Source of the DNA: Patellaria atrata CBS 101060 | Lineage: Eukaryota | Length of the DNA: 64,000 nucleotides | NCBI GenBank assembly: GCA_010093705.1 | Contig: MU006090.1 | Span: 1,825,817-1,889,816 of the forward strand | Reading direction: 5' to 3' | Shown here: one piece after another, positions 1 to 64,000 of the stretch | Layout: every line of letters begins with the position of its first letter | Numbering within the stretch: position 1 is the first letter of the stretch | The notes under the pieces: model-generated | What the model was told of the DNA's origin: nothing | The model's database searches: none | Seen by the model: only the letters and a program-made list of their open reading frames with translations | Made by a program: the position numbers and the translations under genes

Positions 1-189
1 GTGTTAGGCGATGAAAATGTAGTAGCTCCATTTGCCGATGCCTGCAGTTGCATGTGAACGGTAGTTACCCCAGACATCCTCCGCTGTGGAGTCCACCAGG
101 TCTTATCGCATCTTGAGGCATTTTCCAACTTTCCAATTTTCCAATCTCTTGACCCAAGTATCAGACTGGACGGATGAATGAGACCTGAC

Positions 190-459
190 TCACTTTCTTC
201 TCCTGCTCTCTGAAACGATGCATTCAACTTCATCCAGGCGGCAATTCGTGCAAGGTGCTCCATGCTCTGTGACATTGCATCGGACTTTACGTGCTCTGCA
301 ACACTGGCATGCTTTGGCTGCTCTCCTCTTTACTGATCTCCCATGACCAGGGCCGTGACCGTGACCATCGAGTCCAGCAGCAGTGACCTTTCTTTTTGGA
401 GATGTCGAAGGGGCGGCTGCTTGCTCCTGGGAATCTGAATGGGATGTGGTATCCGACAT
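190..459 (-). CDS. Zn(II)2Cys6 transcription factor, cutinase transcription factor 1-beta/FarB-like; first exon only, gene runs off the left edge
   Basis: KRRAAKACQCCRARKVRCNVTEHGAPCTNCRLDEVECIVSESRRRK is a binuclear zinc cluster of the CTF1-beta/FarB type. A GTGAGT donor sits at about 192. Confidence 0.8.
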   Translation of the reverse strand: MSDTTSHSDSQEQAAAPSTSPKRKVTAAGLDGHGHGPGHGRSVKRRAAKACQCCRARKVRCNVTEHGAPCTNCRLDEVECIVSESRRRK

Positions 460-2244
460 ATTTGTCTGAAAACGATGGTCGAGTCTGCTTTGATTCGCGG
501 GGACACAGCGGAGTATTTTGTAACAAAGGGGTAGAAATCAAAGTCGGCGCATAGCCAAAACAGATGACCGAGAGGGGAGGGGGAGGGAAGTGGTTATGTA
601 GTCAGAGGTGTCCAGAGAGGTCCACCAAGGTTTCTAAGCAGTCTATGGCCCACTTCGACATGAGATATACGCAAAATAGGATCGTGCATCTTCAAGTTGG
701 ATCACAATCGTTGCAATTGTGGGGTTTAGAACGGATGGACCCTAGAATAACGTGAACTGCTCCCCGGATTGACGGAGCAAGATCGATGTTTAGAGCAAGT
801 CGAGCAACTAGACACGAGCTAGCCTTCGCCTTCAACAGTTCTTGGACTCTTGAACCAGGACATTATTCGGTGATTCCGGGAGACATCGGGAATAGTCCGA
901 AGGACCGTTACCGCTGTCGTTTAGATACTGGTGTGTCAATACTTCAGCAGCTGTGAGTGTAATCTTCTCTCTGTGTAGAACCAGCGTCCTATCAATATTC
1001 CTGTAAATAGTCTATAATCTCCATGATACAAATTTTTGTAAAACTCTAGCATCTGAAGTTCAGCCTCAGATCGCTTCAAAATATCGAGTCGCGCTTGTCT
1101 TAACCTCATGCTTCAAGTCTTCAACGCCTCGAATCATGCACATGCATCGTAATGCGTCCCTTGGTCCCTCGATGGAGGATAGCTTAAAACTCAGGTGAGA
1201 AGTATGAAGGGCGGAATATCGAGTCATGAGAAGTGCTGTAAGCACGCAAGATCTTGAAATGATTGGCTTAAAGCAGGATGAAGCCCAAGGAAAATCAAGA
1301 CGGGGCGGAATTCTTCGCTACGCCCCTTGGCGGGTAAAGGTTTCCAAACTATGCTCTGGGCGCCGCCAAAGGACAACCGGAATTGCCGTATGCGGTTGAA
1401 ACCTTTCATATGATCATCGTTGTGATCAAGCATATGCTTCCTGCCCTGAAGCAAGCACGTTGCAACTGTGACGAACGTGTTTGAGCCAGGGTGAAGTTTA
1501 TCTCAACCTCCCGGAAGATGCTGATTGTTGTTGCCATGACGGCAACAGAACTACGCCTCCATGATGGCAAACTATCTCAGTCTCCTCTGTTTTGCTTACT
1601 GTAGAATCTATTCAAGGTAAAGTTATAGTCAGCCTAGACGAACTCGTATCATAAGGAGCCAAGTTGATACTGAGGCCTACTTCGACAAAACTTGCAAAAC
1701 CGGGGCATGGGCAAACTATATCTCGCTTACCCCAAACTTCGATCCAAAGGATCAGCAGTGGGGTAGTCTCGCCAAATAACGATATAGGATAGCGTGATGC
1801 ACTCACTACTAGGACGACAATGCAGATCATGTCTCCAGGGGACCATCATACTGGCGTCAGATGTTGAATTGAAATTCTTGTTCTATGAACCATGGCCTCT
1901 TCTGGACACTCACCAGGAGTACTGAGAGGCACATGATTTCGGATGGTTGAATAACGATTATACCGATATGAGAGGGAGTACCATAACTAGCTTCGTCCAC
2001 TAATACTAGATAGACGCAGCAAGCAAAGCGCCGATAACTTACTCAAGCTGACCCTTAGAGAAAGGCCTTCCAGGCTACTGTATGAGCGTTAACTGATTCA
2101 TTAGTTCAAGGTACAGACCGCACATTGAAAATACCCAAAATCCATCGTGCGCTCTAAAACTCGACTATGCACGCGGACCTTCTGGATCCGACTTCTTCAC
2201 AGACTGAAGCTGTTACCATCCGGCGTCTTCAGCGATAAGTATAC

Positions 2245-3447
2245 TCAGAAGCCGGCCCCGGGGCATGGCGCAATCGGAAGGGCTGTCCCCACAGCTTCTC
2301 CCTTCATCTTGAACAAATGCTGTCTCACGGCTGAAATTTGAGCATTGGTTTTCGCCGAGTTGCTTGGATTACCGTAATGCATCGTGTTTCCGTCCGCATG
2401 GTCGACATATTTTGAGCAATCGGGAACTGCATGGCCGAAAAGGGACCACAGATGATCTCCGACAACAACCGGTTGACTCTTATTCTGCTGAGCCTCAACG
2501 ACCGCAAACCAATCTGTCAAGGGTGCCGCGCTCTGAGAATTTCCAGTCCACTCGTACTCACCCGCAATATAAGTCTTACTAGCTGCTCCTACGGCCGCGA
2601 TATCAGTGGTCAATTTTGGGATATTTGCAGGCCAAAAGTGATTCGAATAAATGTCCACGGTGGTGATCTTCAGCGCAACTTTTTGTATACCGTAAGTTCC
2701 GTCGACAACGAGTTTTGAGGGACCTAGTTCTTTGATATATGCCGATATGTCCGTTGTCCATGTAACGGGGACATTGAGGTCCTGGAATACTGCTCCACCA
2801 AGCTCATTCCCGGTTTCGTAGGCAACTATTGTTGGATCTTCTGCGTAGGTTAATCCTGTGTACGGATTGACGTGGGTCAGGAGCGTTCTGATGTACTCTT
2901 TAAAATCATCCACGATGGTCCGGTTGGTGTAAAATTGCATGACCGCAGGATCTGTTGGAAGCGTAGTCCTAACATTGATACCTCGCCATCGAAGGAAATT
3001 ATATCTCCCGCCATGGTAATAATCATAGTTATCGGTCAAGGGAACAATAAGCCTAATCCCATGTTCTCTAGCCTGATAGACCGCCCAGTCAATAGCCTCA
3101 AAAGCAGCTTCGTTCGTCTGTCTTAAGGTTGGCCATAGACTCAGAGGATTTCCAGTGCTGACTCCTAGGGTGTGGCTCCTGATAGTCGTTGCCCCTAATA
3201 CTTGGAGAACGTTCATGATCTCGGTCACACGCCCTTTGGAGGGATAGCTAGCCTTAGTAGGCTCGTAGTAAGGTTCTCCAGGAGTAGGTCCCACGTTCTC
3301 ATCGAGACCAAGCCAGTACACGTTGGCTCCGGATGCGGTCCATCTCTTCCCGTTGAGCTGAAGCTCGGAGCCATTTCTTACAACTGATGAAATTGCACCT
3401 AGCTGTGCTGCGACACTTGAGACGAGTAAGACTGAAAGTAGCTTCAT
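2245..3447 (-). CDS. Secreted glycoside hydrolase family 5, beta-mannanase-like, intronless
   Basis: Signal-peptide-like start MKLLSVLLVSSVAA at ATG 3447. Motifs GANVYWLG, HVNPYTGLTYAEDPTIVAYETGNE (acid/base Glu) and AGEY (nucleophile Glu). Confidence 0.85.
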   Translation of the reverse strand: MKLLSVLLVSSVAAQLGAISSVVRNGSELQLNGKRWTASGANVYWLGLDENVGPTPGEPYYEPTKASYPSKGRVTEIMNVLQVLGATTIRSHTLGVSTGNPLSLWPTLRQTNEAAFEAIDWAVYQAREHGIRLIVPLTDNYDYYHGGRYNFLRWRGINVRTTLPTDPAVMQFYTNRTIVDDFKEYIRTLLTHVNPYTGLTYAEDPTIVAYETGNELGGAVFQDLNVPVTWTTDISAYIKELGPSKLVVDGTYGIQKVALKITTVDIYSNHFWPANIPKLTTDIAAVGAASKTYIAGEYEWTGNSQSAAPLTDWFAVVEAQQNKSQPVVVGDHLWSLFGHAVPDCSKYVDHADGNTMHYGNPSNSAKTNAQISAVRQHLFKMKGEAVGTALPIAPCPGAGF

Positions 3448-4050
3448 AGCTAGTAACATAAATGAAGAGGGTGTCATCAATTCAAGGAAGGAATTTACTA
3501 GGACGAAGAGACAGAAGGGAAACAAACAGAGAATACTCGCATTATATAACCTTTTTATGTCAATAGTGATGTTCAAGTCATCTCGTATTCATTCCCACCG
3601 CTTTGAGTAGCTGAATTTACATCAAGCTCGCCATAGACTTTGTCCGCTAAACTGTATATTAGCATTGTCGAAATCCAATGGTTTATTCGGGTTGATTTGT
3701 TTGATTAAGAACAGTATATAAGTTTATACTCAAGAAGGTCCGGAGAGAACATGTCCGTCATTATGCCGGGCCCACAGTTTAGAGACGAAGTAGATCCATG
3801 GATGCTTAATCAACATACCCCTGTTGTAGCAGACTATAATTAATTGCAGCCTTTTACAGGCAAGAACTTCGTTGAGAACGACCACCTTGACCACCTTCGA
3901 ATTCCTGATAACTAGAGGAATTGTGATATCGTTGACCTGTGTAGCTGTAGTCAGTTTCTATGAACCACACAGCCAGCGGATTCAAAAGACATGCCCATAT
4001 CCACATAAAAGGATTGATCACTGTTTGCATTCCGTTCGGGATGTTTATGG

Positions 4051-5547
4051 TTATAGTTTCGAAGATCCCCTCGGTCTTTCCATTTCTTTCATCTTAGTCT
4101 GGTAATTTTTCACAAGCTGCCTTACTGCAAGATCCAGCATCACGTCCTCCGAACCACCTGGTATTCTTATGCCTGGTACTTCTCTATATATCTCTGAAAA
4201 AGGGGTTAGCATTAGAAGATATCAGTAAAATATTCGTAAACCTACTTTCTGCAATCTCACCCTGACCTGTCCTAGTGTAGCCGTTTCCTCCGAACAACAA
4301 CACTGCGCACTGAGCGCATTCGTTCAAAACGATACCTGCTTGTGCTTTGCATAAAGCTGTTAAGCCCCCTAATTCAATATCTGCTACAGACTTCGGTAGT
4401 TTTGTCATTTGGTAGACAAACTGCTCCACCCATGCCCACTGACTGTCGAGCAAGGCACCGCATTTCGCAAGTCTGTGTCTTACCACGGGTTGTTCGATTA
4501 AAGTTTTTCCAAATGCTTCTCGCTTCATAACATATTCAAAGGCTGCGCTTAGTGCCACCCTAGCCTGTCTTGTAGCTCCAATGGCGATGGTCAACCTCTC
4601 GTGGTTGAAATTCGTCACTTGATATCAAGTTAGCCCGCGTACAAGGTCCAAAGATAACTAGATGACACTTACTGACATATTTCATGCCCATACCTTCCGT
4701 TCCGATCAAGTTTTCTACGGGTACTTTCACATCATCTAGCTCAATGAACGTTGTCCCTGCTGATATTTGACCAGAAACTTTCAGTCTTCTCATATTGACA
4801 CCAGGATAGTTCTTCAATGGTACAACAACCATTGAAAGTCCGCCAGGTCCGGGGCCGCCAGTCCTCACAGCCATTGTAGAGTAGTCGGTCCAGATACCAT
4901 TGGTTATCCATTTCTTCGTGCCATTGATTATATAGTGTTTGCTATCTTTGGATTTGACCGCTGTAGTAGAAATATTGGCCACATCGGAGCCTGCCTCGGG
5001 TTCTGTAATTGCTATACATGACCTCTTCTTTCCTGTAAGTAGCTCCGGGAGGAATCGTTCCTGAACTTGCTTATTGGCGAATTTGATCAGTGGAGGTACG
5101 CCGAAGGCCATGCCGGTGGTTAGGGATCCCGAAGGACCTGCTAATCCTGATCGCGCCATCTATGTATACCGTCAGGTTCCATTGTCGAGCTATCTTCCAC
5201 TACACAGGGAGACCCACCTCGTCGGCATATATGAGAGTGTGAAAGTAGTCGAAATTCTCAACCTTCAGCCCACCAGGAAGCTCCCTTATACCAACTTTAT
5301 GTAACCATTCCACCGGAAGGGGAGCTCCAATGCTTGGAATAAGCATATTTCCCTCTGCGAATTTCTCCCAAACATGGTCAGGTACTGTCTCTTGTGTCTC
5401 CCATTCCAAAGCATGTTTAAGCAGGTTATCTTCTATAAATTTCCGGCAGGTCTTTTGCCAGTCGCGATGCGATTCGTTGTAGTATGGGGAAGGGAGCCCG
5501 CATAGGTACGGAGGTTCGGAGAACGGAATCTTCGACGGTGATGACAT
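4051..5547 (-). CDS. Acyl-CoA dehydrogenase, probably peroxisomal (4 exons, C-terminal SKL)
   Basis: Motifs AITEPEAGSDV, INGTKKWITNG, FNHERL, LLFGGNGY and IPGGSEDVM. Three GT-AG introns (first 5217-5160). The last exon reads ...ERPRGSSKL-TAA(4053-4051). Confidence 0.92.
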
Positions 5548-5682
5548 GGCTAACTTGTGGAGGGGAAATACGAACCTCTTCTCCAAAGTCAAAGTAGGTG
5601 TTCCTGTGTTGAGTATTTTGGTTATCTGTACCTACTTCAACTGGATTATGGTAAAATACTACCCCAGATTCCATCTCCAGTT

Positions 5683-5688
5683 CCTCGG
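5683..5688. promoter_or_regulatory. CCTCGG/CCGAGG FarA/FarB-type fatty-acid response element upstream of the acyl-CoA dehydrogenase
   Basis: Exact CCTCGG about 136 bp upstream of the ATG at 5547. It is a single 6-mer, so a chance match is possible. Confidence 0.45.
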
Positions 5689-5938
5689 TTGGCGGCATCC
5701 GTCGGCAGATTTGTCATCCGCGTTCACATGTGCTCGGGCCCATGTACAGTTACTATTATTAGAATAGTGCACGAATTTGTCCTCTCAAGTATAGAGGTGC
5801 AGGTGAAAAGATAACGTAGCTACACTGACGGTTCTTCCGGTATTGGTACTGATTGTGCTCGAAGGTCTAATTTGACCATATCCCCGTACAATGGTTCTAC
5901 GGGCTAGTCTATCATAGAAAACACAAGTCCCCTGACGT

Positions 5939-8551
5939 TCAACTCGTTTCAATACCATATCTCTTCAAAGTCTCTTTTCCGGTTGTGACTTTTAGTCCGA
6001 TGCTGTTGAATGATTAGTCCTAGTCAGATAATATAGGTTAGGTAGTAATAGCACTTACCGCGCATCCAACTCAAAGGTTTCCCACTCGGTAACCTTTTTC
6101 AACCAGCTCGAACATTCAATCAGTATATCTTGGTTAGAGGACGTTCTACTTTTGGTAAGGGACATTTTGTTTGGGTTAGGAGACGGCTCGCTCTGGTCAG
6201 GGTATGTTTTCTTTGGGCTCGGGGACGAGTTGTCATACTCCTCCCAAAGGATTGCTGCCATCTCATAGTGGGCGCAAGGACATGGCCAATTATCTTTCAG
6301 AACCCCTTTGAATTCGTGCCACTCTTGTCCGATAACTTCTTGCTCTAGGAGTTTTTTCGCCTCCTCCGTCCTTTCAAGGTTGCGTAAGGCAGTAGCTTTC
6401 AATACTGCCTGGATTGCACGTTCATCTAATGGTTCTTTCTCCCATTGGGTCTTGTTCTGGTCAGAGCTCGACCAGGACAACCGTTCTAAGGAATCTTCCA
6501 GTTGCTCTTTTCTCATACGCTTATATCCATTCCAGAAATATATCATCTCCTCTACCGGACTTACCCCGATCGCGTCGATAAAGTCTACACCCCATTGTTG
6601 CGCCCGTTGATCCCATTTTTTTACTTTACGGTCCACGAAAACGTCCATTGGTAATTGCCGTGCCATAAAGCGCTTCTTACCTGTGTATTTTGGTACTTCG
6701 CGGAGAAGTCGTTCCGCTTCTGTGGCGTGTTTTTCCTACGCGATTTTAGTAGATGTATAAAAGAACATCAGGGTTAAGGTACCCACGGCTTTTTCTGGTT
6801 TATCCACCTTATATTTTCGATACAGTTCGACATGGGCGACCCCGGCATTATAATAGTACAAACCGTGAGACCAGCTATTCAGAGATATGCACTGTAAGAT
6901 TTAGCAAGATTTACCAAGTTGACAAATTATAGTAAATTTACCTGTATAAATGATTTAGAACACTCCTCGTAGCTGTGCATAAACATGCAGTTCATACCCT
7001 TTTCAAACACCCCCAAAGCTTCAACCTGCCTCAACGGGCTCTTTTCCTGACCTGACAATAGATCGACAGCTTTTTCCAGTTTATGATTCCCTGCTTGCAT
7101 TCTCGCATCTTCCAATAACCATAAGTGACTCTTAGGATATCGTTGTCGCATAGTGTTCAGCAGCTCCGCACATTTTTGCTTTGGGTATGCGCTGTCTCCA
7201 GATTTCGGTAGGATATCACATACGCCAACGAGGTTATGATAATACCCTAGTATCATTAGACCAGCCAAAGCTCCATTGATATTCTCAAATTTGCTCGCTT
7301 GCCACAGCATGGCGATTCCTCTTTCTCGGTCTCCTTTGAACCCGACGATTTTCAGCAGGGTTGCAAAGGCGGGAGGAATCATTGAAATGATGAGGAGCAG
7401 CAAACCATAGCATAGATTCGATCCAGAATGGATGAACAGGTCAACTGGATTCTCTCCAAAAATGTCAGCATCCACACCTTCTGTTAAATGACCGCTTGTA
7501 AGCCCTGTCGATGGCGAATATGTGGACTGTGGAACCATTTCCGGTTCGAGCTTTAGTGGCTGGTCTCCGATCAGATTTTGTTTCTTGTCTTCGCTTTCTC
7601 CATTCTTGTGGGTATCAATTTCGAGATGTCCCATGTAAGTAGTAGTGGATGCAGCATCACCGTGAGTCTCGTCGGCATCGAAAAATTCGTCTTCATCATC
7701 ACCATCTTCATCTTCATCGCGTGACAAAGATCCTCTCCAGCTCCGGTCTGAGCTATTGCCGAAATACTTCGAGGGACTAGGACTCCGCACTTGTGATGAT
7801 TGAGCTGCTGAGGACTTCGAAGTTGATAAAGACAGATTTGACCCTGTTGTTGGTCTAGAAGACATTGTTTCTCGCGGTGTGTTTGTATTACTGCTTTGGG
7901 TGACGTATCTTCTCTCCTCTTCCATAATGGCATCAAGGGTGATAAATGCTTTCCTCAGTTTGTAAAATCCCTTTATGCTCTCAGTCAAGCTTTCAGTCAA
8001 AACAGCTACAACTGCACTCATTAGCTGGGCCTCCGCACTACATAGAGCATACTCGGTTCCCGCCGAGTAAATAGAAGATTGGCGGCTTCCTGGATCCCGT
8101 TGTGCTCTTCTTTGTTGGTCGTATGCGGTGCTCTCCGCATCAGCTAATTTCTCTGATGCTGCATAAAGTGTCAATCGTGGTGGAACGAAATTGTTCAGGA
8201 TCTACATACCTTCTTTCATAATTTCTTGTTCAAAACCTAAAGTAGCCCGTAGGAATACCACAACCCCCTTACCGAGCTAAGGAGACAGCTCATTAGCACT
8301 GTTCACTCTTAGCCTGATTGATCTCCAAATCTCAGGCGGGACAATGATATATTCAATCGAGTGATACATACCTTATGAAAGGCGGAATTCCCTTCTGACA
8401 GAAGTTTTTCTGCTTGATCGACATCATCGTTCATGATGTGTGAGACCGCTCGCATGGCGTTCTCAAGCTCCTGTGGCTCTTTCAAAGAGTCTAAAGATTT
8501 CGTGGAGCTATGAGGTTTCACTCTTGTTCCTAACCATCCTCGTAGACTCAT
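5939..8551 (-). CDS. IML2: Iml2/TTC39-family TPR protein (6 exons)
   Basis: Motifs HIMNDD..AEKLL, LRATLGFEQEIM, ESIKGFYKLRKAF, GFKGDRERG, MARQLPMDVFV and AHYEMA. Exons join in frame through GT-AG introns; stop TGA at 5941-5939. Confidence 0.88.
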
Positions 8552-9454
8552 CCTGCAGTATCAGCCTCCGGGCTCAGCCGGTCAATTATTTCTGAATTAA
8601 AAGATGGGAAAGACAAGATTGACTTGTTATGAGTGAAAATTTCTAATGCTTTGTGTCATTTATCTTACAGCTTCAATTTAATCATTTATATATCCACAAT
8701 TGAAGAAAAGACGTGAGTCTCGGTGATAATGCCACCAGTGCTGACATCGGAGCTTACCTTAGCAACGCTAGGTATCGTGCTTACCTTTACAAAACCTAGC
8801 GACATCCCCTGCCGCACATCACTGCAGTAACACCACGAAACAGATTGATTTGACTTTAAATTGAACGCCACGCGAAGCTTAGGAACAAAGCTTGGGGTCA
8901 ATGCAGATTCCAACCTCTTTCTCCGCCTCCATAACTGAATGGCGACCTCGATAACCCAAAACAACCTCCGCGAAGACTCGCGTCGTGTACGAGGTCTGGA
9001 GTAAGACTCTAAAGATTCTCTTAAGTTCCTCTTAAGTCTCGTGCCTACGTATTGGCTAGTATATAGGGAGTATATAATGGAATATGCCACTTATTAGGTA
9101 TACCAGTCCCTAGATTTTGCAGATACAAAGGTATTACCCAGGGTCTGAGCTGGTTAAATATTGGAAGATTTTCTCATACTGCGGAGTAAACCAGACAGTA
9201 GAGATAAAAGGTAATGACCAAAGTGGAACATCAGAAACAACTTTCAAACTGAACAATATCTGAGAATATAAGCTTATATGTCGTTGTTTGAACAAAGAAA
9301 AGCACACACGCGCGCTTAACATGGTGTTCCGTGCACCTCTCGCGCTTGTCAAGCGCTCACTCTTCTCAAGCTTCCTATCAACTTCCATACCTCGAACCCA
9401 ATAATCTCACCCCAACAACGCCTTCCACACCCTATACTCCGTCAAACTACCACA

Positions 9455-9940
9455 ATGTCCGGCTCAGTCCAAGCCTCCTCCACCACCGCGAAAGCGACCG
9501 TCAACGACACCAAAGACAACGGCGAAACCCCCAAAGAGCAGCAAAAGCCCGCGACACAGCTCGAGGAAGACGACGAGTTCGAGGACTTCCCCGTAGAAGG
9601 TGCGCCACAGCCTCTATCCCTTTCCCACCCTATCCCCTGAATCCCCGATTTCCCTTCATAGTGCGAGAAAGTGGTCCAGTTGGGTTAAGTTTTTGCTGAC
9701 TTTATGGCTGGCGCAGACTGGACGCAAGAGGAGACAGAGCTGCCGTCCGGCTCGACGCATCTGTGGGAAGAGAGCTGGGATGACGATGATACGAATGATG
9801 AGTTTTCGCAGCAGTTGAGGTGAGTGGGTCCTGCTTGTTCGGTAGGAGCACACGGTCTGCCATATATATCTGCAATAGGGCAGAATAGCTCACAGCTTCG
9901 CTATAGGGAAGAGATCAAGCGATCCGCGAAGAGCTCGTGA
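9455..9940 (+). CDS. SEM1: 26S proteasome lid/TREX-2 subunit Sem1/DSS1 (3 exons)
   Basis: LEEDDEFEDFPVE|DW...HLWEESWDDDDTNDEFSQQL|REEIKRSAKSS*. Introns 9600-9716 and 9820-9906. Confidence 0.95.
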
Positions 9941-10215
9941 TTGTGCACCGATTCGGGTGAAATATTGAAACCTTGGGGTTATGGATGACTGTATGATCAC
10001 CATAAGATCGATAACTAGTCCTACCACAAAATGCTATTCCCACAAAGAAGGGTTATAACGATACGCAAAATGGTAAAAGGAGTGCATTTTGCATTGGGCT
10101 TTAAAGTATAAGGGTCTAGTTAAATACATATGCGACAAGCATCATAACCTCCACTAAGTCCATTTTCATATCAAAGCTTCGCCAAGTGGCGCGTAGCTTT
10201 TAAGTTGATCATGAG

Positions 10216-11591
10216 CTACTTACTTGAAAGCGCAGTAACACCTGGCAGTTCCTTGCCTTCTAACAATTCTAAGCTCGCACCTCCACCAGTAGAGACATGG
10301 CTTAGCTTGTCTTCAACGCCGTATTTAGCAGCAACCGTTGCAGTATCACCACCACCAATGATGACGATCTTACCGCTCTGTGCGGCGTTCACAGCAGCGT
10401 CTAACGTCTGCTTAGTACCGTTGGCGAAAGATTCGAACTCGAAAACACCCGGAGGGCCATTCCAGAGGATAGTCTTCGCGTCATCGATGGTTTCCTTGTA
10501 CAGCTTGATACTCTTCTCGCCGCAGTCCAGGCCCATCCAGCCATCGGGGATACCATCCTCGTCGGTAGCATAGCCGGTCTTTGCGTCTTTGTCAAACTTA
10601 TCCGCCGTGATATAGTCAACAGGAAGGACGATCTTGACGTTATTGGCTCTAGCTTTCTCGACGAGGTCAGCAACGGTCTTGCTACCCTCTTCGTCAAAGA
10701 GACTATCCCCGATCTTGACGTTGTAGATTGTTTTCTTGAATGTGAATGCCATACCACCACAGATGATAAGGCTGTTGACCTTTCCAAGTAGATTATCAAT
10801 GAGCTGGATCTTGTCCGAAACTTTGGCACCACCGAGGATAGCGAGGAAGGGACGTTGGGGATCTTCAAGTGCTTTGGCAAAGTAGTCCAACTCCTTCTTG
10901 ACGAGGAAACCGGAAGCCTTCTGGGGAAGATCTACGCCAACCATGGAGCTGTGGGCGCGATGTGCAGTACCGAAAGCATCATCTGGATGCACCATTAGTT
11001 TCAATACCTTACTTACGCTTGTAGGTAGGTTTCCTAGTTGTATCAGACTTACTGATATAGATATCGCCCAATGCAGTCAAGCCCTTTCTAAACTCATCCA
11101 CGGCAGCTTTATCAGCCTTAACCTTCTTGCCGCTCTCATCCTTGCTGCTTCCTTCTTCCTCAATGTGGAAGCGTAGGTTCTCCAGCAGGATGACCTGTCC
11201 ATCACTAGCTCCATTGACAGTGTCCTCGACCTCTTTACCCACACAATCTTTTGCGAAGATGACCTTCTTGTCCAGGAGCTTTTCTAGCTCTGGTACAACT
11301 GGCTCTAAGCTATATTTTGGGTTTGGTTTGCCATTAGGACGTCCAAGGTGGGACATGAGGACTACCGCTTTGGCTCCGTTGTCAATGGCATACTTGATCG
11401 TTGGAATTGCTCCCACGATACGCTGGTTATTTGTGATTTTCTTGTCTGAGTCTAGGGGAACATTGAAATCGACCTAAGGGAATTAGCAATACACTTTGGA
11501 TTACACTCTAAGAATGAATTCTAACTCGTATTAAGACCCGCTTCCCTTTGACGTCAACGTCTCCTATCGCAAGTTTGTTTGAGAGTGACAT
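10216..11591 (-). CDS. PGK1: Phosphoglycerate kinase (3 exons)
   Basis: [59 protein letters not shown] and [16 protein letters not shown]. Confidence 0.99.
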
Positions 11592-12274
11592 GGCAGCTGT
11601 TTGTTGGTCTGGTTGTCTGAGGAAAGTAAAGTTAGAGTATAGAAAGGATAGGGCAAACAGACTTGTTGAGGGAAAGCAAAGTTCTGATACCTTATATATG
11701 ATGCCACTAGAGCTTTCTTTAATAAGGCTTGCAGCTTTGGCGGGGTTAGACTATGTGACGAGGGCTTGGTGGGATAATGATGGATTGATGGTGGGGTTTA
11801 TCTAACCGGGGAGTCTCAACCAGAAAAGCAAAGATGCATAGGTTCAGGGCATCACCAGGTTCTGTTGATCATGATACTATAGATTTTCGTTTTTTACAAT
11901 CTACTAAGCCCTGCAGTCATCGTCTTATATCGGGTCAGATTGAACACAGTATCCCATCGTGACCTAAGCTACAGATTCATGAAAAGCTAGGTGTAAGAAT
12001 ACGTAGGAACTGCGGAATCTAGGTTCTATTATCCAGTACAGTATAGTACAAAGAGTCGTTTGTGTTATGGTTGAGGTTCCCTTAGTTGTTTCCATCCGTT
12101 CCCTATAATGCAACTCCTCTAGTCCAGAATTATATCAATTTACATAAACGCCAGCCCATGCATCTGGTCAGCAGTTGCCAGTACTGATGATAATGACCCA
12201 TTTTGAAAATGATGATATCCACCAACGCCAATGTACTCTCCAATCTGTATCTGTACAATCAAAGCGGTTGTGAA

Positions 12275-13388
12275 TCATACATCTTCCGCCGAATTTGTTA
12301 AAGAAAGATATGCTGTCCAGGCAATACCGACTGTTGATACAAAAGGCTTGAAAACAGAAATTAGCGATTCGCCAACGGATGCTTTATTAATTCACTTACA
12401 ATCTGGAATTGAAGCGGCAAAATCCTGAAGTTGATCATCTGTACCAACGGCCAGACCATATAGTTGGCCTTCAGGGCGGGAATGTAGACATCCTGAAATT
12501 TCCGTGTTACTGCCCGCTTTCCTCCACCTTCCGCAACGGTCATGAACGTGAAAAACCACGCAAGACCTGCAAATGATCAGCGAGAAACAATATTGAGCTA
12601 TAGAGAGATCTCATACCGATGGGAGCATATATGAACTGATCGCACGCAACCCTCTTCATTGCAGCTATGGTTCCTGCGGTCTTCGTGAGGGGAAAAGCGC
12701 GCGATAGAAATCCGTACCACTTAAATTGGATGGGCGTCATTATAAAACCAAACCCCATGAAGCGGATTAACCGCTCAAAGTCGAAAGGTGGAGGCAAAAG
12801 AGGGGAATCCGGAATGATTTCTCCAGCAGGCCATGATTTCTTCTTGTCCAGCTCGTGAATTTCTATGGCAATAAAGTCATCTTTCTGAACACCACCAGGC
12901 TTCCTGACGGCTCGCTGCCGAATTGAAGTCAAACTTTGTGCCACAGTGTCTGCGATTCCACCAAGAACCTAATAGGTGTGTATTAGCATACATCTAGTTA
13001 TTTCGGATAGTCATCGAAGGATTTTGACAGGATACGTACGGCGTTTGTGATCATAGTCGTGAGAACTACAAGGGTCGATTAGCACGGTCCTTCCGCTTGA
13101 TGTGACCAAGTTAAAGAGAAAGCATACGAGGTCTTCTAGCATAGTAGGTGTTAAACCTCCGAACGAGGATAGACACGACCATAATTTGTATTAGGAATAA
13201 AGTAGCATGCAGTAGAGGCTGGTAGGTTGATATATGTCAGCGGAATCCTCCAGGTGACGTCCCCAAGACGAGGTAGATGGTAGAAGAATCCGGGGATAGA
13301 GTTATCGACTCACAATTTTGCCGTAGATATATCTTCTGTTGAATGCCCTTAGGAGGCGACGGCGTTGACTTTCGAGTTCATCAAGCAT
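12275..13388 (-). CDS. Mpv17/PMP22-family membrane protein (YOR292C-like), multi-exon
   Basis: Spliced reading MLDELESQRRR...YGKI|PLLH...YYARRP|VLTTMITNA|VLGGIADTVAQ...PFDFERLIRF...CDQFIYAP...ANYMVWPLVQMINFRILPLQFQI|PFVSTVGIAWTAYLS. Confidence 0.88.
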
Positions 13389-13867
13389 GATGGGATGTGT
13401 CACTTCGTAAAAGGCGTTGTGGCCAAGCCCGTTCCGTCACTATTTCGCAAACGGGTTGATGCTCAAAACACGACACGAGTAAGGGTAAAATTTATATACA
13501 AAGTCGATCGCAGCTTTTGATAATACTAAAAGATGGCGAAAGTAAAGGGAAGGAGAGTAATCTCAGTAATATGTTGGTTTAGTGGAGACTTCCTGTCATG
13601 GAGGGTGATGAAGGGTTCTGCTGAAAAACGATTATAAGGCGGAGGCGCTTGATCTCCGCATTTACTGGATCATTGATTTACCTTACCTATGGTGCCGCTT
13701 GCCGCAACGCCCATCCCTGGAGTAGAGTGCGCTTCGGTTCCCGTCATATTGCAGGTTTTAAAACGTACAGTACAAGGTAAGATGTTGTTCCGTTCTATGG
13801 AAAGATCTCAACCGAAGTCACGTCTCACATTGCTTGGAACCATAAATATTCATTAATCGTCTCATTA

Positions 13868-15817
13868 TCAGCTAGAATCTTTGTCCGATTCTAAGTTAAT
13901 ACTACCGGGTGCATTTTCTCTCCAATGTGCAACGATATCAGGTAAGTCGTAAATGTGTGCGACTTCCTGGGATACTATGTCGACTAATCTCAGAGCCTCT
14001 ACGCGGAGAAGGCCGGTCATAAGCGGAAGAAATTCGATTTCTGCAGTTTGACAACCCCCCGGATCTAAAGGTCTATCATCGAAAGTTAACTCAGTGCCAG
14101 ATTTATTCTAGATTGCTGAAGACTTACCCTATAACAGCGTTCATAGTAAGCGGGAGCAACTCACTGGCTTCGCTTGACAGACCGTCAGATCCCATAGAAT
14201 AACTTTGACCATCTACTTCGACAAAGCCTTCCCCTCTAAGGCTAAGGCGTCTCCTCCGCATCGGTATCACAACGATACTGAAATTCTGCACCCTTTGAGA
14301 TCGGTTTAATACTAATATTCTCCAGTGGAAAGGTTCCGGTAGGTAAACAACCTCTGGACCAGAGACAGTAACCATGAGATCTATATCGGACCCGCTCCCT
14401 ACTTCTTTCGTAATAATCCGGTCATTCGGAGCTGGAAGTGCATCCGGGTTTGTGACTTTAGCAGTGGGATGAGGTACTTCTGTTCGTGATCTATTCAACC
14501 CATCAGGCATATTCTTCAGTCTAAGTCCTGCTCGTAAATCAATAGGCGCTCGCCATTTTATTTTAATATCAGGACGGCATGTCAAGGCTAAAAATGCTGT
14601 GGCATCAACAGTGACATCCAAAAACTGCGTTATCGAGTAACCGTTGGGTGGTTCTTCCGCTTCATTTGGAGATATATTGTATAAAAAGGTGACCTGATCC
14701 TGCGGTCTACAGTTTAGGGGCAGCTGTAATCCAGTAGTGGGCGAGCAAAGAGTAATCTGCCCGTTCGGAATGCTAACTTGAACATCTTGGATGGTGACAT
14801 CACACCCTGCGAATGGGGTAATCTCCAGATCTAGAGAAGCAAAAATTTGAGATTCATGTAGTGACGAAGCCGCCTTTGAGTATCGTAATCTCCAGATGAT
14901 TAAGGGGCTTGTCCGGTATATTTTTCTGTGTCCAGTTTTGATCGGGCGCATAAATTCTTGCGGCAAATGGCCACCGAGGGATCCTGTCCTGGTAATGGAA
15001 GATGAGAGGTGGGAGTCTACATCTTCGAGCCCTGGGTCATCCACAAGTGATCCTAAAAGGTTGCTTGCGAGTGGTACAAAACTTGGGAGATACTCATCAT
15101 CAAGGATTTCCTGTTTGATTTGCTGTGGCGCTTTGAGACTTGCGGATACGGAAAAGTACACACATGGTTTCACAAGTTGTGTCCTCGGACGGCCTGCATG
15201 CCATAAGTACTTCTTTCCCTCTATATTAAAATAAGCAAGACTCACTTATAAGGACATCTACTCTCCAAAAGACGTAGATGAATTGTTCGTCCTCCGAGGA
15301 TCCACTTGATGGTTCACCTTGGACTACAATGAATGGCTCATTCTCGTCCTTGATAATTTGGGAATGCAACTGCTCTTTCGAAGCCGTCACAGGTGGTTGC
15401 TGAGAATCTTTGGGATCCTGCTGAGGTGAAGGGGGTGTACCGATAACGTAGGTCTCGAGAGTTATTGATAGTCGCGACAGATATGACTTAAATTGATTCT
15501 CCTCTGCATAGGGCGCTTTTAAGACGGCATAGACAGGGACAATCTCATCTACATCCTGGGAATGAGTAAGATGTTGGCTCATATATGTGAATAGGATGAA
15601 AGAGCTTTTACGTACCGAAAAATAGAATCTGACGCTGTTCAAGGGATGGTAGTATGGAAGAATTAGAATCCTGTGATGACTCTTCAAACCTCTCAAGCGC
15701 TGAAGTCACGTCAAATGATGTGTCGAAAGGTACTAGAGCTTCTAAAATCGCATTCTCTGTGAATTCCAGACTGCCTCTTGAAGTACCCTCTGTTGCTACA
15801 TTTGTTGGAGAAGCCAT
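13868..15817 (-). CDS. TRS65: TRAPP II complex subunit Trs65-like protein (4 exons)
   Basis: LEQRQILFF|DEIVPVYAVL, ASLDLEITPF, LPLNCRPQDQVTFLY and a last exon IGPLDPGGCQTAEIEFLPL...LRLVDI resemble fungal Trs65. Confidence 0.75.
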
Positions 15818-16243
15818 AATGCAAATTGAAGGTTTACTTGCTACCACCAGTACAGTATGATAAAGTAGGTAATAAGTAAAGCATATCCAAACCTAAACTA
15901 AGGTAAGCTGATTGTGGAGCACTTGTTAACTCGTGATATACAGTAGTATTCTAAAATGAAAGTTGGGAGAGCAGTAATGCACGCGTTATGACTCCTTGGC
16001 GCGGCTCTCAGGCAATTTTATGCCAAGCCGACGCGCAGAAGAGGGCAGATCTCCGGCCTTCAACCTTCGACTTTACAAATTATAACTCTGTACTTAGCAT
16101 CCAACCTCAATTGTAAACACGTCGTGATATCAAGACCTTTGCTAAGCTCTCTTGTCTAAATAATCTTTCGTCATTACGCCTCTTCTTTCTGCGGGAACTT
16201 AACTATCGACCTTCTTTGCTAACCCGTTATCTCAATCTTAAGA

Positions 16244-18650
16244 ATGAACGGCGCGCCCGCAGCGCCAGGGCTCTGGCAAGAAGCTCGTCATAGCGATGGT
16301 CGAACCTATTATTATAATACACAGACCAAGGTAACGCAATGGACCAAGCCAGAGGTTCTTATGACCCCACTTGAGGTAGGTCTCCTTATTCCATTCCACA
16401 ATTGCAATGCTAACTAAGACAGCGGGCCCTCGCTAATCAGCCATGGAAAGAGTATACTGCGGAAGGGGGTAAAAAGTACTGGTACAATACAGAAACTAAG
16501 AAAAGCTCCTGGGAGATGCCAGAAGTGTACAAACAGGCACTTGCCCATCAACCGCCTCCTTCACTTCCCCCAACTCCGTAAGTACCACCATGAATATTCG
16601 AAAGAATCAACTGACACACCACAAGAGCCCAGACCTTCGTCGCTGGTGCGCCCTCAAACTTTTCCCAGTCCTATACCCACCGCGACCGTGACGATTATAA
16701 TAATGGTGACCATCCTCGTGTTGACCGGCCTCAAGGTTACGCTCCAGCTTTTGTATCGCAAGCAGAACCTGAGTACTCGTCAGCAGAGGATGCAGAAGCT
16801 GCTTTTTTTAAGTTACTAAAGCGTGTTGGTGTACAACCAGATTGGACATGGGAGGACACAGTTAAAGCAACTATTAAGGATCCCCAATACCGTGCGATAA
16901 AGGATCCAAAAGATCGTAAGATTGCATTTGGTAAATATATCGTAGAGGTAAAATCTCAAGAAAGGGACAAGGAAAAAGAGAGGCTTGCTAAACTCCAAGC
17001 TGATTTCACGTCCATGCTGAGAAGCCATCCAGAAATTAAGTATTACACGCGGTGGAAGACAGCACGCCCAATGATCGAAGGGGAGACTGTTTTTAGAGCA
17101 GCCAAGGAGGAAGAAGAGAAAAAGAGGCTCTTCTACGAATACATTGGTGAGTTGAGAAAAGCTCATCTCGACCAGGAAGCTGCCACTCGTAGACAGGCCA
17201 TGGATGAACTTATGGAGATTCTCGGAGCTCTCGACTTAGAGCCATACACACGGTGGGCAGAGGCACAGGGCATTCTAAGCTCAAATGAGCGCTTCACAGG
17301 TGATGAAAAATTCAAATCTCTCCAGAAGTCAGATATTTTGAAAGCTTTTGAGAATCACAACAGATCTTTGGAACGTTCTTGGAACGATGCGAAACAGAAG
17401 AAGAAATTGGGCAAGGCTCGTCGTGAAAGGCAGGCCCGGGATCAATTTCGTAGTCTTCTAGCCGACCTAAGAACAGCAGGTAGACTAAAGGCTGGATCCA
17501 GATGGATGAATATCCGCCCGTTGATTGAAAATGATACTCGATACACCGCGGCCTTGAACCAGAGTGGATCCTCCCCAATGGATATGTTCTGGGATGTGGT
17601 GGAAGAGGAGGAGAGGGTCCTCCGAGGAAAGCGAAGCGAAGTATTGGATGTTTTGGAGGTGAGTCCCTTGATACATATCCTTAGTCAACTATAGTCTAAC
17701 CAATCTAGGATATTCGATATGAGATTACACCGAAGACAACTCTCGAAGATTTCGTGTCCATTATGCAGACTGATCGACGTACAGCTAATTTTGACCCCGA
17801 CTCGCTCACCTTAATTTTCGAACGCCTTCGTGAAAAGGTATTACGTCGTTCCGAGGAAGATAAGCACCATGCCGAGCGGCACCAACGTCGAGCAATAGAT
17901 GCTCTAAGATCTAAGATCAAGCATTTGGAACCCCCCGTTGCGTTGGGAGACACATGGGAACAGGTACGTTCTCGCATTGAAAAATTGGAGGAATATCGTA
18001 CTCTTGACTCGGACGAGCTCCGCCGCTCCGCTTTCGAAAAGGTGATGCGCCGCCTCAAGGAGAAAGATGAGGAAGACAAAGACCGCAGCAGACGTGATCA
18101 TCGTGACAGGGATCGTGAGCGCGACCGTGACTATCGAAACGGCCATGCAACCCCCAGACGCCGTCGCACCCGGACTCCCGAAGCAGACCCATACGAAGCA
18201 GACAGGCGCAAAGCACAGGCAGATCGCGAGCAACAATATCGCAGGGGCGGCGTCCGCGGCCTCTCACCGCCCAAGCGCGACAGTTATGACAGGTATGACA
18301 GGGGCTCCAGCAGACAGGTCAGTCAAAGCCACTATGACCGCGAACGTAGGGAACGCGAAGCAGAGCGGGAACGATCCTACATCAGCCGCGCGGATCCCCG
18401 CGACAAGGCCAGCGAGCTGGACTACGGCGATAGTAGGCCTGGCAGCACGAGACGCCGCCGCGACAGCGAGGGTGACAGCCCCGACAGCAGAAGAGACACC
18501 AAGAGGACCCGCAGAGAACGTCTCTCGCGCGAACGTACTGTTTCCCCCGGGAAACAGCGATCCAAGACCCCGCCTGCTCAACCTGCTCCCCCTGCCGAGG
18601 ATCCAGCGGTGCGCTCTGGAAGCGAGGAGGGCGAGATCGAGGAGGATTAG
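16244..18650 (+). CDS. PRP40: U1 snRNP-associated splicing factor Prp40 (two WW domains, FF repeats, RD/RE/RS-rich tail)
   Basis: WQEARHSDGRTYYYNTQTKVTQWTKP and WKEYTAEGGKKYWYNTETKKSSWEMP, followed by FF repeats and a SEEGEIEED C-terminus. Three introns. Confidence 0.93.
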
Positions 18651-19364
18651 ACGGGCTTTTCGATTCCTTCGCTTCTTCCAGGGGTTGGAGGTTTCGGGTC
18701 TTATCGCGACCCTAACTGGCGAAGATGGTACGTTTCTTAAAGGCGAGAATATGCATACTAATCTCCATTTTCATGCGGCTTCATCGGTTCATCACATAAA
18801 CATCGGAGGAAGCTCATCAGGGATCTCGGTACGTTGCACAACCTCACACTTTCAGTTTCCTGTTTTCCTTCAAAAGTCATTTCTGCACATACAAGTAGAA
18901 GCACCCGTGAGACTAGCTTTTTTTTTTTCATTTTCTAGTATTGTTGAGATCGAGCCCTTCTAGATGGGGTTAAGGATTCCCGTCTGTAAAATAGCATCAT
19001 AGCCCAAAATCGAGCACTTTCCCTCTGCTCGCAAACGTACACGTGATATGGAGGGAAAGAGTGTCCTACCGTAACTCTAGAGTCATCTATACTTTTGACC
19101 ACCGCACAGGGGGACGCCGATCACCTAGCTTGACCCGTACAGTCCACTACTTAGAAAGAAGCCGGACGTGACAGGAGGTAGATCGTGCGTCGCAGTGATA
19201 TGTCATCCTCGTCGTCATCTTCGTTATCGCCGCATTCCTCGTCATAAATGCCGCTCGAACTCCGCCTGATGCCCTTTTTTCCGCCCAAAGATGCACCTAT
19301 AACGCCTTTACCTGATGATACATGCTCGAAATGGGGGTGGGGAGACTCCTTTGGGACGCCCCTT

Positions 19365-21564
19365 TCAAGATTCGTCTTCCAGGAAGAACTGTTTGAGTCG
19401 TTAGCTTCGGTCCCGATTTCTTCATGATTATATTGAGTAAGTGGAGAAGACTTACGTAGTTCCCTGACATCTTCTGTTCCTGGTCCATCTGCGAATTGTG
19501 CTTGTTAATGCGGGGCCTGTAGGAATTGGGATCACGACGGAAAGTGACATCAAGGTTCTTCAAGAACTTGTTGCAGCCAGTTAACAAGCTCTCGGGGGTA
19601 TTTGCGCGAGATTTCACGGCCGGTTGACCGTCGAAGACGATGACGCGATCAGCGAGGTAGGTGGCCATGATGAAATCGTGCTCGACGATGAAGGCAGTAC
19701 GTTTGGTATGCATGATCCACCGTTTAATGACACGGGCGGCGATGATACGCTGTTCCGAATCAAGGTACGCGCTTGGTTCATCGATGAGATAGATATCCGC
19801 TGGGATACCGAGAGCTAGGACGATAGCCACACGTTGCAACTCACCACCAGAAAGGTTCTGTATCTCTTGGTCGATGAAGTCGTCGAGCTTGAGCGGCTTA
19901 TAAACATCGGTCTGAAACTGGGGCGACAAGAACGCTGCCTTAATCTTCTTGAAGAACAGTTGACGCACTGTCCCTTGGAACTTAGGCGTGATCTTCTGCG
20001 GCTTCATACTGATGCTCAAAGAGGGAATTCGTGTAGTTCCATCAGGCTTCTCAGCACCAGCTAGCAAGCGACAGAATGTTGTCTTTCCTGTACCGTTCTC
20101 TCCCATCATGACGATTATCTCGGAATTGGTGAATTGGCCAGCTTCCACTAACAAGTGGAAATCGCCGAGGGTCTTCTCCATTTTCGGGTAATTGTAACCG
20201 CGAGACCTGTCTACCATGAAATCGTCACCTGCTTCTCCTATACGGAACTGGAGAGACTCCTCTCGGAACCGGAGGTTCTCAGTGGGAATATTTCCGTCTA
20301 GGAAGATATTGATACCTTCACGCACGGAAGCTGGGAGTGTAACGACACCGTACACGGCAGGCTTTCCGTATAATACGCAAATGAAGTCGGACAAGTAATC
20401 AAGAATAGAAAGATCGTGCTCCACGACGATCACATAGTCATCCGGACGGAGCAACGATCGGATCATTCGACCAGCGCTCAGACGTTGCTTGACATCTAAG
20501 AACGACGACGGTTCATCAAACATGTAGCTAGGTACGTATCAGCAACAATATAATAACCATTAGTCGCACGGATCGGCCATACACATCAGCTTTTTGGACA
20601 CAAACGATCCCAATGGCGAAGCGCTGCAGTTCTCCACCTGACAGGTGATTCACATCTCGATCCATTATATGCTTTAATTCCAGGACATCAATGATTGCTT
20701 CAAGATTGTCCATCTGAGCCCTTTGCTTGAGAAGGAAGCCCACAGATTTATCTGGGCCTTTAATGGCCTTGGGTATCTGGTCAACATACTGCGGCTTAGT
20801 AATGGCTTTCAAATCATCCTCAAGAATTTTGGTAAAGTAGTCTATATATGTCAGTCCTAATCATCCATTCGAACTTTTGCGGATACCCACTTTGCAATTC
20901 AGAGCCACGGAAATACTTCAAAATCTCCTCCCAGTCAGGAGGATTGTCATATCTGCCCAAATTTGGTTTCAACTTTCCACTCAGGATTTTAAGAGCTGTA
21001 CTCTTCCCAATACCGTTCGTTCCCACCAGCCCAAGGACTTGTCCCGGCCGCGGTGTAGGAAGTCGATGTAGCTTGAAACTGTTGGCGGAGTAACGATGTG
21101 TGACTTGCGTCTCGAGGTTGGTGGGCAAGTTGATGATGTTGATCGCATCGAAAGGGCACTTCTTAGGGCAGATACCGCATCCGATACATAGTCGCTCGGA
21201 GATGAAGGCGATTTTGGACTCTGGGGTGACCTCTATACAAAGTTTGCCTGTCCGGACAACAGGACACGATTTCTTGCATTCTTGTCTGCATTTCTGTGCT
21301 CAAGTCAGGTTCGATCTTATCTTTCAGAACGGAGGACTAGAGCTGACCTTGGGCTTGCACTACACTCAGGAAACATCGTCAGTCAATTTCGTCCTCAACC
21401 TTCCCACAAAACATATTTTGTATCTATGTGCGCGGGGTAGTGGGGCAATAAGAATGCGCACCTTATCGCTATTTACAATAGCTATACTAATTGAGGAGTC
21501 GTATCAGTAAGATGCCAAAGAATATTCATGCTTGATATCCCTACCGTGTGAGTTTGTCCGCCAT
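19365..21564 (-). CDS. RLI1: ABCE1/Rli1 Fe-S ABC ATPase, ribosome recycling factor
   Basis: [46 protein letters not shown]e-S domain and two NBDs ([26 protein letters not shown]). Last intron 19455-19389, then FFLEDES-TGA. Confidence 0.98.
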
Positions 21565-22156
21565 CGTTGTGGTAACTTGTTGTATGTTGTGGTCAATCGG
21601 TCGAGTAGCCCTTTAAAAGTGTAGCCTATTTCTACGGTAGTGCTGGTCGGACTGGAAATCTCTTTCAACACCGCCAAGGGGTGGGGCGGCCAAAGCGAAA
21701 GAGGATAAAGCAGACCGAAAAGTCAGAGAATGGATAAATGCAGATCTTTAGGAACGAACATGTGTAGATGTAAGAGTTAGGGTTCGCATTTCTATCAATT
21801 GTAATTCAGAATCATCGACATCCTCATTGGGTATACAGGCGAAGGAATTATTCCGCCCCCTGAACCCATCTCTTTAACATAGAGTTTACTTCAACGGAAA
21901 GGTGAGAAATTCATACTGTTGTATCTACGAGGTAAGATGTACCCTTGAAACTTAATATTTTGCGCTTCCTTGTCATAATCAAATGCTGATTCTATGCACT
22001 CATACGAAACTGACGTGGCCCATCAAAACCCATCCGCAACAATATCAGACTACAACTCGTCTTCACAGAATGCCAGTTCCACAGCAGAATATATGAAACG
22101 ACTCATGAACGCAAAAATTGTCTTAAACTCCTGAGGATCGTGCTCAGGGAAAGTTT

Positions 22157-22777
22157 TCAGCATACAGCGCACCAACCTTGTCCTAAGGTCATTACACCAC
22201 CTGCCGGAAAATTGTTGCCCATGTTCACCACGTCGAAACCGTTCAAAGGAACTTTTCCCTCATCGTATTCCGGCCACAAACCTGGTGCCTTTTGCTCAAT
22301 GAGCTCTTTGGAGAGGTCGGTACCCTGTAGACGTATCCTCAAATAATTCCTATCGTCGGAGAGGCGTATGTGTACACCTATACGTCCTGCACATATACGG
22401 TAGTCTTGGAACCTGCGATTGGATGGGAACAAGGTTGTCATGCCCCGGAGGAATCTGATACTCGGGCACCTGGGGAGCATAGCGGTATGAGCCGAGTGGA
22501 ACCTTTCTTCGTATTCGTGGAACTCGTTTTCGTAGTAGAATAGGTCCAGGCTCTCTATCCGAATTTGTCTGCAGACGAAGGCCAAGGCCGGCTGTACCAG
22601 CTTGCGTTCTGACTGTTTGGCCGCAGGACCGACTTTTGGGAGGTTTGCTAGGGTTAGTTGCCGATGCATATTGTCTTTGGGTTCGACAAGACTCAGTCGA
22701 AATATTGAGTTCCGAAGCTCAGCTGGAAGTCCAAGGAAGTCAAAGGATGACCTGTATGGACTAAGTTGACGGTTCAT
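22157..22777 (-). CDS. Hypothetical protein with an N-terminal F-box-like motif, lineage-specific
   Basis: FDFLGLPAELRNSIFRLSL...QPALAFVCRQIRIESLDLFYYENEF is a pattern typical of expanded ascomycete F-box-like families. The 3' end may be spliced (GTATGC near 22165). Confidence 0.65.
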   Translation of the reverse strand: MNRQLSPYRSSFDFLGLPAELRNSIFRLSLVEPKDNMHRQLTLANLPKVGPAAKQSERKLVQPALAFVCRQIRIESLDLFYYENEFHEYEERFHSAHTAMLPRCPSIRFLRGMTTLFPSNRRFQDYRICAGRIGVHIRLSDDRNYLRIRLQGTDLSKELIEQKAPGLWPEYDEGKVPLNGFDVVNMGNNFPAGGVMTLGQGWCAVC

Positions 22778-23763
22778 TTGGTTATGAAATAGAAGAGAGC
22801 TTAAGCAGAAAATAATGTATATGAGAAAGGGCAGTTGTATGGTGCTGCGATTCAATGATAGGGGTAACCTGTCGATATGTGTGGATGAAGATGGATCCCT
22901 GGGGTGTTCGAAGAGTAGAACTCTTTATATAAAATTCTTGCGGTGTCCATACCATGGTTACGCTGATTCTGTTTTAAACTACGACTACTATTGTGCTAAT
23001 TGAGTTTTTGACTGGCGTTGCTATTGTTATACTCCACTAACTATTCAGCTAGCGTGCTACTGTCGCTCTCAAAAAGTGCTTCGAATGGACTGCCACCTTA
23101 TTTTTGGATGTGACTCGGATTCTTTCCCTATAGAAAAAGGAACCGTTGGTTTACTGTTATCTCAAACAGGATGATTATAGAGTTTGAAATAGAATCCTAA
23201 ACCTCTAAGAGACCGATCTGCACACACCACGGAATAGATGTCCCATATCCACAATCCAAACATCAATCACTTACTCGGGTATTTGCATGCACTCAAGCGA
23301 TATCCGACACATCCCGATCCGCGCTCACGAATTGAATCTCGCGGACACTGGTCTCCCACGCTTTCACGTCTCTAACCACGAACACCGTCTCCAGCTGCTT
23401 TCAAGTGCGTTAACAGTAGAGTACCGTCTCGCCGCCTTGTCGAGATACTAGCCATGCGCGACTGCGCCGAAAGCATTGAAAAGAGCATTCCCCTCATTGT
23501 ACTCCGGTCAAAGATGCGATATACTACTTTTTTAGTACCACCTCGGAGACGTTGATACCCTCTAGACGTACTCCATATTTCTTCTATTTCAGATAGGTTT
23601 ATTTGGATTTGAGCTTGAGTTTGGATTTCCGTTGGTGTACAAGTTTACCGTAAGGTCAAAGTCTTGGGATTCGGAAGCTGGTGTTTCAGGGAGGTCCCTT
23701 ATGGTGCCCTGTGGAGAATTTGAGCTTTCATCGGAACCTCAGCTGCCACGATAGGAAATAATG

Positions 23764-26108
23764 TCACGGAAACGCGTAGCCTCTCGGCCTGCGTTTTCGT
23801 TTGTACTTCAACCGTAAAAACCTCCTCCACCGTTCATCTCCAGGCAGATTGATGTCTGAACGGACCTCATAGGTGTAAGAGCGACTCTGAAAAGAGAGCG
23901 GGTTTACGGCCCAGTACGTCCCGACTTTGGTCACCCAGAGGTGTCTGATACAGAGACAGATTCTGAATATAAAGGACGAGATAAAGATCGGAAGACCCTG
24001 GGCTTCCCAAAAAGGTCTCCACAAATACACGAACATGAGACCAGCCAGAGCAACGGACATTAGTATTGCTGCGCAGGAAATGAAAAATACCCAAATCTTC
24101 GGCCCACTTTCATTTAGCTCTTGAAGGTTCATCCCGAAGACGGAGGTTGCAAAGGTTAAAGGGATGAATACGAATGCTAGTTGCGTGAGGTACTTCACTG
24201 ATATAGCCTCTTCGATGGATCTTTGGGACTCTTTGATAGACATCATACCGATTTCCAACTGGATCGTATCCTGAAGTCGGCTGTCAAAGCTTTTACCATA
24301 TTCGAGCGTTTCGTCCATGTATTTTAGTACCTGTCTCAAACGGGCTGATATGATAGCTGTAGAATTTTGATTTTCGCGAGAAGCGGAGAGGTTGGCTGTT
24401 CCAGGTAATATAGGGACCCCTTGCCCCTTGAATAAGAGGTGCGAGACCAGTATTCTTCTCAAATTGTCCAAATTATCGCATAGGGAGTTCGTTGCCCGTG
24501 AGAACCGGATGAGAATTTTCATACCCTCTAGTTCACCACGTTCCTGCATTTCCTCTTTCATCAGAGTAGCTTTAGTAACCGCATCGGCAGTAGACGTTGT
24601 AGCAATGTCCAAGATTATTGCAAGATATTCGTAAGGGCATTTGTTTGCTTCTTTTATTTGTTCCTTTCCCAGGAGGCGTAGTATATTCCCAAAAGTTTCT
24701 CCGATTTCTTTGCAAGTTGGCACAATCTGCCTACCTAAGATTCCAGGTGCATTGTAAGATCGCCCCGGCGCTTTATATAGGGTCACTATTCTTCGAAACG
24801 AATTCAGGCGCGAAAGTGATGTAACGGCATTGAATACACGTCCAAGAGGGATCCTTTCCCAGAATGAGGAAGTTGTAAATATTACAACTGATATATGTTA
24901 GTGTATGTAAATGCTGTTTCTCTTTTCTTTAAAAAACGGTTTGATTCAGCTATAATCAACAGTGAACCCTATCGGGGGTTAAACCTGGTATTTCCCTTAC
25001 GAGAAAGTATATGGACACTTCAAAACGTACTTTTAGACCCGAGCTAACTGTAAGACTACTGTATACCCCAGAGGAGCTATCTAGGGCAGGAAATCCCTAT
25101 ACGGATAATACCTTACGTGTTCTATAACGAAATATAATATCGCGTTAAGTAGAGAACCATAACATTTTGGTCTGGAATAATATATTATCCGTATGAGGAT
25201 TCTTGCCCTGAATAGCTCCTCTGGGGCATACAGTAGTCCTACAGTTAGCTCGGGTCTAAAAGTACCTTTTTGAAGTGTCCGTATACTCTCCCGGTATTTA
25301 CCAACCCCATTTACGAACAGAAAGTTTACGGGAAGCGGGGATATCCAGAAATGATAAAATGAATCACATGGATTGCATACCTGTGTTGAAAGAAGTCTTA
25401 TTCATGTCGCAAGGAGGGATTACTTGAGCCCACATGCGGTTATAGAACTGGATGAACTCCCCACCCCTCTTACTTTGTTCGTTAGCAGACCATATGCTCC
25501 CATAGTTATGATCTAGCGTGACTAGGGAAAAGTAGAGCGCAGGATTAATATCGTATAGAACCCGCAATTCATCCATAATATCGGCCCTGAAGCGCGGACC
25601 ATTACTGTTGATCAATATGACCCTCGTCTCAGTAGGTACATCTGGCGAGGGCTCTCTTCGTAGTCTTTCTATAAAGGGTACGTCTTCTCCCAGGCGAGTT
25701 CTGTTATCTTCGATGTGGGGGTAAATCTCAAAGACAGAAAGCTCGTTCAAACACTCGGGACCAAAATCGGCAACTAGTAAGCACGCATAGTCCCAATGTA
25801 CTAGAAGTACAAGGTTTGATGTATTGTTCGACGCATGCTTGCCAATCAGCAAACCAAGGGTCTTCTCCTAAGTTCATGAGTCCTTGTTCGAACCTCGATT
25901 CTTGTCCCGACCTGGATTCATCTACATTCTCAACATTGCTGTTCGGTGAAGTTGGCTTGAACTTAGGAATAGCACTCGTTGGGTCAGTAGATGTTCGTAC
26001 AGATCCCGCGTCGTTCTTTTGCTCATATTCAATAGTCTTTCCGCATGCAAACCCTTTCTCGGCTTGAGGATCCTGCTTGACCGCCGCGCTTGTCGACGGC
26101 TCGTCCAT
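23764..26108 (-). CDS. Fungal protein with a C-terminal CorA-like two-TM (GMN) domain; 5' part has a frame break, so possibly a pseudogene
   Basis: SIEEAISVKYLTQLAFVFIPLTFATSVFGMN followed by a second TM helix. The 493-nt intron 25380-24888 joins ORFs 25364-25852 and 23764-24786 in frame. The link to the upstream ORF (ATG 26108) is unresolved. Confidence 0.7.
25000..25294. mobile_element. MITE-like non-autonomous DNA transposon inside the CorA-like gene intron
   Basis: Inverted arms of about 110 bp (25000-25110 versus 25183-25293) around a spacer of about 70 bp. TA at 24998-24999 and 25295-25296. Arm mismatches are mostly transitions. Confidence 0.8.
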
Positions 26109-26793
26109 CTTAGTCTTATTGATTTTAGGGTGCGCCTTGAGAGGGCAGTCGAAAGGATGCTCTACTGAGTCTGGACAAATGCACTTCGTTAAATTATATA
26201 CTGAAGGTATTGCAGTGTATAGTGAAGAAGAAAAAAATGACAACGAACTGAAAAGATTTACTGTACTGAACGCGCAATTCTGACACGAGGATCTTTACTC
26301 GTATATCTGTAGAATCCTGTGTAATATAAAGTCTCGAAGAATGCTGCTCAGGGTCTTCTGGCGTCATAAACCAAATTTAGGTGTGTAAAATAAGAGATCA
26401 ACTAATACAACGCCGACTAATATCCTCACAGTCCCGCACTCGAATTGTTCATCACGATTCTGTGCCCTCTCAGTTTGTCATATACTAAATGAACATTCTT
26501 GGACGAGAGCTAAGTTTTGCAAAGCAAAAGTACCCCACGTAAGGTAAGGTAGTGGCAAGGCGGTACAAGTAAGGTACAGTACTTTGATGCCTTAATAATT
26601 ATATAAATTACCGTACTCCGTACGTTTAGGTTTAAAAGAAGTATCGGAGAAACTTTTGCCCGGAGTTTAGCCATTCTCTCAAGAACCATTGACGAAGGCC
26701 ATCACCCAGGAGGAATATTAGATGTCTAAGGTATATATCAATCGAATAGGTATCTCAAGTCTTGTCCTTAGAAACTATTATTTGAAGAGAATA

Positions 26794-26988
26794 ACTGGCA
26801 AAGTACAGCATCCTACTGCATACGGTGGATAGCGCTCCTTCACGTTGTTTATCATCCAATCCTCTCTGAGTAATTAAATTTCCTTTAACTTATGGTAACT
26901 TATTGTAGAATACCTGATGATGTAAGACGCGTGGTTACGGGAAGGATCACGCTATCCACCGTATGCAACAGGATGCTGTATTATCAGC
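26794..26988. mobile_element. Second, unrelated MITE-like element
   Basis: TIRs of about 40 bp: ACTGGCAAAGTACAGCATCCTACTGCATACGGTGGATAGCG (26794-26834) versus CGCTATCCACCGTATGCAACAGGATGCTGTATTATCAGC (26950-26988). TA on both flanks. Confidence 0.72.
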
Positions 26989-28174
26989 TAAGATGGTCTG
27001 TGAGAACCTATGGGATTATGCATTCCCTTCCCTGAACCATCGGGTAGAACTTGAACAGCATCTGATATTTTCAGTAGATAGAATACTACCCAGGCTTTAC
27101 TTTAGGTCTTTTGAAATTGAATGGATATTATCGGAGTCTTCTCTTTATGATTAATCTGATATTAGGTATAATAGTTGGTATGTACAGTGTCCTACACGCG
27201 AGGATCGGTTATTGTACTTATCGGCACCTTTCGAAGTCTTGAAGGACACGCCATCTATTCCGGACTCGAAGTTGCTGTACTGTACGAAGTACTGTGGTAT
27301 ACATTGCGAATTGCGGGATACTCGTACTGATAGGTAGACTAGAACCTACCGTAGTACCTTAGTGTACGCCTTCCGTAAAAGCTACAATGGAAACATAAAC
27401 GGCTATTGGCGAGATAATACGAATTCTTGTCTCGGGATTTCTACAAGGGGGTTGAACACTTAATAAATGATGTGCATAAGGGGCATAAGGGCATAAGGGG
27501 AAGCGATGAGACGGTTATACTACTAGTAGCAAGAGCTTCATACGGTGCAGAGTTAACTGCATTTTATGAGCCATTCAAATCATATTAGCATTTCTCACAA
27601 AAACGCACATGTACTCGCAGAAAAGTTTCTGTTTTCTCTTACAGGTAACTGTGGTTGAAGAGGAAGAAGAGTATAAAAATGGTCCGGCCTAGATTTGGTA
27701 TGTACAATTACCTTAGGCATACGTTAGTCAGGGGTAATAATGAACGATGAGACTATTCAGGAACCAAATGAAATTGATTCGCCTATTTGGACAAGGCCAA
27801 GGAGGAGAAGACGGGGTAGTTCAAGGGTCTGGCGCTTCGGCTTGAAGATAAGGAAGTTAAAGCTAAAAAACTCCGCGACAACTTGATCATCAGAATGCCC
27901 CTGCGCTTCACCCCAATTTCATGATTTTCATCAATCTCTACACTTCCACTCTAGCACGAACTCTACGCCTTCAAGGGTATCTTTAACGACCATCTCCTTT
28001 TCCTTTAACGGGAAGATCATTCGAGCCCTCTCTGGAAGAGGGAGACCAAGGGCGCCCAGCGGCCTCCACTGCCGGGAACACATCCACGTCGGCTTTGCTT
28101 ACCACTCTTTTTGTGCAAAGAACATGTCTATCTGCTAATGCAACGTCCTGGTACATCACACCTCCGCTGCTCCT

Positions 28175-31100
28175 ATGTCTTCAGATCGACTACACCCACG
28201 CCCTAAGCAGCCCTCGCTGGCGAATATAGCGGTGCAGTCTTTTGCGGCCTTTCGAGCTCAAACTTCCTCTCTACCCGCGCCCTCACCCGTCCGTAGGAAA
28301 CCTCTACCTTTAAATGCATCACCTGTAGCAACACGTTTCTCGTCTGCAGAGGTATCACCTACACCGAAAACCGACGATCGAAGTAGTGTAAAGAGATCAT
28401 ACTCCATAGATAGTCCTCCTCTACCTGGCCAGGCCAGAGTCGTGACGGTATTATCACCTCCACTCAGCGGTACGGAGCAAGTCTTTGTTCCTCGAGATCT
28501 GGATAGGTATGTTAAATTTGATAAGACCCTATATACAAATTCCAAGGGAACCCATCCCACCACCTAATACTCATGTCCGATGAACTCAGGATCCTAGTGT
28601 AGACTTTCGCTCAGTCCTCATATAATTCATTGTTTCATTCAAGTTGTCTTGTCTTGACGCTGACTTATCCATAATGATAGGCATCCCCACGGGTCAACGC
28701 CCCTCGTAGACAAGACCATCATACAAACTCCCTCCATTAGACCCCTTCCCATACGTACTCAATCGGACAATAGTCAAAAGGAAGTGGGTAGATTACAACG
28801 TCCAAAGCATGATCGCGCTGCCAGCAGTTATCACACAGCGAAAGGATCAATATCAGACGATAGCGAAAAAGCGCATAGCAGATCACACACAATGGACTCC
28901 CATGACTCTATGACCAAAGCACCTCATTTGACCCTTGAGTTGGACGGTGTGACAGAAACTTTCATAGAGGAAGGTCAATATTCCCCAGATTCGCAACAAG
29001 CATCAAAACCAAAGTCCCCAAGTCGTTTTACATCATTTTTCGGTTGGAAGTCCTCGTCGCAGCAATCCGCCGCAGGCACTGAGTCGCCCACGACAACGTT
29101 TTCTGAGAAATCATCATCACCAGGACCATCACCTATGTTTTCTAGATCACAAGGGGATGGAATGGGGTCGCGATCTGGCCCTGCAGCACTCGATATTCCG
29201 AAAGCAAATGCAATGGCGCAAACCTCTTACTTTAATGTCCCTGGAACACCTCTTCTTTCCAACTCACCGGCTATGAACGCGCATGTAGAAGCACTTGAAG
29301 AAGAGCTCCGTCAGGTTAGTCAAGAGTACGCATCTTCGATACGAAGGGAGATGGATCTGGAAGATCAAATTGAGCGGTATAAAAGCGACTATCCTCAACT
29401 CGGGAGCACTCAAGAGGGAGGAAAACGAACTAGTGACTACTACTCCGATTCAGGAATGGGTTCTACTAGAGGTTTTCCACTCAACGATAGTGATACTAAG
29501 ATGGATGAGTTGGAAAGAATCCGAAGGGATCTCCAAAGAGAGAAGGGTCAACTCAAAGTTCAGTTGGCCAACACAGTACAGAAAGAGTTACGGCATCGGC
29601 GAGACTTAGAAGCGCAAATCCAAACCCTCGAAGAGCAAATGCAGGAACGAGACAAGCAAATGAAGGATACAGTAGGCGGTGGAGACCGTGTTCGTGAACT
29701 TGAAGCTACTCTCGATGATCTTCGTCGACGTCTTCAGGAAGAGAGACAGTACAAGGAGAGTTTCGAAGATCTATTGTCAGCACTTCGCCAAGAGCTTGAA
29801 CAGCACCGCAATGAAAGAGATAATTTGCGAGATGAGGTGGTACCCCAGCTTCGAGCTCGAGTAGAGGGTCTCGAAAGTGAAGCTGCAGAGGTACAATCAT
29901 TAACATACGACAACACAAGAATGCAACAAGAAATACAAAGTCTGCGAAATGAATACCAGAATCTTCAAGCCGCAAAGCGTTTCAATTCCATAGCTGAAGA
30001 AGACGACTTACCATCACCAATATCGCCTAGGGTGGGACTATCAAGATCCAATTCCTTAGCAAGACATTCGGTTTCGAACTTGAAGCGAGGCTCGCTCTCT
30101 CGGTCAAGCTCGGTGAAAGAAAAGCCAGAGGGAAAGGAATTGCATTTGGACAGACTGAAAGAAGTTGAAGACCAACGGGATGCATTGCATCGCGCTCTGA
30201 AGAGCTTACTCGAAAGACAGGAATTTCAAGCTAAGGAGCATGCAAAGAGAATACGCCTTCTAGAGATGGAAAGAGACCGCGCATTGACTCTTACACCCCG
30301 TCGAACAGCGTTTAGTAAAGAGGTGAAACATCTCAAAAGCGAGATTAACCACCTAAGAAAGAGGGCGGATGAAGCATTGGAGCAAAAGTGGCAATGCGAG
30401 AAGGGCTTAGGCGGTCTTAAGATGGATCTTGATCGAGCTCAACAAGAAACCAGCTCTCTGCGTGATCTTCTTCAAGAGCGTGACATCTTCATACCGGAGC
30501 GGAAGGGCTCCGGGGCAGGTCTTCCGGAGGACAAATTGTCCATTTCTGTATCTTTGGATAAAGCTTATAAGGAACTACAAACGACACACGCGCTTTCCCT
30601 AGCTCGAATTAGGGACATTGAGGATGAAGATACGCTCGGTTCGTCCAATGCGAGTGCCGAACGCACAATGGAACTACTCCGGAAGAGCATTTCTGATGCC
30701 GAAGCAGAAAGAGATGTTGCTGTCAAAGAAACGGAACTCTACAGACAGCAAGCTCGCGCTTTACAACGATCAGAAGTTGAGCATCTGGGTAAGGAGCAAA
30801 GTCTAGCTGCTGAGCTGGTTGCTTCAGCAACTCGCATGGATCAGCTTTCCACTCAAGTGGAACTACAGCTAGAAGCGAATAAAGCTCTAAAGAAAAGGTT
30901 AGCAGAAGCTATAGGCCGTGGGGAAAAAGAACAGCAAGCCTCTGCCGCAAGGATCGTCGAGTTACAAAGCAAGCTCAAGGGTCTGGAAGACAAGGTGATG
31001 GCGGCTCAGCAACATTCCGAGGAGATGGTCAACGCCCACGAGGAAGAGATTACTCAACTAAAAGAGACACATAACACCCAACTACAGCGTGTCAAAAGTG

Positions 31101-31489
31101 GTTTGCTCAGTCCGGCCAAGTACTCGCCTACAATGCCTCTATCTCCACTCTTTGCGGCTAGGTCTCCAAGACTAGACAAGACCACGAGCGGTCCTGGAAT
31201 ATCAATGGCCGAGGCTACAAAGACTGAATTCCTTGAAACCCGTGTTGAAGAGTTAGAAAAAGCATTAGCCGAAGCTGACCGAGAGATGGAAGAGGTTGTA
31301 GGAAGGATGAACATGGCGCAGATAGAGGTTGCTGAGTTGCAGTCTGACAGGTACGTAGCATTACTGATAGGGAAATCCAGGACGCTTTACTGACTAATTC
31401 ACAGAGATGAAGCAATGCGTCAAACAAGACGACTGAAAAACCAAATTCAAGAGGAGCGGGAAAAGGTCAAGGCTTTAATGGCCAAGTGA
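28175..31489 (+). CDS. Large coiled-coil protein of unknown function (Ser/Pro-rich N-terminus, long heptad-repeat C-terminus)
   Basis: An 869-codon ORF plus flanking exons joined by introns at about 28508-28680 and 31351-31403. Ends ...QSDRDEAMRQTRRLKNQIQEEREKVKALMAK*. Confidence 0.85.
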
Positions 31490-32532
31490 TGATCAACCTA
31501 ACTCGTATCGCATGATTTACTTGACTTTAACGATCTCCCATTCTTGTAATTTATGTCTAGGGAGCATTTTCCGGAGTTGGTATGAGAATGTGTTTTTTCT
31601 GGTGTTATTAAAGATCTTTCTGGGACCACACCACATCTAGGTGAGGGTTACTGTACTGTACTGTACCGCTAGGCGTGTGGTCTGAGGAAGTTTTTGGACA
31701 GCGAGATTGTTCTTGTTCTATACCCCTACTTGCTACTGAGTAGCTATTAGTTTTGGGGAGATGGTGATAATTATCGCTAAAAGGGGGAAGACGTTGTACT
31801 ATTACATAATTAATGTCGACATGTCGAGAAGAGTAGGGAGCTTTGGATAGTGGGAAGTGGGGAGTGGGTATTGGGTTAGGATAAACAATGTCCTCGAGAC
31901 AGTTAGGATGGATTCAAGCATTTGAATACCTTATTTAATCTGCTAAATGTGTGTACGTGTGCTCGGACTTCATCATCACCTCCTTTTGTCACAATGTGTC
32001 TTCCCAGTCACGGTACACTTGCTGTACAGACAATTTGGTATGACCTGCTCGGCCTTATCACGGAATTTCAATTCTTTGTACATTGATCTTAGAAAGATTC
32101 GCGATTGTGAATGTACGACGACCATGTAGTACTTAACATTCAATATGCAGCAGTCGTGGCATACGTTAATGGTCTAGATGCTTTGACTCGGGAAGCACGC
32201 ACGGACTCTCAAGACGTGGGCTGTCCAACTCGAAGTACAGTACTACTACTACCTTATACAAGAACATGAACGCCGCAACCACAACTTCTAACACGATCTC
32301 CTCCTATAAACTCCTTGTAGTCCCTTCTATCAACATCATTCTTATACCCATTCGCTAATTACTTTTCATACCAACCTTTGTACTGTCTCAACCATATTAC
32401 CAACCTGATCTTAAAGACGTAATCGCTTTCGTATAGTCACACGACAAAAGTAGCTCACGACGACCTACCCACGCTTAGCACTGTTGAACGAGCACTGGAT
32501 GCGGGAGACGAGAGTGAAATTAAAAACTCAGC

Positions 32533-34135
32533 ATGACAAAGGACGACGAGGTCCCGCAGCCGGGACCGGCGAGACTGGCAAAGGGCGCTGGCCCGGATGA
32601 ATGGCTCGAAGCGGCGAAGCAATGCAAATACCTCTCCGAGTCGGACATGAAGAAGCTGTGCGAGATCGTGAAGGAGTGTCTGATGGAAGGTAAGAAGTGC
32701 TATGCGTCCTTGTGACCCCTCAGACACCATATACGTAAACCGGACTGGAAATGAGTTAGAAGCTGATGTTGCCTCTGTAGAATCAAACATCCAACCAGTA
32801 CAGACGCCGGTTACAGTGTGTGGTGATATCCATGGCCAGTTCTATGACCTCCTAGAGCTGTTTAGAGTTGCGGGTGGCATGCCCAATGATAACCATGTCG
32901 CCGCGCCGACTGTCCCCGTCAAGACCATTTCAGCTGCTGATATCGAGCCCCCAACAAAGATAACGGACCCGAAAGCGAGGCGCAAGATGAAACGTAGGTT
33001 TCAATCAGATAGCTCGTATACCAAACCCAGCAGTCCCTCTCAAGGGGAAGAGGAGGGGGAAGAAGGCCAGGAAGACACGGGTGAGGAAGAGGAGCGGGGG
33101 CGCAGCCGGAGCATAAGTGAAAGAAGGAGTTCCGGGGAGTCAAGAAACAGTAATATGAACGTGGCGGGCGCGGCCGGGAACGGGAAGCAGAATTATATCT
33201 TCCTAGGAGATTTTGTGGATAGGGGGTATTTCAGCTTGGAGACGTTTACGCTGCTGATGTGTTTGAAGGCTAAGTAAGCTACCTCAACACGCACTTAACC
33301 CACACTCCTCCATATCTAGCTCAAGGCCCGTGTTAATGTCAAACAGGTTCCCAGACAAAGTCACCCTCGTCCGAGGTAACCACGAATCGCGGCAAATCAC
33401 CCAGGTCTACGGCTTCTACGAGGAGTGCCAGCAGAAATACGGCAACGCGTCCGTATGGAAGGCGTGCTGTCAGGTTTTCGACTTCATCGCCCTCGCCGCC
33501 ATCATAGATGGGAAGGTGTTGTGCGTGCACGGCGGTCTGAGTCCCGAGATCAGGACGCTAGACCAAATCCGGGTGGTCGCAAGAGCACAGGAGATACCTC
33601 ATGAAGGCGCTTTCTGCGATTTAGTCTGGAGCGATCCGGATGACATTGAGGCATGGGGGATATCCCCGAGAGGAGCCGGGTGGCTGTTTGGAGATAAAGT
33701 TGCTACTGAGGTATAAATTTCCCCTCTTCTCCATCTAGGGATCTGTCAAGTTCTTTCCTGACAATCTTATAAAGTTCAACCACGTCAACGGTCTCCAGCT
33801 CATAGCACGTGCCCATCAACTCGTACAGGAAGGATATAAAGTGAGTCCCTCTCCCTTTCCCCTTATCCTCATCCTCCTTTCCCAGTTCCATCCCTCCTCC
33901 ATCACACTATCAAAAACAGCATATAGCTAATCTCCCCCAACAGTTCCACTTCAAAGACAAGGACGTCGTGACCGTCTGGTCCGCGCCCAACTACTGCTAT
34001 CGCTGCGGCAACGTCGCCTCCATCATGAACCTCGGCGAGGACTTGCAGCCCAAATTCGCCATCTTCTCCGAGGTGCCGGATAATAGGCGCGCCGTCCCGC
34101 CTGGTAGGGGCGCCAGGGCGGATTATTTCTTGTAG
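32533..34135 (+). CDS. SIT4: PP6-type Ser/Thr phosphatase Sit4/Ppe1 (5 exons)
   Basis: [85 protein letters not shown] and C-terminal DYFL. Confidence 0.93.
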
Positions 34136-34994
34136 GCCGCGTGTATAGAGAATCGTTGCGGGTGGAGATTGGAGAGCGGGTTTATGTGGAGGGTTCGCAT
34201 GGGGGATGCTCATGATACGTATATGAATGCAGGGTGCTGATAAGTACACCATTTTCGGCTGGTGTATGCGTGCATGCGTGTATGGTGGGGTGGAGGGATG
34301 GAATAGATGGGATGGGTGTATGAAGGGTGGGATCTTTGTATGATAGGAGACGTATGATACCAATGAATCATGTGCATCTATCTATCTGGGAGTGGTTTGT
34401 TGTTCTTGTGCCGTGCGTGGAAAAGGGAGAAGGGGAAGGAGAAGGGAAAGAAGAAGTGGTGTGAGGGACGTACCGTACCTTATAAGAGGGATACCGTGGG
34501 GAAGGGGGAAAGGGGGTGGTGATATAACATAGATTGATGATAATGAATAAATAAAGGGGGTTGGGGATTTCTTCTTGGAGCTTACCGTAGATTGGAAAGG
34601 TGGGATGTTGCACGGTACGGTAGATACAGTACGAGAAACATAGCTTAAGCAGAGTCATACTTTAAAGTAGGTAGAGGCCGAGGGAGAAGGTACCTTTGCT
34701 TATTAGCTCGGAGTAAAGGTATTCAGTTGTACACCGTCTCTGGTAACCGTAGATGGGGAATGGCGGTGGGCGGAAGGAGCGATATTGTAAGAAGGGCAGG
34801 TAGGGTAGGAAGGTAGAAAGGCATTCAAACTAGAAGTAGGTGATTTACCCTAATCGACCGTACGAATCTTCGACTACATATCACGCTAACTCACTGTAGA
34901 AGTGTCCAGTCACACACATAGTTGGGAAATACGCCAACGAAAAAACCTGCGAAACCAGTCACTCCCAGAGCTACAAAAAAAAACCTAGAACTGG

Positions 34995-35106
34995 TCTGGA
35001 AGGATGATATCCTTCTGTTGGGTACGGAAATGAGCAACACGTACAGTACCAGTCTGTGGAAACAGGACATTCCCCTGTTACGTACGGGAATGAGCAATAT
35101 GCACAG
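34995..35106. repeat. Degenerate tandem duplication, 60-bp period
   Basis: TGGAAGGATGATATCCTTCTGTTGGGTACGGAAATGAGCAACACGTACAG versus TGGAAACAGGACATTCCCCTGTTACGTACGGGAATGAGCAATATGCACAG. Confidence 0.65.
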
Positions 35107-35399
35107 ATGGATATGTGACAAGCTCTCACATGGATATACTCTCATCCCGATTAGCAGAAACAACGTCAAGTTATGATGTTGGTGGATTGGGCGTTTTGTG
35201 GATTGGACTGGATTACGAGCTCCGATTTACGATGGGATTTGAAAACGGGCTAATCGTGGATGGATATGGGATTCGTCTAGCCAGATAATCAAGTAAATTC
35301 ACAATCCATGCTTTTAAACTGCTCATTCCCACCAACCCCCTTACCTACGCTGTCCACCATTGTCGTTGCTGATGTACAGTACGAGTCTATCCTTTCCGG

Positions 35400-35880
35400 A
35401 ATTAGTCTTACTTTATATACTATAGATAGAGGGTTAAGGATATTATTTCTAGAGTAGAGTATTAGATATAGAGTAGGATAATGAGTAGGTTAAAAGATTT
35501 AGACCCCCCGGGAGGAGGGGGGGGGATGCTATATAATAATTACTTGTAATTTTCTAAGCTAAGGAGACTAGGGAAAGGTAAGTTTGAAGTAGATAGATAA
35601 GGTGTTTAGCTAGGTTAAGAGGAGGTTAGGTATGATTTATGGGAGATGATGGGAGAGTGTGGGAGAGTGTTGTAGACAGAAGTTGTGGAGCGGAGAAGTA
35701 TAGAGGGGAAGATATCCAAGGTATAGAGGGAAGTGAAGAGCGCAGGAAAGTATTGTAAAAAGATCTGCTTGACTATGTAATAAGGCCAAAAGATATTCTA
35801 GCATCAGTAGAACACGTTCATCTCTTGTGGTAGATATGCTAAACGTACGGAAACAATAGTCTTTTGAGGGTAGAAAATTG
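35400..35880. mobile_element. TpA-rich, C-poor degenerate relic, possibly a RIP-mutated repeat
   Basis: Dense TAG/TAA/TATA with very few CpA (e.g. TCTAGAGTAGAGTATTAGATATAGAGTAGGATA). No family-diagnostic motif is visible. Confidence 0.4.
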
Positions 35881-36024
35881 CACGGACTAATGATGAGAGA
35901 GTTTGAACCAGCCAGATGTGGTAAAGATATTATGAAGGCAGTACACCATACTGCACGTGCTGGAACTCGCAGTCCAGAATTGGGAGTTACCACACATCAT
36001 TCGGATTCCACCATATGTGCTCCT

Positions 36025-37005
36025 TCAGCCTTGACGTTTTGCGTCTTCCCACCTCAAACCTAGAGGTGTTAGTGCCTTTTCTGGAGGGTCAAAATAGTTT
36101 ATGTCCCGATATTCCTTGAATACTGAATGTAACGGGATATAAGGGTTGCCCCTAGCTAGATCAGCTCCCCGTGTGCCAGTTCTCTGAGCGCATTCGGCGC
36201 ACATAGAACCGAACAACCTCGAAATTTTACCAGTTTGATTAGATTAGAGGAGCGCTACGAGTTGCCGCATGGTGATACGTGTTCTCGGATTCGGATCAAA
36301 CATCATGAACGCGGTCTCAATGTGCACCAGACCATCTATCATGGTGAGTGTCTCCTACACATCATCAGGATTGTTTTCGAGCTCCAACTTCTCCGTCGCA
36401 TTGAGCAAACTGACGAGGTAGATGCACCAGTTGAGTATCGCACTAGCGGATTCGGAATACAGTACAGAGCCTGTCTCACGGCGGAACTCAGCCCATTTAG
36501 TTAGCCCGCCGTGTTTTATCATTATGGCCGTACCAAGCTCAAGAAACACGCAGCCTAGAGAGAAGATATCGGCCGCGCGCCCTGGGTGTGCGGATGGGGA
36601 CAGTACCTCAGGTGCACTATAGATCAAGGTCCCTCAGTCTCCATTAGCAGTAAGGGAGGCGGTGGTCTCCTGGTCCAGGACATCCTTAGAAATACCAAAA
36701 TTGGCGATTAGGATGCGACGATTTCCGATGAGAATGTTTGAAGGCTTGATATCTTTATGTTTGATGCGCATTTCGTGTAGGTAATCGATAGCGTAAATGA
36801 GGCAGCAGCGCCAAAAGTCCATCAACTGCCGCATATAAGTCACCACGTATGGTCCTTCTCCGGGTACGCGTTCGGATTTGTTCCTGTATTCATCTGACCG
36901 GTGGAGATATTCTCTCAGGTCGGTATCAGCGACGTCATTCATAATGATACAGAGTCGTTTCTTATGCTAGTACATCTCAAAGACCGAGACCACATGGGGA
37001 TGCTG
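36025..37005 (-). pseudogene. Ser/Thr protein kinase pseudogene
   Basis: One frame reads [20 protein letters not shown]...[18 protein letters not shown]...D*GTLIYSAPE...ADIFSLGCVFLE...DV*...DPNPRTRIT...LL*. It has four in-frame stops, DFG changed to NFG, and no visible Gly-rich loop or VAIK motif. Confidence 0.88.
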
Positions 37006-37430
37006 GGGTCCGTAGAAAACTGCGGAATAGCGAAAGAGGTTTGAACGGAGGACATCTTATCCTGTCCGCCTCATAAGAATGATGAATCCTACATTTGGGA
37101 AGACATGCTCTGCGGACCGGTAGTATCGAGATATAAGCAGTCATGCAACGGGACGAGGCTGTCTTCATGCATTGTAAACAAGGCACGCAAAGAGCAGCTT
37201 TGTCAGCAGATTCATCTGCTTGGAATTGAGTAGTAGAATGATTGATGATAAAACGAAATAAAAAATTAGGAAGCAAGCATAATTAGCAATTGATAGAGTT
37301 GATTGAGATTATCGACACATGTTAATAACGTTTCATGACTATCATACTTGCGTACTTACTCTCACGATAAAGATAAATAATAAGGGAAAAAAAAAAGAAG
37401 TTCAGCACCCACTCATACCCCATCCACCCC

Positions 37431-37675
37431 GTAACCTCAAACCGCAGGTAATCCGGGAAATCGCCGTCCCATGGTGGAGCCGCGTCTGCAGAATTGCTTC
37501 CCTCGACCGTAGACCCCATTGCTTAGGACCGCCCAGCATCGCGAGTTACCTGCGCGAGTGGGTTTAGTTTCGGTCACCACAAGACTCGACCCGGGCCCGT
37601 GTTGAGGCACAGGTGAGGGGGTGAAAGAGTTTGAGATGCGGCTGCTGTTCCTCAGGTTATGACCGCTACAGTCGT
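37431..37675 (-). ncRNA. Signal recognition particle (SRP/7SL) RNA, fungal type
   Basis: 5' GACUGUAGCGGUC matches the fungal Alu UGUNR hairpin. UAACCU pairs with the 3'-end AGGUUA, and GUCUUGUGGU/ACCAUGGGAC forms a 10-bp helix. There is a helix-6-like GUAA hairpin, a helix-8-like GGUC-GAGG-GAAGCA hairpin, a B-box-like GGGTCGAGTC, and a T10 terminator at 37396-37387. Confidence 0.75.
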
Positions 37676-38370
37676 TAGTCAGCCATCGGATTATCTGTTT
37701 AAGTATCTATTTTGCTAATTTTTTTTTAGCGCGCTTTTCGGCGAAAATCGGAACTTTAATTTTCCTTGTTTCATTTCCTTACGGATTTGCAGAAGTTCTG
37801 CTGTCCTTTTACTACCACACGCAAATGTAGCAGAACTTTGTTACGTTGGAGTAAATGCTTGTAGAATTACGACTTGGAACGTCTTGGTTTTTATATTCAC
37901 TATCTGAACTAATTTTCAACTGTCCATCACTATGTCAAATCTGGAAAACACAGGAAACTAAACTGTGAAAGTATACTGACATGAGAGACTTCGGAAAAGC
38001 AGCATGGTATAATTAAATCAGAGCAGTCGCAGAAAACATATTTCGGCAATAGAGGGCAAGGACATGGTCCAAAGCATAGATGCCTGAGCATAACAGAAAA
38101 GATCTTTACTCCAAGTAAACTCCATACCATCCCACCCAAAGAAAGAAACATGTACAGGGTAGAAAATTTACCACTTCAGCTAGGCGATAGTCTCATCGGA
38201 GAAAACACAGTTTGTATTTTCTTTTGCTTGCTGCGTAAACGGACATTAACACATGCATGAGAAAGGGATTGAGGCTTGGTTGGAACGACAATCAAGAGAA
38301 TGGCAAGCGCTACTCAAAACATCCACTCCCAGGAAATATTCAATAGCATAGTGCGGTATACATTATCAGT

Positions 38371-41285
38371 CTAGGAGCTAATGCCGTTCATTCTGCGGTC
38401 AGCACGTCTGACTCCATGCGAGTACTTGGATGTGACGGGTGAAACCTCTTGAACATCGTTACTGAAGGACTCATCGTCCTGCTCAACGATGCGGGTCGGT
38501 ACGTCCGGGACATCGTCGTTCTTGTACTGCTGCAGACTATTTCGCTCAGGTGTAGTCGACGCACTCGCTATAGACATGGAGGTGCTTGAACGGTTGTGAA
38601 TCAGATCAGGAGTTGGTGGGATACTGGAGTTGCGATCAGGATGCAACATGGTGGTGCTCTCGTCACCATATTCACTGCCCTGCGTTGATTGTTGTTCATG
38701 TCCATCCTCGGAAGGAGCAAGCATATCGGCATGTCGTTCACTGCGGGCATCGTCTTCACTATCAGCCCTCTGGGCAAGATGAAGTCCCTCCACAGCCGCA
38801 GCGCATTGCTCAGAGATATTTCTGATGATATACGCAATTGCGTCGGTCTTATCTCGAAGATGTCTATCTGCCACGTCGACGACGCTCTGGTTGGAGAAAC
38901 GCTTTCGGGAGACTGGGCTCTTGAGTAACCTTGACTCCATATCGGGCGTGACATCTTCACCGTCGTAATGCTTCATATCGACCGTGCTAGCGCGGCTGTA
39001 AGACCTTGAAGGTGCACGCGAAATGACCTTTGAGTGTCGGATTGTTCCCTTCTCAGATGGAGCCTTCGCGATCGGTTCCTCTTCCTCTTCGTCTTCTTCT
39101 GGAACATCCTCGAATCCTTCAGAAATGTATTCGGAAATCTCAGGGCTATCAGTTAATGATTTAACGATGTGTTCCATGTGATGAGTTTGACCGTCGATTA
39201 AAGCACGAAGATGAAGAACCACACGTTGAGCCTCATCCCTTTGGCGGAGAATCGTTGTGTTTGTATGTTGAAGAGCAGAGAGTTCCTTGGTATTACGCTT
39301 CCTCTCTCTTTCTAATTCTTCGGCAATCTCTTGTTGCAATACCAGAGCTTCAAGAGCATCATCACGTTGCTTCTCAGTGCCAGAAAGACGGACAGTAAGA
39401 CGGGCTGCATCGTCCTTCTGTTGGTCGATGAGGCCGGTAAGGCGGCGATTTTCCCTCTTGTGATTTTCGATCTTGACCTTAAGGTCTTGAGTCTCTTTGG
39501 TGAGCTGTTCAGCGAATGCCTGGAATTTGAGGAATTGCTGCTTCCAGCTCTCAAGCTCCTCAACAAGGAAGTTGTTGCGCTTCGTGACTTTAGAAAGTTC
39601 TGTATCCATTCTACCTTTGAGGTTGATGAAGTCTTGCCATGCTTCCATAGCATCGCGGGAGTACTGATTGCGCTCACGAACGATTTCATTCAGATGTCTC
39701 ATGGAGACCTTCGTCATGAGCGGCTTCTTGACGGATCCGCCAAAGATTGCTTTCATGCCAGTATTACGCCCCTCGCCTGAAGTTAGCATTCAAAATTTAC
39801 TGATAGATAAGCTGCTACTCACCTGTTTTTCGCATACATGATCCATGACTGCCATAACAGAGTCTTGATTCCACCAATCAGGATCCTGAATGCTCTCGAC
39901 CTCTCCTCTCATTACGATAATTTGTCCAGCAGGGATAAGCTTTCCACCACCATAGGCGGAACGAAGATGTTGTGGAACACCTGACGGGGTAACCTCATTA
40001 TTTAGAGCCTGTGTTAAGCGATTGATCATCTTCGTGCGCTGACCTGGAGAGAGGGCCGTTGGTGGACTTGAGGTGAGGACGAAGTTCCGATCCAGGTCGA
40101 CCACAAGCGCGTCATTTGGAGCTGTGAAAAGAGTGCGGCATTCAGCGGTGACACCCAGAATGTAAGGACCGGGCTCCTGAACCAACTCCTTTGCGTGACG
40201 GGCGTGAACGACTGGAACATAGAGCCCACTCCATTCGTACAGACGAACACAGTAGCGAACGGTTTCAGCAGCTACTGTCAGCATAGCCGGGTAGTGACTG
40301 ACGAATATGATGCGTCTGGTGGGAGAGATGGCAGCTTCAAGGACACCAACGATGTTTGGAATGGAAAGACATGTGAACAAAGGCCACATGGCGAAGTTTT
40401 GAAATCCCGTGGGAGCAGAAGGAAACTGATAGCACAGAGCGTAATCCTTCATGTCAATCCTGACGAGGTCATTGAGCCTTGGTGCGGGAAAACTAAGAAT
40501 TCGAGAAACCTCCTCAGCGTGGAAAAGGTTCGTAGCTTTGTTCCAATGAATCCACATGCCACGGAGATAGTCGCCCAAAAGATTGTAGAGAGGATACCGA
40601 GAGAGGAAGCTCAAGCAATACGGGATCCAATAAGTCTCATCCGAGGAGTCGTAAAAGTCCGTTTCAGTCCTTTTGCGAAGATCACGGATGGTTTCTGCCC
40701 GCTTCTCGTCGGCTCTTGACCAAACCCGAAGAGCTATTCCGTACAGAGTTTGCGAAGAGTCTTGCTGGAGAACGAAAGAATGGTGAACGCAATGCGGTTG
40801 ACTTCTGCCCGTGCAAATCTCGACGTCATGAGGGAAGCAGGCCTAAAGTGGACATGTTAGATCTCGTAGCTACGTTGTAGTTCACAGGTTTTAAGATCTG
40901 CGGGAGAACATACCCTCATAGCAGCATGCAATGACCTCGCGATATCATTGTCTTGCTCAAGCCTAGGGCTACTACCGAGAATCTCAGGTAGCCAAAATTG
41001 TCCAACAGCGCCTTTCATATGACCGATCTTCCCTTGCGCAGGAGGAGGTGCCTTCACCCATTGAGACGGTTCTCTGCCTACACCGCAGACCATATACGCG
41101 TGTGTCAAAGTCTTTGGGGTCCGTTGGCCTGGCTTAATTGACAATGTAGAGGGTAAGGGCTGAGTGATCCTCGAGTGAAGGGAGGAAGTTCGGCTTGGGA
41201 TGACCAGATTCTCACCCTCTGCTGAACGAGTAGGAGGACGGTCACGGTCACCCGTGCGAGGACGAAGGCTAAGAGACGGTGCCAT
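38371..41285 (-). CDS. DENN-domain protein (putative Rab GEF) with a C-terminal coiled coil (3 exons)
   Basis: HAYMVCGVG, YGIALRVWS, YWIPYCLSFLSRYPLY, RRIIFVSHYPAML and YVPVVHARHAKELVQEPGPYILGV..LVVDLD. Confidence 0.88.
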
Positions 41286-42971
41286 TGCCGGTGTTGTTGC
41301 TGCCGTTAAGTTCCACGGAAGTTATTGGAGTCTTTTTGAATAAGAGAGAAGAAGTTCGGAAAGCTGGATCCAGATTCGGTGTTAAGAGATGCAGTAAACT
41401 TGACATGCAGAGTAAAGGAGTGAAGTGAACTGCAGAAGTTAGGTTACAGATCTCCTCGTTCTGAAGGGGAGTGAGGTGACTGAACTCTCACTCTGCAATC
41501 CGTAATCGTGTTGAATTTCTGTAAAGAAGACGACACGAAGAGTCTGCGAGGTGAAAGTAAGGACTAAAGGGAGCAGGTCGAATCAATAAAGGTAGGAGCG
41601 ACAGTGCACGCAAAACGGGGGAAGCAGCCAGGCACTCAGGGTGACTTCCGAATTCTGTAGCTGCAGCTACCCCAGCATGAAACGACCGGGGTCCACCAAT
41701 TGGTGCTTTAGCGTCGGCAAGGACTTTTAGCTCACCTTAGCTTTCTTTTGAACCAGTAATTACAGCAGTCAAAAGCCCGAGTCAAGTTACCATACACTTC
41801 CACTCGCAATAATCTTCCACATCAGGAACAGTAACAGCTCACATTCTTAGGTAGTACAGTATCTACAGTATCTGCCTCCCGTAGAAAACGACGGATTCTT
41901 TGGAATTGGACGGGAATTTCTCCCGAGCGTACTGTATCATTACCTTTACTCTTTACTGGGATCTGAAATAACGCTTGGACCGCGGTAAGTGACTGGTTCG
42001 GGCGTGCCTGCATGGCGTGGGGTTGAATCAGGAGAGTTTTCTGGACCTTCAATCTAACCCTAAAAAGGACTATTTCTTTGCAACTATTTTCATGTTTGAA
42101 ATGCATCGCTTCATCGCTTGTGAACGGTACTGTAGCAGCGCTACTTTGTGAATATTTATTATTATTGGTACATGTAATTTGATATCCATGAACCAGAATT
42201 AGGAAAGAAGGCGGGGAATAAGAGGCTCTATGGATGATAAACATCCACCGCAGTGGAGGAGTCTGTAACGATGATCTCCACTCTGCTGTGACCAACCCCT
42301 TTAGCGTACCATACTGGTGATACTTCTGTTCAAGGCTGTACACCTCAGACTGAGGATAACTTGCAACCATTTCAGGTTCCCTGCGTAGCCGATTTGCTCG
42401 GGACATAAAGTTATAAAAGTAGAATTATTAATTATTATGGTACCTTATATAGCCAGTTTTACTGTCTGGAACTCCAGATAAGATCATCATCATTTCTTTT
42501 GGGACGGAAGCTAGGGAAGTAAGGTACCTTAGTAATACTGTAGCAAAAGGTATGTGCGCATTCTTGGCGTCCTTTATGCATCCCACGTGTTCGCCTCATC
42601 CTCTACTGTATCAAAGCTTCTGAGAAAATTTCTCTAGTAAGTAATAACACACTCCGATCATCATTATACGTACTCTGTACAAGTACATGAATTGATAATT
42701 CTACCTGAAGATTGTAGGTAAACGTATCATTATTAACCGAACATAATTCCGTATAGACCGTCAAAAAGCCCATAGAATCAAGGTGCATAATCATAAACTA
42801 CGCCTTGTCTATGGCATAGGTATCAGACTTGGTCATTTGAATACGACTACCTATCCATCTGTCTATAGTCCAGGATAGGTTTTATTCTGACAAGGTCATT
42901 AATAAGGACTCCAAGACATAAACCTATCGTCTGTCTTGTACCACTACCGGCTGCACGCTGGTGGAGTATCT

Positions 42972-44149
42972 ATGACTGACCACGTGCTACTGAGCGATTT
43001 GTGTAGTATTTGGTGAGTTATATAGCCGTCTTTGTGTTGTGTTCCCTCTTTCTTATTTTCTTGTTTGGAACTCCTATCTGATATACATCTCTAGCAATAA
43101 CAAAGCCCCTAAATATCGCTGTCCTAGATGCGCTACCCAAACGTGCTCTCTCCCGTGCTACAAACGCCATCAAGCATGGGCTCAGTGTTCTGGAAAGCGT
43201 GACCCGACGACTTTCGTGAGCAAATCCCGTCTTACAACAGCTGCTGGCATCGACCATGATTTCAACTTCTTGGCCAGTATCGAACAAGCATTTGAGAAAG
43301 CCGAAGAGAAATCTCAAGATGTTGGTCTGGAAGTTAGTAATTCTAAGAGATTTGAGCCCAGTAAGGACAGCGGTTTCAGACAACATCTGGACAAAACAGG
43401 AGTCTTTATCCTCAAGGCTCCTACAGGCATGACCCGCCAGAAAGAGAATAATACTAATTGGTCTAAGAAGTACCTACATTCCATTTCAAACAATTTTTGT
43501 AGAGATAGCTAATTTCCTCAGACACCGAATGATTATGTGGACTGTAGAATGGTCTCACCAAGACAGAGGGCGGGATTTAGATCGGGTTAGGGAAGATATA
43601 CCTCTCGTTAAAGCGTATGCGGACCATTTACACTCTAAGTTAATATTATCGAAGAAAAGGAAACGGGATTCCACTGAGGTAGTTGATAATCCCTCCAGTT
43701 CGAACACACGAAAGGAGTCGCTCACACCGCATGATACATCGGCAAAGGAACAATCCCCCAAAACATGTGAGGACATCACAAGCATAGTCCAAAAAATGTA
43801 TTTCTACCTGGTAAAGCCTCGCACGAGCGGTTCAAAAGATGTCCTCATTCCTGTTCAGTCATCAGAACCCCTCTCACAGTGTCTCAAAGATCGGACTATT
43901 CTCGAGTTTCCAACCATTTTTGCTTTACAATATCCCCCTACCGATCTTCCAGAACCATATGTGCTGGAAAAGGCATACCTTGAACAGTCAAGACAGGATA
44001 TGGTGGAACTCCAGCAGATTGTTGCTGAAGCTGACAGCTCATCATTATTAAACGACCATCATTCTCAAACCCCCAACGACAGCAAGAATATTCTCAATAG
44101 TCAAAAAATTCTACAAGTACTGAAGCAAGACGTGAGATCGTTAACCTGA
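42972..44149 (+). CDS. BCD1: Box C/D snoRNP assembly factor Bcd1 (zf-HIT), 3 exons
   Basis: LSDLCSI|CNNKAPKYRCPRCATQTCSLPCYKRH...CSGKRDPT, DHDFNFL, APTGMTRQKENNT, WTVEW and TILEFPTI. Confidence 0.88.
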
Positions 44150-44980
44150 GGGGATAACATCTCGACCTGTTTTATCGATGTGTGCACACGACGTCACTCA
44201 AGCTGATACGCTCTTGCTAGTATTTGTAGGACTAACTAAAATGAGGCCACAATTTCAAGGCATATGCGAGACTGAATGGCAAGCCGCTTTGCTTCCACGA
44301 CGATAGGAAATCAAAGCTTTTGGGTTACTTGAAATGCTTCGAGAATCACTTCTCATGGTTCATAGTTTGCTCAGCTGTCCCTTCGCTTATCTCTTATACA
44401 CGGCTTTGCTGCTCGTGTAGTGAGCCGATGGACGGCTTCAATGAAGGAGGCTGGAGACGAAAGAATCGGCAATTGCATGGGGGTGTTGAACTAGGTAAGT
44501 TGTAAAAGAGACTAAGGAGATTCTCAAGGGTTGGGGAGGTGGGGGGAGAAGTAATGTTTGTAATAGAGAACAAGTTCTCTCTTCAAAATATCAATTGTTC
44601 GAATTACCAACTTACAAATTAAGAGATGATGGGCGAGAACTGAGAAAAACCCCTTACGACAAACCTAAGTGTCATAGAAGTGTCATCTCCACTAGGGGTC
44701 CCCAATGTGGCCGATTAGTGGTATAAGATGGATAACCACAAGCTTATGATCTAATCGTAAAAAGATACATGAAGCCGCGTTATGTGCTCGTTATATCCTT
44801 GCAATTACCTGACTTTATTACTACATATGATTAGAATCCTAAATATTGATGGACAATAGAGGTGTGGGATGGTTAGCGAGGAGATGACGACGGAGCACGA
44901 CCTCCAAACAACCACCTGTGCACCGCATTCTTGAGCTCCCCAAACATGTGCCGTCGACTGCAGATAGATCTAGGCGGACT

Positions 44981-47900
44981 ATGGCACTTCGTCGTCGCGA
45001 TGTGATCCTTGCCGGAATCATTACCTTTATATCCTGGGGGTTTGTCACTCACTGGGTCCCGTCTTTCCGCTGGCTGCCCTATGCCTTCTCTGCAGGTGTC
45101 CTAGCTACCGTAACAGGATTTCTATGGATCATACTTTCGATATCACAAAACCCAAATAAACCAGAAACCAAGAATGCTCAGAGGCCGCGCAATGTCGCGT
45201 TCGTCGCATCGCAAAGTTGGCAGGCGGAAACAGCGGCGTTGAAGAGGAGGGGACAATATCACAAAGAGCCGCTATACCCACCCTCGTTGGCGATATCAGA
45301 CAGCATAGAAGCCCTAATTGAGCTGATATTTCGAGACTTCATCGTCAGCTGGTACATGAACATCAGTAATCGGCCCACTTTTACCAACGAAGTAGATAGA
45401 GCCGTTCGTGCGGCTTTGGGAAGTATTCTAGAAAGGATACGAGCACTGGACCTTGTGGAAGTGACGGTCTCACGGTTGGCACCCATTATCACACAACATA
45501 TGAAAGAGTTCTATATTGCAGAGCGAGCGGTAAGGGGTAGGAAACTTAGTCGGAACGTCACTGAATCAGAAGAGCTGGATCTAGCTATAGCAGGGAAATA
45601 TCGAAATGGGCAACTTCATCCAGCAGCTTCTTTGACATACTCAAACACTAAGCTTATTCAACAACATCATTTGCGCAGTATAGTGACAAGACTGATACCT
45701 AAAGTCCTTCCCCATACTATGACGACAAGTGCTTCTGTTACTGTTCTTATCAAGGAGATTGTGTCGTGTGCCGTACTATTTCCTTCGATCCAGATGTTGA
45801 TCGATCCCGATACATGGAATCAACTGATGGAAGCATACGTACGTACGTGAAGAACCACCATAGACTAGTTTTAACACTATATAGGGTCGAAATATGTTAC
45901 AAGAACGCAAGACGGTTCGTAAACTCCGTCAAGCTCTAGATGAGCATACACCAGCTTCACCCAAAGCTATCAAACCGATCGCTCTCCCTCGATTAGCACC
46001 TGGCGATAATGAACGAAAGTTTGAGAGGTTTGTTCGAGCCATTAGACAATGTAATACGTTATCCGATGCTCGTCGCTTTAGAAATGAAGTCGCGAGCCAA
46101 CTACGAAAAGGATCCTCCGTAGAAGGCCAAGATGTCATTTACCTGCGCCGACTGGAAACAGCCAAAAGAATCCTTGACCAGAAAGTTACAACTCTGGGCG
46201 CTGGTAGCACTAATCCTAAGCTCACCGTCCAGCCACCTGTAAAGCTGAACAGAACAGGGTCAAGATTCGAAAATGCATCGCTGAAAGATGTTCTTCATGA
46301 CGCCTCCGGATTATCTTACTTTATGGAATATATGGACCGGCAAAAACTTATGAGTCTAGTCCAATTCTGGATCGTTGTAGATGGCTTCCGCAACCCATTG
46401 GAAGACGAGACGGATAAGCCAGATGAAAATACTGGTATTCAACACCGATGGACAGAAGCTGATAAGAATGATCTTGCACAGATCAATGAGGCCTACCTCA
46501 ATAAGCTAGAACTCAAAGTCGATCCTGAAGCTCGTCGACTCGTAAAGGAGTTCCTTAAAGCAGGAAGTGCTGCTACCACCGCTCAGTATTTGAGGGCCCG
46601 ACGGGTAATTTTGAGAGCTCAGAGCGCCATTTATGAAGAGATGCAAGAGCACTACGAAAGGTTCAAAAAGTCCGACCTTTATTATAAATGGTCAGCCCTT
46701 GACGAGGCACCAGGCGGGCCCCCGAGCCCTACTAAATCCATCGAGACTCTAGAAGATAGATCTCCAAGTCCGATTGCAAAGCGACCGGCGAAAGTCTCAC
46801 GCTTATCGACCAGTAAGCTAACATTGAAACCACCAGATCTACGTAGAGCTGTAGTCTCTTCATCGGACCTTAGGAGCACTGTTAGACCAAATGATGACAT
46901 CATGCAGTCGAGAAGGTCACTGGACGACTCCTCACGAGCACCACTTTTCGATGATGACTACGATAGTGATGTTCTGGCTCGGTCGACGCAGAGTTTGGGT
47001 TCGGAAGGTGAAGCTCCCCGCATAAACGCAAACAATAAAGAGGTTGTGGATGCAATGCAAGCAGCGCTCAACGATATCATGGATCATAAACCGGACGAAG
47101 AGTCATTATTCTCGGACTCCGGTTTGAAGTCGCCGCAAGAGGATGAGTCCTTGAGAGGATCGATGGATATACAGAGACCAGACTCTCCAATTTCAAAGAA
47201 AGACAGGGGAAAACCCAGCATTGCTTCGTTAGGATTGGTCTCTTCCCCACGTAGAGGATTCTTCAATGATGACCTTTTCGGTGAGGAAGAGAAATTTCTT
47301 GAAGATGAACACGAAGATTCCGATGTCAATGAGAAAACGGAGGAAGATGAAATACATGAAGCAGCACCAGGCGATTTAGGGTTGGCTGAAGCTATTGATA
47401 GCCTCACTGCCGATATAGAACGTCTCGTCAGCCAAGAAGCAATTGTCGATTCTTTAACGAAGAAAGCAGAACTTACGAACAACGCTGCTGAACTAAGGAT
47501 ATTACGGAAATCCAAGGCAAGCTTACAGAGAGAGATCCATCGTAAAGAGCTACAAAGACAGCAATATATCGTTCAGGAGAGTGATAACAGTTTATACGGC
47601 CGTGCCACTATCTCCATCAAATCAGTCATGGTAGCCAACGATGACGAAGGCCGCGAGATTGCCATGTACGTAATCGAAGTCCAGCGACAAGCCGGAGATC
47701 AGATGCCCGCCGCCGCCTGGGTGATTGCACGTCGGTACAGCGAATTCCACGAATTGAACAAGCGACTCAAAACTCGGTATCCCGCGGTCCGTACCTTCGA
47801 CTTTCCCCGTCGACAAGTTGTCTTTAAGCTTCAGAAAGACTTCCTCGAGAAGCGACGTCAGGCCCTGGAAAAATACCTACGTGAATTACTCCAGATCCCC

Positions 47901-48810
47901 GCCATCTGTCGCAGTCTCGAGCTCAGGGCGTTTCTCTCCCAGCAAACCATCACAGCTGCGGATAACGATCCGAATAACCCGGGTTCTCAGCAGCGCGACT
48001 TCGTAACCCGCATATACGACTCCGTGACCGACGGTATGGAAGAGTTCCTCGGAAATATACCCGTCCTCGACCAATTATCCCTCGCGGGTCAGAACCTCAT
48101 ATCCGCTGCCACGAGCCAGCTCAACACCTCCGCAGCCGTATCTCCCACCACCGCCACCAGCGTCGGGATTGCGCCCAACGATGCTGCAGCCGCCGCGGAG
48201 GTAGAAGCCGAGCTCAACGCGTTCACCGGCACCGCTACCGATGGAGCAGCACTGGAAGAACCCTTCGTCAAACCGATCTGCGACCTCTTCCTCGAAGCCT
48301 TCGAGCTGAATCGTGAGTCCAACTGGCTGCGCGGGCGCGCCGTCGTCGTAGTCCTCCACCAGCTCCTCGGCGGCACCATCGAGCGTAAAGTGCGCGAAAC
48401 CTTCTCTCTCTTCACGCGCGAGGATAAAGTCGTCGAGGTGCTGGATTCCCTGCGTGAGAGTTTGTGGCCAGGAGGTGGCAAGATAAGGGAGCAGGCGGTC
48501 CGGACGGAGCAGGAGAAGAAGCGGAGTAGGAGAGAGGCTGGGTTAGTGCTTGCGACGTTGGTGCCTGAGGTCGCGGGGAGCGTGGTCGGCAGGGGGAATG
48601 CGCAGAGTGCGAGCCGTAGGATCGCTGCTACGTTGAATAATCGGAGGTTGAAGTGAGTTTGTCCTTCCCTTTCTTCTTCTGTGCCATATCTTCTTTGCTT
48701 TTTGTGTATATGTCATGTGTCATGGGCTGATTGATTATAGTACGCATCTGGTCTTCACGATCCTAGACGAGCTCGTGCAAATCGTGTTCGCGGAGACGGC
48801 AGGGAGATAA
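44981..48810 (+). CDS. MDM1: PXA-RGS-PX-Nexin_C sorting nexin (Mdm1/SNX13-14-25 family)
   Basis: N-terminal TM pair; PXA (IFRDFIVSWY); RGS (GLSYFMEYMD..LVQFW); PX (ARRYSEFHEL..FP..LEKRRQALEKYLRELL); Nexin_C (NWLRGRAVVVVLHQLLGGTIERK). Confidence 0.9.
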
Positions 48811-49083
48811 GACGGCATGGACACTCTGGGATTGAAATAGGAGCATCGGAGCAAAAGGTGTTATCGTTTCACAGATTCACAGGGCTTCAGAGCATTGATT
48901 CGGCGTTGCGGAAGGGTTTTCATTCATCATATTATTCCTGTTGTTCCTTACTGGAATTTACATATTGAACTCCGGATACCAACGCCGTTGCTGAACCGTC
49001 GAGCATATCATAATTACAGTTTCATTTCGTACCGCTAAATCGCACCCCGTCATGACTTCAAGGTCCCATGTTTGGATGACTCT

Positions 49084-50557
49084 TCAAGTGGTAGCAGATT
49101 CCTCACCCCTCCAATACTTAGTAGGCACGAACGGCATCTTCGTCACCGTCGCCGGCCTCTTCTTTCCCCTCACCACAACCTCCAACTTCGTGCCTGCCTT
49201 GTTCATCCCACTCTTCACATACCCCATCGCGATGAACTTCTTCAGCGTCGGGCTCGGGCATCCGGATGTCACTTTGCCCACCTCGTTCCCCGCCTCGTCG
49301 ACAATCTGTGCCCCCTCCCTCGCCGGCGCACCCTCGACGATGAGGCCAACACGGCGCCTGTCGACGCCCCTCCCACCATCCTTTTTGGGCTTAAGTTGGG
49401 CTAAGATGACTTCGGCGCCGTGGAAGCCGGCTCCCGTGCGTCGGTCCTTGCCGATTATCCAGCTCAGGCCGGCTTCGACGGGGGTGGTCGTGTCGTCCAG
49501 ATCATGGCCATAAAGACATAAGCCGGCCTCCAGACGTAGACTATCGCGGGCTCCGAGACCGGCGAGACGCAGCTTGTCCTCGCCAGCGCTCGCGAGAAGC
49601 GTCTCCACGAGAGCAGTAGCGGCGGAACCGGCGACGGAGATTTCGAAGCCGTCTTCGCCGGTATAGCCGCCGCGGGAGACGAGAACGTTGATGTGGGTGC
49701 CGTCTTTGAGACGGAGGTCGATACCAGTGCATTGGCCGAAGAGTAGGTTGCGGAGGCCTAAGGACCGGTCTGCGATCACGCCTTGGAGGATTTCGGCTGC
49801 GAGCGGTCCTTGTAGGGCGATGAGGCCTTCGTTGTGCTTGACTTCCCAGTTCACCTTCTCGCCCCCTTTATCTTGGAAAACGCGGAGTTCGTCGGCGAAG
49901 TAGCGCGTGTCCTTTGAGCGGCAGCCGGCGTTGGTGACGACGTGGAAGCGGCCGTGGTCGATGCGCGTTATGACAGTGTCGTCAACGATGCCTCCGGTAT
50001 ATGGGTGTAGAAAGGTAGATAGGGTCGATTTGAAGTTCCCTAGAGAGGATATGGAGGAGGGGGTTATGCGTTCGAGGAAGCCGGTTGCGCCGGGACCGGA
50101 AAAGATGTGCTGAACCCTGGATACGTGTTAGTGAATGCGATGAGTGGAGGTGGGAGGTAGAGCTGTACATGTGGCTCACGTCGAAGAGACTTGCTTTCTC
50201 CCGCGTCCAGTTGTGCGAGTCACTTATGCTGAGATCCTTGTATTGGACGGGCATTTGGTAACCTCCAAACGGGACGAACTTTGCACCGTACTTCGCGTGG
50301 AGGTCGTATAAAGGTGTTTTGGCTTGAACTTCTCCTGAGGTTGGAGTTGAGGCATAGCTTCTTCTAATTTGACCTGCATTCCATCTGGTGTTTGAATGCT
50401 GTGTGCTGCTTTGAGACGGTCGTGAAGCGAATGGAACGATATTTCGCTGAGAAGTCGATATTGTTCGACAGATTGTACTCCATTGAGCCTGTCTCCGAGG
50501 CCGTGCAATAGTTTCGAGCTTTGAAATGGGTATACGAAGGTTCCGGCGTGCTGCCAT
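49084..50557 (-). CDS. GCV1: Mitochondrial aminomethyltransferase (glycine cleavage T protein)
   Basis: Arg-rich presequence, [53 protein letters not shown] and VTSGCPSP. Confidence 0.97.
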
Positions 50558-50858
50558 AATTGTCTAGAGGAGGGGTCAAGAGCTCTAATGTCTAGTTAGC
50601 AAAGGCCTATCTCATATTATTGGAACTAAGATTACAATTACGAGTTTTGCTACTAATTCTGCTGATAGTTAGAGACAAATTGAGTTACTATCGAGGTGTA
50701 GCAGGAGAATTTGAGGTCTCGACCCCGCGAGTGAAGTTGTACTGAATCCTAGTCGTTACATCACACACCACCGACCACCCTCTCCATCATCATCAACCCC
50801 GAGACCCCCTGTCGGACACCGATAATTGTCCTGATTCAGACTCAACTTTTAATCCACC

Positions 50859-52269
50859 ATGTCAAAACCAAGCACATACCTCCTAGTCTCCCTCCCGACG
50901 TCAATAGTACCCTCCAACGATAAGGACGAAGCTCTGACAGCTCTCCGAGAAGCTGTCACCAACGACTACGGCACCACACACCCCTTCTCGATACCATCCT
51001 TTAAAATTGGAACGTTGGATGCTCTCGTACAGCAAGCGGATGATTTGGCGAAGCTCGATAGTGCCGCTGAGGGCGTAGTTAATAAGGTGGGAGATTCGTT
51101 ACGAGCTATACTCGAGGGCGACGAGGCGAAGATTGCACAGCAGAAGACTATAAACGATAGTATGACATAGCTCCCCATATCTCTTCAAAAGGGGGGAAGA
51201 GATGCTAATCATCTTCCAGAACCCGTAGACCAATATCTCCGCTCCTTTTCTTGGAATAAAGTCAAATACCGCGCCGACAAACCCATCGCAGACCTGATAA
51301 GTTCCTTGCAAAAAGTAAAAACCCACATCCCCCTCCCAACCTCCTAACACAAAACCCGCGTAGATTTCAGGTCAGCTAACCCCTCCACTCCTCTCCTAGG
51401 AACTCTCCGGCATCGACAACGACGTCAAAGCGAAATTTAACCAATACAACACCTGCAAGACCTCCCTCCTCGCCTCCCAACGCCGCCAAACCGGCAACCT
51501 CAGCACCAAATCCCTCGCCCCCCTCATCGCCCCCAACACCCTCGTCCAAGACTCCGAATACCTCGAAACGCACCTAATCGCGGTCCCCAACGCAGCCGCG
51601 AAGGACTACCTCCGCTCCTACGAGACCCTCTCCCCGATGGTCGTCCCCCGCAGTTCGACTGAAATCGCAAAGGACGACGAGTTCACCCTGTTCGCGGCGA
51701 CGGTGTTCAAGAAACACGGCGCCGAGTTCGTGCACCGCTGTCGCGAGAAGCGCTGGACGCCGCGGGAGTACCGGTACGAGGAGGGCGGGCGGGAGAAGGA
51801 GGCGAAGGAGGTCGACAGCCTGACGAAGGAGGAGCGCAAGCTCTGGGGCGAGGCCCTCCGCATGGGCAATACGGGCTACAGCGAGGCGGGCATGATTTGG
51901 GTCCACGTCATGGCGCTGAGGGTCTTCGTCGAGACCGTCTTGCGGTACGGGTTACCATTAGAGTTTGTGTGCGGACTTGTGCAGGTAAGACGTTACAATC
52001 CCCCAACCGAAAAGAAAACCCCCTTTTCCAGGTTTGGTGATGAAAGTAGGACCACAGCTAATATAACCAAGACGACATCCAAAAACGCCAAAAAGGCCAA
52101 AGCGAGCCTCGACGACCGCTACGACTACCTCGCCGGCAATGCCTTCGGCCGCGACAAGAAAGGCCGCGTGCAGAAGGACGACTCGAGCCTCGCGAATGAC
52201 ATGCAGGCCGCCGGTCACGCCGACCACGAGTATACCGCCTACGTGTACTATGAATTTGAGTTTCAATAG
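50859..52269 (+). CDS. VMA5: V-type ATPase subunit C (4 exons)
   Basis: FKIGTLDALVQQADDLAKLD, FSWNKVKY, TGNLSTKSL, YETLSPMVVPRS, RVFVETVLRYGLP and AYVYYEF. Confidence 0.96.
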
Positions 52270-52733
52270 GGGTTTTTTGTTGCTGGGTGGGAGTGTACAA
52301 CCGCGCTTGCTTTGTTTTTGGAGGATGGAGAGGAGCTGGATTGGCGGTATCTCATGTCTTTGCTGGGGGATGTGTATGTTGAGTTGACTAATGAAATGAG
52401 ACGAGAGGTTGAATGACTGCAATGCTTTCCTCCCTCCCCACTTTGTCGTATTTGCAGTTTCTGTCCCTGTGTACACGGTCTGTATATCTTCGCTGGGCTG
52501 CATAATTTAAAGTATTGATCGCATGCACAGCTCGGGTATTTGTACTGTTGCCTTTGTCGTACGATTTCAAGTTACCCCGTACAGTACAATAGAGTCAAAG
52601 ACGCCTTCAAGACTGCGCGTACAGTACGGTACGACCGGGAACTCGACATAGAACTCAGATAGTCGCATTACCGCCATCTACACCTTCTCCTCTACCACGA
52701 TCCTACCGCAACACCCAAATCCCAAACTCCAAT

Positions 52734-54644
52734 CTACCATCCCCCGCCGATACTACTCGCCAACCCAGCAACCCTCTCGACATCACTGGTCCCCTCTTTC
52801 CCAACCAGACTCTCCACCTTCCTGAAACTGGTGAAAAGAAGATTCTTCGCCTCAACGCCCGTGACGCGCTCCCAATGGCGCAAAATTCCCTTAACATAGC
52901 TTTTCGAAACCCCATTAACAACATCAGACTCATCGACCATTTCCGTATCTACACCACTGGCCATCTGGTCTGGCTCGTCTTCCTCCTCGTCAGATGATAA
53001 TGAAGAAGAAGAAGCCTCACCAGCGCTGAAATACGCCTCATTTACCCTCCCAAGCCAACTCCTCTGCTCCCCCGGCGTCCGTCGCATAGTCCCCATCCCC
53101 TCCGCCCCACTCTCCCCCTCCACGACATCACCCGCCTTGATCTGGCCCCCTCCATTCGTACAGCCACCGGGACAAGCCATGACCTCCACATATGCATACT
53201 CACCCCCCCCCCTTTTTTCCCCGGATTCCTTCATAGCGCCATTAGGCCGCCTAACCGCACCCGGCCGGGCGCCAGGCATGCGCGACTTCTTCGCCGGCTT
53301 GAGCCGCCGAACCAGATTCTGGATATTGCGGAAGCCGTAATACCTTGCCATTTTGACCACCACTTTCCCGGTCGCGGGGTAAGAAAGAGTATACTCAACC
53401 ACGTCGGCGTTACGGCCGCGGGAGATGCTGATTTCGGAGCCCGGGTGCGCGGCGCGGTAGGTGTGGAGGATGTGGTGGAGGTACCCGCCGCTGGTGCCGG
53501 CGGGGGGTGTTTGTTGCGCTGGTCTGTGAGCACGCCCTTTGGGGAAGAGGAAGGCGTTGAGGGGTGAGTCTGGAAAGGGTGTTGTTTGACGGGGCGGGGT
53601 GCGTGGGAGGGAGGAGAAGGGGATGCCGCGGCTGGAGGCGAGGAGGAGAAGTTCGCGGGCTGTGATTACGCAGTCGACGTCGCGGACGTCCGCGTCGAGA
53701 TCTGTGCTCGCGCGATCGGGAAGCCAGGAGGAAGAAGTAAGTTCGCTTCGACTGGCCTCAAGCTTCTTGTCGAAGCAGGGCATGATGGCGAGATGCCAGA
53801 TTTGGGAAGGGGGAATGTTGTATTTGCGATTGAGTACGGATTTGATGAGTGTCCCAGTGAGAGCCTGCGGACTCTTTAGACGAGAGATGTGGGGGAGGAC
53901 GTAGGGATGTGTCTTTTCAGCGTAGCAAATCCAGCCGGGACAGGCGCTCGTGAGGATAGGTTTGATTGGTATTGTGGATATGGAACCTTCTTCTCCTTCA
54001 GCGGCAGCTTGGGGACGTTCGAGAGCAGATATCACTTCCTCTGCTGCGGCGACTAAGGCCGCTTCTCGTGCGACGTTGGTGTCGATCACCCATGTGAATG
54101 AGCTCTTGTGTCGTCCACCACTCGACAAACCGTTCGTCCCGCTAAGCAGCTGTGCTATCATGTTCCCCGCCTCTCGCTCCGAGATATTAAACATCGCAGC
54201 TATACTAGCCCGAGACTGAGGGCTCACGCTCGCCACAAAGATCTTTCCATCTGATGTCGCTCCATTGCCTCCATTGGCCTGTCCACCATCTACCCATGGT
54301 GGAACAAGAGACGGATATGCATCCAAAGTATTCAGCACCTCCGAATGTGATTGTAGAGAGACGAGGACGGCTTCGGCAGATGTGACGCAGCCCGAGCAGG
54401 CGAGACAGTCTGTCAGGCTGATTTGAGCAGGAGGGGCGGTAGAGGCGTGGACTTTATCTTCGGTTGTGACCTCGTAGGGATTCTGCATAGAATCGAGTCA
54501 GTCAAGGGGGTAAAAGGAGTTTCCAAAAGACCCGACCCATACCTCATTTATCTGTTCCTTGGGTAACGTCTCAATCGGTTTTATACACGCGACACCGGGG
54601 GATATGAAGTCATTGAGGTCATCGGCGGACAGTATAGCACTCAT
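52734..54644 (-). CDS. NAR1: Cytosolic Fe-S cluster assembly factor Nar1 (hydrogenase-like)
   Basis: [84 protein letters not shown] and C-terminal Trp. Confidence 0.97.
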
Positions 54645-55052
54645 CCTTTCCCCGAAAGTAAAATCAAAAATGTAAAAAGTTTCGAAATCTACCGTAGTTT
54701 TAATCACACAGCGCCAACGCCCCAGAAGATCTTGAAAGAAGAAAGAAAGGAGTCGATAACCTCGTACAAATACAGTAAAATGCGCGGGAAATAAAAATCA
54801 TGATAAAAGCATGTGCTCCGGCTAAGGCGACTTCGGTCCCCTCCTTAAAAAATTGATGATTAATCCTTATCGATAACGGTAATTCTTCCCCCCACCCCCT
54901 CCCCCCTTTCCTCACACCGCCTTGCAGAAAAAGAAGCTCATTGTTTCGTCCGATCAAAGCTTCAATCCTCTCCCACCACAAACCACTCCACTACTAACTC
55001 ACCACCTATACCTCCAACTCCAAACTCCTCCAAACCCCCACAACAAAGAAAA

Positions 55053-55442
55053 ATGTCCTCAACACCCTACACTGGCCCCTCCTCCTCCAACCCCACCGGC
55101 ACCGGGACGACCTACAACATGACAACCGCAACCTCCTACGAAGACACCTCTCGACCAGTTCAATACGCCTGCGGCGACTGCGACGCCAAGGTGACGCTGA
55201 AGATGGGCGACGCGATCAGGTGCAAGGAGTGCGGACACCGCGTCCTTTACAAGGAGAGGACGAACAGGTATGTCTTTGTTAGGTTTTTGAGATTTGGGGA
55301 TGGGGTTTTTGGGTTTGGGTTTGGGTGAGGTAGAGGTTGAGGTAGAGGTTGATGGAGGGGGGGTATGGGGTTTATAGTATATGTGGGATTTATGGCTGAC
55401 ATCTGTGTGTTTTGTAGGATGGTGCAGTTCGAGGCGCGATAG
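55053..55442 (+). CDS. RPB12: RNA polymerase I/II/III shared subunit Rpb12 (ABC10-alpha)
   Basis: YACGDCDAKVTLKMGDAIRCKECGHRVLYKERTN|RMVQFEAR*. Intron at about 55268-55417. Confidence 0.96.
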
Positions 55443-56089
55443 GCCGGGATACCGAGAGTGGGATAAAATCACGCATACGAGGGAGATGTGTCAATTTAGA
55501 GAGACGTCAAAAGGTGCTGTCGACGGTCTATGCGCTGCATACATCTCAGAACAGAGTATCTTCTCGGGAAGAAAGAAAATCGAGTGGACATGGATCAAGC
55601 GCTTCTCACAATGAAGGGTGCAATTTCTCTTCCAGCATAGGAGTTTAGGAGCTTATAGTCACAAGATTACAGAATCATATACCCATTTCAAGCGCTCATA
55701 TTGTATTCATAAACTCGCCATGCAAGTAGCTATGACTGATCTACCAACTTACTATGCTCCATTTCACTTCCGGTGCCCCAAACGCCACAAATGAGATCTC
55801 ACCCTAATAGTTCAGCATGCTGGGGAAATAATTGCTCGATGAGAACGAGAGATGTAAATTCCGATTGCAGAGTCAGGTCGGTAAAACCGGGATGTTATGA
55901 AAGCATATGGGAGTTGGAACAAAGCGCAAGACTTAGGAGGTAATCGGTCAATTGAGCGGTTCGGTACCCGCCGCAATTATAGACTGACTTCTTCGCATAA
56001 GTGTAATCATGATGTAGGTCTGTAAAGGAAAGTTATCCTTATACTGGTCCAAATCGACCAGTCAAGAGCCACGTGGTCTTGGCATATAT

Positions 56090-58232
<2,143 letters not shown>

Positions 58233-60174
58233 GAGCTCTCTGGAGAGCGAGCCGCAATGGTTTTGGTGTTTATCGCTGGTCTTCTGATAGAGGGGTGATC
58301 GAAGGGGGCTGAGGAAACTGGCACGACTGAGTTAGTATCTGAAGTCGGTGGAGCTAAAAAATGTTAGGAGAAGCGAAAGGGGACGTGCTCCTTCAAGGAA
58401 AGGCTAGAAAGTAGAAAGAGGGCGGGGATGGCCGAAACAACAAAGCAACACAACGCACCTCTAGACTGTAACACACTTAGATTGACATGAATGGATAGAA
58501 CAGGGGCTTGAAGAGTTGAGTAACTCAGCAGCGAGCCCTAACTTTGCATGTAATCGGATGAAGGAGTTGGAACTTCAAAGTATTCTGGATGTCGTGGATG
58601 CCAAGAAGGATCAAGTTGCTGTACAGTAAGCCGGTACCTTAAAACCCTTGCGGGGCAACAATAAGGGCAAAGCTATAAGAGAGCCACATAATTAGGTATC
58701 CTTCTACCTTAGTAGTGGTACAATCGTAACTATCTATATCTCCATCTATACTATGTCTAAATCTCAATACGACTTGACATTTCGCGCTAGCGTAACTTGC
58801 AATCTTCTACAGCAGACACTTCTATCACACGTTTCCCATCACGTACAGCACAGTACTGTATTCGGAGCGTCGGTACCTTGAGATGACACCGGGGCAAGCG
58901 GGTACACGTACAGCGAGTCGGAGTACAAGTACCACGGTAAGGGAATAATGGAAAGGCAAGGGACAATTGGGCCGCTTAAGCCTCCCTGATCGGCACAGTA
59001 TACGGCATATTATCTCCCTTATAGCTGATCGTAATAGGCTCGTATTTCATGTGATAGCCAGGGGAGATGTTACGAAGCTTATTCGCACAGTTGGAACTTC
59101 AATAACAAATAGATGTAACACTTCAATCCGGTAGGCCAAGCACACAGCGTCCGAGTACGAATCGTACTCACTTTGGTGTTTTCGACATACTGCCAAGTGC
59201 AGTTTAAGAGTCCTGGACCAGACAAAGTGGTCGAAACGCTCCGTTGATGAAGTCGCTAATTATCATGGTAGAATTTCATAGGGTGCTTCTAGCAATCGGA
59301 AGTTTTCATGAATGTGACGGTCTTGCGTCTAAGCGCGAAATCTCTATGGAGCAGAGATGTGACGACCTGCTTAAAGGCGCGTATCTCACGGTTGGCGTGT
59401 ACCAGTCAGAATCCCGTTGTATGTCGCCAACATATCGTCGTGTATCAAATACACCCAATCCAATACGGAATTCAGAAATTTGAGTTTGACCTAAAGATGC
59501 AGTACTATCGTAGATGGTCGGCGTGGACACAGATAATATTTTCATCTATCAACTCCTATCCAAAAAGAACAGCTCTGAAGCTTTTATGTGTCCTGATTCA
59601 ACAAGCCTACCCAGTTGCCTGCGCATACACTTGTTTTACAACGCCAGTGCCAACTCTTTCCTCATCCAAAAAAAAAATTAAAAAAAAAAAAATAATTCGA
59701 ACCTGTCCCTCTTCTCCTTCCTCTAGTAACGTTCCGGCATTATTGGTCCCTAATCGTGGTCCCTAATCGCTTCGGGCGCTGTTAACATTAAAGCCCATAT
59801 TTTCTTCCAAAGAGAGTAATTCAACCGCCATGCGCCTCGCTTACATGGGACAAATACAAGAACCTGGAAAGCAACGCTAATAGAAAAGGTAAGAAGTAAA
59901 ATGAAAGTAAGAAGTTATTAAGATTAATAAGAGTAAAGTATTGTTGGTGCTTTAATAATAGATGCAGTAGCAGACGAGTTTTGAAGGTGATGTACCAGGA
60001 GGAATTTCCTAATCTTTGGCTACGATATAACAAGGTCGTAAATAGTCGTAAGGTAAAAGGGACTAGTATGGGTACTAGTCGGCTCACATCGAAGGAGTCG
60101 GGGTATATACAACAATAAAAGAAAAAATAAATGTTATGATCCAAAAAGCAAAGTAGCCGCACATGGCAGACTTC

Positions 60175-62551
60175 TTAATGCTTGAAATCGCCTGGGCCTG
60201 CGTTCGCAAAGTGATAGACTTTAGGTCTATTATCCTGGATTTTCATAGGTGTTGCTTTCGATCCTGAGCCGTTGGGTGGGGAATATTCATACACTTGGAG
60301 ATCTGGTGGGGAAGTAAAATTGCTCATCGCAGGATTCATAGGGTTGTGAAGAGGTTGCGGAGGTGGGAACATCTGCTGGTGAGGTATTCCTTGCATACCA
60401 TCCGGCTTGAACTGTACTGGATAAGACATCTGTAGATCTCCAGCAGAAGTAACCATGGGCATGGCGTAAGCGGCCTCAGGAAGCATACTAGGTGCAACAG
60501 AGACGTCTTGTAATGACGGTCTACGAAAATTCTCATCATGATTATCCATTGCCGGATATCCTGTCACCGGTATTTGCTCGACTATGGGTTGGGAATGAGT
60601 TGGAAAAGCTGTTCTTGGGAAGTTCTGTTGCGTTGCTGGTGCTGATTGCGGGGGAGTGTCACGGAATATAGGCTGGTTAACAAACCGAGGACGACCTGGA
60701 GCGACCTGATTCTGGTCCAGAGGCGTGCCTGGTGGAGGAGTATTACTATAAAACAATCCGCCATCCAACGCTGGTGGATCACAGGACCAAGTTACCGGTA
60801 GGCTTTCAGGCGTTGAATGTTCTGGTCCGTGGATTGGTGCTTTAACACCACTTGGTTGCCAGGGAGGGAAGCGTTGCAATTCATTAGGAGTGAGTGGCGT
60901 CGGAGGAGCAAGACTTCCGTTACCAGCTGATAATCCGGGTGTCGTTACAGTAAAAGATCCGGAAGCATGACGCGCAAATTTGGGAGAATTAGCAGCCTCA
61001 GTAAAAGATGCAATGAGTGGCGATCTCTGTGTAGATCCAGAGTTGACTTTCTGTATCCGATTAAATCCCGTAGATCTAATACGGCGTAGAGTCTGATCTG
61101 GATTGAAATTTGAATGACTGGTGCCAGGAGAAGGCATCCCACTGCTGTATGAGGCACTTCTGAGAGCAGCAGCGCCTAAAGCAGGAGGACGTGGTCGGTG
61201 CCTACGAGTAGCAATGCTAGAAGACATGTTTGATGCAGCACTCGGATGCTTGAACTGGCCATCTGCGGATTTCTGCGACTGAATGCCAACATGACTCATC
61301 GAATCAGCAAGAGCACTGGTAGACGAATTACGACGGGAATATGTAGCAGAAGGAAATTCTAAATTCTGGTCGAATTCGGAATGTCTCAAGTTCGCAAAGG
61401 CCGAATCACCTCGTTCCGGCACAGAAGAATTTACAGAAACGGTGGATAGATTACTGTGGTTGTACACCTCTGGGCTCTGGTAAAAACCGTTTATTGAGTG
61501 ATTCTGTTGCCATAAAGCTGCGGCATTGAGGGGGGAAGAAGTCTGTGGAATCTGATCAAGAGGCCCAATAGACTCATCCATGTTCTCTTGTTTGTAGGAA
61601 GGAGGAAACTGATCATTGTTCTTTTCCTCGGTCCAACCTGAATATACAGATGTTAATGCTGACATCCCTTCTACTCCTGTCGAAGATTGAGAAGTCGAAA
61701 TCGAACGGGTGCCAGAGAATGGAGAATGGTCCGATGAGATTGATCCGTGAGTTTGCACGGGTTGCATGGAGCTTGAAGTATTCGCACTCATCCCGTCAGA
61801 GTCCATTACTGGTAGTCCGTTAGGCACGGGAGAGAAAGTTCCGTTGCCATTAAAGTCCAAGGAGTTTGTGAACTGAACTTCTCCTCCAAAGTTTTGTTGT
61901 GGACCAGATGTTTCAAATCCTTGATACTTTTCGAGAGGTTGAGTTGATTTCGTGCTAGGTTGTTGAATATCGTAGCCAGCGTTGACTAACGAATGGAACA
62001 ATGTTTGCATTGAAGCGGGTTGTGTAGTCTCGTTAATGGAGTCCAACACGGAATTGTACTCGTGCTGTATCTGTGGCTGTACCGCCATCATATCAGGTGT
62101 TGGAGTCATCTCTATACTTTCAACTAGTATACTAGATGGCGAAACGTCTGTAGCAGATGTGTAAAAGTCATGGGGTATGGAAAGCGGGACGACCGGAGGG
62201 GGGTCGAATTGCGTATGAACAGGCACAGCTTGATGGCCAAGCATCATCGAATTTTGGAACATCGTATACGCGTTCATCGACTTCTTGAAGTCTTGCTTGA
62301 CCTTCGCGCGTCGGTTTTGGAACCAATTCTATACAACGCGCATCAGTTTGACTGCCCCGACAACGAAAGTGAATACTCACGTTGATTTTGTCCAAAGGAA
62401 CGCCCAATGTCTCCGCAAATCCTTTCTTTGTATTAGTGTTCGGCTTATGTTGTTGCTGAAAATGCGCTTCCAGTATATCATGTTGCTCCTTGGTCAGGCG
62501 AGGCTTCACATCGACAGACATTGCTGTCTGCTGCGGCCGTGACTCCGACAT
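60175..62551 (-). CDS. Homeobox transcription factor, HbxA/Htf1(Hox2)/Phx1-like
   Basis: KPRLTKEQHDILEAHFQQQHKPNTNTKKGFAETLGVPLDKIN|NWFQNRRAKVKQ. Downstream motifs IATRRHRPRPPALG, LRRIRS, APPTPLTP and TPPQSAPA. Confidence 0.88.
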
Positions 62552-63541
62552 CTGCTCTGAAGAGATGAAAAGAATATTCCGTCGAGATGTCTGATCAAGT
62601 TCGTATCCGGCTGGTCGGTGGCATATGTAAATAGGTGGATGCTTATAAGAATGGTTGATAATTGCTCGTTTTCCCCTAACCAGCGACAAGAGCAACAGGA
62701 ATCGGTGGAAGCAAGAAGCAAGCTTGTTAGGCGAGAGGTCAGCTTTCTAGCAAGAGTGTCCAGGGCTATGGGAAAAGATTCCGAGTAGAAACGAGTGACT
62801 TGAGTTAGCATAAGCTAGATGGGAAAGATGCAAAGAAAGAGTAGCGATCGAAAGTAAAGCCGTCGGTGGATAAAGTGAGGGAAAGGATAGCGCAACTGGG
62901 GAGAGGGAGCGAAGAGGTCAAGGAGACGACAAGGACTGATGGTGGTTCAGGCGCGGGTGATCCCAGCGGCTACGAACTTGTACTTGAACACAAGCGACCC
63001 GGAAACCTAGTGCTTGTTCCTAAAGCCGCGGAGAGGCTGCCGAAGAGACGGGGCAGCGAATGTTTGGGGGGTACAAAATACGGGGGCACTGGCAAGTGGC
63101 AGCACAGCGAGCGAGTACACTGTCAACCGACGAAGGGACTGTTAGCCCAAGGGGCAGCATGATTTTGGGGGGGGTTCTGGGGGGTTATGGGGGGGGATAA
63201 TTGGGGGTTCGACGGTGGGTCATCAGGCTGGCATTCTGGCTCTCAGCATTTTTGGTGGAGACGAAGGCGGTGCTGAAGACAAGCGTGACAAGGACAAGGC
63301 GAAACAGGGGCACCCGGTCCATCATTGGAGAATGAGGTCGCTAAGAGAAGTCGGGGTTGGAAAGTGGTAGGGAAGTGCACTTGGATGACCAGTTGATTGG
63401 CTAAATCTGTGTGGCTATTGACTAGGGGTCAAGTTGATCATGCATAACTTTTTGCATTATTATTATTTCGATGGGGAGGGTAAGAGCTGCGACCAGCTGC
63501 ACCTGCCTGCTTGTGCTAAGAATAATATCAAATTCTGTACT

Positions 63542-64000
63542 TTAACTCGATTCATAACCCCCTTCTCGTCTGACAGCAGCCCCCCACCTCGCCTAGGAGG
63601 ATTGATGCTAAGGTAGCAATATCAGACCTATCGTCATATCTCGTGAGGTTTTTCGACTTGACGAGGATGTCCCCTTCAAGCGAAGGGCTGAAGGAATTCC
63701 TGAACAAAAAGGTCATCTGCTTTCAGTCATCATAAAGGGATGGAATTGCGGGATCATCGATAACGCCCGACATCTGAACGTCTCTCGGCCTTTTCGGGGG
63801 CGGCGGGATACTAAAAGGATCCCCAAAGCCAAAAAGTTCACGATATCGACTTTCATTGGTCCGTTGTGGAACTCTGAACACAGTACCAGCACAGATCTGG
63901 AGATCAGCACGAAGCTTGACCTGTGGAAAAAGAGCCACTATCCTTTTTTGAATCTTAATCCAGAACCGTTTCTCTTCCCTTTTCTACGCGAGCCACGTTG
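63542..64000 (-). pseudogene. Possible degraded coding fragment running off the right edge
   Basis: A single frame is open for about 150 codons apart from TAG (63986-63984) and TGA (63725-63723). No recognisable domain. Confidence 0.25.

Follow-up and report, generated by a model that had tools for sequence, protein, structure and literature searches.

Directly at the stop codon of RLI1, the gene of the ribosome recycling factor Rli1/ABCE1, a second open reading frame opens that has no conserved start codon, and, judged by its preservation in most of the related filamentous ascomycetes, this downstream ORF (dORF) is a real coding region, maintained by selection and linked to the RLI1 stop. 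It was found in a 64,000-nucleotide stretch of Patellaria atrata CBS 101060, the whole of which is referred to here as the window. Among the loci compared, the ORF is conserved, carries the mark of coding-type selection, abuts the stop codon in all three frames and does so with or without an intron at the end of RLI1; a conserved hairpin follows it at a fixed spacing.

Rli1/ABCE1 is an essential, stress-sensitive protein with iron-sulfur clusters. In our judgement there is about an even chance that the ORF is decoded by ribosomes that fail to terminate or to be recycled normally at the RLI1 stop codon, in which case the cassette would report whether Rli1 is sufficient and could feed back on it.

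The RLI1 Locus and Its Downstream Reading Frame

The product of the large RLI1 exon is 84-90% identical to proteins named RLI1 in their source records, and the FFLE.. ending encoded by the terminal mini-exon is the canonical ABCE1 C-terminus, present in all relatives (Table 1). A sequence-only reading of the window had given the end of RLI1 with its TGA and a +1 frame of 71 codons running to TAA, and both are exact: 19365-19388 (-) translates to FFLEDES followed by the stop, and 19151-19366 (-) gives the peptide that had been quoted. The balanced base composition remarked upon there is likewise borne out, with 53.5% G+C in the ORF against 46.4% in the remaining intergenic stretch. The core motifs of the encoded peptide are ERGVPK... 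GVIG ... GIYDEE, followed by an acidic tract, DNEDDDEDDI. The two sequencing runs compared with the locus are contigs that continue through the introns and are therefore DNA-like, which bears on expression in neither direction.

Table 1. Coordinates of the RLI1 terminus, the downstream ORF and the 3'-UTR hairpin in the window.
Feature	Position	Strand	Description	Basis
RLI1/ABCE1 last large exon	19456..20526	(-)	357 codons	translation, Pfam ABC_tran match
RLI1 terminal intron	19389..19455	(-)	67 nt, GTAAGT...CAG, phase 0	
Terminal mini-exon	19368..19388	(-)	FFLEDES	translation
RLI1 stop codon	19365..19367	(-)	TGA, next base A; context TCT TGA A	
Downstream ORF, conserved core	19199..19366	(-)	56 codons, +1 frame	profile matches in relatives, alignment A3, codon-position test
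ORF continuation peculiar to the window	19151..19198	(-)	SLRRTIYLLSRPASF, then TAA at 19153-19151; unconserved as protein	
In-phase AG within the mini-exon	19376..19377	(-)	possible alternative 3' splice site only	translation, tabulation
GT of alternative donor GTCAGG	19467..19468	(-)	use depends on the terminal intron	sequence
3'-UTR hairpin	19113..19191	(-)	conserved	pairing, covariation, folding energy
Internal loop UCAAGCU of the hairpin	19127..19133	(-)	one-sided, 7 nt, nearly invariant	alignments A1, A2

Conservation and Coding Character of the Downstream ORF

Taken by itself, the ORF of the window lies within reach of chance, dinucleotide shuffling of the 3' region producing a +1 frame of at least 71 codons in 110 of 5000 trials (2.2%) and one of that length in any frame in 344 of 5000; it is regarded as real because it is conserved in relatives. 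The comparison set comprised 72 RLI1 loci with post-stop DNA, namely the window and 71 of 80 metagenome loci, and a homologous ORF touching the RLI1 stop was present in 63 of them, the nine loci without it being all yeast-like or early-branching. The conserved peptide sets in 1-14 nt past the first base of the RLI1 stop, in all three frames. Some 18 loci, in which the profile built from +1 seeds scored weakly, were placed in frame by shared motifs, the hairpin or the codon-position pattern (the loci so placed being L015, L016, L020, L022, L023, L025, L027, L041, L057, L062, L065, L067-L075 and L079).

Substitutions in the ORF fall as expected of a coding sequence. Mismatches at codon positions 1, 2 and 3 numbered 139, 117 and 234 over 14 phylogenetically independent pairs (p = 5e-11), the excess at third positions persisted once the acidic tract had been removed (109/86/175, p = 3e-8), and it was seen in every one of the three frame classes. 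A conserved post-stop frame with dN/dS below 1 was what the sequence-only reading had looked to for support; the third-position excess extends across distant Pezizomycotina, and dN/dS came to ~0.15-0.8 on protein-guided alignments, which bias the ratio downward. Selection is thus only moderate, and conservation is poor in the central part of the peptide. Stop codons were absent from the ORF frame and numbered 34, 129, 35, 35 and 21 in the other five frames of 22 loci of the +1 class, which had been picked by their ORF; these counts also dispose of a gene on the opposite strand.

The frame had been described as lacking a start codon, and this holds beyond the window, which itself lacks an in-frame ATG in the 60 nt upstream: such an ATG is missing from 44 of 56 loci and present in 12 (mostly at -9 nt), none is conserved, and in 29 of the 56 a Met codon is absent from the entire ORF. 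An ATGA overlap occurs in one library protein (P0006). AlphaFold predicted no secondary structure for the ORF core (pLDDT 63.6, pTM 0.14).

Searches for the peptide outside RLI1 loci returned little. A word-based search with the 71-residue peptide gave one candidate and none at E <= 0.01, and an 8-mer pattern scan of the metagenome contigs gave 588 pattern matches, none of which was confirmed; both are technically blind to this family, since local tblastn on the RLI1 loci did recover the ORFs of relatives. Exhaustive phmmer over 1.84 billion representatives yielded only four matches at E <= 1e-3, three of them small unnamed ORFs (P0004-P0006), and a search with the A3 profile yielded five unnamed small proteins from a candidate list saturated by acidic words. 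Fifty-two of 53 aligned ORF members had no Pfam-A match at E <= 0.1; the single weak match among the 53, to Zn_ribbon_NrdR (E = 0.012), was taken as chance. The ESM Atlas yielded no usable match for the peptide, and a literature search returned neither a description of an RLI1/ABCE1 post-stop ORF, extension or hairpin nor an account of how the level of Rli1/ABCE1 is balanced.

A Conserved Hairpin Behind the ORF

On the 5' side of the acidic tract conservation follows the frame, and on the 3' side it is irrespective of frame, where the transcript is predicted to fold into a hairpin. Its outer stem pairs 19191-19181 with 19122-19113, with a bulged U at 19180, and is continued by ACCU (19179-19176) with AGGU (19126-19123) and CCUG (19175-19172) with CGGG (19137-19134) below a variable loop. 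In the alignment, 95.1% of the hairpin cells are paired, compared with 25-53% when the partners are slid, and compensatory change was found in 21 cells against 5.9 +/- 1.9 in shuffles; the hairpin of the window has a minimum free energy of -34.1 kcal/mol (z = -3.16). No Rfam 15 covariance model matched window positions 18600-19500 at E <= 1.

Model R1 detected the hairpin in only 27 of ~55 distinct ORF-bearing loci, always on the RLI1 strand and directly after the ORF, with 146-248 nt separating it from the RLI1 stop upstream. Twenty-six of these 27 loci have 8-13 nt between the acidic tract and the stem. In 18 of the 27 the ORF ends 1-7 nt short of the stem, mostly 6-7 nt, and in the other nine, the window among them, it runs on into the hairpin. 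The "hydrophobic tail" ISLRRTIYLLSRPASF, which the sequence-only reading had counted as a feature of the protein, accordingly loses that status: it is unconserved as protein, corresponds to the 5' arm and loop of the RNA hairpin, and lies within the open frame of the window only because the stop that most relatives carry after ...DDI reads TCA here. Two ideas checked by eye, that the UCAAG loop of the hairpin pairs around the stop codon and that a tRNA hops to a repeated codon, were dropped, the contexts being inconsistent between loci.

Proposed Translation Past the RLI1 Stop Codon

An onset at the stop codon, in any frame and free of AUG, fits the documented effect of Rli1/ABCE1 shortage. 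Knock-down of ABCE1 was reported to raise readthrough and to let ribosomes continue in different frames, with detection of a +1-frame fusion product (PMC7544199), and impaired recycling was reported to permit reinitiation that is largely indifferent to start codon and frame (PMC10275272), 80S reinitiation declining with distance from the stop (PMC11952965). In yeast, 80S reinitiation after Rli1 depletion goes back to Young et al. 2015, as cited in PMC10275272 and PMC11952965. The ORF shares with such translation the lack of an AUG, the freedom of frame and the onset beside the stop, and AUG-independent translation by unrecycled ribosomes, one of three routes named by the sequence-only reading, fits these published consequences of ABCE1/Rli1 depletion.

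From this layout we infer the route of translation, its dependence on the Rli1 level and a possible self-regulation. Ribosomes would reach the RLI1 stop codon and escape normal termination and splitting. On one branch they would be pushed or would slip past the stop with the chain still attached, which would give a C-terminally extended Rli1; on the other, Rli1 would be released and an unrecycled 80S ribosome would resume beside the stop, yielding a free acidic peptide of ~45-100 residues. Neither branch would need an AUG, either could proceed in any frame, and a shortage of Rli1/ABCE1 is reported to increase both. Where the ORF ends before the stem, as it usually does, the ribosome would halt ~7 nt before the hairpin and could remodel the hairpin or its binder, and the remodelled hairpin might then feed back on RLI1 mRNA or protein.

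A narrower proposal, held tentatively and at clearly less than an even chance, is that RLI1 contains a built-in monitor of termination and recycling, in which Rli1 shortage would lead to translation of the post-stop ORF and a halt ~7 nt before the hairpin, and the product, the hairpin or both would restore Rli1. It counts against the reading of the ORF as decoded by ribosomes that escape termination or recycling that a sensor of ribosome transit alone would not need a conserved peptide sequence. As to the branches, annotated models of Beauveria and Akanthomyces resemble in-frame fusions without a stop (protein annotations), a layout that would favour a fused extension over a free peptide.

Possible Alternative Splicing of the Terminal Intron

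Among the rival explanations, a second Rli1 isoform in which an acidic, disordered tail replaces FFLEDES, produced by an alternative 3' splice site, an alternative donor or intron retention, survives best and is nevertheless considered unlikely. An AG located 13 nt inside the mini-exon of the window is in phase with the ORF, and the upstream donor put forward by the sequence-only reading does exist (GT at 19468-19467) and would splice into the ORF frame. It is not a general route, however, because the terminal intron is present in only 25 of 55 distinct dORF-bearing loci and absent from 30. Intronless loci keep both the ORF and its codon-position pattern (4/1/17 for L035/L036 and 9/11/26 for L015/L016).

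An in-phase AG occurs in 22 of the 25 intron-bearing loci, the window included, so that splicing could be the route in some lineages; yet such an AG is about as common without the intron (22/30), so that in-phase AGs are not specifically maintained, and three intron-bearing loci (L065, L068 and L070) lack one. An AG|GGC acceptor as the reason for frame independence was likewise rejected, the motif showing no association with the intron (13/25 with, 14/30 without). Retention of the intron would lead into the ORF frame at 10 of the 25 loci, and in eight of the 25 the intron also lacks an in-frame stop, these eight clustering in two clades; ten in 25 is nonetheless near the one-third expected by chance, and as a general route retention fails, the intron length fitting in only those ten. 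No donor/acceptor pair was found in all lineages that keep the ORF. The public gene models appear at first to favour splicing: 59 of the 120 listed RLI1 models longer than 625 aa match the ORF profile, and among these 59 matching listed models 33 are joined to the peptide by a non-canonical junction behind GN[YF], while another 16 continue straight through the intron. Ab initio callers prefer longer ORFs, so these models are no evidence that the junctions are used.

Frame Relation and Possible Programmed Recoding

Of the 63 ORFs, 36 lie in the +1 frame relative to RLI1, 18 in +2 and nine in frame 0 (6/55 when only distinct loci are counted), the window belonging to the +1 class. On the RLI1 tree, with +1 as the root state, the frame relation changed at least eight times, the ORF being retained every time; shuffled frame labels required 23.7 changes on average and never fewer than 18. 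A stop codon just 6-12 nt ahead of the RLI1 stop closes the dORF frame in some loci, which places entry at the RLI1 stop or within the last two to four codons.

A site-specific +1 shift of the antizyme/RF2 type at NNN-UGA-A, joined by readthrough in the frame-0 lineages and a -1 shift in the +2 lineages, could convert a constant or a regulated share of Rli1 into the extended form and is judged improbable, a little more so than splicing. In bacterial RF2 (prfB) and eukaryotic antizyme, a +1 shift takes place at a UGA stop where the competition depends on the activity or level of the very factor concerned; the functional protein is made only through that shift, and homologues share the shift site, its stimulators and a single frame relation. 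In favour of such a site in RLI1, the +1 layout is ancestral and commonest, the stop is TGA in all 32 distinct +1-class loci, so that UGA would occupy the A site, and the next base is a purine, A in nearly all and G in L039; where the ORF frame is closed shortly upstream, a shift would be possible only at the stop. Annotated in-frame fusions in Cordycipitaceae further suggest that a fused product is viable.

In contrast to RF2 and antizyme, the canonical Rli1 protein ends at the stop, the last sense codon in the +1 class varies (AGT, AGC, TCT, TCG, AAC or AAT), leaving the P-site codon unconserved, and each of the eight frame switches would require a new recoding mechanism. The +2 contexts (TCC TGA AAG G) are not slippery, and the frame-0 contexts include TAA G. 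No stimulatory structure within ~10 nt 3' of the RLI1 stop is conserved across loci, and the codons there vary at the third position (GGC/GGT/GGA, ATC/GTC/GTT/GTG, CCA/CCC/CCT/CCG), as expected under selection at the protein level. Nor is an upstream stimulator visible, since synonymous variability is undiminished towards the end of RLI1, with an entropy of 0.71-0.72 over the last 45 codons of the large exon (to GNY) against 0.76 overall. A +1 slip at the stop, which the sequence-only reading had listed by analogy with these genes, fits the general pattern, while a strict antizyme/RF2-type site is doubtful, given that both the frame relation and the last sense codon vary.

A precedent for a conserved recoding event whose frame relation differs between orders is YIP3 of filamentous ascomycetes, in which a two-ORF layout is kept across Pezizomycotina with another frame relation in some orders (PMC3777964). 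YIP3 is described there as having its slippery site and pseudoknot within the coding sequence, whereas the RLI1 ORFs meet at the stop codon that normally ends the protein, where no stimulator was detected nearby. A-to-I editing that removes the stop (PMC13123824) could serve the frame-0 lineages only. Viral TURBS-type reinitiation is not matched either, neither a conserved AUG near the stop nor a conserved upstream element in the preceding ORF having been found.

An Untranslated Element as an Improbable Rival

That the ORF is not translated from RLI1 mRNA at all, being an independent small gene or a set of RNA or DNA elements in the 3' UTR of RLI1 or of its convergent PRPF40-like neighbour, is very improbable: the hairpin shows RNA-level selection in the region, the neighbour is syntenic in many loci and the acidic tract is purine-rich and of low complexity, but the third-position excess outlives removal of that tract, only the ORF frame is open on either strand, conservation 5' of the tract follows the frame as it does not on the 3' side, an independent gene would lack a conserved AUG, and the ORF stays with RLI1 where no PRP40-like neighbour lies within ~2.4 kb, together with the hairpin in L012, L024, L039 and L062 and alone in L013.

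Comparison with Known Systems

The AMD1 tail is an in-frame conserved extension past the main stop, associated with ribosome queuing and nascent-peptide arrest. RLI1 would share with AMD1 (PMC13025110) a conserved post-stop extension whose end is a set point at which the few ribosomes that enter it would stop; the difference is that the AMD1 tail acts through nascent-peptide arrest, whereas in RLI1 an RNA hairpin lies ~7 nt past the ORF stop. A parallel for a circuit is plant eRF1-1 (PMC5397192), where a termination-related factor employs its own stop codon and 3' UTR, the passage of ribosomes past the stop depends on the factor level, and this passage feeds back on the mRNA; RLI1 is a candidate for the same arrangement. 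The eRF1-1 circuit is described as in-frame readthrough with a readthrough-promoting context and an NMD-inducing 3'-UTR intron (PMC5397192), whereas the RLI1 ORF is mostly out of frame, with only 6 of 55 distinct loci in the frame-0 arrangement of a readthrough extension, its peptide is itself conserved, and no 3'-UTR intron was seen.

The translation that would read the RLI1 ORF also resembles that seen after ABCE1/Rli1 depletion, 80S reinitiation in yeast and frameshift-prone readthrough in human cells (human, PMC7544199), which sets in at or beside the stop, is free of AUG, uses any frame and rises when the factor is scarce. There it is presented as an unselected, genome-wide side effect of experimental depletion, whereas here a specific ORF under purifying selection lies in the recycling factor's own mRNA with a conserved hairpin behind it. 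The biological role of 3'-UTR translation after recycling failure has been called unclear in a review (PMC10275272). Should the proposed monitor of termination and recycling hold for RLI1, it would be the first cellular case of an evolved function for 3'-UTR translation by improperly terminated or unrecycled ribosomes, and no earlier autoregulatory device of ABCE1 would have been described. The combination of a start-less ORF abutting the recycling factor's own stop, at least eight frame changes and a covarying hairpin at fixed spacing makes the locus a concrete and genetically tractable candidate for this role.

Consequences for Annotation

Many public RLI1 models, in Aspergillus, Penicillium, dermatophytes, Paracoccidioides, Sporothrix, Xylaria and lichens, carry the peptide as a C-terminal extension. 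The sequence-only reading had mentioned neither these public models that already include the peptide nor the conserved hairpin. The predicted splice junctions by which the peptide is attached in public RLI1 models may not exist.

Conservation of the reading frame after the RLI1 stop

The 71-residue peptide proposed by the sequence-only reading to follow the RLI1 stop in the +1 frame was reproduced exactly on translation. From the window alone, an open frame of this length carries little weight: of 5000 dinucleotide shuffles, 110 reached 71 codons in the +1 frame, and 344 did so in any frame. The ORF has a G+C content of 53.5%, against 46.4% in the remainder of the 717-nt stretch up to the stop of the convergent downstream gene. 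The end of that gene was placed within window positions 17709-18650 (+), with a PRPF40A-like FF domain and, after it, a tail rich in Arg/Asp/Glu/Ser; many of the metagenome loci show synteny for this RLI1/PRP40-like convergent pair.

Features at the 3' end of RLI1 in the window
Feature	Position	Strand	Basis
RLI1/ABCE1 last large exon	20526-19456	-	translation
RLI1 terminal intron, 67 nt, GTAAGT...CAG	19455-19389	-	sequence
RLI1 mini-exon FFLEDES, then TGA	TGA 19367-19365	-	translation
Post-stop ORF, +1 frame, 71 residues	from 19366; TAA 19153-19151	-	translation
3'-UTR hairpin	19191-19113	-	MFE -34.1 kcal/mol, z = -3.16

Initial sequence searches with the peptide gave no match, and an exhaustive phmmer search returned three small unnamed ORFs and nothing more. 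RLI1 metagenome loci of 67-91% identity were collected, 573 of 585 candidate stretches being confirmed and the best 80 retained. Local tblastn of the peptide against these 80 loci, which the sequence-only reading had suggested as a check for a conserved ORF in relatives, produced many matches directly 3' of RLI1 on the same strand (for example, 50% over 58 residues in L001 and 40% over 67 in L058-L060). Nine of the 80 loci end upstream of the RLI1 stop; in the remaining set of 72 sequences, including the window, the stop was located, the three downstream frames were translated, and an ORF of common build was found in 63. The alignment of the ORF peptides (A3) displays, in order, (E)(K/E)G(I/V)P(K/R) a few codons from the stop, a variable stretch rich in His or basic residues, either GVLG or a basic cluster (which one large clade has as GTKRRR..KSGADE.L), then G-L-x-D-E-E, and an acidic tract ending in ..DDI or ..PDI. 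A profile made with 20 peptides of the +1 class matched about 45 of the 63 at E values of 1e-6 to 1e-20, always in the ORF touching the stop; the other loci were assigned by motif, hairpin or codon-position pattern and are weaker assignments. Of the 72 sequences, nine lack the ORF; these either end in a yeast-like tail (FFLENTEL, FFLDSTGL) or diverge below the clade that bears it.

Coding selection was assessed on a nucleotide alignment blind to frame, using 14 phylogenetically independent pairs. Mismatches at codon positions 1/2/3 numbered 139/117/234 (chi-square p = 5e-11), and 109/86/175 without the acidic tract (p = 3e-8), the third-position excess recurring in every frame class (11/7/23 for L068/L072 in +2; 9/10/15 for L025/L027 in frame 0; 4/1/17 for L035/L036 in +1). 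Pairwise dN/dS lay below 1, as the sequence-only reading had proposed to check, at 0.15-0.8 on protein-guided alignments that bias it low. Among 22 +1 loci, stops numbered 0 in the ORF frame versus 34, 129, 35, 35 and 21 in the other five, counts that exclude only another frame or strand because the set was picked for its ORF. Pfam, ESM Atlas and AlphaFold yielded nothing for the peptide, which looks like a disordered segment with an acidic end. Selection on it is moderate, with a variable middle part.

Relative to RLI1, the ORF lies in +1 in 36 tips, +2 in 18 and frame 0 in nine. Fitch parsimony on the RLI1 tree required eight frame changes with a +1 root, the same count being obtained with weak nodes collapsed, whereas label shuffles averaged 23.7 changes and never gave fewer than 18. 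The shifts arise because the purine run that separates the stop from the GGC of G(I/V)P differs by 1-4 nt.

Possible routes of translation

No conserved AUG for the ORF was found among 56 loci. In 44, the 60 nt upstream contain no in-frame ATG; 12 have one there (mostly at -9 nt), and 29 of the 56 have no Met codon in the entire ORF. The upstream ATGs arise from the RLI1 codons ..GAT GAT AGT or ..AAT GAG AGT; in L012, L014, L024, L039, L041, L050, L058, L076, L077 and L079 the ATG 9 nt before the ORF stands within GAT GAT AGT TGA or AAT GAG AGT TGA. In the database protein P0006 the ATG overlaps the stop (TCATGA). Such minority layouts are reminiscent of termination-reinitiation sites in viruses.

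Closure of the ORF frame 6-12 nt ahead of the RLI1 stop is seen in several loci, so entry must occur at the stop or within the last few codons. In L011, L042, L046, L067, L072 and L074 the ORF frame runs on open upstream for 1-2 kb across the RLI1 exon, a probable side effect of codon bias that explains the spurious long ORFs that gene callers sometimes emit. The RLI1 stop is TGA in 32 of 32 loci of the +1 class, in 13 of the +2 class (with three TAA and one TAG) and in four of the frame-0 class (with two TAA); TGA usage by class is one feature that does point to the stop itself. The lack of an AUG, the use of any frame, the onset at the stop and independence of the intron fit a single property, namely ribosomes abnormally passing RLI1's own stop and thereby translating the ORF, and we give this route an even chance.

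Splice isoforms, which would join the ORF to RLI1 upstream of its stop, are considered unlikely. In the window the donor at 19468 named in the sequence-only reading and an AG at 19377-19376 are arithmetically possible sites for splicing into the ORF frame, and splicing may contribute in some clades. The terminal intron, however, is absent in 30 of 55 distinct loci, in-phase AGs are about equally frequent in intronless (22/30) and intron-bearing (22/25) loci, and intron retention meets the ORF frame in only 10 of 25 loci, with a stop-free intron too in eight of those 25. Judging by these gene structures, splicing is not a general route. Somewhat less likely still is a classical site-specific recoding signal at the stop, despite the uniform TGA of the +1 class: the last sense codon in that class varies (AGT, AGC, TCT, TCG, AAC, AAT), third positions vary in the codons just 3' of the stop, which indicates no nearby RNA stimulator, and synonymous variability is normal over the final 45 codons of RLI1's large exon, up to GNY (0.71-0.72 versus 0.76 overall). 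A classical frameshift signal thus seems hard to sustain. That the ORF is not translated from the RLI1 mRNA at all is judged very improbable.

The two sequencing runs aligned to the window consist of DNA-like contigs. A low-depth 1112-letter contig from sequencing run X2, aligned to window positions 19458-19491 and 19628-19693, carries a diverged RLI1 of another organism that has no intron at the terminal-intron site and a loose end, ...YFLEEEN, then TGA A.

The peptide in public gene models

Homologues longer than 625 residues were sought with the RLI1 exon; 7999 candidates were scored, 1308 reached E <= 1e-50, and 59 of the 120 examined among these match the ORF profile (E <= 1e-3). The peptide is joined straight after GN(Y/F) in 33 of the 59, as in ..GNY-KRVEKGVPRD.. 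(Paracoccidioides brasiliensis by source name) and ..GNF-GIPGKHN.. (Aspergillus fischeri), while 16 translate the intron (several Penicillium), four keep FFL.. with the extension and six lack the anchor motif. The peptide is C-terminal in dozens of 640-750-residue models, among them P0013, P0024, P0026, P0035-P0043 and P0118, which their sources assign to Paracoccidioides, Aspergillus, Penicillium, Trichophyton, Sporothrix, Xylaria and lichens. Databases thus already contain the peptide, in the form that predicted junctions give it, and extensions through alternative junctions or translated introns are likely annotation choices rather than demonstrated isoforms; no comment on it was found for these RLI1 models. 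Models P0078, P0086 and P0067 (named Beauveria, Akanthomyces and Cordyceps) read FFLDDNDDK-GIYRDK...EEDEPDD in a single frame with no break, with GIYRDKAPP in those named Beauveria and Akanthomyces. At the protein level these look like natural in-frame fusions by loss of the RLI1 stop codon; the Beauveria/Akanthomyces tails are too diverged to match the ORF profile.

A hairpin at the end of the ORF and its possible role

Conservation 3' of the acidic tract is no longer tied to the reading frame and takes the form of a hairpin built from two motifs, ..CGGCAGUCUACCUCCUG.. and ..GGGUCAAGCUAGGUGACUGCCG.., comprising an outer stem of ~10 bp, a bulged U, ACCU paired with AGGU, a nearly invariant one-sided 7-nt loop (UCAAGCU), CCUG paired with (C/U)GGG, and a variable apical domain. 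RNAalifold on 17 sequences returned the same fold, with 12 of 22 pairs preserved through two-sided changes; on the structure described above, pairing holds in 95.1% of cells versus 25-53% with partners slid, and double changes occur in 21 cells versus 5.9 +/- 1.9 in shuffles (0 of 500 as high). A search of 73 sources with the covariance model (R1) gave 28 matches, of which one is a duplicate, and so placed the hairpin in 27 distinct loci, always on the RLI1 strand and beginning at the ORF end; besides the window these include L002:3953-4076, L004:1705-1785, L024:4046-4182 and 23 others. The added matches brought more covariation in the 4-bp helix (ACCU/AGGU, AUCC/GGAU, GUCC/GGGC). R1 does not detect the hairpin in about half of the ORF-bearing loci, and Rfam gave no match to it.

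In 18 of the 27 loci the first stem pair follows the ORF stop by 1-7 nt (by exactly 7 in 12), and the acidic tract lies 8-13 nt from the stem in 26. In nine, including the window, this stop is absent and the ORF continues into the hairpin, which accounts for the 'hydrophobic tail' that the sequence-only reading had taken as a protein feature. RLI1 keeps both ORF and hairpin in L012, L024, L039 and L062 and only the ORF in L013 (no hairpin by R1); in none of these five is a PRP40-like neighbour found within ~2.4 kb.

In recoding-signal work, a spacing of ~7 nt places a structure at the mRNA entry of a ribosome with a stop in its A site. With a selected ORF set against the recycling factor's own stop, translation could read out Rli1 sufficiency; the translating ribosome would end ~7 nt before the conserved hairpin and, at the ORF stop, could open the stem base or displace a bound factor. 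The product would be an extended Rli1 or a free peptide, and the natural-looking fusions, as sequence models, favour the former. Feedback regulation as the function is a tentative reading, to which we give clearly less than an even chance, and under a transit sensor the conserved peptide has no explanation.

In PMC7544199, knock-down of ABCE1 is reported to raise readthrough, with ribosomes carrying on in different frames; this entry into 3' UTRs is ascribed to collisions pushing a stalled terminating ribosome past the stop. When recycling is impaired, reinitiation is reported to show little preference for start codon or frame (PMC10275272), and 80S reinitiation is described as weaker the farther it occurs from the stop (PMC11952965). 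Searches of article full texts brought up no account of RLI1/ABCE1 having a post-stop ORF, an extended C-terminus or a hairpin in its 3' UTR. The proposed cassette would belong with the autoregulatory decoding events known at stop codons of translation factors' own mRNAs, the closest worked-out analogue being the plant eRF1-1 readthrough/NMD circuit (PMC5397192).

In one +2 clade (L015, L016, L020, L057, L065, L067-L075) the ORF takes a distinct form, in which a nuclear-localisation-like cluster and GTKRRR.(I/L)KSGADE.L precede the acidic tract. No hairpin was found by model R1 in this clade; in L068-L073 other 3'-UTR stretches are conserved, such as a palindromic segment around GTCGA..GCCAGGCAATGGGCATCGAC.
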